Source: Nitrospirota bacterium (GTDB lineage Bacteria; Nitrospirota; UBA9217). Taken from it: a DNA stretch of 64,000 nt. The notes below the pieces were generated by a model, which saw nothing but the letters and a program-made list of their open reading frames with translations, was not told the DNA's origin and ran no database searches. This document shows, one piece after another, positions 1 through 64,000 of this stretch. The stretch's first letter is position 1, and each line of letters begins with the position of its first letter. The stretch spans positions 960,001 through 1,024,000 of the forward strand of contig CAVVUN010000015.1 of NCBI GenBank assembly GCA_963751455.1, read 5' to 3'. The translations under genes were made by a program, and so were the position numbers.

Positions 1-31
1 TATTTGCCGGAATATTTAATAAATAAAAATC

Positions 32-198
32 GTAACTATTCAGCTTCTTTTCAGAACGGCATTAAGACAAATCTGAGAAAAAGCCTTCTATCCGCAGATT
101 TCGCAGATGGACGCAGATTTTAAAACCAGAATTCAGGTTTTGTTTTTATCTGCGAAATCTGCGTGATCTGCGGATAAAAAAATGACCTGAGTAGTTAC
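32..198. repeat. Nested palindromic intergenic element (outer 12-bp TIR plus inner CGCAGAT-periodic hairpin)
   Basis: GTAACTATTCAG (32-43) and CTGAGTAGTTAC (187-198) are inverted with 1 mismatch; inner arms TATCCGCAGATTTCGCAGATGGACGCAGAT and ATCTGCGAAATCTGCGTGATCTGCGGATA span 89-176. Confidence 0.85.
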
Positions 199-252
199 AA
201 ATTATTTTTTAAAAAGCCTAAATACGCCCTTGTGATTTACCTTGGCGACTTT

Positions 253-294
253 GCCTGCACCCAGCGTTTACGAGTGCTCAGCGCGAGTGCAGGG
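253..294. repeat. ~42-bp dispersed hairpin module, copy 1
   Basis: GCCTGCACCCAGCGTTTACGAGTGCTCAGCGCGAGTGCAGGG; reverse complement closely matches 39820-39862; degenerate copy at 17256-17296. Confidence 0.8.
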
Positions 295-335
295 CGCGGC
301 TTTGCGAGAGACAATTTGTTTTCAAGGTTTTAACT

Positions 336-2249
336 ATGATCCTAGACGGTAAAATACCTTCCGGTCCGCTTCCCGAAAAATGGGACAGGCAATGCCGTGA
401 CATGAAGTTGGTGAACCCAGCGAACAAGCGGAAGTACACAATCATTGTCGTGGGCACCGGCCTTGCCGGTTCATCGGCAGCCGCTACCTTGGGCGAGCTC
501 GGCTATAATGTGGAGGCCTTCTGCTTCCAGGACAGCCCGCGCCGCGCTCACAGCATCGCGGCCCAGGGAGGCATCAACGCCGCAAAGAACTACCCCAATG
601 ACGGAGACAGCATCTTCAGACTGTTTCATGACACGATCAAGGGAGGGGATTTCCGGGCGCGCGAGGCGAATGTGTACCGGTTGGCATCGATCAGCAACAA
701 TATCATCGATCAATGCGCGGCCCAGGGCGTTCCTTTTGCACGCGATTACGCGGGATATTTAGACAACCGTTCTTTCGGCGGGGCGCAGGTCTCCCGCACT
801 TTTTATGCCATGGGACAGACGGGCCAGCAGCTGCTGCTCGGCGCTTACTCGGCGCTTTCACGCCAGGTGAAGGCGGGGACAGTCAAACTTCATCCCCGGA
901 CCGAAATGCTCGATCTGGTGGTCGTGGATGGACACGCCAAAGGGATAATCATCCGCGATCTGGTGACCGGACAGATCCGCTCACATGCCGCAGACGCGGT
1001 CTGCCTCTGCAGCGGCGGTTATGCGAACGTGTTTCACCTTTCCACAAATGCCATGGGAAACAATGTTACTGCGACGTACCGGGCGTATAAAAAAGGAGCG
1101 CTTTTCGCGAATCCGTGCTATACGCAGATCCATCCGACATGTATCCCGGTCACCGGCGATCACCAGGCCAAGCTCACACTCATGTCCGAGTCGCTAAGGA
1201 ACGACGGCCGCGTCTGGGTCCCGAAGCTGAAGGGGGACAGCCGCGCTCCCCAAGATATTCCCGAGCAGGAAAGGGACTACTATCTGGAACGGAAGTACCC
1301 CGCCTTCGGCAACCTTGCACCCCGCGATATAGCGTCCCGAGCAGCGAAAGAGGTATGCGACGAAGGCCGCGGCGTGGGTGCAAGCGGCCGGGGTGTATAC
1401 CTCGATTTTGCCGGCGCCATCGAGCGCCTTGGAGCGGATACAATACAGGAGCGGTACGGCAACCTCTTTGACATGTACGAAAAGATAACGGACGAAAACG
1501 CTTATACGCGGCCGATGCGTATCTACCCTGCGCCGCATTACACCATGGGCGGGCTCTGGGTTGACTACAATCTCGAGAGTACGGTGCCGGGTCTCTTCGT
1601 TCTGGGCGAGGCGAATTTTTCGGACCACGGCGCAAACAGGCTCGGCGCAAGCGCGCTGATGCAGGGACTGGCAGACGGGTATTTCATAATTCCCTACACC
1701 ATAGCGAATTATCTTGGGCAAACAAAGCCGGGCGCAGTAAGCGCCTGCAACTCGGCATTCGCACAATCAGCGGCAGAGAGCGAGGCTTCGATCAAGAGGC
1801 TTCTGTCGATTAACGGAAAGAAGACGGTTAGCGAGTTCCACAGCGAGCTCGGGCATATCATGTGGGAGAACGTGGGCATGGCGCGCAGTAAAGAGAGCCT
1901 CACAAAGGCCCTCAATCTAATCCCCGTACTTCGGGCGGAATTCTGGGAGAACGTGCGGGTGTCCGGCGCTGAAGCAGGGTTGAATCAGCAGCTCGAAAAA
2001 GCGGGCCGCGTGGCGGACTTCCTTGAGTTCTCTGAACTCCTCGTTCGGGATGCTTTGCACCGGAACGAATCCTGCGGAGGCCATTTCCGGGTCGAATACC
2101 AGACACCGGACGGCGAGGCCAAACGCGACGACGAGAACTTCTGCTATGTGGCGGGATGGGAATATAAGGGCGTTGACCAGGAGCCGGAGCTGCACAAGGA
2201 ACCGCTGGTTTTTGAGAATGTGCACCTGGCGGTGAGAAGCTATAAATAG
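336..2249 (+). CDS. sdhA: Succinate dehydrogenase/fumarate reductase flavoprotein subunit
   Basis: 637 aa; GTGLAG Rossmann motif, [10 protein letters not shown] covalent-FAD His, [26 protein letters not shown]. Confidence 0.97.
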
Positions 2250-2694
2250 AAATATTTTTTTGGACGCAGATAAACGCGGAAAAATCGGATTAAATTTAAA
2301 AATCTGCGTGGATCTGCGAAAATCTGCGTCCAGGAGATTTGAAGAGGTTGTTTATGAATCTGACTCTCTATGTCTGGCGGCAGACGGAGGCCATTTCCGG
2401 GTCGAGTACCAGACACCGGACGGCGAGGCCATGCGTGACGATGAGAACTTCTGCTATGTGGCGGGATGGGAATATAAGGGTGTTGACCAGGAGCCGGAAC
2501 TGCACAAGGAACCGCTGGTTTTTGAGAATGTGCACCTGGCGGTGAGAAGCTATAAATAGAAATATTTTTTTGGACGCAGATAAACGCGGAAAAATCGGAT
2601 TAAATTTAAAAATCTGCGTGGATCTGCGAAAATCTGCGTCCAGGAGATTTGAAGAGGTTGTTTATGAATCTGACCTTATACGTCTGGCGGCAGA
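2075..2694 (+). repeat. 310-bp tandem duplication (2075-2384 / 2385-2694) of sdhA 3' end, spacer and sdhB 5' end
   Basis: Direct alignment at period 310; about 11 substitutions, all in coding parts; spacer identical. Confidence 0.95.
2261..2332. repeat. CGCAGAT-type periodic palindrome (second copy at 2571-2642)
   Basis: TGGACGCAGATAAACGCGGAAAAATCGGAT ... ATCTGCGTGGATCTGCGAAAATCTGCGTCCA. Confidence 0.85.
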
Positions 2695-3401
2695 GCGGTC
2701 CGCGTGACAAAGGACGACTCGTTCAATACCAGGCAGCCGGCATCTCGCGCGACATGACGTTTCTCGAGATGCTCGATGTCGTGAACGAAGGATTGATCGA
2801 GAGCGGCGAAGAGCCGATAGCGTTCGACCACGACTGCCGCGAGGGCATCTGCGGCATGTGCGCGCAGGTGGTCAACGGCGTTCCGCAGGGGCCGCAGGAG
2901 AAGACCACGATCTGCCAACTCCACATGAGACGCTTCAAGGACGGGGACACGCTGTATATCGAACCTCTGCGCGCAAGGGCATTCCCGGTAATTAAAGATC
3001 TGATCGTCGATCGTGGGGCGCTTGACCGCATGATACAGTCCGGCGGTTACATTTCGGTTCATACGGGCGGCGTTCCGGATGCAAATGCGATTCTGATCCC
3101 GAAGACTGACGCGGATGAAGCCATGGATGCGGCGGAATGCATCGGGTGCGGAGCATGCGTGGCAGCTTGCCCGAACGGTTCGGCCATGCTCTTTACAGCG
3201 GCGAAAGTGACGCACCTTGCAAAGCTGCCCCAGGGAAGGGCCGAGGCTGCGCGCCGTGTCTGCGTGATGACCGAAGCGATGTTGAAGGAAGGCTTCGGCA
3301 ACTGCAGCAACCATTACGAGTGCCAGGCAGTGTGTCCGAAAGGTATCAAAGCGAAATTCGTGGCGAAACTGAACCGGGAATATATCAAGGCGCAGTTTTA
3401 A
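2664..3401 (+). CDS. sdhB: Succinate dehydrogenase/fumarate reductase iron-sulfur subunit
   Basis: [20 protein letters not shown] and [11 protein letters not shown] Fe-S motifs; ATG 2664 after GAAGAGG. Confidence 0.96.
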
Positions 3402-3407
3402 TTATTT

Positions 3408-3442
3408 TTGCAATTTGCACTTTGAAATTTGACTTTTGCATT
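3408..3442. repeat. Heptamer-periodic arm (TTTGCAA-type), no partner arm seen
   Basis: TTTGCAA TTTGCAC TTTGAAA TTTGACT TTTGCAT just after the sdhB stop. Confidence 0.7.
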
Positions 3443-3464
3443 TTCTTTTTGATGGGAGCGATTC

Positions 3465-4397
3465 ATGAAAAAGAAGGTCACAGTCGTCGGCGCGGGTAAC
3501 GTCGGAGCGTCGCTGACACAAATGATCGTCCAGGAAGGCAGCGCGAATGTAGTGCTGTATGACATTATGGCGGGGGTCCCGCAGGGCAAGGCGCTTGACC
3601 TCGCAGAAGCATGTCCTCTCTGGGGTTCCTCGTCCGGTGTCATTGGCACGAATGATTATGCTCAAACTGCCGGTTCCGATGTTATCGTCGTTACCGCGGG
3701 CTTTCCAAGAAAGCCGGGCATGAGCCGGGACGACCTTTTGATTGCAAATGCAAAGGTCGTATCCGATGTTGTGGAGAACACCACAAAGGTGTCGCCGCAG
3801 GCTGTTGTTATAATCGTCACCAACCCCATGGACGTCATGACGCAGTTGGCCCTGAACGTTTCCGGCTTCGATCCGAAGCGGGTGATCGGAATGGGGGGCA
3901 TCCTTGATTCTGCCCGGTTCAGGACATTTGTTGCCTGGGAACTAAGCGTTTCTCCCCAGGATGTGGAGGCGCTTGTTCTCGGAGGACACGGGGACCTGAT
4001 GGTTCCCATGCCCAGGTTCACGACTGTGAAAGGGGTCTCAATCACCGAGGTAATGAGCGGAGAACGGATTAAGGCGCTGGTCGAACGCACAAAGAACGGA
4101 GGCGCGGAAGTCGTCGCTCTGCTCAAGACCGGAAGCGCCTACTATGCGCCGGCTGCGGCCGCGAACCAGATGGTCAGGTCGGTAATCACGGACGAAAAGA
4201 GAATGCTGCCGTGCGCTGCCTACTTAAACGGCGAATTCGGCGCCCGGGGCGTTTATACGGGAGTGCCGGCGGTGCTGGGCGCAGCAGGAGTCGAAAAGAT
4301 CATAGAACTGTCATTGAATCAGCAGGAGAAGAAGGATTTCGAGCGGTCAGTAGATGCGGTGAGGGAGCTTGTTCAAAAATTGAAGGTGATGGACTAG
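3465..4397 (+). CDS. mdh: Malate dehydrogenase (LDH-like)
   Basis: GAGNVG, PRKPGMSRDDL, TNPMD, LDSARF, GGHGD, GSAYYAP. Confidence 0.96.
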   Translation: MKKKVTVVGAGNVGASLTQMIVQEGSANVVLYDIMAGVPQGKALDLAEACPLWGSSSGVIGTNDYAQTAGSDVIVVTAGFPRKPGMSRDDLLIANAKVVSDVVENTTKVSPQAVVIIVTNPMDVMTQLALNVSGFDPKRVIGMGGILDSARFRTFVAWELSVSPQDVEALVLGGHGDLMVPMPRFTTVKGVSITEVMSGERIKALVERTKNGGAEVVALLKTGSAYYAPAAAANQMVRSVITDEKRMLPCAAYLNGEFGARGVYTGVPAVLGAAGVEKIIELSLNQQEKKDFERSVDAVRELVQKLKVMD

Positions 4398-4539
4398 CGG
4401 ACTGCTGTATGTGTCTTTTAAGCAGTCTTTGCGAGCGAAGCGAAGCAATCTCGCAATATATAACAATTTTGAAAACCGAGCTTGCCTCGTTGCAAAAAAC
4501 GCTCCTCGCATGACAGCTGGTTTTTTTCAACAGCTTGCT
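4396..4539. repeat. REP-like palindrome inside an imperfect outer inverted repeat
   Basis: GTCTTTGCGAGCGAAGCGAAGCAATCTC ... GAGCTTGCCTCG...CTCCTCGCATGAC, flanked by AGCGGACTGCTG / TTCAACAGCTTGCT. Confidence 0.7.
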
Positions 4540-4568
4540 GGTTCCTATTTCAGCGGGATTACTCCGAC

Positions 4569-4624
4569 TTGATTTTGCAACAAAATGCTCTATAATGATT
4601 TTCATTGCATTGTATCCGCAATGA
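4569..4624 (+). promoter_or_regulatory. Putative sigma70 promoter with palindromic operator-like sites
   Basis: TTGATT-N16-TATAAT (4569-4596); palindromes ATTTTG-N3-CAAAAT and TCATTGC-N9-GCAATGA (4602-4624). Confidence 0.5.
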
Positions 4625-4681
4625 CAGCGCCATGGAATTATAAAGCCTTGAATAACAGGTAAACCTTTAAAGGAGGTATCA

Positions 4682-6580
4682 ATGGGCAGGTATGACGATT
4701 TATTTCAGAAGAGCATCAAGGATCCGGCCGGCTTCTGGGAGAACGCTGCGCAGGCCATCACCTGGGATAAAAAATGGGACAAGGTCCTCGACGATTCGAA
4801 CAAGCCGTTTTACCGCTGGTTCACGGACGGGGAGCTGAATACCTGCTTCAACGCACTCGACCGCCATGTCAAGGCCGGCCGCGCGGACCAGGTTGCGCTT
4901 ATCTACGATAGCCCTGTTACGAACACCATCAGGAAGTACAGCTACAAGGAACTGCTCGATCTGGTGTCCCGCTTCGCCGGAGCCCTGAAGGGTCTCGGAG
5001 TCGGGAAGGGAGACACGGTCATAATCTACATGCCGATGATCCCGCAGGCCGCTATAGCGATGCTCGCCTGCGCCCGGCTGGGCGCGGTGCATTCGGTTGT
5101 GTTCGGCGGCTTTGCGCCGCATGAGCTTGCGATCAGGATTGACGACGCCAGGCCGAAAGTAATCGTTACGGCATCGGGCGCGATCGAAGGGAAAAAAATC
5201 CTCGAGTATAAACCGATGCTGGACAAGGCAATTGAAGAGGCTGCGCATAAACCGCAGAAGTGCGTCGTATTTCAGCGGCAATTCGTACAGTCTGCCCTGG
5301 TGAACGGCCGTGACCTGGACTGGGAAGCACTCATGGCAAAAGCCAGTCCCGCCGGTTGTACACCGGTAAAGGCTACAGATCCTCTCTATATCCTGTATAC
5401 CTCCGGCACTACGGGAAAGCCGAAGGGCGTTGTTCGGGATAACGGCGGTCACGCCGTGGCGCTCCGCTGGAGTATGCGGTATATCTACGGGGTCGAGCCG
5501 GGTGACGTATACTGGGCGGCTTCCGATGTCGGATGGGTCGTCGGCCACTCGTATATCGTCTACGCACCGCTTTTCCATGGCTGTACCACGATCCTGTACG
5601 AGGGGAAACCCGTCGGAACCCCGGATGCAGGCGCCTTCTGGCGGGTCATCTCGGAGCACGGCGTGAACGTGCTGTTCACGGCGCCCACGGCCTTCCGGGC
5701 GATCAAGAAGGAAGATCCGAAGGGCGCTTTCATCGGCAAGTACGATCTCTCCCGGTTCAAATATCTTTTTCTTGCCGGCGAACGGCTCGACCCCGATACA
5801 TACCATTGGGCGCATGATCTCCTGAAGAAGCCGGTCATTGACCATTGGTGGCAGACCGAGACAGGCTGGCCCATCACTGCGAACTGCATGGGCATCGAAA
5901 AACATCGCATCAAGCCGGGCTCTTCAACCAAGCCAGTGCCGGGCTACAATGTCACTATCCTGGACACCAACGGCAAACAGATGGATGCCAAGCAGACCGG
6001 CCTCGTTACGATCAAGCTTCCGCTGCCGCCGGGGACACTCCCCACCTTATGGCAGGCGGACCAGCGTTTTCTTGAGTCCTATCTCAAAGTGTATCCAGGC
6101 TACTATTTTACCAGCGACGGAGGATACATCGACGAGGACGGCTACGTCTTTATCATGGGCAGGGTGGATGATGTGATCAACGTTGCGGGCCATCGGCTCT
6201 CCACCGGCGAAATGGAAGAGGTTGTTTCGACCCACAAGGACATCGCGGAATGCGCCGTTATCGGCGTGCACGACAGTCTCAAGGGACAGCTGCCGGTCGG
6301 ACTCTGCGTGCTGAAAGCCGGTGTTAACACGAGCGAAGAGGAGATCAGGAAAGATCTTGCGAGAATGATCCGGGAAACGATCGGGCCCATTGCGGGATAT
6401 AAGGAAACCTGCGTTGTGAAACGGCTTCCCAAGACCCGTTCCGGCAAGATCCTGCGCGGCACAATGAGAAAGATCGCCGACGGTGAGCCCTATACCATGC
6501 CATCGACGATCGACGATCCTGCGACCCTGAACGAGATAGAAGAGGCGCTCAAAAAAGTCGGGTACGCGCGAAAACAGTAG
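4682..6580 (+). CDS. prpE: Propionyl-CoA synthetase-like short-chain acyl-CoA ligase
   Basis: YTSGTTGKPKG AMP-binding motif, VVRDNGGHAVAL, DHWWQTETG, LPKTRSGK; RBS AAGGAGG; substrate is inferred. Confidence 0.85.
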   Translation: MGRYDDLFQKSIKDPAGFWENAAQAITWDKKWDKVLDDSNKPFYRWFTDGELNTCFNALDRHVKAGRADQVALIYDSPVTNTIRKYSYKELLDLVSRFAGALKGLGVGKGDTVIIYMPMIPQAAIAMLACARLGAVHSVVFGGFAPHELAIRIDDARPKVIVTASGAIEGKKILEYKPMLDKAIEEAAHKPQKCVVFQRQFVQSALVNGRDLDWEALMAKASPAGCTPVKATDPLYILYTSGTTGKPKGVVRDNGGHAVALRWSMRYIYGVEPGDVYWAASDVGWVVGHSYIVYAPLFHGCTTILYEGKPVGTPDAGAFWRVISEHGVNVLFTAPTAFRAIKKEDPKGAFIGKYDLSRFKYLFLAGERLDPDTYHWAHDLLKKPVIDHWWQTETGWPITANCMGIEKHRIKPGSSTKPVPGYNVTILDTNGKQMDAKQTGLVTIKLPLPPGTLPTLWQADQRFLESYLKVYPGYYFTSDGGYIDEDGYVFIMGRVDDVINVAGHRLSTGEMEEVVSTHKDIAECAVIGVHDSLKGQLPVGLCVLKAGVNTSEEEIRKDLARMIRETIGPIAGYKETCVVKRLPKTRSGKILRGTMRKIADGEPYTMPSTIDDPATLNEIEEALKKVGYARKQ

Positions 6581-6594
6581 TTACTATAACATTA

Positions 6595-6890
6595 ACCACA
6601 GAATGTCCAGGCAGCCGTAAACGCGGTCAGATAAACACGGATGGACACAGATAAAGTCTAAATAAAAAAGTTTTTGCCACAGAGTTCACCGAGCACACAG
6701 AGAGGCTCCTTTCTCACACAAAGCCACTAAGCAACAGAGAAAAGAATTTTAAAAATATATTTTCTTCGTGGCTCCACGGCTTCGTGTGAAATCGACTTTT
6801 TCTTCTATGTCAAATTTTAATTTAAGCTTCTTCTCTCTCTGTGCCCTCTGTGTTCTCTGTGGCAAATATATTTTCATGTTATTCCGTGGT
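6595..6890. repeat. Triple-nested palindromic element
   Basis: Outer ACCACAGAAT/ATTCCGTGGT; middle TTTGCCACAGAGTTCACCGAGCACACAGAGA / TCTCTGTGCCCTCTGTGTTCTCTGTGGCAAA; inner TCACACAAAGCCACTAAGCAACAGAG / CTTCGTGGCTCCACGGCTTCGTGTGA. Confidence 0.85.
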
Positions 6891-6902
6891 AAGGAATCTT
6901 TC

Positions 6903-6930
6903 ATGCGGCCTTCATGGCCGCATTTATTTT
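6903..6930 (+). terminator. Terminator-like hairpin
   Basis: ATGCGGCC-TTCAT-GGCCGCAT followed by TTATTTT. Confidence 0.5.
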
Positions 6931-6942
6931 AAGAAACAGGAA

Positions 6943-7128
6943 ATGAAGACAGGGTTCAAGCTGGGAGACTTCGAGTTGACCTGGCTGAACGGCGGACGGT
7001 TCGAGCTTGACGGCGGGGCGATGTTCGAGAATGCCGGTTCACTTTGCTACCACGATCCGTTCATGCTGGCCTGCAAATTCGACGGGAAGGGAAACATCCT
7101 TGAAAAACGGCCAGTAGAGCCAGCATGA
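6943..7128 (+). pseudogene. Internally deleted MBL-fold metallo-hydrolase (YtnP-like) remnant
   Basis: N-terminal LGDFELTWLNGGRFELDGGAMF joined almost directly to C-terminal YHDPF; no HxHxDH; only 61 aa. Confidence 0.7.
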
Positions 7129-7406
7129 CCTGCTCCTGCTTTTTGTTCTTTTCTCCATCTAAATGACCACCGCATAAATCATTATCTTTCTCCCATTTTC
7201 GTTTTGCTGGGTTGAAAGACCGTCCTCCATGCCTTAGAGACCGGCCCCAAAACAGTCCGCTGAATTCATCGCTAAAACTTTCTCTGAATTTCGCGCTTGT
7301 AATAACTTAGTCCAATTGACTCTGAGAACCTATGATTCTATTCTTTCCATAAGGACTGAATCTATTCAATGTTGTTTGTGAATCGCTCAGGGGAGAGGAG
7401 GATACG

Positions 7407-7709
7407 ATGCAGGTAAGCCAGGTAATGCAAAGGGACTTTATTACAGTCCAATCCACGGAATCTATCCAGGATGCCGCGAAAAAGATGCGGGAAAAACATC
7501 TCGGGACAGTACTCGTGCTTGAGGAGGACCATATTAAGGGAATATTGACCGAAAAGGAATTAATAGAAGCCATGGCCTCTATTTCCACGACACCAGGTAC
7601 ATTTCCGTCGGATGTGAACGTAATGAGCACGGAGCCGTCTGTTAACGATAATGCGAACAGATGCTGTTACTTCAGCGATTTGCAGGTTGAATTACTGATG
7701 GGCCGATAA
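7407..7709 (+). CDS. CBS-domain protein, single domain, possibly truncated
   Basis: RBS GAGGAGG; VSQVMQRDFITV...AAKKMREKHLGTVLV...GILTEKEL pattern; no second CBS repeat. Confidence 0.7.
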   Translation: MQVSQVMQRDFITVQSTESIQDAAKKMREKHLGTVLVLEEDHIKGILTEKELIEAMASISTTPGTFPSDVNVMSTEPSVNDNANRCCYFSDLQVELLMGR

Positions 7710-7743
7710 TCGCTAAAACGCTTCAAGCAATTAAAGAGGGGCT

Positions 7744-8487
7744 ATGGACATTGCAGGAAAAAATGTTGTGATCACCGGTGGCGCACGAGGGCTCGGACGC
7801 GAATACGCACTACAGTTGAGGGCGCTCGGCGCAAAGCCTTTTGTGTTGAATCTCCGTCAGGAGTCTCTCGAAGCATTTAAACGGGAGACGGATATTCCGG
7901 GAAAGGTGGTTGACGTAGGCAACGAAAAAGAGGTCGAAGCGTTTCTCGAAAACTATACGGAAGAATACGGGCCCCCTCATGTCCTGATCAATAATGCCGG
8001 GATCACCGCAGACGGGTTATTTATCAAGAAGAAAGGGGACGAGATCACGAAATTTTCCTATGCGAAGTGGGAAAAAGTCGTCAACGTAAATCTTACCGGT
8101 ACATTTCTTGTCTCACGGGAAGCGGCTTACCACATGGTGAAGCACGGCGTAAAAGGCTTGATTATCAATGTTTCGTCTGTAAACCGCTGCGGCAATATCG
8201 GACAGATAAATTATTCCGCATCCAAGGCTGCAGTCGATGCCATGACCGTTACAATGGCAAAAGAGCTTTGTCAATACGGAATAAGGGTGGCTGCCGTTGC
8301 GCCCGGTTATATAAATACCGAGATGTGCGCTACCATCAGGCAGAATGTGCTGGACAGGATAATCAGCGGTATACCCATGGGCCGTCTCGGTAAACGTGAT
8401 GAAATTTCGGATGCTGTCGAGTTTATTATAAGAAATGACTTTTTTACCGGTCGTGTCCTCGAGTGTGATGGAGGAATGAAAGTTTGA
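7744..8487 (+). CDS. SDR 3-oxoacyl/acetoacetyl-CoA reductase (FabG/PhaB-like), paralog 1
   Basis: TGGARGLG, NNAG, YSASK; clear paralog of 12849-13592; PHA cluster context. Confidence 0.88.
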   Translation: MDIAGKNVVITGGARGLGREYALQLRALGAKPFVLNLRQESLEAFKRETDIPGKVVDVGNEKEVEAFLENYTEEYGPPHVLINNAGITADGLFIKKKGDEITKFSYAKWEKVVNVNLTGTFLVSREAAYHMVKHGVKGLIINVSSVNRCGNIGQINYSASKAAVDAMTVTMAKELCQYGIRVAAVAPGYINTEMCATIRQNVLDRIISGIPMGRLGKRDEISDAVEFIIRNDFFTGRVLECDGGMKV

Positions 8488-8686
8488 CGCCCTCCTGGCT
8501 GCTTTAGAAAAAAATTCGTGTTCGGCACCCGTTCTCGAAAGCAGAACTGACCCTAACAAGCTACTGCAGAAATCGGCCTGCCGGCTGGCAATCCCTATTG
8601 TCTAAATTGGACGTTACGCATCGCGAGACGTTATGAAGGACTTCTCTTATAAATAAGAACAGAGCTATTAACGAGGAGGAGATACA

Positions 8687-9133
8687 GTGCCTACCACGGA
8701 AGACATGACAAAACAGATGATGGACATCTTTGCCAATCCTCTTTTCAAAATGGGGTTTTTCGATTATTTTTTGAAAATGCAGCAGGAAGGCATTGAGGCG
8801 GCGCGGAAATTTTGGAGTTCGACTGAGCACAAAAACAGCCCTGTTCCGAATGCGGTCGAAATGTACGAAAAGATGGTCGACTTTTTCATCATCCTGGGGT
8901 TCGTCCCGCGAATAAAATACGAAGAAGCCTTGAAGGAAAACAAAAACCTGAAGGAAGAAAACAAGTTCCTCAGGGACGCCATGCGGGAGCTCCAAACCAA
9001 CCTTTCCAAGGAATGGGGAGAAAAAGGGCAACAGGTCTGGGATGCGAGCATTGACCAGCAGCTTGAGATGCATAAAGAGATCGCAAGGAATTTTTTTGAG
9101 ATGTTCAGGCAGCTGAAAATGGGCAGCCGATAG
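8687..9133 (+). CDS. Hypothetical coiled-coil protein in PHA cluster, candidate granule-associated protein
   Basis: RBS GAGGAGGAG and GTG start; coiled coil; C-terminus WDASIDQQLEMHKEIARNFFEMF matches the C-termini of the next three genes. Confidence 0.75.
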   Translation: MPTTEDMTKQMMDIFANPLFKMGFFDYFLKMQQEGIEAARKFWSSTEHKNSPVPNAVEMYEKMVDFFIILGFVPRIKYEEALKENKNLKEENKFLRDAMRELQTNLSKEWGEKGQQVWDASIDQQLEMHKEIARNFFEMFRQLKMGSR

Positions 9134-9194
9134 AAGGATCTGTGTCGAGTCATCACCGGAATGAATCGGGATTACAAAGAAAAAGGGAGAGAGA

Positions 9195-9578
9195 ATGGAA
9201 AACGTATCCGGCTTTGTTGACGCATGGGTCAAAGCCCAGCAGAAGTCCATCCAGAGCTGGATGGAAGTGCAGAAGGAATTCATCGAGGGTTGGATGAAAG
9301 CACAGAAGACGTTGATGGAAAACTGGATCAAGGCAACACGAAAACTGGAGGAGTCGTTTCCTGCCGGGGGCACCTCCCAAGACAGCGGCAGACGTGATAC
9401 GCTCAATCTGTACGGGACCTGGATAAAGAGCATGGAGGATTCTTCGAAAGCTTTTGCAGACGAATCGGGGAGACTCCAGGAGACGTGGAGAAAGACAGTT
9501 GAAAAACAGATGGACATAAGCTCGGATATGGCGAAGAATTTTTTGGAAATATTCAAAAAAGCAGCTGAGAAGAAATAG
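9195..9578 (+). CDS. Candidate phasin, Trp 11-mer repeat paralog 1
   Basis: Four 11-aa repeats FVDAWVKAQQK/SIQSWMEVQKE/FIEGWMKAQKT/LMENWIKATRK; RBS GGGAG. Confidence 0.75.
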   Translation: MENVSGFVDAWVKAQQKSIQSWMEVQKEFIEGWMKAQKTLMENWIKATRKLEESFPAGGTSQDSGRRDTLNLYGTWIKSMEDSSKAFADESGRLQETWRKTVEKQMDISSDMAKNFLEIFKKAAEKK

Positions 9579-9633
9579 GGGCTCTCCCGGGCGGGAGCAT
9601 CGACAATCACAACCGAGAAGGAGGAAAATTATC

Positions 9634-10029
9634 ATGGAAGAGGCCAGAGCAGAGGCAAAAAAAGGTTTTGAAGAGGCAAAAAAGGGTGTGGACAGGATCG
9701 CGCAGTTATTCGATTCCTGGATGAACACACAGAAGGATGTCATGGAGACCTGGGTGCGGTCGCAGAAGGAGTTCGTGGACACCTGGGTTGATGCAACGAA
9801 AAAACTGCAGGAGTCCTTTCTCAACACAGGCGGCGCCCAGGAAGGAACGATCAATGAGAACCTGAACGTGTACAGATCCTGGCTTACTACGATGTCGAAT
9901 TCTTCAAAAGTGTTCACTGATCAGGCAGGAAGAATTCAGGATACATGGAAGAACGCAGTCGAAAAACAGATGGACGTGAGCAGAGAGATGGTAAACCATT
10001 TCGCGGAGCTTTTCAAAAAGGCCGCCTGA
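9634..10029 (+). CDS. Candidate phasin, Trp 11-mer repeat paralog 2
   Basis: LFDSWMNTQKD/VMETWVRSQKE/FVDTWVDATKK; RBS AAGGAGG. Confidence 0.75.
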   Translation: MEEARAEAKKGFEEAKKGVDRIAQLFDSWMNTQKDVMETWVRSQKEFVDTWVDATKKLQESFLNTGGAQEGTINENLNVYRSWLTTMSNSSKVFTDQAGRIQDTWKNAVEKQMDVSREMVNHFAELFKKAA

Positions 10030-10127
10030 TGAAAGCAGCAAATAGCGGAGCAGGATGCAGCAGGGATTTAAAGTATTTCCTTGCTGCTTGATCCTTGCCC
10101 GCTGGTTGCTCGCACGCAGGAGGAGCG

Positions 10128-10466
10128 ATGGATAAGGTTCTGGAGTTCGTAGACGCATGGATGGGTTCGCAGAAAGAATTCATGGAGAGTTGGGTAAGTT
10201 CGCAGAAGCAATTCATGGATAACTGGACCATGGCTACCAAGATCATCCGTGATTCTTTGCTCCGCGCCGGGGGTCCACCGGAAGGCAAGACAAAAGAGAT
10301 AATGGAGCTGTACCAGTCCGCGCTTATGTCCCTGGTCGATTCGTCCAAAGTCTTGTCACATGAGGCGGAAAAAATTCAGGAGACCTGGAAAAACACGGTC
10401 GAGAAACAAATGGACATGAGCAGGGAGATGGTGAAGAACTTTTCGGAACTCATGAAGGCCTCCTAG
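10128..10466 (+). CDS. Candidate phasin, Trp 11-mer repeat paralog 3
   Basis: FVDAWMGSQKE/FMESWVSSQKQ/FMDNWTMATKI; ATG 10128 after AGGAGGAG. Confidence 0.75.
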   Translation: MDKVLEFVDAWMGSQKEFMESWVSSQKQFMDNWTMATKIIRDSLLRAGGPPEGKTKEIMELYQSALMSLVDSSKVLSHEAEKIQETWKNTVEKQMDMSREMVKNFSELMKAS

Positions 10467-10562
10467 CAGGTTGTCAGGAAACGTCATCTCGTCATCCTGG
10501 CGCAGGGAAGAATTTTCGCGTCTTTCGCTTCGTTCAGGATGGCGATGTTTTTAACAATCCGC
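10464..10562. repeat. REP-like GTCATCCTG/CAGGATGGC palindrome inside an imperfect outer inverted repeat
   Basis: TAGCAGGTTGTCAGGAAAC ... GTTTTTAACAATCCGC enclosing CATCTCGTCATCCTG ... CAGGATGGCGATG. Confidence 0.65.
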
Positions 10563-10601
10563 CGCACAGGTCGGTCGAGCGCCGAAACGAGGAGGCACCT
10601 C

Positions 10602-11639
10602 ATGGATGACACAAAAAAGTATTTCGACAACTGGTTCAAATCTCAGGGCCGCATTCTTGAAGGCTTGGCCGAGATGACAAGGAAATACCAGGAGTCTTTC
10701 TGGGGCCTCGCGCAGAAGGGAGGACCCCCGAGTTTAACGGTTTTCCCAAATGTGTTTACCTCCTGGTCGAACACGGTTTTGAATGCAATGCGCCAGACAG
10801 GCAGTGGAGATCTATCCGACAGGCTTGGATCAAACGCGTACCTGAATCTTTATGAGATCTGGCTTACTCTCATAAAGGCAATCCAGGAAAAAACCATGGA
10901 TCCGAATGCTTATAAAGATCTGGCAGACTCGACAAAATACAAGGATGTTCTGGACCGGGTCTTCGGTTTTGATCCTGACTTCATCACCCAGGCCGCCGTT
11001 CAGGCCTCAAAGCTGCTGGAAGCATTCGGCGGTTCCACGCAGCACTTTATCAAACCGTGGATAGAGGCGTCCGAGAAAAACATGAAAACGCTTCCTCAGA
11101 TCGTAGAAGGCCGTCCCGAAGCGTATATGTCAGCATATCATAACCTGTTTAATGCGTTTGACGGCACGTTCGGGAAGTTTTTTCATGTTCCCCCAGTCGG
11201 GAAGGACAGGGAGAAAATTGAACTGATTCTAAGGACCCTCGATGACCTTTGTGTTTATCTTGCAAAGTCCATTGAATATCAGCATACGATGTACGTGACC
11301 GGAATGACGGCTCTGGAAAAAGTAATAACGACCATCACGGAAAAAGGCAACAAGGGGGAGGACATCAAGGGATTCGAAGAATTTATCGACGTGTGGGTCG
11401 ATATAAACGAGAAAACCTATTACGAGCTGTTTCAATCACGCGAGTTCTCCAGGATGCAGGGGGAATTGCTTGAGACAGGCCTCAAACTGCGGCAGCATAA
11501 TTTCAAGTTGATGGAGCTCTATTTGTACGATTATCCGATTGCGCTCCGTTCTGAAATGGACGATTTGTATAAAACCATTTACGAATTGAAGAAGAAGGTG
11601 AGAAGCCTCGAAAAACAATTCGGGGAGGTAGCCGCATGA
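10602..11639 (+). CDS. phaE: Class III PHA synthase subunit PhaE
   Basis: PPVGKDRE, WVDINE...FQSREF..MQGELL, PIALRSEMDDLYKTIYELKKKV; overlaps phaC start; ATG 10602 after GAGGAGG. Confidence 0.92.
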   Translation: MDDTKKYFDNWFKSQGRILEGLAEMTRKYQESFWGLAQKGGPPSLTVFPNVFTSWSNTVLNAMRQTGSGDLSDRLGSNAYLNLYEIWLTLIKAIQEKTMDPNAYKDLADSTKYKDVLDRVFGFDPDFITQAAVQASKLLEAFGGSTQHFIKPWIEASEKNMKTLPQIVEGRPEAYMSAYHNLFNAFDGTFGKFFHVPPVGKDREKIELILRTLDDLCVYLAKSIEYQHTMYVTGMTALEKVITTITEKGNKGEDIKGFEEFIDVWVDINEKTYYELFQSREFSRMQGELLETGLKLRQHNFKLMELYLYDYPIALRSEMDDLYKTIYELKKKVRSLEKQFGEVAA

Positions 11640-12820
11640 AATCGCCACTTGACACAACACTCGTGAAAGATTTCGTGGAGCAGCTGGGAGACATGGGGGT
11701 GAAGCTCGCGAAGGGCTCGGAAACCGTCACGGAAATAGATGAAATTGACGTCGGGACAGCCCCCAAAGACATTATCTATGCCGAGGACAAGCTTCAGGTT
11801 TTCCATTACCGGCGGGAAGAGAAGGCAACCTGCACCATACCGGTCCTGATCGTGTATGCACTGGTGAACCGGGAGTACATGCTCGACCTTCAGCCTGACC
11901 GCAGCGTCGTCAGAAATCTTATCCAGCACGGGATTGATGTATATATGATCGATTGGGGCTATCCGACAAAAACGGACATGTACGTAAGCATGGACGATTA
12001 CATAAACGGATATCTGAATAACTGTGTCGACGTTGTCAGAAAAAATTCCGGTGCGGACAAGATCAATATCATGGGGATATGCCAGGGAGGCACCTTCAGC
12101 GGGATTTATTCGTCACTCTATCCCGAGAAGATCAAAAATCTCGTCACGATCGCAGCACCGTTCGATTTTTCAACCAATGACGCTCTTCTCTTCAACTGGT
12201 CAAAGGACATGCCTGCCGACGCCCTTGTCGATACCTACCGGGTCGTTCCAGGAGATTTTCTGAATCAGGGCTTCCTGATGCTGATGCCCTTTACGCTGAA
12301 CGTCAGAAAGTATGTCGATATGCTCGATCTGATAGAAGATAAGGAAAAATTCCTGAACTTCCTCCGGATGGAGAAATGGATCTTTGACAGCCCGGGCCAG
12401 GCAGGGGAGTGCCTGAGGCAGTTTATGAAGGATTTATATCAGGGGAACAAGCTCGTCAAAGGCGAATTGAAGCTGGGCGGTCAAACGGTAAACCTTAAAA
12501 ACATCACCATGCCGCTGTTGAACATCTATGCCACTGCAGACCACCTCGTCCCGCCCAACGCCACAAAGCCGTTGAATGATCTGGTGGGAAGCACCGATAA
12601 ATCACTCTATGAATTCAAAGGCGGCCATATCGGCATCTTTGTAGGGACGAAATCTCAAAAGGAGCTTGCTCCCGCGATAGCGCAGTGGCTTCAGCAGAGA
12701 TGCGGAAATGGGGCGGTAAAGCCTGAGGGGGCGACAAAGCCTGAGAAAGCGGAAACCCCGCCTTCTGCAGGGACCAGAGCCAAGGAGCCCGGACGCCGGA
12801 AACGCCCCGGGAATGAATGA
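11636..12820 (+). CDS. phaC: Class III PHA synthase subunit PhaC
   Basis: VYALVNREYMLDLQPDRS, IDWGYP, lipase box GICQGG, RMEKWIFDSP, DHLVPP, GGHIG. Confidence 0.96.
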   Translation: MKSPLDTTLVKDFVEQLGDMGVKLAKGSETVTEIDEIDVGTAPKDIIYAEDKLQVFHYRREEKATCTIPVLIVYALVNREYMLDLQPDRSVVRNLIQHGIDVYMIDWGYPTKTDMYVSMDDYINGYLNNCVDVVRKNSGADKINIMGICQGGTFSGIYSSLYPEKIKNLVTIAAPFDFSTNDALLFNWSKDMPADALVDTYRVVPGDFLNQGFLMLMPFTLNVRKYVDMLDLIEDKEKFLNFLRMEKWIFDSPGQAGECLRQFMKDLYQGNKLVKGELKLGGQTVNLKNITMPLLNIYATADHLVPPNATKPLNDLVGSTDKSLYEFKGGHIGIFVGTKSQKELAPAIAQWLQQRCGNGAVKPEGATKPEKAETPPSAGTRAKEPGRRKRPGNE

Positions 12821-12848
12821 AGCGGGAGGACGAGAGGAAAATATCATT

Positions 12849-13592
12849 ATGGAATTGACGGGCAAAAAAATCATTGTAACGGGCGGCGCGCGCGGTATGG
12901 GAAAGAGGTTCGCCGTGGATTTAAAGGCCCAGGGCGCCAAACCAACCGTTGTGGATGTGGCTCAGGATACACTTGACGCGCTGAAGAATGAAACCGGCAT
13001 CCCAGGACAGGTTGTCGATGTAAGCAATGAAAAGAGCGTCGAGTCCTTTTTTGAGCAATATACCCGGGAGAACGGCGCTCCGGATGCGTTGATCAACAAT
13101 GCCGGAATCACGGCTGATTCTCTCTTTATCAAGAAAAAAGGGGACGAGGTTACGAAGTTTCCCTTCCCGAACTGGGAAAGGGTGCTCAATGTCAACCTGA
13201 CGGGGGTCTTCCTGTGCGCGCGGGAGGCCGCGTTTCATATGGTGAAGAACAGCGTCAAAGGCGTGATCGTGAATATTTCATCGATCAGCCGGGCAGGGAA
13301 CCTGGGCCAGACAAACTATTCAGCTGCAAAATCCGCAGTTGACTCGATGACCGTAACCTGGGCGAAAGAACTGGCGAGATACGGCATCCGTGTGGGCGCG
13401 ATCGCTCCAGGCTATATCAACACCGAGATGGTTGCCAAGATCAGACCCGAAGTCCTCGAGAAACTCATCCAGAACATTCCGGCAGGGCGGCTCGGCGATA
13501 TGGGCGAAATATCTCTTGCCGTTCAGTTCATCATAAAAAATGACTTCTTTACCGGCAGAATTCTGGAAGTGGACGGCGGCATGAGGATCTGA
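12849..13592 (+). CDS. phaB: Acetoacetyl-CoA reductase-like SDR, paralog 2
   Basis: TGGARGMG, NNAG, GNLGQTNYSAAK; lies between phaC and thiolase; ATG 12849. Confidence 0.8.
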   Translation: MELTGKKIIVTGGARGMGKRFAVDLKAQGAKPTVVDVAQDTLDALKNETGIPGQVVDVSNEKSVESFFEQYTRENGAPDALINNAGITADSLFIKKKGDEVTKFPFPNWERVLNVNLTGVFLCAREAAFHMVKNSVKGVIVNISSISRAGNLGQTNYSAAKSAVDSMTVTWAKELARYGIRVGAIAPGYINTEMVAKIRPEVLEKLIQNIPAGRLGDMGEISLAVQFIIKNDFFTGRILEVDGGMRI

Positions 13593-13603
13593 GCTTAAAA
13601 AAG

Positions 13604-13687
13604 AATTGCATATTGCAAAGTGTTGGAATGTATTTATGGCTTCCGGCCATACCGCAAATTTACAATTTAAATTTTCAATTTGCAATT
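13604..13687. repeat. TTGCAA-type heptamer palindrome with small inner hairpin
   Basis: AATTGCATATTGCAAAG ... TATGGC-TTCCG-GCCATA ... AATTTACAATTTAAATTTTCAATTTGCAATT. Confidence 0.7.
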
Positions 13688-13735
13688 AGTGCAGTCAGGC
13701 TTCCTGGCTTGACTCCACTCACTGGGGAGGATGCA

Positions 13736-14917
13736 ATGGAAGCGTATATCGTAGGAGGGACCAGGACAGCCATCGGAAGATACGGCGGCGCCCTCGCCTC
13801 CCTGGATGCCATAGATATAGGGTCGGCGGTGATCAAAGAGGTTTTGAAAAGAACCGGGATCCCGAGAGAAGCAGTTCAGGAAGTGATCATGGGGCAGGTA
13901 CTCCAGGCCGGGCTCGGGCAAAACCCGGCCCGCCAGGCAGCTATGCGCGCCGGACTGCCTGAAAACGTGCCGGCCTTCACCGTAAACAAGGTATGCGGCT
14001 CCGGATTGAAGTCTGTTGTGCTCGCGGGTTTAACCATTTCGGCGGGAGAAGAGAACGCTATTATTGCGGGCGGCATGGAGCATATGACAAGCGCGCCTTA
14101 TGTGGTAAAGTCCGCACGGTGGGGGCAGCGTCTGGGAAACGCAGAGATGACGGATACGCTCGTAAACGACGCGCTTTGGGATACTTTCTATGAGTGCCAT
14201 ATGGGAATTACAGCCGAGAACATTGCGACCAAGTACGGCATAAACAGAATCGATCAGGATCAGTTTGCAATGGACTCGCAAAGGAAGACAGAGCAGGCAA
14301 TCAAGGAAGGCAAGTTCAAGGATGAGATTGTTCCCCTGAAAGTCAAACCGGAAAAAGGTCCGGACAAGATTTTTGATACGGACGAGCATCCCCGCTTCGG
14401 TACCACGTGCGAGGCCCTTGGCAAATTGAAGCCGGCGTTCAGGACGGAGGGGACGGTCACCGCGGGCAACGCCTCGGGCATCAACGACGGAGCTGCGGCT
14501 GTGCTGGTTGTTTCCCGGGATAAAATGAAGGAAATGAGCCCTCCCTGGGCTTTTAAATTACGCGCTTGGTCCACAGCCGCAATAGATCCTGCGTTTATGG
14601 GTCTAGGACCCATTGACGCCTGCAAACAGGTCCTTGAACGCGGAAAGCTTGCTGTGAAAGATCTTGATCTGGTCGAGGTCAACGAAGCGTTTGCCGCACA
14701 GTCGATCCAGGTGCACCGGGCGTTGAAATGGGACATGGAAAAGGTGAATGTTCTGGGCGGGGCTATTGCGCTCGGACACCCGGTGGGAGCGAGCGGAACG
14801 AGGATCCTTGTAACCCTTCTTTATGAAATGGTACGGCGCAATGTAAATCTGGGCCTGGCCTCGCTTTGCATCGGCGGCGGGCAGGGCATTGCCGTGATCG
14901 TGGAGCGGGTCAGGTAA
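13736..14917 (+). CDS. phaA: Acetyl-CoA C-acetyltransferase (thiolase)
   Basis: NKVCGSG, NEAFAAQ, GAIALGHPVGASG, CIGGGQG; ATG 13736 after GGGGAGG. Confidence 0.93.
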   Translation: MEAYIVGGTRTAIGRYGGALASLDAIDIGSAVIKEVLKRTGIPREAVQEVIMGQVLQAGLGQNPARQAAMRAGLPENVPAFTVNKVCGSGLKSVVLAGLTISAGEENAIIAGGMEHMTSAPYVVKSARWGQRLGNAEMTDTLVNDALWDTFYECHMGITAENIATKYGINRIDQDQFAMDSQRKTEQAIKEGKFKDEIVPLKVKPEKGPDKIFDTDEHPRFGTTCEALGKLKPAFRTEGTVTAGNASGINDGAAAVLVVSRDKMKEMSPPWAFKLRAWSTAAIDPAFMGLGPIDACKQVLERGKLAVKDLDLVEVNEAFAAQSIQVHRALKWDMEKVNVLGGAIALGHPVGASGTRILVTLLYEMVRRNVNLGLASLCIGGGQGIAVIVERVR

Positions 14918-14988
14918 ATAAATTACCGGCTGTTTTCCGCTGTGCCGATCCGTGGTGACGGCTCACGGCATTTGCAATCACAGGATGA

Positions 14989-15495
14989 CTAGTCCGTATC
15001 GCAGGGTGGTATGCGTTCTTTAAGTTTTGAAAGGCGTGCCGCTGTAAGTTCGGATTTCAGCACGAAGTCGGTTTTGGCGTAAGCATCTTTTTTCTTCATG
15101 AGCAGCCATTCCTTCCCGGTGCCTTTCGGCAGGCCCTTCATCTGGGCAAGCGCGAATGCTCCTTTCAGTTTTTCCCCCTTGAGCTCGAAAACGAGCTTCC
15201 CTGCTGCAAGCCCCAATACCGGGTCCTGCCCCTCGAGGGGGAGGTACTCTCCGCTATCCCAGATTACGACCGGGCCTGCGCCGTACGATCCTTCGGGGAT
15301 GACGCCTTCGAAGTCTCTATATTCCACTGGATGGTCGGGCACCATGACAGCAAGCCGCTTGTCAGCCGGGTTCAGGGATGGGCCCTTCGGTACGGCCCAT
15401 GATTTAAGAACCCCTTCCATTTCCAGCCGGAAATCATAATGAAGTCTCGAGGCCTTGTGCTCATGTACAACAAAACGCAAATTTCTGGAATTCAC
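14989..15495 (-). CDS. Stand-alone LigD 3'-phosphoesterase domain protein
   Basis: [52 protein letters not shown]; GTG 15495 after AGGAAGGA. Confidence 0.9.
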
Positions 15496-15521
15496 TGTTA
15501 TTTTGTCCTTCCTGAAAATTC

Positions 15522-15550
15522 TTGACAAAGGTTTTGGCAATCTATAATAT
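15522..15550 (+). promoter_or_regulatory. sigma70 promoter for cysS
   Basis: TTGACA (15522) with TATAAT at N15 or TAATAT at N17. Confidence 0.6.
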
Positions 15551-15636
15551 TCTTAGTTCATTCGGAACATTTTCTGTCTGAACCAATTATACTAATACTA
15601 TAGCTTAAGTATACTCGAGATGAGGATGCGGGGTCT

Positions 15637-17112
15637 ATGATCAAACTGTACAACACACTCTCCGGAAAAAAAGAAGAATTCATACCGATCACCGAAGGTA
15701 AGGTGATGATGTACGCGTGCGGCGTAACCGTATACGATTACTCACATCTTGGCCACGCTCGGGGTGCGGTCGTCTTCGACCTCATACAGCGGTATTTCAG
15801 GCGCAAGGGGTTCGACGTCAAGTACGTCCGTAACTTCACCGATATCGACGACAAGATCATCAAGCGGGCCAAAGAGGAAGGCATTTCAGCCGCTGACGTC
15901 GCACATAAATATATCGAAGCGTACCAGGAGGACATGAAGCGGCTTGGCGTCGGCAGGGCTGATGTGGAACCCAAGGCAACAGAACATATCAAAGAAATGA
16001 TCGATGTTGTCAGCGGCCTGATAAAAAAAGGACAAGCGTATGCACTGGAAGGCGATGTTTATTTCTCTGTGAGCAGCTTTAAGGATTATGGAAAGCTGTC
16101 AAAACGGAACATCGATGACCTGAAGGCCGGCGCTCGGGTCGAGGTCGATGAACGAAAGACCGACCCGCTCGACTTCGCATTATGGAAGGCTTCCAAGCCG
16201 GGAGAGCCCGCATGGGACAGCCCTTGGGGACCGGGCAGACCGGGCTGGCACATCGAATGCTCGGCGATGGGGTTCAAGCATCTTGGAGAGACCTTCGATA
16301 TTCATGCGGGGGGCAAAGATCTGATTTTCCCGCACCACGAGAACGAGATCGCGCAGAGCGAAGCCTATTCGGGCAAAAAGTTCGTCAATTACTGGATACA
16401 CAACGGGTTCGTAAACATTAACGAGGAAAAGATGTCGAAGTCCCTCGGAAACTTCTTTACCATCCGCGATATCCTCGACCAGTATGACCCTGAAGTCGTC
16501 CGTATGTTTCTTCTGTCGACGCATTACCGCAGCCCGATAGACTTCTCGGACGCCAACCTGAAAGACGCGCGCGCAGGACTTGATCGCTTCTATACAATGA
16601 AAGAAGCCATCAATAAAATTCTGGAGGGAAAGACGGCGCCGACGAGCAAACCTGAAGAGCTCATTGAAACGACTGACCGGCCGCTTTACCAGAAGATCAT
16701 GGATCTTTCGAAGACGTTCGAAGAGGCTATGGACGACGACTTCAACACTGCTTTTGCGATCGGTCTCATCTTTGACGTTGTCCGCGATACCAACAAATTT
16801 CTGGCAGAGGCGGATAAAAAGAACGAGAAAGCGGTATTTTCGATTCTCTCCGCTGCGGCTGGATCCTTTGAAGATGTGAGCAAAACGCTCGGGATTTTCC
16901 TCCGTCAGCCTGACGAGTGGTTCAAACAGAGCAGGCTTGCGGACAACAAAGTCACGATCCCTGTTGAACAAATCGAGCAGCTGATACGTGAGCGGAATGA
17001 GGCACGTGCCCGCAAGGCATGGGCCGAGGCTGACCGGGTCCGTAAAGTTCTGGATGATGCCGGCGTTGCGCTGTATGACAGGGCTGACGGAACGGTCTGG
17101 AAACCGAAGTGA
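15637..17112 (+). CDS. cysS: Cysteine--tRNA ligase
   Basis: CGVTVYD, HLGH, GRPGWHIECS, DLIFPHHENE, KMSKS. Confidence 0.98.
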   Translation: MIKLYNTLSGKKEEFIPITEGKVMMYACGVTVYDYSHLGHARGAVVFDLIQRYFRRKGFDVKYVRNFTDIDDKIIKRAKEEGISAADVAHKYIEAYQEDMKRLGVGRADVEPKATEHIKEMIDVVSGLIKKGQAYALEGDVYFSVSSFKDYGKLSKRNIDDLKAGARVEVDERKTDPLDFALWKASKPGEPAWDSPWGPGRPGWHIECSAMGFKHLGETFDIHAGGKDLIFPHHENEIAQSEAYSGKKFVNYWIHNGFVNINEEKMSKSLGNFFTIRDILDQYDPEVVRMFLLSTHYRSPIDFSDANLKDARAGLDRFYTMKEAINKILEGKTAPTSKPEELIETTDRPLYQKIMDLSKTFEEAMDDDFNTAFAIGLIFDVVRDTNKFLAEADKKNEKAVFSILSAAAGSFEDVSKTLGIFLRQPDEWFKQSRLADNKVTIPVEQIEQLIRERNEARARKAWAEADRVRKVLDDAGVALYDRADGTVWKPK

Positions 17113-17164
17113 AGCGGTCTTCGACCGTGGCCATTTTATTTGAATCAAAACATAAAACCGTTTT

Positions 17165-17382
17165 TCTCGCAAAGGCGCAAAGTTCGCTAAGAAGGCACCA
17201 GCATTTGATATTGTTTCATTCAAAACCAGAAGCTTTTTATTTTCTTCGTGTCTTCGCCTGTGGCCGGCGCCTTGAGTGCGTAGCGCGAATATAGGCCATG
17301 GCTTCGTGTAAGACCGCTTTTTGACTTTACATTCATTAAGACTTAAAGTTTTTCTTTGCGACCTTTGCGCCTTTGCGCGAGA
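17165..17382. repeat. CGCAAAG-type periodic palindrome with nested module
   Basis: TCTCGCAAAGGCGCAAAGTTCGCTAAG ... CTTTGCGACCTTTGCGCCTTTGCGCGAGA; contains a CTTCGTG arm interrupted by the module at 17256-17296. Confidence 0.85.
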
Positions 17383-17444
17383 CTGCTTTTGCTTTTGAAT
17401 TGCTTCATCCGATCTGACCGTTGTTCCCTTAACTTATCGACCAC

Positions 17445-18188
17445 ATGCGAAGAGACAAAATATTCGGCATTAACCCTGTGCTGGAAGCGCTTAAATCCGG
17501 CAGGGCAATCCAACGCGTGCTGATCGCCGAGCAGCGGAAAATCGACCGTGATACCGCCGATCTGATCCGGATGGCGAAGAATGCCGGCATAGAAGTAAGA
17601 ATGGCAAGCCGGGAGGTTCTGGACCGGGAGTCACAGCGGGGTGTTCATCAAGGTGTTATCGCTCTTACCGCTGCCCACGAATACTCTTCGCTCGACGATG
17701 TTTTACAGATACCGAAGGAACGGCAGCAGGTTCCTCTTTTCCTTATCCTGGACGGAGTGGAGGATCCGAGAAACCTGGGCGCGATCCTGAGGACATGCGA
17801 GACGGCCGGTGTTCACGGTGTAATAATTCCTGAGCGAAGGGCTGCTGGTCTCACCGAGACGGTAGGGAAAACCGCGGCAGGAGCCCTCGAATACGTGCCG
17901 GTTGCCAAGGTTGTGAATATCACACAATCGATCGATCAACTCAAGGAAGCCGGCATATGGGTAGCTGCCGCCGAGGCGGGCGGAGAAACAGAATACTGGG
18001 ATGCCGATTTTGTCCGGCCGACGGCCCTCGTCCTGGGAGGCGAGGACAAGGGTATTCGCAGGCTGGTCGGAGAACATTGCGATTATTCAGTGTCGCTGCC
18101 GCTTATGGGACATATTAATTCTCTTAATGTATCAGTTGCTGCCGGTGTGCTGCTGTATGAGGTATTGCGACAACGCCGAACCAAATAG
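17445..18188 (+). CDS. rlmB: 23S rRNA Gm2251 2'-O-methyltransferase
   Basis: HQGVIA, LDGVEDPRNLGAILR, LGGEDKG, SLNVSVAAG SPOUT motifs; follows cysS. Confidence 0.95.
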   Translation: MRRDKIFGINPVLEALKSGRAIQRVLIAEQRKIDRDTADLIRMAKNAGIEVRMASREVLDRESQRGVHQGVIALTAAHEYSSLDDVLQIPKERQQVPLFLILDGVEDPRNLGAILRTCETAGVHGVIIPERRAAGLTETVGKTAAGALEYVPVAKVVNITQSIDQLKEAGIWVAAAEAGGETEYWDADFVRPTALVLGGEDKGIRRLVGEHCDYSVSLPLMGHINSLNVSVAAGVLLYEVLRQRRTK

Positions 18189-18301
18189 CCCTAAAATGGT
18201 TCTCTTTTTCGTTTTTCCTCATTCCTCAGAAAATATTTCGGCCTCAACGACCCGCCAAAACAAACTTAAGTATCGATTATCGGCTTTGATAATATTTTTA
18301 C

Positions 18302-18331
18302 TTGACAAAATCAGTTACAATATCTTATAAT
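18302..18331 (+). promoter_or_regulatory. sigma70 promoter of the tRNA-tuf operon
   Basis: TTGACA-N18-TATAAT. Confidence 0.8.
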
Positions 18332-18428
18332 AACAGTTCTTTGGGCGGGACTTAGTTATTTCCCTTATCATTTTTTTAAACCAGTCTTTCCACGCGGCGC
18401 AGGGGCGTGGTATGGCCCCAAGGGTTCT

Positions 18429-18504
18429 GCCACCGTAACTCAGCTGGTAGAGTAGCTGATTTGTAATCAGCCTGTCGGGGGTTCGAGTCCCTTCGGTGGC
18501 TCCA
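18429..18504 (+). tRNA. tRNA-Thr(TGT)
   Basis: Cloverleaf; GCTGA-TTTGTAA-TCAGC anticodon arm; TTCGA; CCA. Confidence 0.95.
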
Positions 18505-18550
18505 CTTTACTGACTTCGTAGCTCGCTATCGGAAATTTGTTGTTGCGTTC

Positions 18551-18636
18551 GGGGAGGTGCCCGAGTGGCCAAAGGGAACAGACTGTAAATCTGTCGGCGT
18601 CAGCCTACGGAGGTTCGAAACCTCCCCTCCCCACCA
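18551..18636 (+). tRNA. tRNA-Tyr(GTA)
   Basis: ACAGA-CTGTAAA-TCTGT arm; long variable arm; CCA. Confidence 0.96.
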
Positions 18637-18700
18637 CTTTTAGTAATACTTGATCGGGGACCTGTGGAATCCGATCTTGAGTCAGTTTCTGTAAGTCGCA

Positions 18701-18768
18701 GCCCGAGGTCATTCGACAAGACTTCGGGCGTGAGCCGAGTCGCTCATGATGGTGAGCGAAGTCGAACC
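18701..18768. repeat. REP-like multi-hairpin insert between tRNA-Tyr and tRNA-Gly
   Basis: GCCCGAGGTC/GACTTCGGGC, TCGCTCA/TGAGCGA, TTCGAC/GTCGAA. Confidence 0.6.
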
Positions 18769-18775
18769 ATCGAAT

Positions 18776-18852
18776 GCGGGAATAGCTCAGCTGGCTAGAG
18801 CGCAAGCCTTCCAAGCTTGGGGTCGCGGGTTCGAATCCCGTTTCCCGCTCCA
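18776..18852 (+). tRNA. tRNA-Gly(TCC)
   Basis: CAAGC-CTTCCAA-GCTTG arm; CCA. Confidence 0.96.
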
Positions 18853-18863
18853 TTTCCAAGACC

Positions 18864-18939
18864 GCCCATGTAGCTCAGTTGGTAGAGCACATCCTTGGTA
18901 AGGATGAGGTCAGCGGTTCAATCCCGCTCATGGGCTCCA
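18864..18939 (+). tRNA. tRNA-Thr(GGT)
   Basis: ATCCT-TGGTA-AGGAT region with GGT anticodon; CCA. Confidence 0.96.
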
Positions 18940-19002
18940 TTGAACCAAACAGGTTTGAGATTTTGAGTATATTACCTTCACTTCCCGACAGGAGGGGATA
19001 GC

Positions 19003-20202
19003 ATGGCAAAGGCAAAATTTGAGAGGACAAAACCTCATGTGAACGTGGGCACGATCGGCCACGTGGACCACGGCAAAACGACGTTGACGGCAGCCATTAC
19101 GAAGGTGCTGTCGCTCAAGAACTTTGCGAGCTTCGTGGCCTACGACCAGATCGACAAGGCTCCGGAAGAACGGGAGCGCGGCATCACGATCGCGACTGCG
19201 CATGTTGAATACCAGACCGACAACCGCCATTACGCGCACGTCGACTGCCCCGGCCATGCCGACTACGTCAAGAACATGATCACGGGCGCCGCCCAGATGG
19301 ACGGAGCGATTCTCGTTGTGTCCGCCGCGGACGGCCCCATGCCCCAGACCCGCGAGCATATCCTTCTTGCGCGCCAGGTCGGTGTGCCCTATATCGTCGT
19401 GTACATGAACAAGGTGGACATGGTAGATGACCCTGAGCTGATCGAGCTGGTGGAGCTTGAGATCCGGGAGCTTCTGTCCAAGTACCAGTTCCCCGGGGAC
19501 AAGACCCCGATCGTCAAGGGCAGCGCGTTAAAGGCCCTCCAGAGCGACAGCAAGGACATAAACGCCCCCGAGTTCAAGAGCATCATGGAGCTTATGGCCG
19601 CTGTGGACAGCTACATTCCGCAGCCCAAGCGCGACATCGACAAGCCCTATCTTATGCCGCTCGAAGACGTGTTTTCCATTGCGGGCCGCGGAACCGTGGT
19701 GACCGGCAGGATCGAGCGCGGTATCGTGAAGGTAGGCGATGAAATCGAGATTGTCGGAATCAAGCCCACGCAGAAGACGGTGGTCACGGGCGTTGAGATG
19801 TTCCGGAAGCTTCTGGATGCGGGCGAAGCCGGAGACAACGTTGGAGTTCTTCTGCGCGGCATCAAGAAAGAGGACGTGGAGCGCGGCATGGTTTTGGCAA
19901 AGCCGGGAAGCATCACCCCTCATACCAAGTTCAAGGCCGAGGCCTACGTGCTTACGAAAGAAGAGGGCGGCCGGCACACTCCGTTCTTCAAAGGATACCG
20001 TCCCCAGTTCTATTTCCGTACGACGGACGTGACGGGCGTGGTAACGCTTGCTGAAGGCGTCGAGATGGTGATGCCGGGCGACAACATGACCTGCAGTGTG
20101 GAGTTGATCACCCCGATCGCCATGGACCAGGGGCTCCGGTTCGCCATCCGCGAGGGCGGCAGGACGGTGGGAGCAGGGGTTATTACGCAGGTTATTGAGT
20201 AA
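19003..20202 (+). CDS. tuf: Elongation factor Tu, copy 1
   Basis: [18 protein letters not shown]. Confidence 0.99.
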
Positions 20203-20210
20203 GAACTAAA

Positions 20211-20296
20211 GACGAGGGATGAGGGACGAAGGACGAACTTGAAGTATGCGTCCATCGTCCGAGCGAACGCAATGAGCGGTCGTCTATCGTTCATCG
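20211..20296. repeat. GACGAGG-type heptamer palindrome (second copy 36960-37049)
   Basis: GACGAGG GATGAGG GACGAAG GACG ... CGTCCATCGTC[CGAGCGAACGCAATGAGCGG]TCGTCTATCGTTCATCG. Confidence 0.8.
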
Positions 20297-20325
20297 AGAA
20301 TTTAAATTAAAGAGGGGTTATTGAA

Positions 20326-20478
20326 ATGCGCGAAATTGTATTGCTCGCATGCGGTGACTGCAAGCGTAAAAATTATTCAACAACCAAGAACAAACGAAAC
20401 ACGCCCGATAAGCTGAATATGGACAAGTATTGCAAGTTCTGTCGCAAACATACCGTGCACAAAGAGACCAAAGCGTAA
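20326..20478 (+). CDS. rpmG: 50S ribosomal protein L33 (Zn-ribbon type); not in ORF track
   Basis: Translated by hand: [50 protein letters not shown]. Confidence 0.96.
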
Positions 20479-20514
20479 CCTGCAGCACACAGACGCATGG
20501 AAGGTAGGGGACAC

Positions 20515-20590
20515 AGGCCAGTAGCTCTAATGGTAGAGCTCCGGACTCCAAATCCGGCTGCTGGGGGTTCGAGTCCCTCCTGGCCTGCCA
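20515..20590 (+). tRNA. tRNA-Trp(CCA)
   Basis: CCGGA-CTCCAAA-TCCGG arm; CCA; usual position before secE. Confidence 0.95.
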
Positions 20591-20623
20591 TTTTCCCTCA
20601 TTGTGCGGAGAGAGGTTTTTCGA

Positions 20624-20809
20624 ATGTTCAAAAGGATCTCGGAGTTTTTCCAAGAAGTAAAGCTGGAACTCAAGAAGGTTGTGTTTCCGACGAAAAAGGA
20701 GGTTATAGGTTCTACCTGGGTAGTGATCATTACGGTGCTCATTTCCGCCTTTTTTCTGGGTTTGGTAGATATGGGGTTGGGAAAATTGATGACCCTTGCC
20801 TTTAAGTAG
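20624..20809 (+). CDS. secE: Preprotein translocase subunit SecE
   Basis: EVKLELKKVVFPTKKE plus one TM helix; synteny. Confidence 0.95.
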   Translation: MFKRISEFFQEVKLELKKVVFPTKKEVIGSTWVVIITVLISAFFLGLVDMGLGKLMTLAFK

Positions 20810-20817
20810 AGATTATT

Positions 20818-21363
20818 ATGGCGATGAACTGGTATGTGGTCCATACGTATGCGGGATTTGAGAACAAGGTAAAGATCAGCATTTTGGAGACTGTCTCCAA
20901 GCTGGGTCTGAAGGACAAAATCGGCCAGATCCTTGTTCCCACGGAAGAGGTTCTTTCCATCAAAGCGGGAAAAAAAAGGAAGTCACAGAGGAAATTTTTC
21001 CCGGGTTATATTCTCGTAGAGATGGAAATGGACGACAATACGTGGCATATTGTCAAAGATACTCCAAAAGTTACAGGTTTTGTCGGCGGAAGCACGAACC
21101 CGACGCCGTTGAGCGACGACGAAGTAAAAAATATCCTTAAACAGGCCGAGGAAGGCGCCGTAGCGCAGGTGCAGCCCAAACATGCCTATCAAAAGGGAGA
21201 CCGGGTCAGGGTAATCGATGGACCATTCAGCAGTTTTATCGGGACGGTAGAAGACGTAAACCCTGCGCACGGCAGGCTGCGGGTCATGGTCAGTATTTTC
21301 GGACGGTCTACCCCTGTAGAACTGGAGTTTCTGCAGGTTGAGCGGGAGAAGGAAACGAAGTAG
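20818..21363 (+). CDS. nusG: Transcription termination/antitermination factor NusG
   Basis: WYVVHTYAGFENKV, FFPGY, KOW motif. Confidence 0.98.
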   Translation: MAMNWYVVHTYAGFENKVKISILETVSKLGLKDKIGQILVPTEEVLSIKAGKKRKSQRKFFPGYILVEMEMDDNTWHIVKDTPKVTGFVGGSTNPTPLSDDEVKNILKQAEEGAVAQVQPKHAYQKGDRVRVIDGPFSSFIGTVEDVNPAHGRLRVMVSIFGRSTPVELEFLQVEREKETK

Positions 21364-21473
21364 CAATTCATAAAAGCATTGCCACGGAGCCGAGAGAGAT
21401 TTACTATAGAAGAAGTTGCGGCGCTGTGGCTGTAATCATATTTTCAAAACATAAATCAGTCAGGAGTTTATAG

Positions 21474-21899
21474 ATGGCAAAAGAGATTACGGCAAAAATC
21501 AAGCTACAGGTTCCTGCAGGAAAGGCCAACCCGGCACCGCCGGTCGGCCCTGCTCTCGGTCAACATGGCGTGAACATCATGGAGTTTTGCAAAACATTCA
21601 ATGCCAGGACCCAGAAACTGGGGGAGACGATCGTTCCGGTTATCATAACGGTTTATTCCGACCGGTCGTTTACCTTTATCACCAAGACGCCGCCCGCAGC
21701 GGAACTCCTCAAGAAGGCCGCAGGGATTATCAAGGGCTCCGGCGTACCGAACAAGGACAAGGTCGGGAAGGTTACCCGCGCGCAGATCAAGGAAATTGCA
21801 CAGACAAAGCTGCCGGACTTGAACGCCGCGAACGTCGAATCCGCCATGCGGATGATCGAAGGCTCTGCAAAGAGCATGGGGCTTGAGGTCGTAGACTAA
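21474..21899 (+). CDS. rplK: 50S ribosomal protein L11
   Basis: [17 protein letters not shown]. Confidence 0.98.
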
Positions 21900-21950
21900 G
21901 CAAATCCGAAAATCGAAGCACGAAATCCTAATTTAGATTTCAATTTGTTT
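21900..21950. repeat. AAATCCG-type heptamer palindrome
   Basis: CAAATCCGAAAATCGAAGCACGAAATCCTAA-TTTAGATTTCAATTTG just after the rplK stop. Confidence 0.7.
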
Positions 21951-21954
21951 TATA

Positions 21955-21993
21955 TGCGGGAGGTCACGCCTCGGCGTGACCGCCAATACCGCA
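21955..21993 (+). promoter_or_regulatory. Putative L1-binding mRNA operator upstream of rplA
   Basis: TGCGG-GA-GGTCACGCC-TC-GGCGTGACC-GCCAATA-CCGCA: stem with asymmetric GA internal loop next to the rplA RBS, as in L1-binding 23S mimics. Confidence 0.7.
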
Positions 21994-22003
21994 AGGAGGA
22001 AGC

Positions 22004-22706
22004 ATGTCAGGGAAAAAGTATAAAGCAGTTGCAGCACTGGTGGACAGGACCAAGTTCTACGACGTTCAGGAAGCCATAGCCCTCGCAAAGAAAACAGCAC
22101 GGACTAAATTCGACGAGACGGTGGATCTGGCTCTCAAACTAGGCGTGGATCCCGAAGCAGGCCGACCAGATGGTGCGCGGCACAGTGGTGCTTCCGCATG
22201 GCACCGGGAAAAAAGTCAAAATCCTGGTTTTTGCAAAAGGGGAAAAGGAAAAAGAGGCACGGGACGCGGGCGCTGATTACGTTGGCGCCGAAGATCTTGC
22301 CGATAAGATACAGAAAGAAGGATGGACCGACTTCGACACCGTTGTTGCGACTCCTGATATCATGGGTCTCGTCGGCAAACTCGGCAAGGTGCTTGGCCCC
22401 CGGGGGTTAATGCCCAATCCGAAAACAGGAACCGTTACGTTTGATGTCACAAAGGCCATCAGGGAAATCAGGGCAGGAAAGGTTGAATACCGGGTGGAGA
22501 AGGCAGGAATCGTCCATGTGCCGGTAGGCAAGGCCTCCTTCGACGAGAACAAACTCGTGGAAAACGCGAAATCCGTCCTTGAATCCATTTTAAAAGCAAA
22601 GCCCGCTTCCAGTAAAGGCAAGTATGTCAGAAGTGCAACCGTTTCCACCACAATGGGGCCGGGTATAAAAATGGACGTTGCCCTGATTGAAAAAGAGGCA
22701 GGATAA
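22004..22706 (+). CDS. rplA: 50S ribosomal protein L1, split by one extra C at 22151-22153
   Basis: Removing one C gives [14 protein letters not shown] and a 233-aa L1 with [10 protein letters not shown]. Confidence 0.93.
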
Positions 22707-22714
22707 TCCAGGAC

Positions 22715-22778
22715 AAAACCAAATTTGAAGTTCCGAAACCGTAAACGTTCGGATTTCGGATTTAGAAATTAGTATTTG
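22715..22778. repeat. AAATCCG-type heptamer palindrome
   Basis: CAAATTTGAAGTTCCGAAACCGTAAAC-GTTCGGATTTCGGATTTAGAAATTAGTATTTG. Confidence 0.7.
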
Positions 22779-22810
22779 CAGTAACAAAAGGTCGGCACCC
22801 ATGAGGGTGA

Positions 22811-22895
22811 GCGGTCCGAGACAGCGGGCACTGGTTGAGAAAGCGGTATTCTCTTCCGGTTTAAATCGTAAAAGAGCCTGCCGAGACCCCGGGTC
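22811..22895 (+). promoter_or_regulatory. L10 leader (L10-L12 autoregulatory RNA)
   Basis: CCGAGACAGCGGGC...TTTAAAT...GCCTGCCGAGAC fits the AGACAG..GG / UUAA / CC..CCGAG pattern upstream of rplJ. Confidence 0.8.
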
Positions 22896-22981
22896 AGAGA
22901 AAGATAAGAGTGCGGTTCGCTGCTTTCTTTCGAGATTCCCGGGATGGTCATCGGGAACTCTTGGAAGAAAGGAGGATAGCG

Positions 22982-23494
22982 TTGAATAAAGAAGAAAAAA
23001 AAGCTGCCATTGAAGAGCTTCGCGAAAAGTTCAGTCGCGCAAAGACTGCGGTGATTACCGGCTACACAGGGATCAACGTGGAGCAGATAACAGAGCTTAG
23101 ATCCAAGCTGCGAACGGCAAAGGTCGAGTACCGGGTAGTAAAAAACACCCTCGCCCGCAAGGCGGCCGAAGGGACGGGCCTCGAGCCGCTCAAGGATTAT
23201 TTCATCGGTCCCGTCGGGCTCGCGCTGGGATATGATGATGTGGTTGCGCCGGCCAAGGTGCTCTCCGATTTCAGCAAGATCCAGGCCAAACTCGAACTCA
23301 AGGTCGGCGTGCTCGACGGCAGGTTGCTGAAGCAGGCTGACATCAAAGCGCTGGCAAGTTTGCCGTCGCTCAACGCGCTTCGCGGGAAGATCGTCGGACT
23401 TTTGCAGGCGCCGGCATCAAGAATCGTCGGCGTACTCGCGGCACCGGGCGGTCAAATAGCCAGGGTCATGAAGGCAAAGGCAGACAAGGGATAG
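22982..23494 (+). CDS. rplJ: 50S ribosomal protein L10
   Basis: VVKNTLAR; TTG start after AAGGAGG. Confidence 0.95.
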   Translation: MNKEEKKAAIEELREKFSRAKTAVITGYTGINVEQITELRSKLRTAKVEYRVVKNTLARKAAEGTGLEPLKDYFIGPVGLALGYDDVVAPAKVLSDFSKIQAKLELKVGVLDGRLLKQADIKALASLPSLNALRGKIVGLLQAPASRIVGVLAAPGGQIARVMKAKADKG

Positions 23495-23497
23495 GGC

Positions 23498-23617
23498 AAG
23501 CTCGAAATACGAAGCACCAAATTCTAAATAAGTTCAAAATTCAAAGTAAGAAACATACACTTTGAACATTTTAACTTCAATATTGTTTAGGATTTCGAAT
23601 TTAGGATTTAGAATTTC
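23498..23617. repeat. AAATCCG/AAATTCT-type heptamer palindrome
   Basis: AAGCTCGAAATACGAAGCACCAAATTCTAAAT...TCAAAGT / ACTTTGA...GTTTAGGATTTCGAATTTAGGATTTAGAATTT. Confidence 0.8.
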
Positions 23618-23653
23618 ACTCAAAAGTTTATAAATTCCTCGGAGGACATAATA

Positions 23654-24025
23654 ATGGCGGATTTAGCAAAGATCGTTGATGAATTGAGCGGTTTGACCGT
23701 TCTTGAAGCGGCAGAGCTGAGCAAGATGCTCGAAGAGAAGTGGGGCGTATCGGCCGCAGCCCCGGTTGCCGCTGCAGCAGCCGCAGGAGCAGCAGCACCG
23801 GCAGCGGAAGAAAAAACCGCTTTCGATGTGGTCCTGGCAGCCGCCGGTGCCCAGAAGATCAACGTGATCAAAGTAGTGCGCGAACTTACGGGCCTCGGCC
23901 TGAAGGAAGCGAAAGATCTGGTGGAAGGCGCTCCCAAGCCGGTGAAAACCGGAGTCACAAAAGAAGAGGCCGAGACCATGAAGAAAAAACTTACCGACGC
24001 AGGCGCAACTGTCGAGGTAAAGTAA
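23654..24025 (+). CDS. rplL: 50S ribosomal protein L7/L12
   Basis: Ala-rich hinge, [24 protein letters not shown]. Confidence 0.98.
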
Positions 24026-24048
24026 TACGTACATCAAGATGATTAAGC

Positions 24049-24093
24049 AAGTCCTTGCCCTCCGGCGGCAGTCCGGAGGGCAGAGGACTTTTT
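24049..24093 (+). terminator. Intrinsic terminator/attenuator between rplL and rpoB
   Basis: AAGTCCT-TGCCCTCCGG ... CCGGAGGGCA-G-AGGACTT-TTT. Confidence 0.75.
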
Positions 24094-24203
24094 GCGTTTA
24101 TGGATGGTGCGGATTAATACGATGATATATATATTTTCAGCAATTATTCCTAAACAAAGCGTATTGATACCAGCCGGTCATTTTGCAGTAAAGGGGTGTA
24201 ACC

Positions 24204-27200
24204 ATGTCTAAGGAAAAAAGAGAACTTACTCGTACACGCAGAGATTTTTCGAGGATTCCAACAATTCTGGAGATTCCTGATCTTATTGAAATTCAGAAAC
24301 GGTCGTATGATTCGTTTCTTCAGAGGGATATCGCGTCCGATAAACGGAGGGATACCGGCCTGCAGGCCGCCTTCAAGAGCGTCTTCCCGATATACGACTT
24401 TAATGAAACAGCAATGGTTGATTACCTCGGGTTCTCGCTGGGCGACCCGAAGTACAGTTTGTGGGAGTGTTTGCAGCGCGGCGCGACGTATGCTGCTCCG
24501 CTCAAAATCAAGACGCGCCTGGTATTCTTTGAAAAAGACGAACAGACTGCTACGAAGCGTGTAAAGGATATCAAAGAACAGGAGGTGTATGTCGGCGACC
24601 TCCCTCTTATGACCGAAACCGGCACATTCATCGTGAACGGCACGGAGCGCGTCGTTGTAAGCCAGTTGCATCGTTCTCCCGGCGCATTCTTTACGCACGA
24701 CAAAGGCAGGACCCACGCGAGCGGGAAAATCCTGTATTCAGCCAGAATCATACCCTATCGCGGGTCCTGGCTCGACTTCGAGTTCGATGTCAAGGATATC
24801 GTTTATGTAAGAATCGACCGGCGAAGGAAGATCCCGGCAACGATCCTTCTGAAGTCCTTCGGCTATTCCAACGAAGACCTGCTGCGGATGTATTATCCGA
24901 TCGAAAACATCAGGATCAAGAAGGACGGCTTTACACGGGGCATTCACGCCGAAGTTCTTGCAGGCCAGAAGGCGCCTGTTACGATCACCGATAAAGCCAC
25001 GCGCGAACTGATCGTCAAAGAGGGGGCAAAGATCACCCGCGTCGCAATTAAAAAGATGGAAGCTGCGGGAATCAGCGAGATCCCTATCGCCCGCGAGGAA
25101 CTTATCGATCGAGTAGTTCTCCGCGATATCATCGATCCGGAAACCGGCGAAGTGCTGCTTCCTGCGAATGAAAAGATTACCGACGCTTTCCTGACAAAAA
25201 TTACCGGAACCAAGGTGGAGAAGATGGAAGTCATCTACATGGATGGCATCCATGTGATTTCCGCGCTTCGCGATACGCTGCTTTCAGACAAGGTACAGAG
25301 CTCGGACGAAGCGCTCCTTGAAATTTATCGCAAGATGCGGCCGGGAGAGCCCCCGACGGTCGAGATGGCGAGAAACCTTTTCTCCGGAATGTTCTTCAAT
25401 TCCAAACGTTATGACCTTTCCTCAGTTGGCAGACTGAAGCTGAACAAGAAGTTAAAACTCGACATTCCTATCGATAAAACGACATTGACGGCCCAGGACG
25501 TGGTGGAAGTAATCCGCTATCTGGTCAATCTTCGCACAGGCAAAGGCGAAGTGGACGATATCGATCATCTCGGCAACCGCAGGGTGAGATCGGTCGGAGA
25601 GCTTCTTGAAAACCAGATCCGCATCGGCCTCGCCAGGATGGAACGCGCAATCAAGGAGCGGATGAGCCTGCAGGATGTGGACCAGCTCATGCCGCACGAC
25701 ATCATCAACCCGAAGCCGGTCATCGCGGCGATCAAGGAATTTTTCGGATCGAGCCAGCTTTCGCAGTTCATGGACCAGACAAACCCGCTGGCGGAGATTA
25801 CGCACAAACGAAGGCTTTCCGCCCTCGGTCCGGGCGGTCTTACCCGTGAACGGGCAGGGTTCGAAGTGCGCGACGTGCATACCACGCATTACGGAAGGAT
25901 TTGCCCGATCGAGACGCCGGAAGGTCCGAACATCGGTCTCATCGTCTCGCTTGCAACGTATGCCCGCGTGAACGACTACGGCTTCATCGAGGCGCCGTAC
26001 CGGCAGGTTAAGGGGGCGAAGGTAAGCGACGATATCGAGTATCTATCCGCGGTGGACGGCGAAAATTACGTCATTGCGCAGGCGAATACTCCGGTTGACG
26101 GACGGGGTAAGATCGCGGTGGACAGCGTGTCTGCGCGCGTTGCCGGTGAATTCAAACTGGTGAGCGCGGAGGAAGTTCAGTACATGGACGTATCTCCGAA
26201 GCAGATTGTGTCCGTATCGGCCGCTCTTATTCCGTTCCTTGAAAATGACGACGCGAACCGCGCGCTCATGGGCTCGAACATGCAGCGCCAGGCAGTGCCG
26301 CTGCTGAGGCCGCAGGCGCCTGTTGTAGGCACCGGCATGGAGCGCGTTGCCGCTAGAGACTCAGGGGCTATCGTATCGGTCAAGCGTGACGGCATCGTTG
26401 AAGGCGTCGATTCCACGCGCATCGTCATAAAAGGCGAGGATGCCAAGGGTAGAACGGTTGTGGATACATATCCCCTTACCAAGTTTTACCGCTCGAACCA
26501 GAATACCTGCATGAATCAGAAACCGATCGTACGGGCAGGCGACAAGGTAAAAAAAGGCCAGGTGATCGCCGATGGTCCCGCGACCGATCTCGGGGAACTG
26601 GCGCTCGGTCAGAACGTTCTCGTGGCATTCATGCCCTGGAGCGGCTACAACTATGAAGACGCGATCATCATAAGCGAGAAACTCGTGAAGGAGGACCGTT
26701 ATACCTCCATCCATATCGAGGAGTTCGAGATCGAAGCCCGGGACACCAAACTCGGCAAGGAAGAGATAACGCGCGACATCCCGAACCTCGGCGAAGAGAC
26801 GCTCAGAAACCTCGACGAGAACGGCATCATCCGCATCGGCGCCGAAGTAATGCCGGGCGATATTCTGATCGGCAAAGTAACACCCAAAGGCGAGACGCAG
26901 CTGACGCCCGAGGAAAAACTTCTTCGCGCAATCTTCGGAGAGAAGGCGGGCGACGTGCGCGATGCCTCTCTCTACGCGCCTCCGGGCATTGAAGGCACGG
27001 TCATCGACGTCAAGGTGTTCTCGCGCAAGGGCGAAGACAAGAATGAACGCCTCAAGACGCAGGAGAGCGAAGAGATCGCGCGGCTGCAGAAGGAATACCA
27101 GGAAGAGGTCAAAGCCGAGAAAGAAGACCGGTATAAACGCATCAGGCGCATCCTGATCGGCAAAACTGCCGCCGATAAGATTGTGAATGCCAAGACCGGC

Positions 27201-28196
27201 AAGACTGAACTAGCCAAGGGTAAAAAAATAACAGCAGAGATTCTCGATAAACTTTCGGAAAAGGATTACGCCAAGATCAAGGTGGAGTCTGACGAATATC
27301 CCGCGAAACTGCAGGAGATCCTGGACAGCTCCGAGAACCAGCTCGGCATTCTCGAGGCAATTTACGACGAAAAGATAGGAAGGCTGAAACGGGGCGACGA
27401 TCTGCCCCCGGGCGTCGTCAAGCTGGTCAAAGCCTATGTCGCGATGAAGCGAAAGCTTTCGGTCGGCGATAAGATGGCAGGACGGCACGGGAACAAGGGC
27501 GTGGTATCCCGGATCGTGCCCGAGGAGGACATGCCGTATCTTCCCGACGGAACGCCCGTCGAGATCGTGCTGAATCCCCTCGGTGTTCCTTCTCGTATGA
27601 ACGTCGGACAGATCCTTGAAACGCATCTCGGCTGGGCGGCCAAGGCACTCGGGCTCCATGTCGCCACACCGGTGTTTGACGGCGCTTCGGAAGACCGGAT
27701 ACGGTCGCTGCTCAAGGAAGCGAAATTGCCGCTCACGGGACAGTCGATTCTGTTCGACGGCCGTACCGGCGATCCGTTTGATAAACCGATAACCGTCGGT
27801 TACATGTATATGCTGAAGCTGCACCATCTTGTCGACGACAAACTGCATGCACGGTCCATCGGGCCCTATTCGCTCGTCACCCAGCAGCCGCTCGGCGGAA
27901 AGGCCCAGTTCGGCGGGCAGCGTCTTGGAGAAATGGAAGTGTGGGCGCTCCAGGCGTATGGCGCGGCTTACTGTCTGCAGGAGTTCCTTACGGTCAAGTC
28001 GGATGACGTATCCGGAAGGGCAAAGATCTACGAGGCGATCGTAAAGGGCGAGAATACCCTCGAGCCCGGGCTGCCGGAGTCTTTCTACGTGCTCATCAAG
28101 GAGCTCCAGAGCCTTTGCCTCGATGTGGAACTGATCGAGCGAAAGAACGAGAAAGAACGGGTAATCGGACTGGAGAAAATTTCGTCGGCAAGGTAA
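24204..28196 (+). CDS. rpoB: RNA polymerase beta subunit
   Basis: [33 protein letters not shown]. Confidence 0.99.
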
Positions 28197-28198
28197 GA

Positions 28199-28304
28199 AA
28201 GACAAATTCCAAATAGCAGACACCAGAACCAAATGCCAAACGTTTGAAATTTAAAATAGCTAGAATTATTTGGGATTTGTATTTTAAGATTTGGGATTTG
28301 TCTT
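28199..28304. repeat. AAATTCC-type heptamer palindrome between rpoB and rpoC
   Basis: AAGACAAATTCCAAAT ... ATTTGGGATTTGTCTT closing stem runs from the rpoB stop to the rpoC RBS. Confidence 0.8.
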
Positions 28305-28319
28305 AACAGGAGGTTCAAA

Positions 28320-31300
28320 GTGGAAGACAAACGGATGACAGAAAGTAAGGCCAGAGCAGATGTCATGAGCTTGTTCGAAAAGCCGAAAGACATCAGTTTT
28401 GACGCAATGCGTATAAAAATAGCCTCTCCGGAGCGGATCAAGGAATGGTCTTTCGGCGAGGTGAAGAAGCCGGAGACCATTAATTACCGCTCATTCAAGC
28501 CCGAGCGTGACGGCCTCTTCTGTGCGAAGATATTCGGTCCTATCAAGGACTGGGAATGCCTGTGCGGCAAGTATAAGCGGATGAAACATCGCGGGATCGT
28601 ATGCGACAAGTGCGGTGTCGAAGTGATCCAGTCCAAGGTGCGCCGGGAGCGCATGGGCCACATCGAGCTCTCGTCTCCGGTTGCCCATATCTGGTTCCTC
28701 AAGGGACTCCCGAGCCGTATCGGAACGCTTCTCGACATGACGCTCAGGCAGTTGGAGAAAGTCCTTTATTTCGAGAACTATGTCGTGGTGGACGGGGCCG
28801 ATACGCCGCTCAAGAATAAAGAACTGCTGACCGAAGAAAAATTCCGCAAGGCGCAGCTGGAGTACGGCGTGTCCTCGTTCAAGGCCGGCATGGGCGCAGA
28901 GGCGATCCGGGAAATGCTGAATGCCATCGATCTCGAGGTCGAGTCCGAGGACATCCGCAAGAAGATCGAGACCGCAACATCCATGGCGACCAAGAAAAAG
29001 CTGACGAAGCGGCTCAAGGTGATCGAAGCTTTCCGCAAGTCGGGCAATAAGCCGGCTTGGATGATCCTCGACGTGATCCCGGTGATTCCGCCGGAATTGA
29101 GGCCCCTGGTTCCCCTCGAAGGCGGCCGGTTCGCCACATCCGATTTGAACGACCTCTATCGGAGAGTGATCAACCGCAATAATCGGCTGAGGCGGCTTGA
29201 AGAGCTGAAAGCGCCTTCGGTCATCATCCGGAACGAAAAACGGATGCTCCAGGAGGCGGTGGACGCCCTCTTTGACAACGGCAGGCGAGGCAGAGTGCTG
29301 CGCGGCCCGAACAAACGGCCGCTCAAGTCCCTCTCGGATATGCTTAAGGGAAAACAGGGACGGTTCCGCCAGAACCTGCTCGGGAAGCGTGTAGACTACT
29401 CAGGCCGTTCGGTGATCGTGGTTGGTCCGGACCTCAAGCTTCATCAGTGCGGTTTGCCGAAAAAGATGGCGCTTGAACTGTTCAAGCCCTTCATTTTCAA
29501 CAAGCTTGAGGAAAAGGGATATGCGACGACCATCAAGAGCGCCAAGAAGATGATTGAACGCGAGCGGCCCGAGGTGTGGGATGTGCTGGAAGAGGTGATC
29601 CAGGAGCACCCGGTGCTTCTGAACCGCGCTCCAACCCTGCACCGTCTCGGCATTCAGGCCTTCGACCCCGTGCTCGTGGAAGGCAAAGCCATCCGCCTGC
29701 ATCCCCTGGTCTGCGCGGCATTCAACGCGGACTTCGACGGCGACCAGATGGCGGTCCATATACCGCTCTCGGTCGAGGCACAACTCGAGGCGCGCGTGCT
29801 CATGCTCTCCATCAACAACGTGCTGTCTCCGGCGAACGGAAGGCCGATCACGGTTCCTTCGCAGGACATCGTGCTCGGCTGCTATTACCTTACGAAGGCG
29901 CGCTCCGGCGCGCGCGGTGAGGGCAAGATATTCTCGGGCCGGGATGAAGTACGCATTGCGTACGACCAGCGCATGGTGGATATCCACGCCCGTGTTCGGG
30001 TGCGTATGAACGGCAAGATCGAAGAAACAACCGTCGGAAGGGTCCTTTTCAGCGATATCCTGCCTGAAAGCATCCCGTTTTCGTCAGTCAACAGAGACAT
30101 GAACAAAAAGGAACTCGCGAAACTGATCGACGAGTGCTACCGGAAGCTCGGGTTGCGAAGGACGGTCGTTCTCATAGATGATCTGAAAGAAGTCGGCTTC
30201 AAGTACGCTATGCGCGCCGGCATCTCGATCTGCATTTCAGACATGCATATTCCGAGCAAGAAGCAGAAATTCATCGACCAGGCTCAAAAAGAGGTCATGG
30301 AGATCCATCATCAGTACACGGAGGGCCTCATCACGAACGGCGAGCGCTACAACAAGGAAATCGACATCTGGGCGAACGTGACCGAGAAAATCGCAGACGA
30401 AATGATGGCCGAACTCGGTATGGAGGCGGTGGAGATCGGGAGCGCGAAGAAGTCGGAGCTCCAGGAAGCCCGTTCGTTCAACAACATCTTCATGATGGCC
30501 GACTCCGGGGCGCGCGGCAGCACTCAGCAAATCAGGCAGCTTGCGGGCATGCGCGGCCTTATGGCCAAGCCTTCGGGTGAAATCATCGAAACGCCGATTA
30601 CTGCGAACTTCCGGGAAGGTCTCACCGTGCTGCAGTACTTCATTTCGACGCATGGCGCGCGCAAGGGTCTCGCGGATACGGCACTCAAGACTGCCAATTC
30701 CGGGTACCTGACGAGAAGGCTCGTGGACGTGTCCCAGGACGTAATCATCACCCAGGACGACTGCGGAACCACCGACGGAATCATCGTCGGATCTCTTGTA
30801 GAAGGCGGCGAAATCATCGAGCCGTTGTCCGAGCGTATTCTGGGCCGCGTAGCAGCCGAGGACATCAAGGACCCGATCACCAAGGACGTGATTATCGGCA
30901 CTCGCAGGGAAATCAATGAAGAGCTGGTCAAGCGGGTCGAGGAATCCGGAATAGACCGGATCAAGATACGTTCGGTTCTTACCTGTCAGTCCCTGAGGGG
31001 AGTATGCCGGATGTGTTACGGCCGCGATCTCGGCCGCGGCAAGCTCGTGGACATCGGCGAGGCAATCGGCATTGTTGCGGCCCAGTCGATCGGCGAGCCG
31101 GGAACACAGCTCACGATGAGAACATTCCATATCGGCGGCACGGCAAGTAAAGTCGTTGAACAGACCGTGCTCGAGGCGAAAAACGCGGGCGCCGTCAAGT
31201 ACCTGAATCTGAATACAGTGAAGAACAAAGACGGCGACTTCGTGGTCATGTCGCGCAGTGGAAACATTGCGATCTACGATGAGACAGGACGTGAAAAGGA

Positions 31301-32456
31301 AAAGTACGCCATCATTTACGGAGCCCGGTTAAAGGTGCAGGATGGGCAAAAGGTGGATGTGGCCCAGAAACTCGTGGAATGGGATCCCTATTCACTGCCG
31401 ATCCTTACCGAAATCGGAGGGAAAATCGCCTTCGGCGACATCATCGAAGGCGTAACGATGCGCGAGGAAGTCGACGAAGTCACCGGGTTGTCACGCAAGG
31501 TCATCATTGATTATCCCAACCAGAATCTGCGGCCGAGAATTTCGATCAAGGACCAGAGTGGAAAGACCGCCAGGCTGCCGGGCTCGAATGTTGTTGCCCG
31601 GTATCTGCTGCCTGCGGGAGCGCACATCCTGGTCGACAAGGGCCATGAAGTTTTCCCCGGGGACATCCTGGTCAAGATACCCCGAGAAACAACGAAGACA
31701 AAAGACATCACCGGAGGTCTGCCGCGCGTGGCCGAACTCTTCGAGGCCAGAAAGCCGAAAGAGCAGGCCATTATCAGTGAAATCGACGGAACAGTGGAGT
31801 TCGGCGGATTTGTGAAAGGTATGAGGCGCATCCTGGTGAAGGACGGTATGGGCAACGAGAAGGAATACCTTATCCCGAAGGGCAAACACGTGAACGTGCA
31901 TGAGGGTGACTGGGTGACCGCGGGCGAACCACTCATGGACGGCCCTGTCGACCCGCACGATATTCTGAGTGTACTCGGTCCCCGGGAACTCCAGAAGTAC
32001 CTCGTGGACGAAGTGCAGCAGGTCTACCGGCTCCAGGGTGTGAGCATTAACGACAAACACATCGAGGTTATCGTCCGGCAGATGCTGCGCAAGGTCAGGA
32101 TCGAGGAAGCAGGAGGAACTCCCTTCCTTATCGGGGAGCAGGTGGACCGCTTCTCCTTTGCCAAGGAGAACGAGAATATCATGGCCAAGGGCGGGCAGCC
32201 TGCGACGGCACGTCCGATCCTGCTGGGTATCACCAAGGCTTCGCTTACGACGGACAGCTTTATCTCAGCTGCATCGTTCCAGGAGACTACGCGCGTCCTG
32301 ACCGAGGCCGCGATTACCGGTGCGGTGGACGACCTGGTTGGGTTGAAGGAAAATGTGATCATGGGTCGCTTGATTCCAGCCGGTACGGGTATGACCGAAT
32401 ACAGAAACACCTATGTCGAAGTGGAAAACGAGACGGCTCAGGAACCGGTGGAGTAA
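28320..32456 (+). CDS. rpoC: RNA polymerase beta' subunit
   Basis: NADFDGD, N-terminal Zn ribbon; GTG after AGGAGG. Confidence 0.99.
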
Positions 32457-32462
32457 AAAAAA

Positions 32463-32519
32463 TGACAGGTGCACAGCGGAGCAGCTCTCTGTCGCAGTGC
32501 ATTCTCTGCGCACCTGTTA
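32463..32519 (+). terminator. Long hairpin after rpoC
   Basis: TGACAGGTGC ... GCACCTGTTA; weak U-tract. Confidence 0.45.
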
Positions 32520-32536
32520 TATAATTAAAAAATAGC

Positions 32537-32565
32537 TTGACAATAGCGGTCTATATGGATATAAT
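32537..32565 (+). promoter_or_regulatory. Consensus sigma70 promoter of the str operon
   Basis: TTGACA-N17-TATAAT. Confidence 0.9.
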
Positions 32566-32629
32566 CACCGGGTTTTGACTCAACGTTTCAAAAAATTTGC
32601 TATGTCTGTGTTTTTAAGGAGTAATTGCC

Positions 32630-33001
32630 GTGCCGACCATTAGTCAACTAGTAAGAAAAGGCAGGACTTTGGCAGCTATCAAGACCAAAAGCCCCGCCCT
32701 CAAGAGCTGCCCCCAGAAGCGTGGAGTCTGCATCAGAGTGTACACCACGACGCCGAAGAAGCCGAACTCTGCGCTCCGGAAAGTTGCCAGGGTGAGACTT
32801 ACCAACGGTATGGAAGTGACCACGTATATACCGGGAGTCGGCCATAACCTGCAGGAACACTCCATTGTGCTCATCCGCGGAGGAAGGGTAAAGGATCTTC
32901 CCGGTGTGCGGTACCATATTGTGCGCGGTACGCTCGATACCGTCGGGGTTGCGAATCGCAAGCAGGGTCGTTCGAAGTACGGCGCAAAAAGACCGAAGTA
33001 A
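32630..33001 (+). CDS. rpsL: 30S ribosomal protein S12
   Basis: [23 protein letters not shown]. Confidence 0.99.
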
Positions 33002-33004
33002 GGA

Positions 33005-33068
33005 CTAATTCTAAACACGAACCCTCGAAATCCTAAACGTTTAGATATAAATTAGGAATTCGAAATTA
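33005..33068. repeat. AAATCCT-type heptamer palindrome between rpsL and rpsG
   Basis: TAATTCTAAACACGAACCCTCGAAATCCTAAAC-GTTTAGATATAAATTAGGAATTCGAAATTA. Confidence 0.7.
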
Positions 33069-33084
33069 TCCGTAAGGATCGAAT

Positions 33085-33555
33085 ATGCCAAGAAAAAGCG
33101 TTGTAGTAAAAAGAGAAGCATTACCGGATCCGAAATACAACAGCAAGATGCTGGCAAAGTTTGTGAACGTGCTTATGCGCAAGGGCAAGAAGAGCACGGC
33201 CGAAGCCATCTGCTACAAGGCGCTTGACCGCATCCAGGAGAAGACCAAGGGCGATCCGATCGTCGTTTTCAAGAAGGCGGTGGAAAACCTGAAGCCAAGC
33301 CTTGAGGTGAAATCCCGGAGAGTGGGCGGCGCGTCTTACCAGGTGCCGATCGAAGTCAAGCAGCCCCGCAGGCTTTCGCTTGCATACCGCTGGCTCCGGA
33401 TGTACGCGTCCCTGCGGCCCGAGAAATCCATGGTTGATAAACTTGCCGGAGAAATTCTGGATGCATCGAATAATACCGGTGCAGCAGTAAAGAAAAGAGA
33501 AGACGTACATCGTATGGCAGAGGCCAATAAAGCCTTCGCCCACTATCGCTGGTAG
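33085..33555 (+). CDS. rpsG: 30S ribosomal protein S7
   Basis: [25 protein letters not shown]. Confidence 0.99.
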
Positions 33556-33580
33556 TCTTCATCAAGAAGCGGAGGAAGTT

Positions 33581-35672
33581 TTGGCTAGGCAGTATTCATT
33601 AGAAAACACACGCAACATCGGTATTATGGCTCATATCGACGCCGGTAAAACGACGACGACCGAGCGTATTCTTTACTATACCGGTGTTTCTTATAAAATC
33701 GGCGAAGTACATGACGGCACGGCTGTCATGGACTGGATGGTGCAGGAGCAGGAACGGGGTATTACGATCACGTCTGCCGCCACGACCTGCTTCTGGCGGG
33801 ATAAGCGTATCAACATCATTGATACTCCGGGCCATGTAGACTTTACGATTGAAGTTGAACGTTCGCTTCGCGTGCTTGACGGCGCAGTTGCTGCGTTCGA
33901 TTCCGTGAGTGGTGTTGAACCTCAGTCCGAGACGGTCTGGAGGCAGGCTGACAAGTATCAAGTTCCCCGTATCGCGTTCATGAATAAGATGGACCGCATT
34001 GGTGCGGACTTCTACATGAGCGTCCAGAGCATGCACGACCGGCTTGGCGCGAACGCGGTGCCGATCCAGCTTCCGATAGGCGCTGAAGATAAGTTCCGCG
34101 GCTGCATAGACCTTGTCAGGATGAAGGCGGTTTTGTTCGACGACGAAACGCTCGGCGCGAAATATGTCGTGGAGGACATTCCTGCCGACCTTCTGCCAAA
34201 AGCCCAGGAATACCGCGAGAAGATGATCGAGAAGATCGCCGACGCGGACGATACCGTTATGGAAAAGTTCCTGAACGGCGAGCAGCCGACAGAAGCTGAG
34301 ATCATGGCTGCTATCCGCAAGGGCACGATCGCGATGAGCATCTTCCCGGTTATCTGCGGTTCGGCATTCAAGAATAAGGGCGTACAGCTTCTCCTTGATG
34401 CGGTCGTGGACTACCTCCCTTCACCGCTCGACATTCCCGCGGTCACAGGCATTGGACCCAAGGGAGAAGAAGTGGTTCGCACTGCCTCCGACAGCGAGCC
34501 CTTTGCGGGCATAGCATTTAAAATCATGACCGATCCTTTTGTTGGTCAGCTTACATTTGTCCGGGTTTACTCCGGAACGCTGACATCGGGATCGTATGTA
34601 TATAACTCTATCAAAAGGGACCAGAGAGCGTGTAGGCAGATTGCTCAAAATGCACGCGAACAAGCGCGAAGAGATCGAGCAGATATATTCAGGCGATATT
34701 TGTGCTGCAGTCGGACTCAAGAGCACGCTCACGGGGCATACCCTCTGCGATGAAAACAAACCCGTGGTGCTGGAAGCGATGGTTTTCCCGGAACCAGTCA
34801 TCCATGTGGCTGTCGAGCCCAAGACCAAGGCAGACCAGGAAAAACTTGGTTTCTCGCTCCAGAAGCTCATGCAGGAAGACCCCTCATTCCGCGTGCATAC
34901 CGACACAGAGACCGGTCAGACAATCATCTCGGGTATGGGCGAATTGCATCTGGAAATTATTGTTGACCGCCTTTTACGCGAGTTCAAAGTTGACGCAAAC
35001 GTGGGTAAACCGCAGGTCGCGTACCGCGAAACGATCAAGAAAAAAGTTCACGCAGAGGGCAAGTATATCCGCCAGACCGGCGGTCGCGGCCAATACGGGC
35101 ACGCGGTGCTGGAACTTGAACCGCAGGAACCGGGCAAAGGATTTGAATTCGTAAATAAAACCGTCGGCGGTTCGGTGCCAAAGGAATATGTTGCCCCGAT
35201 TGAAAAGGGTATCGTTGAGGCCATGGAGAACGGTGTGATCGCCGGCTATCCGGTTGTTGACATTAAGGTCACCCTTGTTGACGGGTCCTATCATGATGTA
35301 GACTCATCAGAAATGGCATTTAAGATCGCCGGATCCATGGCTTTCAAAGAAGGTGCGAATAAAGCCAATCCGGTGCTTCTCGAGCCGATCATGGCGGTCG
35401 AGGTGGTCTGCGCCGAGGAGTATATGGGAGATATTATCGGCGATCTGAGTTCCCGCCGGGGACGCGTGCAGAGCATGAATATGAGGGGGGCGGGAAGGGT
35501 CATCGCGGCGCAGGTGCCGCTTTCGGAAATGTTCGGTTATGCGACTGATATCAGGTCCAAGACCCAGGGCAGGGCAACCTATACGATGCAATTTGCGCAT
35601 TATGAAGAGGTCCCCAAAACGATAGGAGAGCAGATCATCGCGAAGGTTAAGGGTGAGACTGTTAAGAAGTAA
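33581..35672 (+). CDS. fusA: Elongation factor G, split by one extra A at 34613-34616
   Basis: [14 protein letters not shown]; removing one A gives [15 protein letters not shown] and a 696-aa EF-G. Confidence 0.93.
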
Positions 35673-35751
35673 GAAGTTTTTTTAATATCGAAATTTTTCA
35701 GAGGGCGTATGTCGATACGCCCCTACCGACTTCCCGACAGGAGGGGATAGC

Positions 35752-36951
35752 ATGGCAAAGGCAAAATTTGAGAGGACAAAACCTCATGTGAACGTGGGCA
35801 CGATCGGCCACGTGGACCACGGCAAAACGACGTTGACGGCAGCCATTACGAAGGTGCTGTCGCTCAAGAACTTTGCGAGCTTCGTGGCCTACGACCAGAT
35901 CGACAAGGCTCCGGAAGAACGGGAGCGCGGCATCACGATCGCGACTGCGCATGTTGAATACCAGACCGACAACCGCCATTACGCGCACGTCGACTGCCCC
36001 GGCCATGCCGACTACGTCAAGAACATGATCACGGGCGCCGCCCAGATGGACGGAGCGATTCTCGTTGTGTCCGCCGCGGACGGCCCCATGCCCCAGACCC
36101 GCGAGCATATCCTTCTTGCGCGCCAGGTCGGTGTGCCCTATATCGTCGTGTACATGAACAAGGTGGACATGGTAGATGACCCTGAGCTGATCGAGCTGGT
36201 GGAGCTTGAGATCCGGGAGCTTCTGTCCAAGTACCAGTTCCCCGGGGACAAGACTCCGATCGTCAAGGGCAGCGCGTTAAAGGCCCTCCAGAGCGACAGC
36301 AAGGACATAAACGCCCCCGAGTTCAAGAGCATCATGGAGCTTATGGCCGCTGTGGACAGCTACATTCCGCAGCCCAAGCGCGACATCGACAAGCCCTATC
36401 TTATGCCGCTCGAAGACGTGTTTTCCATTGCGGGCCGCGGAACCGTGGTGACCGGCAGGATCGAGCGCGGTATCGTGAAGGTAGGCGATGAAATCGAGAT
36501 TGTCGGAATCAAGCCCACGCAGAAGACGGTGGTCACGGGCGTTGAGATGTTCCGGAAGCTTCTGGATGCGGGCGAAGCCGGAGACAACGTTGGAGTTCTT
36601 CTGCGCGGCATCAAGAAAGAAGATGTGGAGCGCGGCATGGTTTTGGCAAAGCCGGGAAGCATCACCCCTCATACCAAGTTCAAGGCCGAGGCCTACGTGC
36701 TTACGAAAGAAGAAGGCGGCCGGCACACTCCGTTCTTCAAAGGATACCGTCCCCAGTTCTATTTCCGTACGACGGACGTGACGGGCGTGGTAACGCTTGC
36801 TGAAGGCGTCGAGATGGTGATGCCGGGCGACAACATGACCTGCAGTGTGGAGTTGATCACCCCGATCGCCATGGACCAGGGGCTCCGGTTCGCCATCCGC
36901 GAGGGCGGCAGGACGGTGGGAGCAGGGGTTATTACGCAGGTTATTGAGTAA
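35752..36951 (+). CDS. tuf: Elongation factor Tu, copy 2
   Basis: Protein identical to 19003-20202. Confidence 0.99.
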
Positions 36952-37072
36952 GAACTAAAGACGAGGGATGAGGGACGAAGGACGGAGGACGAAAAGGCAT
37001 TGAAGTATGCGTCCATCGTCCGAGCGAACGCAATGAGCGGTCGTCCATCATGTTTTTTAAGGAAGGTACAAC

Positions 37073-37378
37073 GTGACACAGAAGATACGGATACGATTAA
37101 AGGGATACGATCATAGGCTGCTCGATCAGTCTGCGGTAGAGATCATGGATACGGCAAAAAGAACCGGAGCGAAAGTATCCGGTCCCATTCCCTTGCCGAC
37201 CCGGATCAACAGGTGGACAGTGCTTCGTTCCCCGCATGTCGATAAAAAATCACGGGAACAGTTTGAAATCCGGACACATAAGAGGCTGATGGATATCCTG
37301 GATCCTACACCGCAAACGGTTGATGCTCTCATGAAGCTCGATCTCGCCGCGGGCGTCGATGTGGAGATCAAGCTGTAA
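37073..37378 (+). CDS. rpsJ: 30S ribosomal protein S10
   Basis: [21 protein letters not shown]. Confidence 0.98.
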
Positions 37379-37424
37379 TCTTTCTGAAACGAGCCCGCGC
37401 AGGTGGTGGGTGAGGGGACTTGAA

Positions 37425-38039
37425 ATGAGTAAGGGTATTATCGGAAAAAAGATAGGCATGAGCCAGCACTTCACCGGTGGTGAACTTATCCCGGTTACAG
37501 TCGTTCAGGCAGGACCGTGCACGGTCGTCCAGAAGAAGACAACGGAAAAAGACGGGTACGAGGCGATCCAGCTTGCATTTGAGGAAGAAAAGAAAAAGGA
37601 TCGAGTGACCAAGCCCATAGCTGGCCATTTTAAAAAGGCCAGCATCCAGCCGCATCGTTTTCTTCGCGAGTTTCGAACCGGTGAATTCGAGCAGGGACAG
37701 GTCGTAACTGTGGATATCTTTAAAAAAGGCGAGCGCATCGCGGTGAGCGGCGTGAGCAAGGGCAAAGGGTTTGCCGGTGTTATGAAGCGCCACAATTTCG
37801 CGGGCGGCCCCGGCGGACACGGATCAATGTTCAACCGCCGGCCGGGTTCTATCGGAGCCAGCGCTTACCCGTCACGGGTGTGGCCAGGCAAGAAACTTCC
37901 GGGACACATGGGCTGCGCCAATGTGACGATAAAAAATTTAGAAATCGTCGAAGTTCGTCCTGATCAGAATCTGTTGTTTATACGTGGAGCAGTGCCGGGC
38001 GGTGCTAACGGCCTGCTTGTAATTTATAAGGCTGAATGA
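37425..38039 (+). CDS. rplC: 50S ribosomal protein L3
   Basis: [21 protein letters not shown]; ATG 37425. Confidence 0.97.
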
Positions 38040-38060
38040 GAAGGATAGAGGATTATTGTC

Positions 38061-38684
38061 ATGCCGTCAGTCGTAATGGTTGATCAAAACAATAAAAAAG
38101 TTAAAGATGTAGAGCTTTCAGGGTTTCTTTCTTCCGAAGTTCGGCCGCACCTTCTTCATGCCGCCGTGGTAAACCAGCTCGCAAACAGACGGGCAGGAAC
38201 GGCCGCTACCAAGAATAAGGCGATGGTGCGCGGAGGCGGTAAAAAACCTTTTAAACAGAAGGGCACCGGCAGGGCCCGTGCAGGCAGCAGCCGTTCGCCG
38301 CTTTGGCGACATGGCGGCACGGTATTCGGTCCGATGCCGCGCGACTATTCCTACTCGCTTCCGAAGAAGGCGAAGCGCGCAGCGCTTGTTGACGCTCTTG
38401 CGTCGAAAGTTGTTGAAAACAAACTCGTGCTGATAGACAACCTCAATTTTTCGGAGCCAAAGACCAAGCTGGTGTCCGCAATGCTGGGAACCCTCGGGAT
38501 TCAGGAAACAGCGCTTGTGCTTATTAACGCCGAGAATAAAAACTTGAGCTTGGCTGCGCGGAACATACCGACGGTAAAAGTGCTCAGAATGCAGAACATC
38601 AACGTATATGACGTTCTCAAATACCGGTACCTTATCACGACGCAGGATGCCCTGAACGCCATGCAGGAGGTTTACGGTAAATGA
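38061..38684 (+). CDS. rplD: 50S ribosomal protein L4
   Basis: KPFKQKGTGRARAG. Confidence 0.98.
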   Translation: MPSVVMVDQNNKKVKDVELSGFLSSEVRPHLLHAAVVNQLANRRAGTAATKNKAMVRGGGKKPFKQKGTGRARAGSSRSPLWRHGGTVFGPMPRDYSYSLPKKAKRAALVDALASKVVENKLVLIDNLNFSEPKTKLVSAMLGTLGIQETALVLINAENKNLSLAARNIPTVKVLRMQNINVYDVLKYRYLITTQDALNAMQEVYGK

Positions 38685-38974
38685 AGATCGACATGTATGA
38701 CATAATTCGGGTGCCCCGCATAACTGAAAAAGGCGCGCGACTGAAGGAAAAGAACAACGTCCTCACGTTCGAAGTAAGGACTGACGCCAATAAAGTGCAG
38801 GTTCGGAAAGCGGTCGAGGGCATCTTCAAGGTGAAGGTGGCCGACGTTACTACCGTTAAGACGCTGGGCAAAAAAAAGCGCATGGGCCAGCGCGTCGGCT
38901 ACCGGTCGGACTGGAAGAAAGCGTTCGTGACGCTCAAACCGGGCGAAAAGATTGATATATTTGAGGGTGCTTAA
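38681..38974 (+). CDS. rplW: 50S ribosomal protein L23
   Basis: PRITEK, WKKAFVTL. Confidence 0.97.
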   Translation: MKIDMYDIIRVPRITEKGARLKEKNNVLTFEVRTDANKVQVRKAVEGIFKVKVADVTTVKTLGKKKRMGQRVGYRSDWKKAFVTLKPGEKIDIFEGA

Positions 38975-39802
38975 ATGCCGGTAAAGACCTATAATCCAAC
39001 ATCTCCGGGAAGACGTTTTCAGACAACATCCACGTTCGAAGAAGTAACGCGGAGCAAGCCGGAAAAATCTCTGGTAGTGAAACTGAGCGAGAGCGGCGGA
39101 AGAAACAATCGCGGAAAGATAACTGTCCGCTATCGCGCGGGGTGGCATAAGAAAAAATACCGGATCGTCGATTTCAAGCGCGACAAGACCGGAATACCGG
39201 CCAAAGTCGCTCATATCGAATATGATCCCAACCGGTCCGCGAGGATCGCGCTCCTTCATTATGCCGACGGTGAAAAACGCTACATAATCGCGCCCCTCGG
39301 ACTGAATGTCGGCGATGCGGTAGTATCCGGTCCGAACGCCGATATCAAGCCCGGGAATGCGCTTCCGATCACCGCAATACCGGTCGGTACGGTTCTTCAT
39401 AACGTGGAGTTGAAAAAAGGGGCAGGCGGACAGCTTGCCAGGAGCGCCGGATCTTCAGCGCAGCTTCTTGCCCGCGAGGGAGAATATGCGACGCTCCGCC
39501 TCAACTCCGGTGAAGTGCGAATGGTCAGATCCGACTGCATGGGTACCATAGGCCAGGTCGGGAACCTCGACCATGAAAACATCAGCATCGGCAAGGCGGG
39601 AAGATCCCGCTGGATGGGAATGAGACCGAGGGTCCGCGGAGTGGTGATGAACCCGGTTGATCATCCACTGGGCGGCGGCGAAGGAAAGTCTTCGGGCGGC
39701 AGGCCGGGGTGTTCGCCATGGGGTCTCCCCGACGGGAAAAAAACAAGACACAACAAGATTACAACAAAGTACATTATTTCGAGAAGAACGAAGAGCAGGT
39801 AA
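38975..39802 (+). CDS. rplB: 50S ribosomal protein L2
   Basis: [21 protein letters not shown]. Confidence 0.99.
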
Positions 39803-39807
39803 TGTAA

Positions 39808-39874
39808 TTGCGGATTTCACCCTGCACTCGCGCTGCCGCACTCGAAAGCGCTGGGTGCAGGCGAAAATCCGAAA
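39808..39874. repeat. 42-bp module (39820-39862) nested in CGGATTT/AAATCCG arms between rplB and rpsS
   Basis: TTGCGGATTTCA[CCCTGCACTCGCGCTGCCGCACTCGAAAGCGCTGGGTGCAGGC]GAAAATCCGAAA. Confidence 0.8.
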
Positions 39875-39892
39875 TAAGAAGCGGAGGACACG

Positions 39893-40183
39893 GTGCCGAG
39901 ATCAGTTAAAAAAGGCCCTTTTATCGAAGAAAGCCTCTTGAAAAAAGTGGAGGCGATGAATACGGCCGGCGAAAAAAAGATTACGAAAACATGGTCGCGA
40001 CGGTCCATGATCAGTCCTGATTTTGTCGGCCACACGCTTGCAGTCCATAACGGCAAGAAATTCATTCCGGTTTACGTGACGGAAAACATGGTTGGACATA
40101 AACTCGGAGAGTTTTCTCCGACCAGGACTTTCAGGGCGCATGGCGGATCAAAAGCCGCTGAAAAGACGACGGCGCCCAAGTAA
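39893..40183 (+). CDS. rpsS: 30S ribosomal protein S19
   Basis: [20 protein letters not shown]. Confidence 0.98.
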
Positions 40184-40225
40184 TCTGTCTGCACACCGGC
40201 CCCGATTTTAGAGTGAGGACGACAA

Positions 40226-40555
40226 ATGGAAGCAAGCGCAACTGCAAGACACATACGAATCACGCCGCGCAAGGCGCGACAGGTAGTGGATCTGATCCGC
40301 GGCAAGCGGGTGGGAGACGCGATTAATATTCTTACCTTCACTCCGCTCCATGCCGCACGGATTGTGAAGAAGGTTCTGGATTCTGCGGTAGCAAACGCAG
40401 AGCAGAAAAAGGTGGGTGACCTCGACTCGTTGACGATTGCGCAGGCATACGTGAACCAGGGTGTTACGATGAAGCGCATGAGAGCACGGGCGATGGGTCG
40501 CGGCAATACTATCAGAAAGAGAACCAGCCATATTACGGTGGTGCTTTCCGCGTAG
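40226..40555 (+). CDS. rplV: 50S ribosomal protein L22
   Basis: [22 protein letters not shown]. Confidence 0.98.
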
Positions 40556-40575
40556 AACTGACGGACGGAGGAATA

Positions 40576-41220
40576 ATGGGACAGAAGGTTCATCCTATCG
40601 GGCTTCGGCTCGGAATCATAAAAACATGGGATTCTCGCTGGTTCTCACAGAAGAATTACGCGACGCTACTCCACGAGGATATCAAGATACGGTCGATAGT
40701 GAAAGAGCGCCTGATGCACGCAGGCGTATCGAAGGTGGAGATCGAGCGGGCCGGGCAGAAGGCCAAGATCAATATTCATACCGCCAGACCGGGAATTATC
40801 ATCGGGAAAAAGGGCGCCGAAGTAGATAAGCTCAAGAAAGACCTCGAAGCCATGACCGGCAAGCAGATGTATATCAATATTCAGGAAATCAGAAGGCCGG
40901 AACTGGATGCTCAGCTTGTCGCCGAAAATATCGCTCTTCAGCTGGAGCGCAGAATTGCTTTCCGCAGAGCCATGAAAAAAGCAGTTACCTCGGCCCTTCG
41001 GCTGGGCGCGCTCGGCATCAAAATAACCTGCGCAGGGAGACTGGCAGGGGCGGAAATTGCAAGGACTGAGTGGTATCGCGAGGGAAGAGTGCCGCTTCAT
41101 ACGCTCCGCGCAGACATTCAGTACGGCTTCTTTGAAGCTAAAACCACAATGGGACAAATCGGCGTAAAGGTGCTGATCTACCGCGGTGATGTGCTTCAGC
41201 CGCCTACCGCAGCAGCGTAA
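40576..41220 (+). CDS. rpsC: 30S ribosomal protein S3
   Basis: [24 protein letters not shown]. Confidence 0.98.
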
Positions 41221-41255
41221 TTTATTCGTACATCCCGGAATAAAGGACTGGTATC

Positions 41256-41672
41256 ATGCTAGCACCAAAAAGAGTAAAACACAGGAAGATGCATAAAGGA
41301 AGACGGACCGGCACGGCATATCGGGGAGCTGAAGTCAGTTACGGGGAGTATGGCCTCAAGGTCATGGAGCCCGGCTGGATCACCAGCAGGCAGATTGAGG
41401 CCGCCCGTATCGCGATGACACGCTATGTCAAGCGCGGAGGAAAGATCTGGATACGCGTTTTCCCGGACAAGCCGATCACAAAGAAGCCCGCGGAAACGCG
41501 TATGGGCAAAGGCAAGGGAGCGCCCGAATACTGGGTAGCTGTTGTCAAGCCGGGACGGGTCCTGTATGAAATGGGCGGCGTAGATGAGTCAGTGGCAAAA
41601 GAGGCCTTTCGCCTGGCAGCTTATAAACTGCCGGTTGCCACGAAATTCGTTTCCCGGGAGGCGGAGCTATGA
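41256..41672 (+). CDS. rplP: 50S ribosomal protein L16
   Basis: [19 protein letters not shown]. Confidence 0.98.
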
Positions 41673-41872
41673 AGACGACCACTGCCAGGGATTTGCGTGA
41701 TTTGTCCAGTGAAGAACTGGTTGCCAAGGCGACAGATCTGAAAAAGGAATTGTTCAATCTGCGGGTGCAGCAGGCGATGGGACAGATAGAGAACCCGATG
41801 CGCTTGAGGCTGCTCCGTAAGGATATAGCCAAAACAAAAACCGTGTTAAAGGAAAAGTATGGCCGAGTCTAA
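41669..41872 (+). CDS. rpmC: 50S ribosomal protein L29
   Basis: [18 protein letters not shown]; synteny. Confidence 0.95.
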
Positions 41873-42128
41873 CGAATCTAAAAAGCGTAAAACGTATACA
41901 GGGCAGGTGGTCAGCGACAAAATGGACAAGACCGTGGTGCTTGCGGTCACGAGGCGTATCTCTCATGCAAAGTATACCAAGACCATAAATCGCACCACCA
42001 AGTTCAAGGTCCATGATGAAAAAAATGAGTGTAAGGTTGGCGATGTTGTACGGTTTATAGAAACGCGCCCGCTTTCCAAGGAAAAACGTTGGACGGTTCT
42101 CGATATCGTCGAGAAAGCCAAGCAATAA
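41859..42128 (+). CDS. rpsQ: 30S ribosomal protein S17
   Basis: [21 protein letters not shown]. Confidence 0.97.
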
Positions 42129-42172
42129 CCACGATCATGTATAATTCGAAAACTCTTTCTTGAGGATGAGAT

Positions 42173-42541
42173 ATGATTCAGCAGCAGACGGTATTAGATG
42201 TCGCCGATAACTCCGGCGCGAAAAAAGTAATGTGCATCAAAGTGCTTGGCGGGACTCGAAAGCGGTATGCGAGCCTGGGCGATGTTATCGTCGTGGCGAT
42301 CAAGATGGCCATACCTGAAGGTCAGGTCAAAAAAGGCACCGTTGCGAAGGCTGTCGTGGTCCGGACAACCAAAGAGGTGCGCCGCCAGGACGGATCATAC
42401 ATAAAATTCGACCGCAATGCTGCTGTATTGATAAACAATGCGAACGAACCGATCGGAACACGTATTTTCGGACCTGTGGCGCGTGAGCTTCGCAAAAAGA
42501 ACTTCATGAAAATAATTTCGCTTGCGCCTGAAGTGCTGTAA
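42173..42541 (+). CDS. rplN: 50S ribosomal protein L14
   Basis: [27 protein letters not shown]. Confidence 0.99.
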
Positions 42542-42545
42542 ACGT

Positions 42546-42723
42546 GGGAATCAGGTAAAACGTTATTTTACCATCTCCTGAGAAACAGGAGAAGGGAATC
42601 AAGGAAAAGCATAGACTCATTATCGTACCATCTCCTTGAAGCGTCAGGAGACGGGAATCAAGGAAAAGCATAGACTCATTATCGTACCATCTCCTTGAAG
42701 CGTCAGGAGACGGGAATCAAGGA
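42546..42723 (+). repeat. 59-bp tandem repeat (2 exact, 1 partial, 1 degenerate) between rplN and rplX
   Basis: GGGAATCAAGGAAAAGCATAGACTCATTATCGTACCATCTCCTTGAAGCGTCAGGAGAC at 42594 and 42653; partial at 42712; shorter variant at 42546. Confidence 0.92.
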
Positions 42724-42735
42724 CAGGATCAGAAA

Positions 42736-43047
42736 ATGCAGATAAGAAAAAACGACAATGTGATGGTGGTCTCCGGCAAGGAGAAGGGTAAAAAGGGCAG
42801 AGTGATTGCAGTCTACCCGGGCACCAACAGGGTCCTCATAGAGAAGCTGAACTTGATCAAAAGGCACACGAGGCCGAACCAGCAGCTCCGGCAGGGCGGC
42901 ATCGTGGAGAAGGAAAGTCCGATTTCGATATCGAATGTCGCGCTGATTTGCGCTAAATGCGATAAACCGACGACGGTGTCCCGGCAGGCTCAGGGCGAGG
43001 GACCGAGGGTCAGGGTCTGCAGGCAGTGCGACGCAGCCATCGATTAA
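42736..43047 (+). CDS. rplX: 50S ribosomal protein L24
   Basis: KOW motif VSGKEKGKKG; GGIVEKESPI. Confidence 0.96.
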   Translation: MQIRKNDNVMVVSGKEKGKKGRVIAVYPGTNRVLIEKLNLIKRHTRPNQQLRQGGIVEKESPISISNVALICAKCDKPTTVSRQAQGEGPRVRVCRQCDAAID

Positions 43048-43091
43048 CGGACAACTGTCGGACAAGAATGCGGAAATTAGGATAGGGAACT

Positions 43092-43811
43092 ATGGCGGAT
43101 AAAAAAGATAAGAGCAAGGACGTCAAAAGCAGCGATCAGAAGAAAGGTTCTTCTGCCGCACCCAAGGCCGTTGCCAAGCCGAAGGCGGGCGCAAAGGCAG
43201 TGAAAAAAGAGGGAAAGCCCGAAGGTGGTGTTCAGGAGCCGGGTCAAAAGACCGCACCGGTTCGGATACCGACACCTCGTCTGAGGCAGAAGTATCACGA
43301 CGTTGCAGTGCCGGCGATGATGAAGGAATTCAGTTACAAGAATCCCATGCAGGCGCCCAGACTCGTAAAGGTCGTGCTCAACATGGGTATGGGTGAAGCG
43401 ATTACCAATGCAAAAGCACTGGATTCCGCAGCCGCTGAACTCGGGAAAATAACGGGACAGAGGCCGGTCATTACCAAGGCAAAGAAATCGATAGCAACTT
43501 TCAAGCTGAGAACAGGAATGCCGATCGGCTGCATGGTGACACTCAGGCGTGAACGGATGTATGAATTTCTGGATCGTTTCATCAGCGCAGCGCTTCCGCG
43601 CATACGAGATTTTAAGGGTTTATCCTCCAAGTCTTTCGACGGAAGAGGAAATTACACGGTCGGCATCAAGGAGCAGGTGATCTTCCCGGAGATCGAGATC
43701 GACAAGGTGGATTCGATCCACGGGATGGACATCGTGATTGTTACCACTGCGAAAACGGATGAAGAAGGAAGGGCACTGCTCGGTCATCTGGGTATGCCGT
43801 ACCGGAAGTAA
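43092..43811 (+). CDS. rplE: 50S ribosomal protein L5 with Lys/Ala-rich N-terminal extension
   Basis: [29 protein letters not shown]; about 60 extra N-terminal residues. Confidence 0.96.
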
Positions 43812-43842
43812 GCCGCCGTCAGGCGGACGCGATGGAGGAATA

Positions 43843-44028
43843 ATGGCAAAGAAGTCTTTAATAGCAAAGGCAACGAGAGCGCCGAAGTTCAAGGTGCGTG
43901 CATACCACCGCTGTCCGCTGTGCGGACGGTCGAGGGGGTATCTCAGAAAATTCGATATGTGCAGAATCTGTTTCAGGAACCGGGCGCTCAAGGGAGAGAT
44001 TCCCGGCGTTATAAAGGCAAGCTGGTAG
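43843..44028 (+). CDS. rpsN: 30S ribosomal protein S14, type Z
   Basis: MAKKSL...CPLCGR...CRICFR...ASW; ATG after GGAGG. Confidence 0.97.
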
Positions 44029-44046
44029 GTAAAAGGGGCTGAACCA

Positions 44047-44442
44047 ATGATGACCGATCCGATCGCGGACATGCTAACGCGCATCCGCAATGCCAGTAAG
44101 GCAAAACATGAAAAAGTAGATATTCCTTCCTCAAAGCTGAAGGTTGAGATTGCGAAGATCCTGAAGGATGAGGGGTTTGTCAAGAACGTCAAGCTGGTAA
44201 AAGACCGGAGACAAGGCTTGATCCGCGTATATCTTAAATATACAGACGAAGAGGTGCCGATTATCCAGGGTCTGAAGCGGATAAGCAGGCCGGGTTGTCG
44301 CGTCTATGCCGGTAACGACGCCATCCCGAAAGTCCTGGCAGGATTGGGAACCGCCATTCTGTCAACACCCAGGGGAATCCAGACGGGTAAACAGGCGAAG
44401 AAGGACAATGTGGGCGGAGAAGTGCTCTGCCATGTCTGGTAG
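44047..44442 (+). CDS. rpsH: 30S ribosomal protein S8
   Basis: [19 protein letters not shown]. Confidence 0.98.
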
Positions 44443-44484
44443 CTTATTACGGTCGTAGAATTCAGGAGTTGTGTAGGAGCTGTT

Positions 44485-45033
44485 ATGTCGAGGGTTGGTA
44501 GAAAACCTATAGAAATGCCGTCCGGTGTAGAGGCAAAGCTGGAAACGGGAAAAATAACCGTCAAAGGCCCACTGGGAGAAATCACGCAGACTGTAAATCC
44601 GAAGCTCACGATCAAGAAGGAAAACAATCAGCTTCTGATTTTGCGGCCTTCTGACCAGAAGATTTACCGCGAGCTCCATGGGCTGACCAGAAACCTGGTT
44701 GCAAACATGGTACTTGGCGTCAGCAAAGGATTTCAAAAAACGTTGGACATCTCCGGCGTCGGTTTCAAAGCCGCTGCGCAGGGGACGAATCTGATGCTCA
44801 GCCTCGGATTCTCCCATCCGATCGTATATCCGTTACCCAAGGGCGTCAAGGCGACCGTCGATGCCAAGCAGACGCAAATAACCCTGAAGAGCGTCGACAA
44901 GCAGTTGGTCGGCCAGATAGCGGCTAATTTGAGAAGCCTGAAAAAGCCTGAGCCATATAAAGGCAAGGGTATCAAGTATAGTAACGAGGTTATACAGCGC
45001 AAGGAAGGCAAGGCCGGAAAGGGCGGAAAGTAA
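44485..45033 (+). CDS. rplF: 50S ribosomal protein L6
   Basis: MSRVGRKPI, PEPYKGKGIKY. Confidence 0.98.
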   Translation: MSRVGRKPIEMPSGVEAKLETGKITVKGPLGEITQTVNPKLTIKKENNQLLILRPSDQKIYRELHGLTRNLVANMVLGVSKGFQKTLDISGVGFKAAAQGTNLMLSLGFSHPIVYPLPKGVKATVDAKQTQITLKSVDKQLVGQIAANLRSLKKPEPYKGKGIKYSNEVIQRKEGKAGKGGK

Positions 45034-45111
45034 GAAAGTTAATGCTGATAGTTCATCGCAATCTTTTGACACAAGCTAGAGCATAAGTTGATTTGATGGG
45101 AGAGTGAAATT

Positions 45112-45474
45112 GTGGCACACACCAAAGTTAAAGCCAGACAGAAACGGCATGCAAGAATAAGAAGAAAGGTGTTCGGCACGCCCGCCAAACCCCGCTTGAG
45201 CGTCTATAAGAGCTTGAGCCATATCTATGTGCAGCTGATAGACGACACCAGCGGCAGGACGATCATCGCAGCGTCCTCGGCGGAGAAGGCGGTCGCGACA
45301 GGTATGAAGCACTGCGGCAACGTAGAGGCCGCAAAAAAGGTGGGTGCCAGCATAGCAGAGCGGGCGGTGGACAAAAATATTAAAGATGTAGTTTTTGACA
45401 GGGGTGGATATCAATACCACGGGTGTGTAAAGGCGCTTGCCGAGGCTGCCCGTGAAAAAGGTTTGAAGTTCTAA
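45112..45474 (+). CDS. rplR: 50S ribosomal protein L18
   Basis: [20 protein letters not shown]. Confidence 0.98.
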
Positions 45475-45538
45475 GGAAACCCGGCATTTTTGCCATAAAT
45501 GAATTTGTTGTTTAACAGGGTTAATTTCGGAGGCGGCA

Positions 45539-46048
45539 TTGGCAGAGCGATATAAAAAAGACGCAGAAGAAGGCGACGGCCTTAAAGATAAACTGGTCTA
45601 CCTGAACCGGGTGGCCAAGGTGGTCAAAGGCGGTAAGCGCTTCAACTTTACCGCTCTCGTAGTCGTCGGCGATGGCAAAGGTAAAATCGGCGTCGGCAAA
45701 GGAAAGGCAGCCGAGGCGCCCGTGGCAATCAAAAAAGCAGTGGAGCGGGCAAAGAAAAATATGGTCCTCGTTTCCTTAAAGGGAGACACGATCCCGCACG
45801 AAGTGCTTGGGCACTATGGGGCCGGCAAGGTTTTGTTGAAACCGGCATCGGAAGGTACCGGATTGATTGCGGGCGGCGCCAGCCGGTCGGTGCTGGAAGT
45901 AGTCGGCGTCCGAAACGTATTGTGCAAATCCCTCGGCTCGAGCAACCCGCACAACGTTGTCAGCGCGACCATCAAGGGATTGACCAGTTTGAGAAGCGCC
46001 GAACAGGTAGCAGCACTGCGCGGCAGATCGGTGGAGGAGCTTGGCTAA
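45539..46048 (+). CDS. rpsE: 30S ribosomal protein S5
   Basis: [21 protein letters not shown]. Confidence 0.98.
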
Positions 46049-46242
46049 TGGCGAAATCCGACGCAAAAAAAATAAAAATTACGCTCGTAAAAAGCGGGAT
46101 CGCCAGGCCCGGGAAGCACAAGGTTGTTTTAATCGGACTCGGTCTTAAAAAACTCAATCATTTCGTGGTTCGTCTGGATACGCCGGAAATCCGGGGCATG
46201 ATTAACAAAGTTTCGCACCTCGTAAACGTTGAAGAAGCGTAA
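46048..46242 (+). CDS. rpmD: 50S ribosomal protein L30
   Basis: [26 protein letters not shown]; TAATG overlap with rpsE. Confidence 0.95.
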
Positions 46243-46278
46243 TATAAAAAACTTCAGAATGACGGTTGTGATAAAACT

Positions 46279-46719
46279 ATGAGACTAGAAGAACTGAAGC
46301 CCGCAGAAGGGGCAACAAAAAAAGCAAAAAGGGTCGGCAGGGGAGTCGGTTCAGGATCCGGCAAGACTGCGGGAAAAGGTCATAAAGGCCAGAAGGCACG
46401 ATCCGGCGGTGTGAAGGGCGCGGGTTTTGAAGGCGGGCAAATGCCGCTTCAGCGCAGAATACCGAAAAGAGGATTTACAAACATATTCCGGAAGGAATAT
46501 GCAATTTTGAATCTTGACGACCTCGCAAAGCTTGCAGGTTCCGATGCGGTAACGCCCGAGATGCTTCTTGAGAAGGGTTTGATTGACGATATGAAGAGCG
46601 GGCTGAAAATTCTAGGTATGGGGGAATTGAAGACAAAGCTTACCGTGCGTGCACACAAGTTCAGCAAGAGCGCCGTACAAAAAATCGAGGCTGCAGGCGG
46701 AAAGGCAGAGGTGATTTAA
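46279..46719 (+). CDS. rplO: 50S ribosomal protein L15
   Basis: [20 protein letters not shown]. Confidence 0.98.
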
Positions 46720-46722
46720 CTC

Positions 46723-48021
46723 GTGTTCTCCGCTCTCAAGAATATATTCAACATCCCCGAGCTCAGAAAGCGGGTTATTTTCACGCTATTGATGATGGCG
46801 GTGTACCGCGTTGGCGCGCATATCCCGACGCCCGGAATCAAGGGCGAAGCCCTCAGTCAATATCTGCACCAGGCAGCTTCCGGCCTGATGGGTTTTTTTG
46901 ACATGTTTTCCGGCGGAGCATTGTCCCGAGTGACGATTTTTGCGCTTGGCATTATGCCCTATATAACTGCCTCCATTGTGCTGCAGCTTTTGACTGTCGT
47001 GATACCCCGGCTTCAGGCCCTGGCTAAAGAAGGTGAGGCGGGCAGAAAAAAGATCACAGAATATACACGGTACGGAACGGTTCTGATTTCCGGTTTCCAG
47101 TCCTTCTGGATGGCGGTAGGTATCGAAAAGATGGGAGATGGAGCGTTTGTGGATGCTCCGGGATGGTCGTTCCGCATTCTTACGATGATTACTCTTACCG
47201 CGGGCACAACCTTCATTATGTGGCTGGGTGAACAGATTACCGAGCGCGGCATCGGCAACGGTATTTCGCTTATTATTTTTGCCGGAATTGTCGCGGGGTT
47301 TCCCAGTGCGGTGCAGAATACCATCGGGCTGGTTCGTTCCGGCGAAATTTCGTATTTTATGGTTTTTCTGATCATGGGGCTGATCATCGCCGTTGTTGCA
47401 GCGATCATTATTATGGAGCGCGGCCAGAGAAAAATTGCTGTCCAATATGCGCAAAGAATGGTCGGCAGGAAAATTTATAAAGGGCAGAGCACACACTTGC
47501 CGCTCAAGATTAATTCTGCGGGTGTCATTCCGCCGATATTCGCATCATCCATACTGCTGTTCCCGGCCACTATTGCCGGGTTCGCACAGGTAGAGTGGAT
47601 CCAGTCAATCGCAAAGCAGCTTTCACCCGGACAAGTCCTCTACACGACTGTATATGTGGCAATGATCATATTCTTTGCCTATTTTTATACAGCGATCGTT
47701 TTTAATCCGGTAGACATTGCCGAGAATTTGAAAAAATACGGAGGTTTCATCCCTGGAATCAGGCCGGGCAAAAAAACCTCAGATTATCTGTACCGTGTTT
47801 TAACGCGCATTACCCTGGGTGGAGCGCTTTATCTGTCGGCGGTCTGTGTGCTCCCCGACATATTTTACAAAGCGTTTAACGTTCCGTTTTATTTCGGCGG
47901 CACATCGCTGCTTATCGTAATAGGCGTGGCACTCGATACCGTTTCTCAGATCGAGTCCCATTTGATCCAGCGGCATTACGGAGGTTTCCTGAAGGGCGTT
48001 TCAGTCAAGGGTAGACGGTGA
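46723..48021 (+). CDS. secY: Preprotein translocase subunit SecY
   Basis: FALGIMPYITASI, GIGNGISLII, GFIPGIRPG, GGTSLLI. Confidence 0.98.
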   Translation: MFSALKNIFNIPELRKRVIFTLLMMAVYRVGAHIPTPGIKGEALSQYLHQAASGLMGFFDMFSGGALSRVTIFALGIMPYITASIVLQLLTVVIPRLQALAKEGEAGRKKITEYTRYGTVLISGFQSFWMAVGIEKMGDGAFVDAPGWSFRILTMITLTAGTTFIMWLGEQITERGIGNGISLIIFAGIVAGFPSAVQNTIGLVRSGEISYFMVFLIMGLIIAVVAAIIIMERGQRKIAVQYAQRMVGRKIYKGQSTHLPLKINSAGVIPPIFASSILLFPATIAGFAQVEWIQSIAKQLSPGQVLYTTVYVAMIIFFAYFYTAIVFNPVDIAENLKKYGGFIPGIRPGKKTSDYLYRVLTRITLGGALYLSAVCVLPDIFYKAFNVPFYFGGTSLLIVIGVALDTVSQIESHLIQRHYGGFLKGVSVKGRR

Positions 48022-48036
48022 CATAGGTCCTGTCCC

Positions 48037-48786
48037 ATGATTATTCTTAAGTCCCATCAGGAGATTGAAAAAATACGCAGTGCGTGCCTGGTTGTTGCAA
48101 CTGTGCTTGAAGATATCCGCGATATTATCAAGCCCGGCGTAACCACGCAGGCCCTCGACGAATTTGCCGAGAAGATAATTGTTTCCTCGGGAGCAACGCC
48201 GGCTTTCAAGGGTTACCGCGGCTACCCGAAGACGCTCTGTACGTCGCTCAATGATCAGGTCGTCCACGGAATTCCCTCAAGAAATGTAGTTCTCAAAGAG
48301 GGAGACATCTTAAGCGTGGATGTCGGCGCCATTGTCGAGGGATTTTTCGGCGATGCAGCAATGACCTTTCCGGTAGGGACGGTTCGGCCGGAAGCCGCGC
48401 GGTTGATCCAGATAACGGAAGAAGCACTGCGGAAGGGTATTGCCGAGGCAAAGCAAGGGAACAGGTTGTTTGACATCTCCAGTGCGGTTCAGAAACATGT
48501 GGAAGCAAACAGGTACTCGGTGGTAAGGGAATTTGTCGGTCACGGGATCGGAAGAAATATGCACGAAGATCCGCAGATTCCCAACTTCGGAGAACCCGGA
48601 CACGGCCCCAGGATAAAGTCTGGAATGGTCTTTGCGATTGAACCGATGGTAAATATGGGCAATAGCCCTACAATCGTATTGGAGGACGGATGGACTGCGG
48701 TGACCGTAGACGGCAGTCTTTCAGCCCACTTTGAGCATACGGTCGCAGTGATGCCTGAAGGACCATGGATACTGACTCGGAAATAA
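48037..48786 (+). CDS. map: Methionine aminopeptidase type I
   Basis: VVHGIP, GHGIG, FAIEPM, SAHFEHT. Confidence 0.97.
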
Positions 48787-48805
48787 CCATCAGATTAGAG
48801 ACGAT

Positions 48806-49024
48806 ATGGCGAAGGAAGATTCAATAGAAGTACAAGGCACGGTTCTTGAAACACTGCCGAATGCGATGTTTCGCGTCGAAATAGAAAACGGCCATAAGAT
48901 TCTTGCTCATATATCCGGTAAAATGCGAATGCATTTCATAAAGATATTACCGGGAGACAAAGTTACGGTGGAACTTACCCCGTATGACCTTACGCGAGGC
49001 AGAATTACATACCGCTTCAAATAA
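48806..49024 (+). CDS. infA: Translation initiation factor IF-1
   Basis: [23 protein letters not shown]. Confidence 0.98.
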
Positions 49025-49061
49025 CAGAGAGGTTTATAACCTCAACAGAATGGAATTACCC

Positions 49062-49175
49062 ATGAAAGTTCGCTCATCAGTACGAAAAATTTGTCCGAAA
49101 TGCTCTATCATCCGCCGCAAAGGAATTGTGCGCGTTATCTGTGAAAATGCGCGCCATAAGCAGCGCCAGGGTTAG
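49062..49175 (+). CDS. rpmJ: 50S ribosomal protein L36
   Basis: [14 protein letters not shown]...HKQRQG. Confidence 0.97.
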
Positions 49176-49192
49176 GGAAGGACGACTGATTC

Positions 49193-49286
49193 ATTGTAAA
49201 GTGCAAATTGGAAATTGAAATTGTGAAACGAAAATTTGCAATTTAAACTTTACAATTTTTATTATGCAATTCTCGCGAAGCGAGAA
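49193..49286. repeat. TTGCAA-type heptamer palindrome plus CTCGCGAAGCGAG mini-hairpin
   Basis: ATTGTAAAGTGCAAATTGGAAATTGAAATTG ... ATTTGCAATTTAAACTTTACAATTTTTATTATGCAAT, then TCTCGC-GAA-GCGAGA. Confidence 0.75.
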
Positions 49287-49297
49287 ATGGAGGAACT

Positions 49298-49690
49298 GTG
49301 GCACGAATTGCCGGTGTTGATCTACCGAAAGATAAAAAGATAGAAATCGGTCTGACCTATATTTATGGTATAGGTCCGGCATCAGCGAAAAAGATACTTG
49401 CTGAAGCAGGAGTCGACCCTGCTACGAAAAGCGGGAGCATTACCGAATCGGATATTGTTAAAATCCGCGCCATTCTCGATCGTAATTATACAATCGAAGG
49501 AGACCTTCGCAGAGACGTAACAATGAACATCAAGCGCTTGATGGATATCGGCAGTTACCGGGGGCTGCGGCATCGCAGGGGCTTGCCTGCCCGGGGACAG
49601 CGAACCAAAACAAACGCGAGAACAAGAAAAGGTCCGAAGAAATCGGCGATGTCAGGTAGAGGCAAGAAAAAAGGAATGTCAAAGAAGTAA
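49298..49690 (+). CDS. rpsM: 30S ribosomal protein S13
   Basis: [22 protein letters not shown]. Confidence 0.98.
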
Positions 49691-49734
49691 GATGGGACAG
49701 CTAAACACGAATTCCACGTGTTTCTCAAGGAGGA

Positions 49735-50112
49735 ATGATGGCCAAGAAGGGTAAAGAGAGAAAGAACGTGGCCAACGGTATTGCGCATATTCATGCATCG
49801 TTCAATAATACGATCGTGACGATCACGGACACAGCAGGAAATGTTATTACGTGGTCGAGCGCCGGCAATAAAGGGTTTAAGGGGTCGCGCAAGAGTACGC
49901 CGTTCGCCTCTCAGCTGGCCGCAGAATCAGCAGCCAAGAAAGCCATGGAGCACGGCATGAGACAGGTGGAAGTGTATGTAAAAGGCCCTGGGACCGGTCG
50001 GGAATCGGCAATCCGCTCCATCCAGGCTGCCGGACTCGAAATTGTGGCGATCAAGGACGTAACTCCTATCCCTCATAACGGGTGCAGGCCGCCGAAACGA
50101 AGAAGGGTGTAG
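49735..50112 (+). CDS. rpsK: 30S ribosomal protein S11
   Basis: [29 protein letters not shown]. Confidence 0.98.
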
Positions 50113-50186
50113 GCATTGAATTAAAGTTTATATAAGAAAATTGATTAACATTTTCAATTTTTCAAAGCGAGAAACGGAGGAAACAC

Positions 50187-50816
50187 TTGGCACGGTATAT
50201 AGGATCGGTCTGCAAGCTCTGCAGAAGAGAGGGCATCAAACTCTTTTTGAAGGCCGAGCGTTGCTTTACAGATAAATGCGCGGTCACCAGGCGCAGCTAT
50301 CCTCCCGGACAGCATGGCCAGGGCAGGATTAAACAGTCGGAATACAGCTTGCAGCTTAGAGAAAAGCAGAAAATTAGGCGTATTTACGGTGTGCTTGAAC
50401 GTCAATTTCGCGGATATTTTGAGAAGGCTGAACGCATGAAAGGCGTAACCGGCGATAATCTGCTTCAGCTCCTTGAGAGAAGACTTGATAGTGTCGTACA
50501 GCGGATGGGTTTTGCCGGTGCTAAGAAAGAGGCGCGCCAGCTGGTACGGCATGGGCATATGCTTGTGAACGGGAGAAAAGTTAACATTCCTTCCTATCTG
50601 CTTAAGGCCGGCGATGTCGTGGAATTGCGTGAAAAAAGCAGGAGCATCGCACTGATACAGCAGAGTTTGGCCGCAGTAGAGAAGCGCGGCTTCCCCTCAT
50701 GGCTTGAAATCGATAAGTCTCTGTTCAAGGGCAGAGTGGTGGCATTGCCGGCCAGGGATGAATCGACCATGCCGACGGTCAAAGAGCAGTTGGTGGTCGA
50801 ACTCTACTCAAAGTAA
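50187..50816 (+). CDS. rpsD: 30S ribosomal protein S4
   Basis: [26 protein letters not shown]. Confidence 0.98.
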
Positions 50817-50927
50817 TCTGGTAATTATTCCGTAATTATCGAGACTGACTATCTTAGCCTGGTTACATACATAGCCGGCGAAGAATCGGTTTCTTAATAA
50901 GTTCTTTCACTCCGCTATGGAGGAAAC

Positions 50928-51950
50928 ATGCTCAAAAAAGCCAAAGATTTTCAGATGCCAAAAAAACTTCAATATGACCCAAAAAAAATATCGGATACGT
51001 ACGGAAAATTTGTTGCAGAGCCGCTTGAGCGTGGGTTCGGGACGACTTTGGGCAATTCTTTGCGCAGGGTTTTGCTGTCGTCACTTGAAGGTTCCGCCAT
51101 CACTTCATTGAAGATTTCGGGAGTTCAGCACGAATTTTCGAGCATCCCGGGGGTGATTGAGGATACTACCGATTTAATTCTGAACTTGAAAGAAATCAGG
51201 CTGAAACTGCATACGGACAAGCCGAAGACGCTGTTACTGAAGGGCAAAGGGCCGGGGCCGGTCACTGCAAAAGAAATTGAAGCAGATGCAGAGGTAGAAA
51301 TTCTTAACCCTGACCTTCATCTTGCGACAATTGATAAGAACGGCAAACTGGAAGTTGAGATGCGTGCCCGGCGCGGCCGGGGTTATGTCGCATCGGACAA
51401 GAACAAGGAACCGGGACAACCGATCGGTGTAATTCCGATCGATTCTATTTTCTCCCCGATCAGAAAAGTAAACTTTAAGGTCGAGAACGCAAGGGTCGGC
51501 CAGGATACGGACTACGATAAGCTTGTTCTCGAAGTTTGGACCGATGGGAGTATTCGCCCTGATGATGCAGTTGCGCATGCATCGAAGCTTTTAAAGGACC
51601 ATCTTTCTATTTTCATACACCTGCCCGAGGAAGAAGAAGAGGCGCCTGCCATCGAGGAGGAGATCAAGAAGGTTCCCTCATTCAACGAAAATCTGCTTCG
51701 CAGCGTCAATGAACTGGAGCTTTCCGTCCGCGCGGCAAACTGCTTGAAAAACGCCGGGATTGAAACAATCGCGGAAATGGTGCAGAAGACAGAAAGCGAA
51801 ATGCTCAAGACTAAAAACTTTGGAAGAAAGTCCCTGAATGAGATCAAAGAGATTCTTGCTGAAATGGGGCTTTCTCTGGGGATGAAGGTCGACGATAAAA
51901 TTGTAACCGAGGCCAGAAGACTTCTGGCTGAAAAGCCGACAGAGGCTTAA
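50928..51950 (+). CDS. rpoA: RNA polymerase alpha subunit
   Basis: [36 protein letters not shown]. Confidence 0.99.
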
Positions 51951-51978
51951 TCAATAACCGCAGGATGAAGGTAACGAT

Positions 51979-52389
51979 ATGAGACATGGTTGTGCAGGCA
52001 GACAGTTTGGCAGAGATACGAGCCATCGAAAGGCGCTCCTCAGGATGCTCGTAAAATCGCTGTTGAAGAACGAAAAGATTGAGACGACGATAGCGAAGGC
52101 CAAGGAAATACGGCCTCTGGCTGAGAAAATGATCACGCTTGCCAAACGAGGTGATCTGCATGCCAGGCGCCAGGCGCTGAGTTTTATCAACGACGAGATA
52201 GTAGTAACGGGCTTATTTACGAAAATCGGGCCCCGTTTTGCTTCCCGAAGCGGCGGCTATACGAGGATCGTGCAGACCCGAACACGAGCCGGTGATGCAG
52301 CCTCGATGGCGGTTATTGAGCTTTTAGATCGAGAGAAAAAAGAATCCCCTGCTGATAAAGGAAAGGGAAAACCAAAACCGTCCTCTTAA
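51979..52389 (+). CDS. rplQ: 50S ribosomal protein L17
   Basis: [20 protein letters not shown]. Confidence 0.97.
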
Positions 52390-52467
52390 AACAACCGGCT
52401 TTTTCGACTACATGCAGAGTGATGATGTGAACGGCTCTCGTATTCTTTTATGAATAGAGAGTTACTG

Positions 52468-52495
52468 AAGGCAAGGTTTATACCTTGCCTTTTTT
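52468..52495 (+). terminator. Intrinsic terminator of the alpha operon
   Basis: AAGGCAAGGT-TTAT-ACCTTGCCTT-TTTT. Confidence 0.88.
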
Positions 52496-52554
52496 ATTGC
52501 GTTTACAGAAAGTTGCTTTTATGTTAAGATTAAATTCCCTAATCGGGTTTATCT

Positions 52555-54654
52555 ATGCCAGATAGAAAAAACATACTGTCTGTTTCCTCGCAGTACATTC
52601 GCCGCATTATAGACTGGTGGTTTACCAGTATAGCATTCAGGGTCTCCTTCTTCATGTCCGCCGCACTTACCGTCGTCGCTCTCCTGATCGGGGCATTCTT
52701 TTTCTGGCAAGGGGAAAAAGCACTCGACTCGGAGATCCGGGGCAGGGCACTTTATGTTGCAAAAGACGTGTCTGCGTCGAGCGTCGATGATATCCTTACC
52801 GTTAATAAGCTTGAGATTTATAAAAAACTCACCTCTCTCTTCACCGCGAACCAAGATTCTCCCTGGGGAAGCGATCTGCTGTATATCATGGCGTATAACC
52901 ATACCGGGGAATTGCTTATCGGAAGAAGCACTCATGATGTTTTTTTTAATAGTGACTCTTATTTTTACATGCAGCCCTCCAGCGATCGATCCTTTTTAGA
53001 TGATATATCTCTCACTCCGGAAGCGCTCAAAGTCAAAGGCCATATTTTCATAGTTCAAAAACCGGACATCTATGATTTAACGTTTCCGGTTATGACCGGA
53101 AGTGACCGAGTCGGCTTTATTCGTGTCGGGATTTCCGGACAGCGACACTCCGAAAAATTTTCTAACATCATGAAACAAGCACTAATCTCTCTTCTGGTCA
53201 TGCTTCTCATAGGCATGGCATTCAGCCAGATTATTGCCCGCGGCATAACACGGCCGATACTACGCCTGAGCGAGGCTGCAGAAAACCTGAGTCGTCAAAA
53301 TTGGGGCAGCCCGCTGCCTGTGAAAGGCAGAGACGAGATCAGCAAGCTAAGCCACGCTTTTAATCAGATGGCAATGAATCTCAATCAGCGGGAACACAGC
53401 CTGTCGCGCGGAAACAAGGATCTGTTTATTCTTCATACAGCCGGCTTGGACCTTATGGAGAGCCTTGAAATCGATACCCTGCTCCTGAAGATAGGAGCCC
53501 GCGCACAGGATCTGGTAAGGGCCGATACGACGTCGGTAGCGATCGTAGACGGGAATGAACGCGTTTTGAAGTATATAGGGGTATTGGGAAGTAAAGCAAC
53601 GTCGCTTAAGGAGATGAACATGCCGCTCGAGTCTGGCGGTATTTATAATTGGCTTGCCTGTTACGGCACACCGCTTCTCATTGCCGATGCGCAAACCGAT
53701 TTTCGGCTTGAAAAAAGCACTATGGCAGCGCTTGGCATCAATTCTCTCATGACGGTCCCCCTCTGGTCCTCAAACACTATGACCGGCCTTCTTACTGCCG
53801 TAAATAAGAAAGGCGGCGCCTGTTTTGACAAGCATGACCTTCGTCTTTTTACGGTTTTTTCCAATCTTGCCGCGGCTGCACTGCAGAATGCGTCTCTGTA
53901 TACCGATTTAACCGGAAAAATGAACGAGCTCCGAGCCGCCCAAGAACAACTGATTCACTCAACAAAGATGGCTGCAATCGGCGAACTGGCTGCAAACGTT
54001 GCCCATGAAGTCAACAATCCGTTAACGAGCGTGCTTGGTTATACGACGCATCTCCTCAAGACGCTGGATCTTCCCGAATCCGCCAAGCGAATTCTTGGCA
54101 TGATGGAACAAGAGACGCTCAGAGTGAGAAAAATAATCCGTAATCTACTCGATTTTTCTCGCCAGAAAACAGGATGGATGAGACCTTATGATATTCTACT
54201 GCCGTTAAAAGAGACGGTCGCTTTCGTGCAGGGCGCAGCGGCGGCGTCATCGGTCAAAATCACTGAAGACTATTCAGCATGCCCGACAATTGTTACTATG
54301 GACCCAAATGCGATGAAGCAGGTTTTTATCAACATTATTAATAATGCGCTGCAGGCAATGCCCGATGGCGGCGTGCTGTCTGTCCGGGCTACGACCGAAA
54401 ATGACAATCAAGTCGTGATCTCATTCCAGGATACAGGACTGGGAATATTGCCGGAAAATATGAAAAAGATATTTGAGCCTTTTTTCTCGACAAAAGAGAG
54501 CGGAGACGGAACCGGTCTTGGACTTTCGATCAGCTACAGTATTGTAAAAAATCATGGCGGCAGAATTGATGTCGAGAGCAACCTCGGCACCGGCAGCGTA
54601 TTTAAGATCTTTCTACCGCTATTTAAAAATCCGACATATGCGCTTAAACAGTAA
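52555..54654 (+). CDS. Membrane sensor histidine kinase (2 TM, HAMP, GAF, HisKA, HATPase)
   Basis: Intact H-box AHEVNNPL, N-box INNALQAM, DTGLG, FEPFFSTK, GTGLGL. Confidence 0.93.
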   Translation: MPDRKNILSVSSQYIRRIIDWWFTSIAFRVSFFMSAALTVVALLIGAFFFWQGEKALDSEIRGRALYVAKDVSASSVDDILTVNKLEIYKKLTSLFTANQDSPWGSDLLYIMAYNHTGELLIGRSTHDVFFNSDSYFYMQPSSDRSFLDDISLTPEALKVKGHIFIVQKPDIYDLTFPVMTGSDRVGFIRVGISGQRHSEKFSNIMKQALISLLVMLLIGMAFSQIIARGITRPILRLSEAAENLSRQNWGSPLPVKGRDEISKLSHAFNQMAMNLNQREHSLSRGNKDLFILHTAGLDLMESLEIDTLLLKIGARAQDLVRADTTSVAIVDGNERVLKYIGVLGSKATSLKEMNMPLESGGIYNWLACYGTPLLIADAQTDFRLEKSTMAALGINSLMTVPLWSSNTMTGLLTAVNKKGGACFDKHDLRLFTVFSNLAAAALQNASLYTDLTGKMNELRAAQEQLIHSTKMAAIGELAANVAHEVNNPLTSVLGYTTHLLKTLDLPESAKRILGMMEQETLRVRKIIRNLLDFSRQKTGWMRPYDILLPLKETVAFVQGAAAASSVKITEDYSACPTIVTMDPNAMKQVFINIINNALQAMPDGGVLSVRATTENDNQVVISFQDTGLGILPENMKKIFEPFFSTKESGDGTGLGLSISYSIVKNHGGRIDVESNLGTGSVFKIFLPLFKNPTYALKQ

Positions 54655-54695
54655 AGGGCGATGAACACAACGCGTGAGGTAGCTGATATAATGCA

Positions 54696-56132
54696 ATGAA
54701 AAGAAGACTACTGATAGGATTCATTTCCCCGCTGCTTATTTTTTTAATCGGAACTCTTATTGCGGCGATTTATATCACCAAGACCACTCAGCGGATGGAC
54801 CAGTTGATCCTGCTCCACCGTGTTGAGCTTTTGCGGGAAGATCTTATCATCCGTATTCAACATGTGCAATCAAATATTATTCTTAACAAAACGCGAAACC
54901 AGAGTGATGTCGATGCACTTCTCGTCCACATGCAGGAGATCGATAAGGTGATGGATTCTTGCCTCGGTTGCCATCATTCCCCTGAATTGAGCCAAGGCCT
55001 TCACGGAATGCGGGACGTGGCTAACGATTACAAGTCGGCAATCGGCGGGCTGGTTAACGCATCTGTCAAGCCGGTAATGGCCGAGGCACGGGAACGAAGG
55101 GCCCAGTATATGGGACAGGAGCTCATTACCATGGCGCAGGGAATGGCATTTACGGCGAATGTCAGACTCCAGAAAAAGACACAGGAAATGATGGCCACTT
55201 TGCGAGACGTCAGTACTGTTTTGTATGCCACGCTTTTATTTGGTTTTCTTCTTGCAATCGCGATTTCCGCTTTTTTGGCGAAAAGCTTCGACAGAAGAGT
55301 CGAGTCGCTTGTCGCGGCAATCAGGCGAATTTCGCGCGGAGAACTCGAGTATAGAATACCGAAAACGGAGAGTGCGATCAGCGGTTTTCGGGAGCTGGGA
55401 GAGGCATTTAACGAAATGGCCCGCGCATTGCGGCGGGATCAGCGACAATTGGTGCAAAGCGCAAAACTGACCGCGATTGCGGATCTGGGAGCAAGTATCG
55501 CCTATGAAGTCAATCATCCGTTGAACGCAGTTCTCGGCTATACCGGCCACTTATTAAAGTCCGATGATCTCCCAGCCGACAAAAAGGAGCAGCTTAAGAC
55601 CATAGAGCGAGAAACTTTACGGGCAACAGAAATTACCAAGAACCTTCAGAAGTTCGTGAATCGGAAACCGCTTCGTATGCAGAAGGCTGATGTTCGCGCA
55701 ATGATGCGCGAGGTCGTGGAACATGTCAAAAAGCGGCAATTGTCAAATATTAAGTGCATCATGGATTGCGCGGATCCGCTCCTTCCCGTTTCCCTTGACG
55801 CGGACCTCATGAAACAGGTCTTTCTCCATCTGGTTGACAGCAGTTTACGACAGATGCCGAACGGCGGTCTATTAACTATTCGGTGCAAATGCGAACGGGA
55901 TATGTTCGGCAGAGACTTTACGGCAATTGAGTTCACGGACAACGGGGCAGGAATTCCCGATCCTCAATTGGATAAAATATTTGACCCACTGTTCAACACT
56001 CGGCTGGAAGGAGAGGGAACCAGCCTCGCGCTTGCAATGAGTTACCTGATTGTGCAAAACCACGGTGGACGCATAGAAGTAGAAAGCAAAGTGGGCTCGG
56101 GTTCATCATTCCGCGTTATTTTGCCGATGTAA
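54696..56132 (+). CDS. Histidine kinase-like sensor with periplasmic CxxCH and degenerate catalytic boxes (pseudokinase)
   Basis: CLGCH between two TM helices; HAMP; H-box AYEVNHPL; N-box VDSSLRQM; G2 GTSLAL. Confidence 0.85.
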   Translation: MKRRLLIGFISPLLIFLIGTLIAAIYITKTTQRMDQLILLHRVELLREDLIIRIQHVQSNIILNKTRNQSDVDALLVHMQEIDKVMDSCLGCHHSPELSQGLHGMRDVANDYKSAIGGLVNASVKPVMAEARERRAQYMGQELITMAQGMAFTANVRLQKKTQEMMATLRDVSTVLYATLLFGFLLAIAISAFLAKSFDRRVESLVAAIRRISRGELEYRIPKTESAISGFRELGEAFNEMARALRRDQRQLVQSAKLTAIADLGASIAYEVNHPLNAVLGYTGHLLKSDDLPADKKEQLKTIERETLRATEITKNLQKFVNRKPLRMQKADVRAMMREVVEHVKKRQLSNIKCIMDCADPLLPVSLDADLMKQVFLHLVDSSLRQMPNGGLLTIRCKCERDMFGRDFTAIEFTDNGAGIPDPQLDKIFDPLFNTRLEGEGTSLALAMSYLIVQNHGGRIEVESKVGSGSSFRVILPM

Positions 56133-56216
56133 CAACAGAGGTACGGATATTTAAACGTATTTCGAGGACGAGCATGTTCCGGCTTTGTCGGAGAAAGAAA
56201 AGAGTGAGGGGCAGTC

Positions 56217-57734
56217 ATGGCTAGCGAAAAAATACTTGTTGTAGATGACGAGGAAATGATCAGAGACCTATGCAGTCATATTTTGACTGCGGAAGGATAC
56301 CAGGTCACCATAGTTTCAAACGGAGCTGCGGCGCTCGAAGAACTGAGCCGTCACGATATGGATCTTCTTATCACGGATATCAAAATGCCGGGTATGGACG
56401 GACTTGAGTTATTTGAACGGGTCAAACAGCTAAACCAGGACATAGTAACAATATTCATAACCGGCCACGGGACCCTGGACACTGCGATCGAGTCCCTTAT
56501 GCGCGGTGTGGACGGATTCGTACTGAAGCCATTTACGCAGGAAGAAATCCTGGCAGCAGTGGAACGTGCCATAACGCGAAGCAGACTTCAGAATGAAAAT
56601 ATCCGGCTCAAGGCCTTGATCCCTCTCTTCGAAATCAGTAAACTGCTTGTCACTGAAATTGATCTGGCCCATCTTTTCAAGATCATTACCGAGGTCCTTG
56701 TTCAAGAGTTTTCTGTGGACCGGGTATCTTTAATGCTTGTGGACGAGGCTAGCGGAGATCTCATCATACGTGCTTCTCACGGGCTGCCGGCGGAATTGGC
56801 TATGAAATCCCGCCGGAAACCCGGACAGGGAGTATCGGGTCTGGTACTCAAGAACAGGAAACCGCTTATTATATCAGCAGGAAAACATCCGGCGCCCGAT
56901 GTAATGGCGGCCATCAACGTCGAAGATATGCCGGTATCCTCTATGTCGGTGCCGCTCATCGGGAAAAACAAGGTGTTCGGCGTATTGAATGTGAGTAAAT
57001 ATACCGGTTCGCCGTTCAGCGCAAGCGATCTCCAGATAGTACTTATTCTGTCAAGTCAGGTAGTGACTGCCATGGAGAACGCGGCGCTCTATGAAGATTT
57101 ACGCGAGAATTATTTCCGCACCGTTCAGGCGCTCGTAGCGGCCGTCGAAGCAAAGGATCCGTACACCCGCTGGCATTCCACAAATGTCGCAAAGTACGCT
57201 GTGGCGATTGCGCGCGATCTGGGAATGAGCCCGACTCAACTTGAGGAAATGCATATTGCGGCGATTCTCCATGATGTCGGAAAAATCGGTATCAGCGAGG
57301 TGATCATCAGCAAACCTGACCGGTTGAGCCGCGAGGAATTCGACATTATGAAGGATCACCCTGCTCACGGCATACGAATTCTGGAGCCGATCGGATTCTC
57401 CACAGCCATAATTAACGCCATATATCAGCATCACGAACGTTACGACGGGAAAGGATACCCGAGAGGCCTGGCCGGGGAGGAGATCAGTCTTGCAGCACGA
57501 GTTCTCAACGTTGCCGATACCATTGACGCTATGGTCTCCGAACGGCCATATCGCGGTACAATATCGAGCATGGAGGTTCTCGCGGAACTCGAGCGGGAAT
57601 CCGGAGGACAGTTTGATCCGAAGGTGACAGAATCGGCGAGAAGACTGATAGAAAAAGGTCTGCTTAAGCTGGGGATGCGCACGTATTACCAATATACAGC
57701 AGGCACCGATAAAGAGGGGAAAAAGGCGCAGTAA
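56217..57734 (+). CDS. REC-GAF-HD-GYP response regulator, c-di-GMP phosphodiesterase
   Basis: VVDDE and TDIKMPGMDG receiver; GAF; HDVGK, HHERYDGKGYP. Confidence 0.93.
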   Translation: MASEKILVVDDEEMIRDLCSHILTAEGYQVTIVSNGAAALEELSRHDMDLLITDIKMPGMDGLELFERVKQLNQDIVTIFITGHGTLDTAIESLMRGVDGFVLKPFTQEEILAAVERAITRSRLQNENIRLKALIPLFEISKLLVTEIDLAHLFKIITEVLVQEFSVDRVSLMLVDEASGDLIIRASHGLPAELAMKSRRKPGQGVSGLVLKNRKPLIISAGKHPAPDVMAAINVEDMPVSSMSVPLIGKNKVFGVLNVSKYTGSPFSASDLQIVLILSSQVVTAMENAALYEDLRENYFRTVQALVAAVEAKDPYTRWHSTNVAKYAVAIARDLGMSPTQLEEMHIAAILHDVGKIGISEVIISKPDRLSREEFDIMKDHPAHGIRILEPIGFSTAIINAIYQHHERYDGKGYPRGLAGEEISLAARVLNVADTIDAMVSERPYRGTISSMEVLAELERESGGQFDPKVTESARRLIEKGLLKLGMRTYYQYTAGTDKEGKKAQ

Positions 57735-57778
57735 CATGAGAAGCCGGAATCGCAGACTGTTGGAATTATAAAGGCAGC

Positions 57779-58369
57779 TTATTGTCTGACTTTGATCTTG
57801 ACACGTTCGTCCAGCGTAAACAGCACCTTCTGTTTAAATTTTTTTCCCGTAAGCGAGAGAACGAGTAGGAACGCGACGGAAAAGCCCAAGGAATTGAAAA
57901 TGACGTCATGATTTCCAATCAGGTTGGCGAGAACCATACCAGGCAGTATGATCGTAGCCAGGAGCCAGCCTTCCCAATATCCACAATAGTATGCTTCTTT
58001 GCCTGCCATTCCAGCCGCTCCAGCGCAAACTAAACCGATCCCGACTAGCAGCAGTGTTCCAACGTACTGCTCCGGACCATAAAAATATGCGGTCGTTTGA
58101 ATTATCAAGCCTGATATAACCGTGCAAACAATACATATCTTTATTGGACGCATCCAGACGAGAAGATAAAGGGCTGAAAGCAGTACGCCGAGCTCGAAAA
58201 GCATAATACCTGCAGTATAAAAAGCGTTTTGCAGAGGATAGAGTATTGCGAGAACGGCTGCTCCAAGAACTTGTATGGCGAGCCCTGACCGGTACAATAT
58301 GTCGTGTCGTCGACAGTATTTAAGGCCGGCCATCGCAATTTGTTCTTCGAGGCTTGGTTTTGTGGTCAT
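57779..58369 (-). CDS. Integral membrane protein, DUF2301-like
   Basis: About 6 hydrophobic segments; LYRSGL and GMAGKEAYYC recalled as DUF2301-like motifs. Confidence 0.65.
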   Translation of the reverse strand: MTTKPSLEEQIAMAGLKYCRRHDILYRSGLAIQVLGAAVLAILYPLQNAFYTAGIMLFELGVLLSALYLLVWMRPIKICIVCTVISGLIIQTTAYFYGPEQYVGTLLLVGIGLVCAGAAGMAGKEAYYCGYWEGWLLATIILPGMVLANLIGNHDVIFNSLGFSVAFLLVLSLTGKKFKQKVLFTLDERVKIKVRQ

Positions 58370-58556
58370 CAGCCTTTATAGCATGAGTTCATTTTGAATG
58401 CAATAAGAACAAAAAGTATCGCGGCAAAATTACGTATAGCAAAACGACAGCCATTCAAAATCTCTTCCTCCTTGCAACGTGATGTCTTCTAATTCCAGTT
58501 TCGATAAATAGCAACAAGAGTAATGATTCTAATTAATCAAAGAAAAAAATTCTTTC

Positions 58557-58585
58557 TTGACTTGGATATACGACTTTGGTATATT
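58557..58585 (+). promoter_or_regulatory. sigma70 promoter with extended -10, about 450 nt upstream of the porin
   Basis: TTGACT-N17-TATATT preceded by TGn. Confidence 0.7.
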
Positions 58586-58637
58586 CTGCGTAATGTTTTA
58601 AAGACTTCTTTTTCAAATTAAATCCTGTCTCTTTTTT

Positions 58638-58911
58638 GATACATCGTGAAGTAGGCAACTCGTTAACAGCGACAAGTAATAGTGGTAGATTCGGTGTTTA
58701 TTAATCTATGAGAAAACCCACTATAAGCTCACGATATCGCAGTTTTTACTCACCTTACAGTCACGCCGGCATTTCTCAGCGCGTTTTCGCCGACAAATAC
58801 ATCACCATCAATAGTCACCGTTTAAAACCGGAAATTCACATGACCTGCTGTTTACCGTTTCATGTATACACGGTTTGCCTATCCAAGTGGTAATGAAAGG
58901 AGGGATGTATT
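58638..58911 (+). ncRNA. Candidate structured leader RNA / ncRNA of unknown family
   Basis: Several local stems plus five nested long-range complementary segments (see findings); downstream of a good promoter. Confidence 0.5.
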
Positions 58912-59035
58912 AAATCTCTTTGATCTTCTCGGCAAAACAGAGCAACTGCAGCATCGTTTCAAAGCTAGAGCATATCCGGAAGTTTGAACATGTTTCGGAT
59001 GGTCCGGAACAAAACTACATTAGGGAGGATAAACG

Positions 59036-60316
59036 ATGAAGAAGTTTGTTGTTTTACTCGTAGTTGTGGCTTTGACTTTTATCAGCGCAATAGCATATGC
59101 CGCAGATGTGACGGTTGGCGGAACGGTACAGATCCGGAGCAGGAATTTCGACACTATGTCTTTCGATGAAAAGGTCGTAACCAAGGACGAAAAAGACACG
59201 CAGGAAAGAATCCAGATGGACATCAATGCCAAAGCAGGAGATGTTAAAGGCAAGATCGCGATCTGGAACGATTTCGATACGTGGGGAAGATTTGAAGCAG
59301 TGCAGGGCATTGCATCGGGAACAACAGTAACGACTACAGCGGGTGATTCCACACAGACGTACAACAATAACAAGATCGGCATCCGCGAGGCATGGGTCAA
59401 TTTCAACGTGCCGGGGCTCCCGATTAACGTGACTGCCGGTCATCAGCTCCTGAAGCTTGCCAACGGCTTTTTCGTCAGTTCGATGCATTTCGGTTCCGAT
59501 GCATGGGTAATAGCGAACCAGACGGGAAACAACACTTTTGCTGTTGTTAACGGGAAAATCGCTGAGAACACGACGAGCCTTTCAGACGACCAGGATCTTT
59601 ATACTATCCTCGATGTCTTTAAGCTTAGCGACAATGCGACGATCGGCGTTGATTTTTCTAACGTCAAAGATCGTTCGGGCGCGGACCAGGTGGACCTGAT
59701 GAATGTCGGTATCAATTTTAACGGTAAAATCGGCCCGGTTGCACTTAAAGCCCAGTTCGATCAGAACATGGGAGACAAAACGACCGGAGGGACCGTAAAG
59801 CAGGACTTTACCGGTAATGAAATCGTAGTCCAGGGCAAAGTTCCGATCGCGCCCGTTACGCTCAACTTCACGTTTGCAATGGGTTCCGGCCAGGACACTT
59901 CCAGCGACGTTACCCTGTTCCAGAACTTCCTGGATGTTGATCCGCATGTCGCCTTTATGTATGAGTATAAGATACCGACAGCAGCCGGAAGGAAAAACAC
60001 AGGCTTCGCGAACACGACGGCTATCGGCGTGGGAGCAACCATGGCGGCATCCAGCAGCGTGACCGTAGGCGCTGATCTCTGGCTGTTAAGCGCCTCTGAA
60101 AAAGTGAATGTAACTCAAACCGGCAGAGCTGCAGGTGCGGTCTCCGATGATGTGGGCACGGAAATAGACTTGGCCGTTAATTGGAAAGTGGCCGAGAACC
60201 TGACCTGGAACTGGAACGTCGGCTACTTTATGCCTGGCGATGCGTATCTTGATGCGACCGGCGCAGGCGACGATGCCGCTACCGGTATTACGGGCATCCT
60301 CGCGTTCAAGTTCTAA
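59036..60316 (+). CDS. Outer-membrane beta-barrel porin (OmpJ/alginate-export-like)
   Basis: Signal peptide ending AYA; alternating beta-strand pattern; C-terminal ILAFKF; RBS GGGAGG; strong terminator. Confidence 0.85.
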   Translation: MKKFVVLLVVVALTFISAIAYAADVTVGGTVQIRSRNFDTMSFDEKVVTKDEKDTQERIQMDINAKAGDVKGKIAIWNDFDTWGRFEAVQGIASGTTVTTTAGDSTQTYNNNKIGIREAWVNFNVPGLPINVTAGHQLLKLANGFFVSSMHFGSDAWVIANQTGNNTFAVVNGKIAENTTSLSDDQDLYTILDVFKLSDNATIGVDFSNVKDRSGADQVDLMNVGINFNGKIGPVALKAQFDQNMGDKTTGGTVKQDFTGNEIVVQGKVPIAPVTLNFTFAMGSGQDTSSDVTLFQNFLDVDPHVAFMYEYKIPTAAGRKNTGFANTTAIGVGATMAASSSVTVGADLWLLSASEKVNVTQTGRAAGAVSDDVGTEIDLAVNWKVAENLTWNWNVGYFMPGDAYLDATGAGDDAATGITGILAFKF

Positions 60317-60359
60317 ATCACAATTGCGTGCCGGGTTTTATCCGGTACAATAAGAAGTA

Positions 60360-60398
60360 AAAAAATCCCCGGGGGCCAAGCTTCCGGGGATTTTTTTT
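60360..60398. terminator. Bidirectional intrinsic terminator
   Basis: AAAAAATCCCCGG ... CCGGGGATTTTTTT between convergent porin and folD. Confidence 0.9.
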
Positions 60399-60443
60399 GT
60401 TGAGTATGTCGTTTATTGTTTATTTCAGAATGTCGGCCACATG

Positions 60444-61295
60444 TTAAGGATTTTGCAGCTTGGCTGCCTTGACTACATGCTTTAACAATACGCGAGTCGT
60501 GACGGTTCCCACTCCGCCGGGTACCGGCGTGATCGCGCCCGCCACTTCCTTCGCCGGATCGGTATCCACATCCCCGAATAGTTTGTCTCCTTCGACATTG
60601 ATGCCGACGTCCATTACCGTCGCGCCTGGTTTTATGTAGTTTGTTTTTATCATCTTTGCTTTGCCGATAGCTGCTACAAGGATGTCTGCGCGCTTGCAAA
60701 CACCCGGAAGATCGGTCGTCTTTGAATGGCAGACGGTAACTGTTGCATTCTCGCCAAGGAGCAGCATGGACATGGGTTTGCCTACAACCATGGATCTGCC
60801 GATAATTACCGCCTCTTTGCCGCTCATCGGAATCTGGTAGAACCGCAGTATTTCCATGACCGCCTGTGGTGTGGCAGGCGGAAATCCCGTCATGTCGCCC
60901 GCCATGATCTTGCCCGCATTCACCGGATTGAAGCAGTCGACGTCTTTATCCGGCGAGAGCACGTATTTTACCACGTCCTCCCTGATCTGCTTTGGGAACG
61001 GCCTCATGACTATGATGCCATTGATGCTCTTGTCGGCGTTCCTTTTCTGCAGTATATTTACGAATTCGTCCTGGCTCGTCGTTCCGGGCAGCTGCTCGAT
61101 GTCACAGGCGATACCGTTCTTTTCCGCCATCTTCTTTGCACTGTTTGCATACGCAAGCGAATCGGGTGCCTCGCCGACGATCATGATCTTAAGTGCCGGA
61201 TTGATGCCCTTGGCTTTGAGTTCCTGGACGTCTTTCTGGATGTCCTGATCCATTTTTTGAGCCACTTCTTTACCGGTCAGTAGTTTTGCAGACAT
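60444..61295 (-). CDS. folD: Methylenetetrahydrofolate dehydrogenase FolD, probably monofunctional
   Basis: PDKDVD, PATP, GRSMVVGKP, TVCHSKT, TPVPGGVG; YxxxK reads YANSA and VQLP reads VMRP. Confidence 0.92.
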   Translation of the reverse strand: MSAKLLTGKEVAQKMDQDIQKDVQELKAKGINPALKIMIVGEAPDSLAYANSAKKMAEKNGIACDIEQLPGTTSQDEFVNILQKRNADKSINGIIVMRPFPKQIREDVVKYVLSPDKDVDCFNPVNAGKIMAGDMTGFPPATPQAVMEILRFYQIPMSGKEAVIIGRSMVVGKPMSMLLLGENATVTVCHSKTTDLPGVCKRADILVAAIGKAKMIKTNYIKPGATVMDVGINVEGDKLFGDVDTDPAKEVAGAITPVPGGVGTVTTRVLLKHVVKAAKLQNP

Positions 61296-61331
61296 GTTTT
61301 CTCCCGTTATTTATTATTTTTTTGTGGACCG

Positions 61332-61366
61332 AGGCAACCGCGTTGCCGTGATTCACGCCGACTTGG
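61332..61366. repeat. Twin small hairpins between fchA and folD
   Basis: GGCAAC-CGC-GTTGCC and GCCGAC-TTG-GTCGGC. Confidence 0.5.
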
Positions 61367-61381
61367 TCGGCTCGCTCCATA

Positions 61382-62008
61382 TCATCCCATCTTCTTGTAC
61401 GTCGTTTCCATGACGGTCTTCTCAAGTGCCGCAACCTGTTTCAGAACATCTTGCATCTTCGACCAGGTCTCCTTGTTGTATGCTTCATCCTTGATGCTGT
61501 TGACGTTGATCTTGACGTTGAGCGCAGCGCTCTGCGCGCATGCCTGTGCAAGGAGAACCGCAACTCCCGCGTCGCTTACAGCGCCGACATTCCCGATCTC
61601 GGCCGCACGCTCCGCAAGTTTTGCGACTTCAAGCGATTTCAAGCCGATCTCGAATGGCACCTGGCAAGCCTTTTTGAGCGCTTCCTGCATTTTTGCAGTT
61701 CGTGCCGCTTTTTCTGCATCGGTGTTTTTCGGCATTTTATACACATCCGACAGGCCGCCGTAGACTTCCGTGTCCTTTTGAATAAGGTCTTGCATTTCTG
61801 CCCTGAGTTTCTCCGACTCCTTCAGAAGCGCCTCTACCTGGGGCTGCACATCCTTGTATTTTTCCTTTCCCAGCGTCAGGTTTGAGACCATGCTGACGAG
61901 GGCCGCGCCAAGGGACCCGGTAAGCGCGGCCACACTGCCGCCGCCCGGCTCCGGAGATTTGCTCGCGAGTTTATCCATAAAATGCCGCAACGGCTGATCT
62001 ATATACAT
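61382..62008 (-). CDS. fchA: Cyclodeaminase/cyclohydrolase family (methenyl-THF cyclohydrolase FchA-like)
   Basis: LASKSPEPGGGSVAAL, MVSNLTLGK, GNVGAVSDAGV, LNVKIN; ATG 62008 after GGGAGGA. Confidence 0.85.
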   Translation of the reverse strand: MYIDQPLRHFMDKLASKSPEPGGGSVAALTGSLGAALVSMVSNLTLGKEKYKDVQPQVEALLKESEKLRAEMQDLIQKDTEVYGGLSDVYKMPKNTDAEKAARTAKMQEALKKACQVPFEIGLKSLEVAKLAERAAEIGNVGAVSDAGVAVLLAQACAQSAALNVKINVNSIKDEAYNKETWSKMQDVLKQVAALEKTVMETTYKKMG

Positions 62009-62175
62009 CAGAATCCTCCCCATTGTCAGTAATAAAAACAAAATCATAATGAAGTTACGGTTAATTGTCAATGAAAAAAGGCGAATACAAAATGAGAATA
62101 TGCTGAACTGCATAACAGTCAGGATTTAAAAAATATAAAATCGGAAAATCGCAGGAGAGAGCATGAACATGCTTT

Positions 62176-62622
62176 CTATTTCAATACCTGGTCGACCCAC
62201 TTAACAAGATCTAATTTTTCTTTCGGCGCCCCATCCAGACGAGCTGTCTGAATACCGTTCTTAAACATGATGAACGTTGGAGTGGCCTTTACAGTGAAGC
62301 GCCGTGCGAGTTGGGGTTCAGCATCAATATCGATTTTAACCACTTTAAGTCGTCCGGCTCTCCATGAAGCAAGATCCTGCAAAACAGGCTCAACCATACG
62401 GCAGAAGCCGCACCATTTTGCCCAGAATTCCAGGAGAAGATTTTCCGGCCATTCATAAACCTCATGATCAAAAGAACCGGTTGTTCCGATTACCGGTGCC
62501 CGAGGATATTCCAGCTTCGCTTTACACTGAGCGCAGATCGGGTGGGCGCCTAACTTTTGGTAGGGCACACGGTTCAGCGTTCTGCATTCCTTGCATCTCA
62601 AAAGTATTGCTTGGTCTGTCAT
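62176..62622 (-). CDS. Thioredoxin with N-terminal Zn ribbon (TrxC-like)
   Basis: CKEC..LNR...CAQC plus WAKWCGFC active site. Confidence 0.88.
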   Translation of the reverse strand: MTDQAILLRCKECRTLNRVPYQKLGAHPICAQCKAKLEYPRAPVIGTTGSFDHEVYEWPENLLLEFWAKWCGFCRMVEPVLQDLASWRAGRLKVVKIDIDAEPQLARRFTVKATPTFIMFKNGIQTARLDGAPKEKLDLVKWVDQVLK

Positions 62623-62744
62623 GAAAGGCATCCCAATAAAAACAATCAAAAAACGGGGGTGTTTCGAAACTTATCCCTCTGTCTTTTATTTAAATGCCGG
62701 TACCGGCCCACACGGTACTGATAACATTATCTTCGGATATCGTT

Positions 62745-63146
62745 TTATGCCTGTGCGGTAACCACGATTTTTCTGGTTTTCGCAGTTTCCGCTTTCGGCA
62801 GAACCAGGCGTAAAACGCCATTTTTCATAGTGGCCTGAATTTTTTCCTTATCGACTTCGTCTGAAAGTGTAAAGGCGCGCTGATAGTCGCCGATGCCGTA
62901 TTCAGAATAGGCCAGCCGGTGTTTTTCGGGGATGTCCGGCTCGACGCGTCCATAGATGGTCAGTACATTTTTTTCGAGTGTTATGTCCAGGTTTTTATCA
63001 TCTACCCCAGGCAGATCTGCGGTAACGATGATGTCGTTTTTTCGCTCCAGGATATCGACGTCAGGGGTATAAACCTTATGCGGCCTGGTACGTTCTAAAC
63101 CCTGGGGTATCTCTGCCTCTTTTTTGATATCTTTGGCATCGTCCAT
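62745..63146 (-). CDS. Hsp20/alpha-crystallin family protein
   Basis: PDVDILE, ADLPGV, YQRAFTL, MKNGVLRLVLPK. Confidence 0.94.
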   Translation of the reverse strand: MDDAKDIKKEAEIPQGLERTRPHKVYTPDVDILERKNDIIVTADLPGVDDKNLDITLEKNVLTIYGRVEPDIPEKHRLAYSEYGIGDYQRAFTLSDEVDKEKIQATMKNGVLRLVLPKAETAKTRKIVVTAQA

Positions 63147-63160
63147 CTCGGGTCCTCCTC

Positions 63161-63592
63161 TTATTCGTTTTCGATGACTATCTTTTTCGGTTTTTCCGCC
63201 TCTGCTCTCGGCAAAGCAAGCTTTAGAACACCCTTGCTGAAGCGGGCGGACACTTTTTCCGAATCGATGCTATAGGGAAGATCGATTGTCCTGCTTGCCT
63301 GTCCGGACCATCGCTCTCGACGATGATACGATTCTCCATCTTGCGGCTGCTCGCTTGGCCGCTGCGCTTGAATACTGAGCGAGTTTCCGACCACGGATAT
63401 GTCGACCGTATTCGGCTCTATCCCGGGCAGTTCCATGGTCGCTACAAGGCTGTCTCCGTCAGACCACAGGTTAATTGCTGGGAATTCCAACGCTCGTGCC
63501 GGGACCATGTCGGAGGCCGCCTTGTTCAGCCGCTCCAAACTGCGCCAGGGATCAGGAATTGCTCCTAATCTGTTAAATTCCGTCCACAACAT
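63161..63592 (-). CDS. Hsp20/alpha-crystallin family protein
   Basis: FPAINLW, ELPGI, YHRRERWSG, GVLKLALPR. Confidence 0.94.
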   Translation of the reverse strand: MLWTEFNRLGAIPDPWRSLERLNKAASDMVPARALEFPAINLWSDGDSLVATMELPGIEPNTVDISVVGNSLSIQAQRPSEQPQDGESYHRRERWSGQASRTIDLPYSIDSEKVSARFSKGVLKLALPRAEAEKPKKIVIENE

Positions 63593-63614
63593 AAATGCCC
63601 TCCTTAGGATGAAT

Positions 63615-63641
63615 TTAGCACTCTTATTAGTAGAGTGCTAA
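63615..63641. promoter_or_regulatory. CIRCE element (HrcA operator) upstream of the hsp20 pair
   Basis: Perfect TTAGCACTC-N9-GAGTGCTAA, 22 nt upstream of the ATG at 63592. Confidence 0.97.
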
Positions 63642-63842
63642 ATGATAATTTACCAAAAAGAATTTAAAAGTCAAGAGGTATAATATGTAATTAATTCAAT
63701 ATGTTAAGCTTTTTAAGCAATAATTTTTCAATCGAACACAGATTTAAAATGTTTAGATAAGGCATTCCTTACCTATACAGATTTGTATTTTATTGTCTTT
63801 CGCAAAACTTGGTGGGTAATGCCTGGGTACCCGGTTATCCCT

Positions 63843-64000
63843 TTACCAGGCATAGGAAAGCGTGGCGCCGGAATACTGCCGGCGGTATCCCGAAGAACTT
63901 GCAAGTGCGGAATTGGAGTAGCCATAATCGAGGCCCAGAGACAAGTCACGGATAATAGTGCCCCATAACGAGATCTGAGCCAAAGAGGTGTTTGTCCGCT
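63843..64000 (-). CDS. 3' end of a probable outer-membrane beta-barrel protein (partial)
   Basis: Translated by hand: ...LSLGLDYGYSNSALASSSGYRRQYSGATLSYAW-stop; terminal Y-x-W beta-signal. Confidence 0.6.
   Translation of the reverse strand, partial: RTNTSLAQISLWGTIIRDLSLGLDYGYSNSALASSSGYRRQYSGATLSYAW

Follow-up and report, generated by a model that had tools for sequence, protein, structure and literature searches.

Tandem Trp-rich proteins encoded before phaE in Nitrospirota: a candidate family of phasin-like proteins related to the N-terminus of PhaE

Three small tandem genes that directly precede phaE in a Nitrospirota genome (assembly GCA_963751455.1, contig CAVVUN010000015.1, positions 960,001 to 1,024,000; this whole stretch of 64,000 nucleotides is called the window) belong, judging from their sequences, to an unnamed family that is found in Nitrospirota, in one Rokubacteria genome and in Methylophilaceae-type contigs. 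The family is linked to the genes of PHA synthesis across three phyla, in a near-exclusive association with phaE-phaC. Profile comparisons indicate that each of the three proteins is a mosaic of its neighbours, with a front of about 70 residues like that of PhaE and a tail of about 40 residues like that of up4, an unnamed gene just upstream. The reading that we favour, with a probability of roughly 0.65, is that the trio encodes phasin-like PHA granule-coat proteins built from PhaE's own amphipathic module.

The cluster is laid out in Table 1. The first-pass annotation of the window had described three paralogs upstream of phaE with four, three and three Trp-bearing 11-residue units, and this proved accurate: three open reading frames on the same strand carry Trp at a spacing of exactly 11, at residues 11/22/33/44 in a, 29/40/51 in b and 11/22/33 in c. 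In gene b the repeats are preceded by a charged N-terminal extension of 18 residues. A purine-rich site precedes the start of each of the three genes and of up4. For gene c the start was placed at an ATG with a GGAGGAG site before it; a longer frame opening with TTG at 10095 lacks such a site. The genome of the window holds no family copies beyond a, b and c, and a scan of the window for promoters and terminators gave counts at the level of shuffled sequence.

Table 1. Genes of the PHA cluster and its flanks, in window coordinates
Feature	Position	Strand	Description
Acyl-CoA synthetase	4682..6580		Top scores are propionate-CoA ligase models, below their cut-offs
Second short-chain reductase paralog	7744..8487	+	NF006072 over cut-off; upstream of up4
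up4 (unnamed gene)	8687..9133	+	148 aa; all-helical, long C-terminal helix
Gene a	9195..9578	+	127 aa; 4 Trp at 11-residue spacing, codons at 9225, 9258, 9291, 9324
Gene b	9634..10029	+	131 aa; 3 Trp at 11-residue spacing, codons at 9718, 9751, 9784
Gene c	10128..10466	+	112 aa, the typical length of the family; 3 Trp at 11-residue spacing, codons at 10158, 10191, 10224
phaE, class III PHA synthase subunit	10602..11639	+	PF09712, 110.9 bits, over cut-off
phaC, class III PHA synthase	11636..12820	+	TIGR01836, 484.8 bits (cut-off 365.3); overlaps the phaE stop
Short-chain reductase	12813..13592	+	NF006072 over cut-off; below PhaB cut-offs
Thiolase	13736..14917	+	TIGR01930 over cut-off
Stand-alone LigD 3'-phosphoesterase domain gene	14989..15540	-	TIGR02777 over cut-off; right after the thiolase

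From their positions, the reductase downstream of phaC is probably the acetoacetyl-CoA reductase of the cluster, and the thiolase probably fills the PhaA role. The two reductases that flank the cluster are paralogs, and both fall under NF006072, not under canonical PhaB; in the metagenome branch described below (locus L084), a canonical acetoacetyl-CoA reductase is used instead. Homologs of the acyl-CoA synthetase lie near the operon in one Nitrospirota locus and in several metagenome loci, and this enzyme could supply propionyl-CoA for a copolymer. Elsewhere in the genome of the window (locus L115, 5765-7039, minus strand) there is a second, divergent PhaC-like hydrolase, which scores 141 bits with TIGR01836, below the cut-off, and has neither phaE nor a family gene adjacent.

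The trio proteins are 40-50% identical in pairs, and the SSK and Q[ED]TW[RK]xxVEKQMD.S motifs reported for them at first pass are indeed common to all three. In 20000 shuffles, the same Trp chain at a spacing of 11 arose 5 times for a, 57 times for b and 30 times for c; at any spacing from 5 to 30 it arose 52, 1267 and 687 times, respectively. By these counts the three-copy chains are modest when taken singly, yet they recur in register across the three genes and their homologs. The repeat unit had been written as hhxxWhxxQKx. The Trp spacing holds, but the pattern is inexact in some units of gene a, and the terminal unit of each protein has T in place of Q, so that the complete W...Q units number 3, 2 and 2. 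The repeat is old at the level of DNA: a single copy at a 33-nt offset survives, with 65% identity, and Tandem Repeats Finder reported no array in the trio DNA.

A word-based search returned 162 homologs, the best 120 of which were all unnamed or 'hypothetical', and a profile search of 1.84 billion representatives returned 109 matches. The nearest named homologs are from Nitrospirota. A distant branch, with 107 matches, carries the source names Methylophilaceae and Methylotenera, and an intermediate group carries that of Candidatus Methylumidiphilus. Individual records with these names are P0406 (in the cluster of P0310), P0354, P0357, P0371 and P0494, which come from Candidatus Methylumidiphilus alinenensis or Methylotenera sp.; in one Methylotenera record, a family gene is next to up4, judging by the locus tags. 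The Rokubacteria record holds two family copies, and one of the six genomes searched from its phylum had a match. A plasmid collection contained no family match, and a weak match to a tape-measure protein in PHROGs (E 0.009) was rejected. PF28174.1 is attached to 4 of the best 120 of the 162 homologs and is absent from all of our Pfam scans; a newer Pfam family may touch this group. A full-text literature search, directed at main texts and largely at journals outside subscription, found no description of the family. In the available portions of PMC8312272 and bioRxiv 10.64898/2025.12.17.695019, PHA granules and phasins are not mentioned for these organisms.

The residue that is conserved throughout the family is Gln, not Trp. 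The Trp of the repeat had been called invariant, a description that is not borne out: among 90 diverse members, Trp11 is kept in 56 and Trp22 in 41, against 85 for Gln15, 86 for Gln26, 88 for Gln84 and 89 for Gln94. The Methylophilaceae-type branch has Leu at the Trp11 and Trp22 positions. The longest Trp chain in 121 close sequences is three in 77, two in 34, one in 8 and four in 2, and the shorter chains mostly reflect substitution of Trp at unchanged length. For this reason a variable number of repeats, also proposed at first pass, cannot be upheld as a family trait; an extra 11-mer occurs in 2 of the 121 close homologs, and the rare changes in unit number are the gain of one unit in gene a and in P0027 and the loss of one in P0112. 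The repeat number is mostly fixed at three, and what varies is the number of gene copies. Larger blocks are multiplied in rare cases as well, with a doubled block of 42 residues at loci L025, L028, L029, L046 and L049 and a triplicated block of 26 residues at L021.

A family tree of limited resolution (79 rows, 127 columns) places each paralog of the window beside its own close relatives elsewhere, at 62%, 84% and 90% identity, arguing that the duplications that produced the trio are not recent. The same tree suggests that tandem expansion also occurred separately in the Rokubacteria record and in the metagenome branch. Members of the Methylophilaceae type have Ala/Lys-rich tails, a phasin-like trait.

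The family genes occur in one to four tandem copies per locus, and phaE comes directly after them in 44 of 46 informative loci; the loci and genomes counted here and below are related and partly redundant, so the figures are descriptive rather than independent and carry no statistical test. Synteny with phaEC had been proposed as a check on the first-pass annotation. Of the 21 genome loci whose family gene is intact, 19 have phaE directly after it; of the 34 metagenome loci in the distant branch, 25 do, and the remaining nine end within 174 nt of the gene. The 21 are drawn from 26 genome loci, with L033-L036 left out because they match through up4 and PhaE only, and L032 left out because its family gene, likewise located before phaE, is split. 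Family copies away from the operon are found at L005, L028 and L029, in genomes that nonetheless have phaC or a phaC fragment; the last two loci are the exceptions among the 21, being lone copies in genomes with phaC or with a phaC fragment at a contig edge. The up4 gene is directly upstream in 16 of the 21 genome loci and in 28 of the 34 metagenome loci.

The family profile was also run over 401 genomes of the phylum. It matched in 25 genomes, 15 with a full-length member (one of them split) and 10 through PhaE and up4 only. Class III phaC was found in 28 of the 401, and these divide into 13 with the family, 10 with up4-phaE-phaC and no family gene, and 5 with other types of cluster. Were the homologs mostly in genomes lacking phaC, a role in PHA storage would be hard to maintain, but 13 of the 15 family-bearing genomes hold class III phaC. 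The two without a phaC match (out of 373 genomes in which no phaC match was found) are 75% and 65% complete, and their family genes sit on short contigs or at contig edges; in one of these genomes the gene lies beside phaE. The distribution of the operon is patchy: of 63 other genomes in the taxonomic family to which the window belongs, 1 has it.

How does the family compare with known phasins? Phasins are a class defined by function, and new phasin families are therefore not rare; Pfam has four of them, according to the accessible part of PMC4117528. The trio had not been recognized as a named phasin family at first pass, and the profile searches agree, in that no trio protein reaches a curated phasin cut-off and no strong match to a characterised family emerged. 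Scores with Phasin_2 (PF09361) are 20.5, 19.4 and 15.3 bits against a cut-off of 24.9, and 98 of 112 close members match it at E<=0.05 (best E 1.2e-4). Membership in Phasin_2 was nonetheless rejected, because the scores stay below the cut-off, none of 31 distant, Methylophilaceae-type members match, and nine unrelated frames of 545-871 aa reach the same level, 20.0-21.7 bits, which is that of noise. TIGR01841 matches 6 of 90 members, with a best E of 0.006, and Phasin (PF05597), PhaP_Bmeg (PF09602) and PHA_gran_rgn (PF09650) match no trio protein up to E 1. The genome of the window has no match to any of these three families or to Phasin_2, and all 28 phaC genomes lack a Phasin_2 match; the coat role is thus otherwise unfilled by known families. 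Language-model neighbours of the trio, at 0.84-0.92, are archaeal clusters of hypothetical or putative phasins and clusters annotated as PhaE-domain, PHB_acc, PhaP_Bmeg and Phasin_2. All of the named neighbours, with scores of 0.84-0.90, are PHA-granule proteins, and they serve as leads only.

Likenesses to particular systems are easier to state. Like phasins as a functional class, the trio proteins are small, amphipathic, mostly alpha-helical by prediction and linked to PHA genes. The PhaP of Aeromonas hydrophila (5IP0) has a similar length (about 110-130 aa) and resembles the predicted plan of the trio, in which a short linker connects two long helices with an apolar and a polar face; in the part of PMC5180188 available, it is described as having Gln within the apolar surface, and the trio too has Gln inside its apolar face. 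The family differs from this PhaP and from Phasin_2 in being Trp-rich in Nitrospirota and in being tied to class III rather than class I synthases. The phaR-phaP-phaE-phaC cluster of Haloferax mediterranei offers a parallel in gene order, since its PhaP has no similarity to other phasins and is encoded directly before phaEC, behind a small regulator gene (as given in the accessible text of PMC9049629). Many relatives of the trio operon also start with a small conserved gene. In the present case, however, the hosts are bacteria and the small upstream gene matches no family, and the likeness to the haloarchaeal proteins is one of description only.

Eleven-residue amphipathic helical repeats are well known from apolipoproteins, perilipins and synucleins, and the trio resembles these in its 11-residue period, continuous amphipathic helix, basic flank and acidic polar face. 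It differs from them in having just three or four units and a Trp/Gln stripe, and in showing no sequence relationship. No Pfam family of these proteins was over its cut-off (ApoLp-III matched 14 of 112 members at E<=0.05, best 0.0018), and PDB sequence searches returned no such chain. Since 11 residues make three turns of any straight helix, the comparison is an analogy.

The trio proteins are predicted to be two-helix hairpins. With an alignment of 112 rows, AlphaFold2 places helices at residues 2-53 and 64-125 of the gene a product (pLDDT 77, pTM 0.52). Structure prediction and helical wheels had been suggested at first pass as checks on the amphipathic helices, and these were borne out: the hydrophobic moment peaks at 99-100.5 degrees in all six trio helices, and none of 2000 shuffles matched these peaks. 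This angle falls between those of 11/3 and 18/5 helices; for helix 1 of gene a the moment is 0.557 at 98-100 degrees, the 11/3 angle, compared with 0.273 at the heptad angle. On the wheel, Trp and Gln occupy the centre of the apolar face, Phe, Met, Val and Ile flank them, Lys runs along one edge and Asp/Glu lie on the far side. The proteins are hydrophilic overall (GRAVY -0.5 to -0.8), have masses of 13-15 kDa, and contain no hydrophobic transmembrane stretch and no enzyme domain.

Comparisons of the models with known structures gave generic helical matches. Foldseek found nothing in the PDB at E<=0.001 for the trio model, and the best VIA-align matches of the trio and up4 models had Z scores of 11.8 and 7.0; the absence of a family from VIA-align results excludes nothing. 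The phasin 5IP0 stood at rank 48 among generic hairpins (Z 8.2, rmsd 5.7, 105 residues aligned, 5% identity). The top rows of a PDB sequence search were engineered viral fusion-core hairpins, which were set aside as composition matches because E exceeded 0.1 for each stretch. A prediction of a four-copy complex of the gene a product gave no answer, with a score of 0.00.

The clearest homology of the family is to the synthase subunit. The first-pass annotation had pointed out that PhaE opens with a similar unit, YFDNWFKSQGR, and the relationship extends well beyond that claim, being true homology over about 65 residues. In hhalign, family residues 1-72 align with residues 1-64 of the operon PhaE (10602-10793 in the window) at 98.6% for whole profiles and 99.6% for cut profiles, and the last 40 or so trio residues align with the up4 tail at 97.6% and 99.4%. 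These comparisons give pairwise E-values, and the profiles of the family, PhaE and up4 were all drawn from the same operons. The alignment with PhaE has a single gap of exactly 11 residues, PhaE having one unit fewer, and the shared features include a W-x3-Q start, a KK.QE.F helix end, a Gly-rich turn and a Y.SW motif. The family profile also retrieves PhaE N-termini from the unbiased library of 1.84 billion representatives. Controls were low: 0.6% for up4 against PhaE, 1.0% for the N-terminal module against the up4 tail, 5.9% for the C-terminal helix against the PhaE N-terminus and 0.3% for the N-terminal module against the PhaE C-terminus. A relationship between the central motif of up4 and the PhaE C-terminus was likewise considered and found unsupported (0.6-0.7%). 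PhaE residues from about 140 to 186 match the module more weakly (92%), and PhaE thus seems to hold a second internal copy. The family proteins are one third the length of PhaE; they lack its conserved middle and C-terminal region, and they end in a helix that PhaE lacks. A PDB sequence search with PhaE found no solved relative. Homology of this kind fixes relatedness only, and the small proteins may have arisen from PhaE or PhaE from them.

The trio proteins probably coat PHA granules. The operon presumably makes PHA, and the coat proteins would be abundant, would be produced along with the synthase and would lie flat on the growing granule with the apolar face on the polyester. The Trp/Phe/Met face would bind the granule, while Lys and Asp/Glu would be turned towards the cytoplasm. 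The conserved Gln in the middle of the apolar face might form hydrogen bonds with ester carbonyls, or it might weaken self-association so that the protein opens onto the granule. Through its own copy of the module, PhaE would attach the synthase to the granule, and tandem duplication of the small genes would raise the dose of coat protein or tune granule size. The family must be dispensable, because 10 of the 28 phaC genomes manage with up4-phaE-phaC and neither a family gene nor a Phasin_2 match. The strongest point against the coat reading follows from those same genomes: up4, which occurs both with and without the family, could be the actual coat protein, with the trio as an add-on. A further point against this reading is that the profile comparisons tie the family most clearly to a synthase subunit, not to a phasin.

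That homology raises the alternative that the trio proteins are accessory synthase subunits, truncated paralogs of PhaE that use the common N-terminal module to assemble with PhaE-PhaC and that determine synthase activity, oligomer state or priming instead of covering the granule in bulk. The direct match to the PhaE N-terminus and the near-constant adjacency to phaE agree with this, and the apparent second copy of the module within PhaE implies that it can serve as a packing unit. However, the conserved regions of PhaE, in its middle and at its C-terminus, are missing from the family (no trio protein matches PF09712 or TIGR01834, and 7 of 112 members match weakly, best E 0.005). The copy number of the family also varies from 0 to 4 while phaE-phaC remains a single pair, a pattern that suits a coat protein acting by dosage better than a stoichiometric subunit. 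We consider the accessory-subunit role unlikely.

A role as partners of up4 seems quite improbable. The shared C-terminal helix would pair with the coiled coil of up4 in a scaffold that tethers or spaces granules, attaching them to the membrane, the nucleoid or other granules, with up4 as the core and the trio as optional adaptors. The homology of the two tails suggests such pairing, as do the position of up4 directly upstream and its retention where the family is missing. In addition, the 200-aa protein P0153 (a cluster of 2) is, as read by eye, a fusion that combines the N-terminal module of the family with a complete up4 sequence. But helices can share an ancestor without binding each other, the fusion comes from two short contigs only, and a partnership with up4 is compatible with a coat role instead of excluding it. 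Finally, amphipathic 11-periodic helices bind many apolar surfaces, and the best structural matches of the trio model are generic hairpins, some of them membrane-binding, but the near-exclusive linkage to phaE-phaC over three phyla and the homology to PhaE make it very improbable that the proteins are general lipid or membrane binders, or chaperone-like proteins, that accompany the operon without binding PHA.

The up4 gene itself belongs to an unnamed family with 420 homologs, frequently mislabelled 'regulator of replication initiation timing' because of a coiled-coil match. It is kept in every layout of this operon, those without the trio included, and its tail is amphipathic (6 of 2000 shuffles reach its moment). 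up4 may be an essential granule protein.

A broader interpretation joins these pieces, and we offer it tentatively, with the odds against it. The trio would represent a phasin lineage derived from the synthase: PhaE would be anchored to the granule by the Trp/Gln helix of its own N-terminus, and free copies of that helix, ending in an up4 tail, would have turned into the coat. The trio, PhaE and up4 would together make up one modular kit for the granule surface, a cassette that has passed among Nitrospirota, Rokubacteria, methylotrophs and a gammaproteobacterial methanotroph. A Trp/Gln stripe at an 11-residue pitch would be a minimal motif for polyester binding, and other unnamed Trp-rich proteins encoded before phaE might have it too.

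What distinguishes this family from other candidate phasins is its clear homology to the PhaE N-terminus. To our knowledge, the attachment of class III synthases to granules is unsettled, and the question is directly testable here because the family provides small free-standing versions of the PhaE module that are easy to express. Natural variants range from two units (PhaE) to three, four and a doubled block, and include the replacement of Trp by Leu. The trio modules could also furnish short polyester-binding tags. The family points to PHA storage in uncultured Nitrospirota and in some Methylophilaceae. Gammaproteobacterial methanotrophs are not known as PHB producers, and a class III PHA cassette in one of them would be notable.

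Several neighbouring observations concern related clusters. A conserved gene of about 115 aa stands before up4 in most related loci (L084, 4166-4507; L002, 2319-2690; L012, 5005-5355); it has no family match and is absent from the genome of the window. Its start resembles what we take to be a ribbon-helix-helix DNA-binding motif, and we regard it as a candidate analogue of PhaR; the genome of the window contains no PhaR N-terminal domain.

Loci L033 and L035 are Candidatus Magnetobacterium records with up4-phaE-phaC and no family gene. The inclusions of Ca. Magnetobacterium are described as sulfur globules and nitrate vacuoles in the accessible part of bioRxiv 10.64898/2025.12.17.695019; some of them might be PHA.

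In other class III clusters of the phylum, a different Trp-rich protein of 160-170 aa, with no Pfam or NCBIfam name, is encoded directly before phaE (L118, 6956-7462, minus strand; L116, 3483-3971, plus strand). It scores 14-19 bits with the family profile, above all 500 shuffles, while the reversed L118 sequence scores 12 bits; by this measure it is possibly a distant relative of the family. A second PHA-type cluster, at L120 (93-726 and 2482-2976) in genome G397, has a pair of helical proteins of about 90 aa that score 9-16 bits with the family profile, a level that 499 of 500 shuffles do not exceed, and the same cluster includes an unnamed open reading frame of 556 aa and a distant relative of up4 (31 bits).

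Follow-up and report, generated by a model that had tools for sequence, protein, structure and literature searches.

Should a histidine kinase gene whose own phospho-accepting histidine is gone be regarded as a working receptor or as the remains of one? This question is raised by an open reading frame in a 64,000-nucleotide stretch of Nitrospirota DNA (contig CAVVUN010000015.1), referred to here as the window. Natural histidine pseudokinases of known role are few, and a core without its histidine may serve as a phosphatase, as a trap for the response regulator or as a partner of another kinase. An earlier note on the window, made from the letters alone, had proposed a catalytically dead redox or gas sensor that acts allosterically in the manner of DivL.

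The pseudokinase gene and its motifs

The frame (54696-56132, plus strand, as are the features of the window given below up to 57734) translates without a stop into 478 amino acids, arranged as a first transmembrane segment, a four-helix sensor with a CxxCHH motif, a second transmembrane segment, HAMP, a DHp domain with Tyr270 and a CA domain. HAMP, HisKA and HATPase_c are its only Pfam matches, with PF00512 and PF02518 above the cut-off, and the 25 NCBIfam entries listed include none above the cut-off for this protein. The model of the kinase core matches the cores of ZraS and HK853. Two hydrophobic segments at residues ~5-23 and ~175-193 flank a domain of 145 residues (29-173; 54780-55214), for which no Pfam match was found at E 0.1. 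Because CLGCH (residues 89-93, 54960-54974, followed by H94) is located between these two segments, a periplasmic position can be assigned to it, as had been claimed before.

In the H-box (ASIAYEVNHPLN, 55491-55526) the codon TAT at 55503 places Tyr270 in AYEVNHPL, where the neighbouring kinase has AHEVNNPL. The N-box reads HLVDSS (55827-55844; family consensus NLINNA) and the G2 box GTSLALA (56016-56036; family consensus GTGLGLS), the lesions being N382S, G443S and G445A. All three boxes were thus described correctly in the earlier note, and the G1 box DNGAG (D415, G417, G419; 55938-55952) is intact. The fourth sign of decay seen there, an F-box reading LFNTR, stands only in part: the motif is present, but its Arg is typical of the family (R in 101 of 120 sequences), and only F432L is private to the window copy. 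Compared to a canonical HisKA kinase the DHp and CA domains are present, while the phospho-accepting His, the N-box Asn and the G2 glycines are missing. The phosphatase motif E/D-x-x-T/N is missing as well, its H+4 position being occupied by His274. The frame is maintained, and the lesions do not go back to a single base error.

Family-wide and private changes

To separate old changes from young ones, the window protein was aligned with the best 119 of 845 homologs (55-64% identical), the 845 being the hits among 7997 scored candidates. Position 270 is occupied by Tyr in 114 of the 119 homologs, by His in 3, by Cys in 1 and by Asp in 1. The other boxes are mostly intact: the N-box Asn382 is kept in 114/119, Gly443 of the G2 box in 119/119, Gly445 in 109/119, and the phosphatase residue Asn274 at H+4 in 117/119. 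The H-box change is therefore family-wide, and the losses of the N-box, the G2 box and the H+4 residue are private; N274H and T277N both occur in the window copy only among the 120 sequences. The idea that three boxes had decayed together has to be given up, since the exchange of His by Tyr is ancient and the loss of N-box and G2 box is restricted to the window genome. Whether orthologs keep the canonical boxes, which had been offered as a check, receives a divided answer: they do so for the N-box and the G2 box, and they do not for the H-box. Of the proposed catalytic death it can be kept that Tyr270 would exclude the usual autophosphorylation, but the box losses are of different age.

The codon at position 270 is TAC at 13 of 21 loci, TAT at 7 and CAT at 1. 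As both TAC and TAT are in use, Tyr has been held while its codon turned over, and judged from the sequences the exchange is ancient and selected in the family. For the DHp domain dN/dS was 0.01-0.04 in seven of the eight family pairs with estimable dS, and 0.29 in one pair.

The six core residues of ATP binding are intact in 105 of the 119 homologs. All eight residues of the ATP boxes are found in 83/119, and at 14 of 21 pseudokinase loci compared to 21 of 21 for the upstream kinase, HK1. On this comparison the ATP lid is repeatedly eroded within the family. The degenerate form, with N-box, G2 box and H+4 residue all lost, is known from one genome only.

When 40 proteins are compared by a tree of residues 1-250, which excludes the site itself, three His-bearing ones nest in a supported group of Tyr-bearing ones (96/97), and a His-bearing locus also nests among Tyr members in the tree of kinase cores. 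The His of this lineage likely represents a Tyr-to-His reversion and would provide a natural control. The lineage consists of locus L025 (genome G018) and the proteins P0058, P0060 and P0061; its G2 box is degenerate, and a binding protein was not detected. Elsewhere in the window genome a kinase-like frame on the minus strand (G000:C8:269085) carries Asn at the His position (RNEINNPL), with apparently intact ATP boxes.

Nitrospirota account for 30 of 31 related loci, one of which is from isolate UBA9217, and we infer that the family belongs to class UBA9217. According to PMC11033732 this class lives in aquifers and has the genes of the Wood-Ljungdahl pathway, dsrAB and norBC. One Nitrospirota-type locus (L047) stems from a record labelled Betaproteobacteria and is possibly mis-binned. 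A metagenome scan with the pseudokinase gave one relative at 59% and no close relative among 104 candidate stretches.

Origin of the gene

In a FastTree calculation with 178 kinase cores, 71 of them from the window genome, the cores of the pseudokinase and of HK1 form one clade as sisters (support 0.995). The DHp domains of the two proteins share 40-45 of 73 residues in 12 loci. The sensor has a different distribution. A profile search with it returned 298 relatives, and among the best 150 of these, 76 have a readable kinase core, with His in 74, Tyr in 1 (a family member) and Gly in 1; further relatives bear GGDEF or EAL motifs. Altogether the CxxCHH sensor domain was found in 92 of 301 genomes of the phylum. 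With a core that is sister to HK1 and a sensor that is widespread elsewhere, the pseudokinase is a chimera of both: a duplicate of the HK1 core was joined to a four-helix sensor that otherwise drives ordinary His kinases. The window genome encodes two more CxxCHH four-helix sensors, one on a His-bearing PAS kinase and one on a PAS-GGDEF-EAL protein (G000:C12:646165, L042:8403-10244; and G000:C15:1261609, L041:8505-11438).

The sensor domain and its heme motif

All 120 aligned sequences have the putative heme c attachment motif (C89, C92, H93, H94; 54960-54977). Of the best 150 among the 298 distant relatives, 149 extend over the site and every one of them has it, so the motif noticed earlier is real. 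The model of the sensor consists of four helices and no strand (pLDDT 81), with CxxCHH at the end of helix 2, which would be the end near the membrane. His41 on helix 1 is present in 139 of the 149 distant relatives. Going by the helix lengths, it should lie approximately level with CxxCHH, and His41 and His94 are candidates for the second heme ligand. With regard to maturation, the window genome has System II genes for heme c (PF01578 and PF05140 above the cut-off, with WWD-type motifs), the ResB and CcsA-type genes standing side by side on contig C15. An exported domain with CxxCH and the maturation genes are both found, and the pseudokinase is predicted to be a c-type heme protein. The motif could in principle also bind a metal or form a disulfide.

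Comparison to known structures points to a generic helical bundle. The best match of the sensor profile in a PDB sequence search had E 1.3. In the fold searches the best Foldseek match was Adeh_2942 (E 5.8e-4, TM 0.75), for which the accessible part of its paper mentions no heme. VIA-align gave Z values up to 14.9, a range that is common for bundles, and LytS was one of the structures matched (Z 14.2, rmsd 1.9, 117 residues aligned). No solved heme-bound relative was among the matches listed, an absence that carries no weight. Matches in the Atlas at 0.92-0.93 fall into CHASE3, TarH and 4HB clusters and serve as a lead only. A literature search that covered mainly papers outside subscription gave no account of this Tyr-for-His family or of its CxxCHH four-helix domain, and the accessible part of preprint 10.64898/2026.02.27.708494 had nothing on Tyr or pseudokinases.

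The locus

The operon of the window follows immediately on rplQ and comprises HK1, the pseudokinase and a response regulator. HK1 (52555-54654) is a canonical kinase with a weak sCache match, HAMP, GAF, HisKA with its His and an intact CA domain. The regulator (56217-57734) has the order REC-GAF-HD-GYP, with D54 and the HD and GYP motifs present. It is likely a c-di-GMP phosphodiesterase and the target of the pseudokinase. A scan for promoters and terminators gave 8 and 8 sites, compared to 9.1 and 7.1 expected.

The regulator adjoins the pseudokinase in 33 of 33 related loci, and HK1 lies upstream of it in 28 of 33, three of the five misses being contig ends. HK1 is present in 33 of the 35 genomes that have the pseudokinase compared to 15 of the 29 that lack it, counts in which kin are not independent. 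The two genomes with a pseudokinase and no detected HK1 are G002 (89% complete) and G005 (100%). At the locus of the former (L023), where a binding protein is not detected next to the gene either, a similar drift is observed, with YEVSSPLN in the H-box and HIIDNA in the N-box.

A full-length pseudokinase was found in 35 of 64 genomes of the family and not in 29, and there was none in 16 genomes of other families. At all four retrieved loci without the gene, HK1 abuts the regulator and no remnant is left. That the gene can be dispensed with is seen from 15 genomes that contain HK1 and lack the pseudokinase. In many relatives (e.g. L032:11389-14537) a PAS-PAS kinase and a sigma-54 regulator follow directly after the HD-GYP gene; both are missing from the window locus. 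The operon is followed, here as in many relatives, by two genes (57779-60316 in the window), one for a DUF2301-like membrane protein and one that is porin-like.

A binding-protein partner and its predicted docking patch

In 19 of 33 distinct related loci a gene for a phosphonate-type binding protein (PF12974) is located directly before the pseudokinase, a place taken in the window by a gap of 41 bases between HK1 and the pseudokinase (54655-54695). The subfamily has 27 matches in 25 genomes, 25 of which are separated by no more than 400 bases from a CxxCHH sensor downstream; conversely, 25 of the 40 CxxCHH sensors listed in those genomes have an adjacent binding protein. The single full-length exception is a second gene in G011 (C1:461577-462494, equivalent to L021:461577), 72% identical and beside no listed CxxCHH sensor. 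The closest solved relatives of the binding protein are PtxB/PhnD (E 1e-33), followed by HtxB, ArrX and AioX. Only the last ~44 codons of the gene are left between HK1 and the pseudokinase at locus L109 (G185:C102), so the loss is secondary there. At another locus (L039:4212-11796, G013) the binding protein, a canonical CxxCHH kinase and a sigma-54 regulator stand beside an NHL-repeat gene and a multiheme cytochrome, a neighbourhood that hints at respiratory control.

The window genome, which is 100% complete, has no match to the subfamily at 1e-30. It contains 14 other PF12974 matches, all less than 30% identical to the subfamily and none beside its three CxxCHH sensors. A PF12974 gene next to a kinase, as in AioXSR, is accordingly absent at the window locus.

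A complex was predicted from a relative's binding protein, two sensor domains and heme. It scored 0.73 compared to 0.00 for the best control, with at least 90% of contacts agreeing between runs and a partner pLDDT of at least 87. Of 157 solved pairs 116 come up to the mark used, and of 215 mismatched pairs only 2 do so; these counts are only roughly valid here, and the score may in part be due to likeness to solved complexes of binding proteins with four-helix domains. In the prediction it is the outer tip of the sensor that contacts the binding protein. The docking patch would be formed mainly by residues 113-128 (55032-55079) and for the rest by residues 68-83 (54897-54944), numbered as domain position plus 25.

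Within this patch S117, T121, A124, N125 and R128 are conserved across the distant family, and the window copy differs from the family by S117G, R118G, T121N, A124V and N125K. Altogether 7 of 15 conserved interface sites are changed compared to 12 of the 89 remaining sites of the domain (p 0.006). This enrichment depends on the cut-off: p is 0.019 at a looser cut, and at a conservation cut of 90% the difference is gone (2/7 compared to 9/74, p 0.24). Both paralogous sensors of the window genome are also altered at the predicted patch and retain CxxCHH. Two other genomes without the binding-protein subfamily show 6 and 4 changes at the 15 patch sites; at locus L067 the binding protein is present, yet 6 of 15 are changed.

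Rate and constraint of the window copy

At conserved sites 69 changes are private to the window copy, compared to 7 at the sister locus, and the 69 are distributed over all four regions. Its neighbours are not accelerated (HK1 21 compared to 16, the regulator 6 compared to 13), and rplQ shows no significant difference either. The tip rate of the window copy is 3.4 times that of control genes, a ratio that ranges from 0.6 to 1.9 in 21 other loci. That the loss of an adjacent binding protein speeds the gene up in general was considered and rejected, as the ratios are 0.9-1.9 without and 0.6-1.7 with the binding protein. On the window branch dS was saturated in most comparisons of dN/dS.

In simulations of neutral drift to an amino-acid change of 20% the frame stayed open in 7 of 300 runs. 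In a BLOSUM test the changes in the CA domain and the sensor are more conservative than expected under neutrality (p 0.003 and 0.047), and those in DHp and HAMP are not (p 0.29 and 0.57). L314T and L318Q are among the latter and sit badly with a retained dimer surface. Sites of the catalytic boxes are changed in 8 of 16 cases compared to 10 of 43 other conserved CA sites, a marginal difference (p 0.06). In the sensor, 5 of 51 near-invariant sites are changed, mostly conservatively, and CxxCHH, H41, R47 and Q58 are retained, as is the G1 box. Taken together the frame and fold of the window copy are still constrained, despite the fast branch.

Interpretation and rival explanations

For the family as a whole, a fixed Tyr, the retained E-x-x-N, a docking helix like that of HK1, a regulator that is always next to the gene and the co-occurrence with HK1 fit a dedicated phosphatase that opposes HK1. 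We therefore regard the family as a likely phosphatase brake on the adjacent REC-GAF-HD-GYP protein: HK1 would phosphorylate this regulator and the pseudokinase would dephosphorylate it, so that the breakdown of c-di-GMP would be set by a split pair. The binding protein is predicted to dock at the outer tip of the sensor, with the covalent heme nearer to the membrane. A Tyr core that only binds is known from DivL, so that Tyr at the His site does not by itself imply a phosphatase, and for the family as a whole a role in binding alone is about as open.

The window copy differs from its family in that the binding-protein subfamily is gone from its genome and that patch, phosphatase Asn, H+7 Thr, N-box and G2 box are changed, while it has kept CxxCHH, an open frame and a fold with conservative substitutions. 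With the Asn lost, T277N present, and a DHp domain like that of HK1 and the heme motif left over, a non-catalytic modulation of HK1 is favoured. Our tentative choice, which we hold with somewhat less than even confidence, is that the window copy is a predicted heme c receptor without catalysis that tunes HK1 by pairing; the state of the heme would be sensed and passed on by contact, most probably in a mixed dimer. A broader statement is rather unlikely to hold as a whole, namely that a two-input heme c sensor and a split phosphatase with Tyr for His characterize the family, and that in the window genome the partner was lost, the patch erased in all three sensors and the heme motif kept, leaving a purely allosteric redox or gas receptor.

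The main rival to this modulation of HK1 is a vestige under relaxed selection, which would have been without signalling since the loss of the binding protein and would be kept open and folded only against misfolding or a polar effect on the regulator gene. We consider this possible, although doubtful. It would account for the acceleration of every region with HK1 and the regulator spared, for the outlying tip rate, for the alteration of phosphatase, docking, ATP and partner-patch residues alike, for the 29 family genomes in which the gene was not found, and for the missing binding protein, PAS kinase and sigma-54 regulator at the locus. It has to explain why the heme motif, H41, R47, Q58 and G1 were retained and near-invariant sensor sites changed little and conservatively, why so few neutral simulations keep the frame and the BLOSUM test is conservative in CA and sensor, and why the gene is still there in a lineage capable of clean deletion. 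That the private changes are errors of assembly or sequencing is scarcely credible: they come from a single genome with a contamination figure of 5.37%, but they are limited to the pseudokinase with its neighbours spared, are conservative, cause neither frameshift nor stop, and in several cases lie two or three bases away from the sister codon.

Three further readings assign a different task to the core. As in DivL, it could bind, protect or sequester the phosphorylated regulator and report its state. For the window copy we hold this to be improbable: the same exchange of His by Tyr and a family docking helix that matches that of HK1 speak for it, whereas there are no PAS domains and no CckA-like target at the locus, the strictly kept H+4 Asn of the family would be superfluous for binding alone, and T277N is equivalent to an exchange that disrupts the binding of DivK (PMC4211667). 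The family pseudokinase could also lend its ATP-binding domain to a mixed dimer and phosphorylate the His of HK1 in trans, a role that would be lost in the window copy. The six core ATP residues, the near-obligate co-occurrence with HK1 and the precedent of FasB/FasC (PMC12675982) are in favour of this very improbable proposal; HK1 has an intact CA domain of its own, the full set of eight box residues is much less consistently kept than in HK1, and the repeated erosion of the ATP lid fits a phosphatase better. Relay proteins such as ChpT show that a CA fold can be conserved while ATP residues are lost. A conserved CA fold without ATP residues is also seen here, and the suggestion of the earlier note to test the His four residues downstream corresponds to a reading in which His274, one helical turn on, is a new acceptor, a phosphate sink or relay from the regulator or HK1, with the CA domain as scaffold. 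The H+4 position does face the phospho-Asp of the regulator in the CrdS model (PMC3510030). We nevertheless give this reading very little weight, because His274 is found in 1 of 120 sequences, needs a single base change, replaces the phosphatase Asn and thereby reads as a loss, and has a counterpart in another Asn-to-His exchange at position 378 that suggests drift.

Comparison with known systems

The likeness to DivL of Caulobacter, which had been drawn earlier, holds for the Tyr that replaces the phospho-His of a HisKA core, with no autokinase activity expected and the Tyr apparently selected. DivL is described as having neither kinase nor phosphatase activity and weak binding of an ATP analogue, and Y550H harms its function (PMC4211667). 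The likeness does not extend to the domain order, which has PAS domains in DivL and a periplasmic CxxCHH sensor, two transmembrane segments and HAMP here, nor to E-x-x-N, which the family keeps, nor to the origin, since the core arose independently from the adjacent kinase. By count from the Tyr, T277N of the window copy corresponds to T557N, which disrupted DivK binding in DivL (PMC4211667). In a ranking by sequence DivL is fifth, below ZraS and KinB. Membership in a DivL group was rejected, the core being sister to HK1 in a tree made without DivL and the neighbours being HD-GYP and GAF-kinase genes.

For the phosphatase function CrdS is the closest comparison. Its variant H371A keeps phosphatase activity: the half-life is 2.6 min, compared to 0.7 with the wild type and 53.5 when no enzyme is present. 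The Asn at H+4, on the other hand, is essential (PMC3510030). In NtrB and EnvZ the DHp domain alone suffices for this activity (PMC3510030). The Y-E-x-x-N of the family likewise combines the phosphatase residue with a missing kinase residue. The difference is that H371A was obtained by engineering a bifunctional enzyme, compared to a separate natural gene here, and that the window copy is without the Asn.

Catalytically incomplete proteins that act via a partner or as a scaffold are also represented by FasC, the ChrS pseudokinase that was engineered by evolution, and PsmA (PMC12675982, PMC9491836, PMC12963549). These have other sensors, phyla and lesions, and none is reported with heme c in the parts of these papers that are accessible. 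FasB/FasC (PMC12675982) and ChrS/HrrS (PMC9491836) provide precedents for a mixed dimer with a catalytically incomplete kinase, with the restriction that heterodimers of truncated ChrS were not detected (PMC9491836).

The partner of the family has its counterpart in AioX, which is a PF12974 protein as well, and in XylFII/LytS, where a binding protein binds a single four-helix sensor of LytS (PMC8050422). AioS differs by its sCache-like sensor, and in the accessible part of that account both AioS and LytS are described without heme motif or Tyr (PMC8050422). The window genome differs by the absence of the gene for an AioX-type partner.

Periplasmic CxxCH motifs in signalling proteins are known from sCache_heme (DUF3365) and from GSU0582 and GSU0935 of Geobacter, for which sensing of NO or redox state has been proposed (PMC12889525, PMC8396549, 10.64898/2026.05.25.727664), and Geobacter has further signal proteins with heme motifs (PMC8396549). 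The fold of sCache_heme, GSU0582 and GSU0935 is Cache or PAS-like, in contrast to the predicted all-helical bundle with its invariant second His (CxxCHH). An assignment to sCache_heme was rejected, the model being without the strands of a Cache alpha/beta fold and the domain without a Pfam match. The sensor described here would thus add an all-helical fold to the periplasmic heme c sensors of the cited papers. Within one operon the family provides a natural gradation of Tyr members, His revertants, a fully dead copy and clean deletions, and the kinase, regulator and binding protein that go with it are defined. To this gradation the window contributes a decay in two stages, a predicted docking patch, and the loss of this patch together with its partner.
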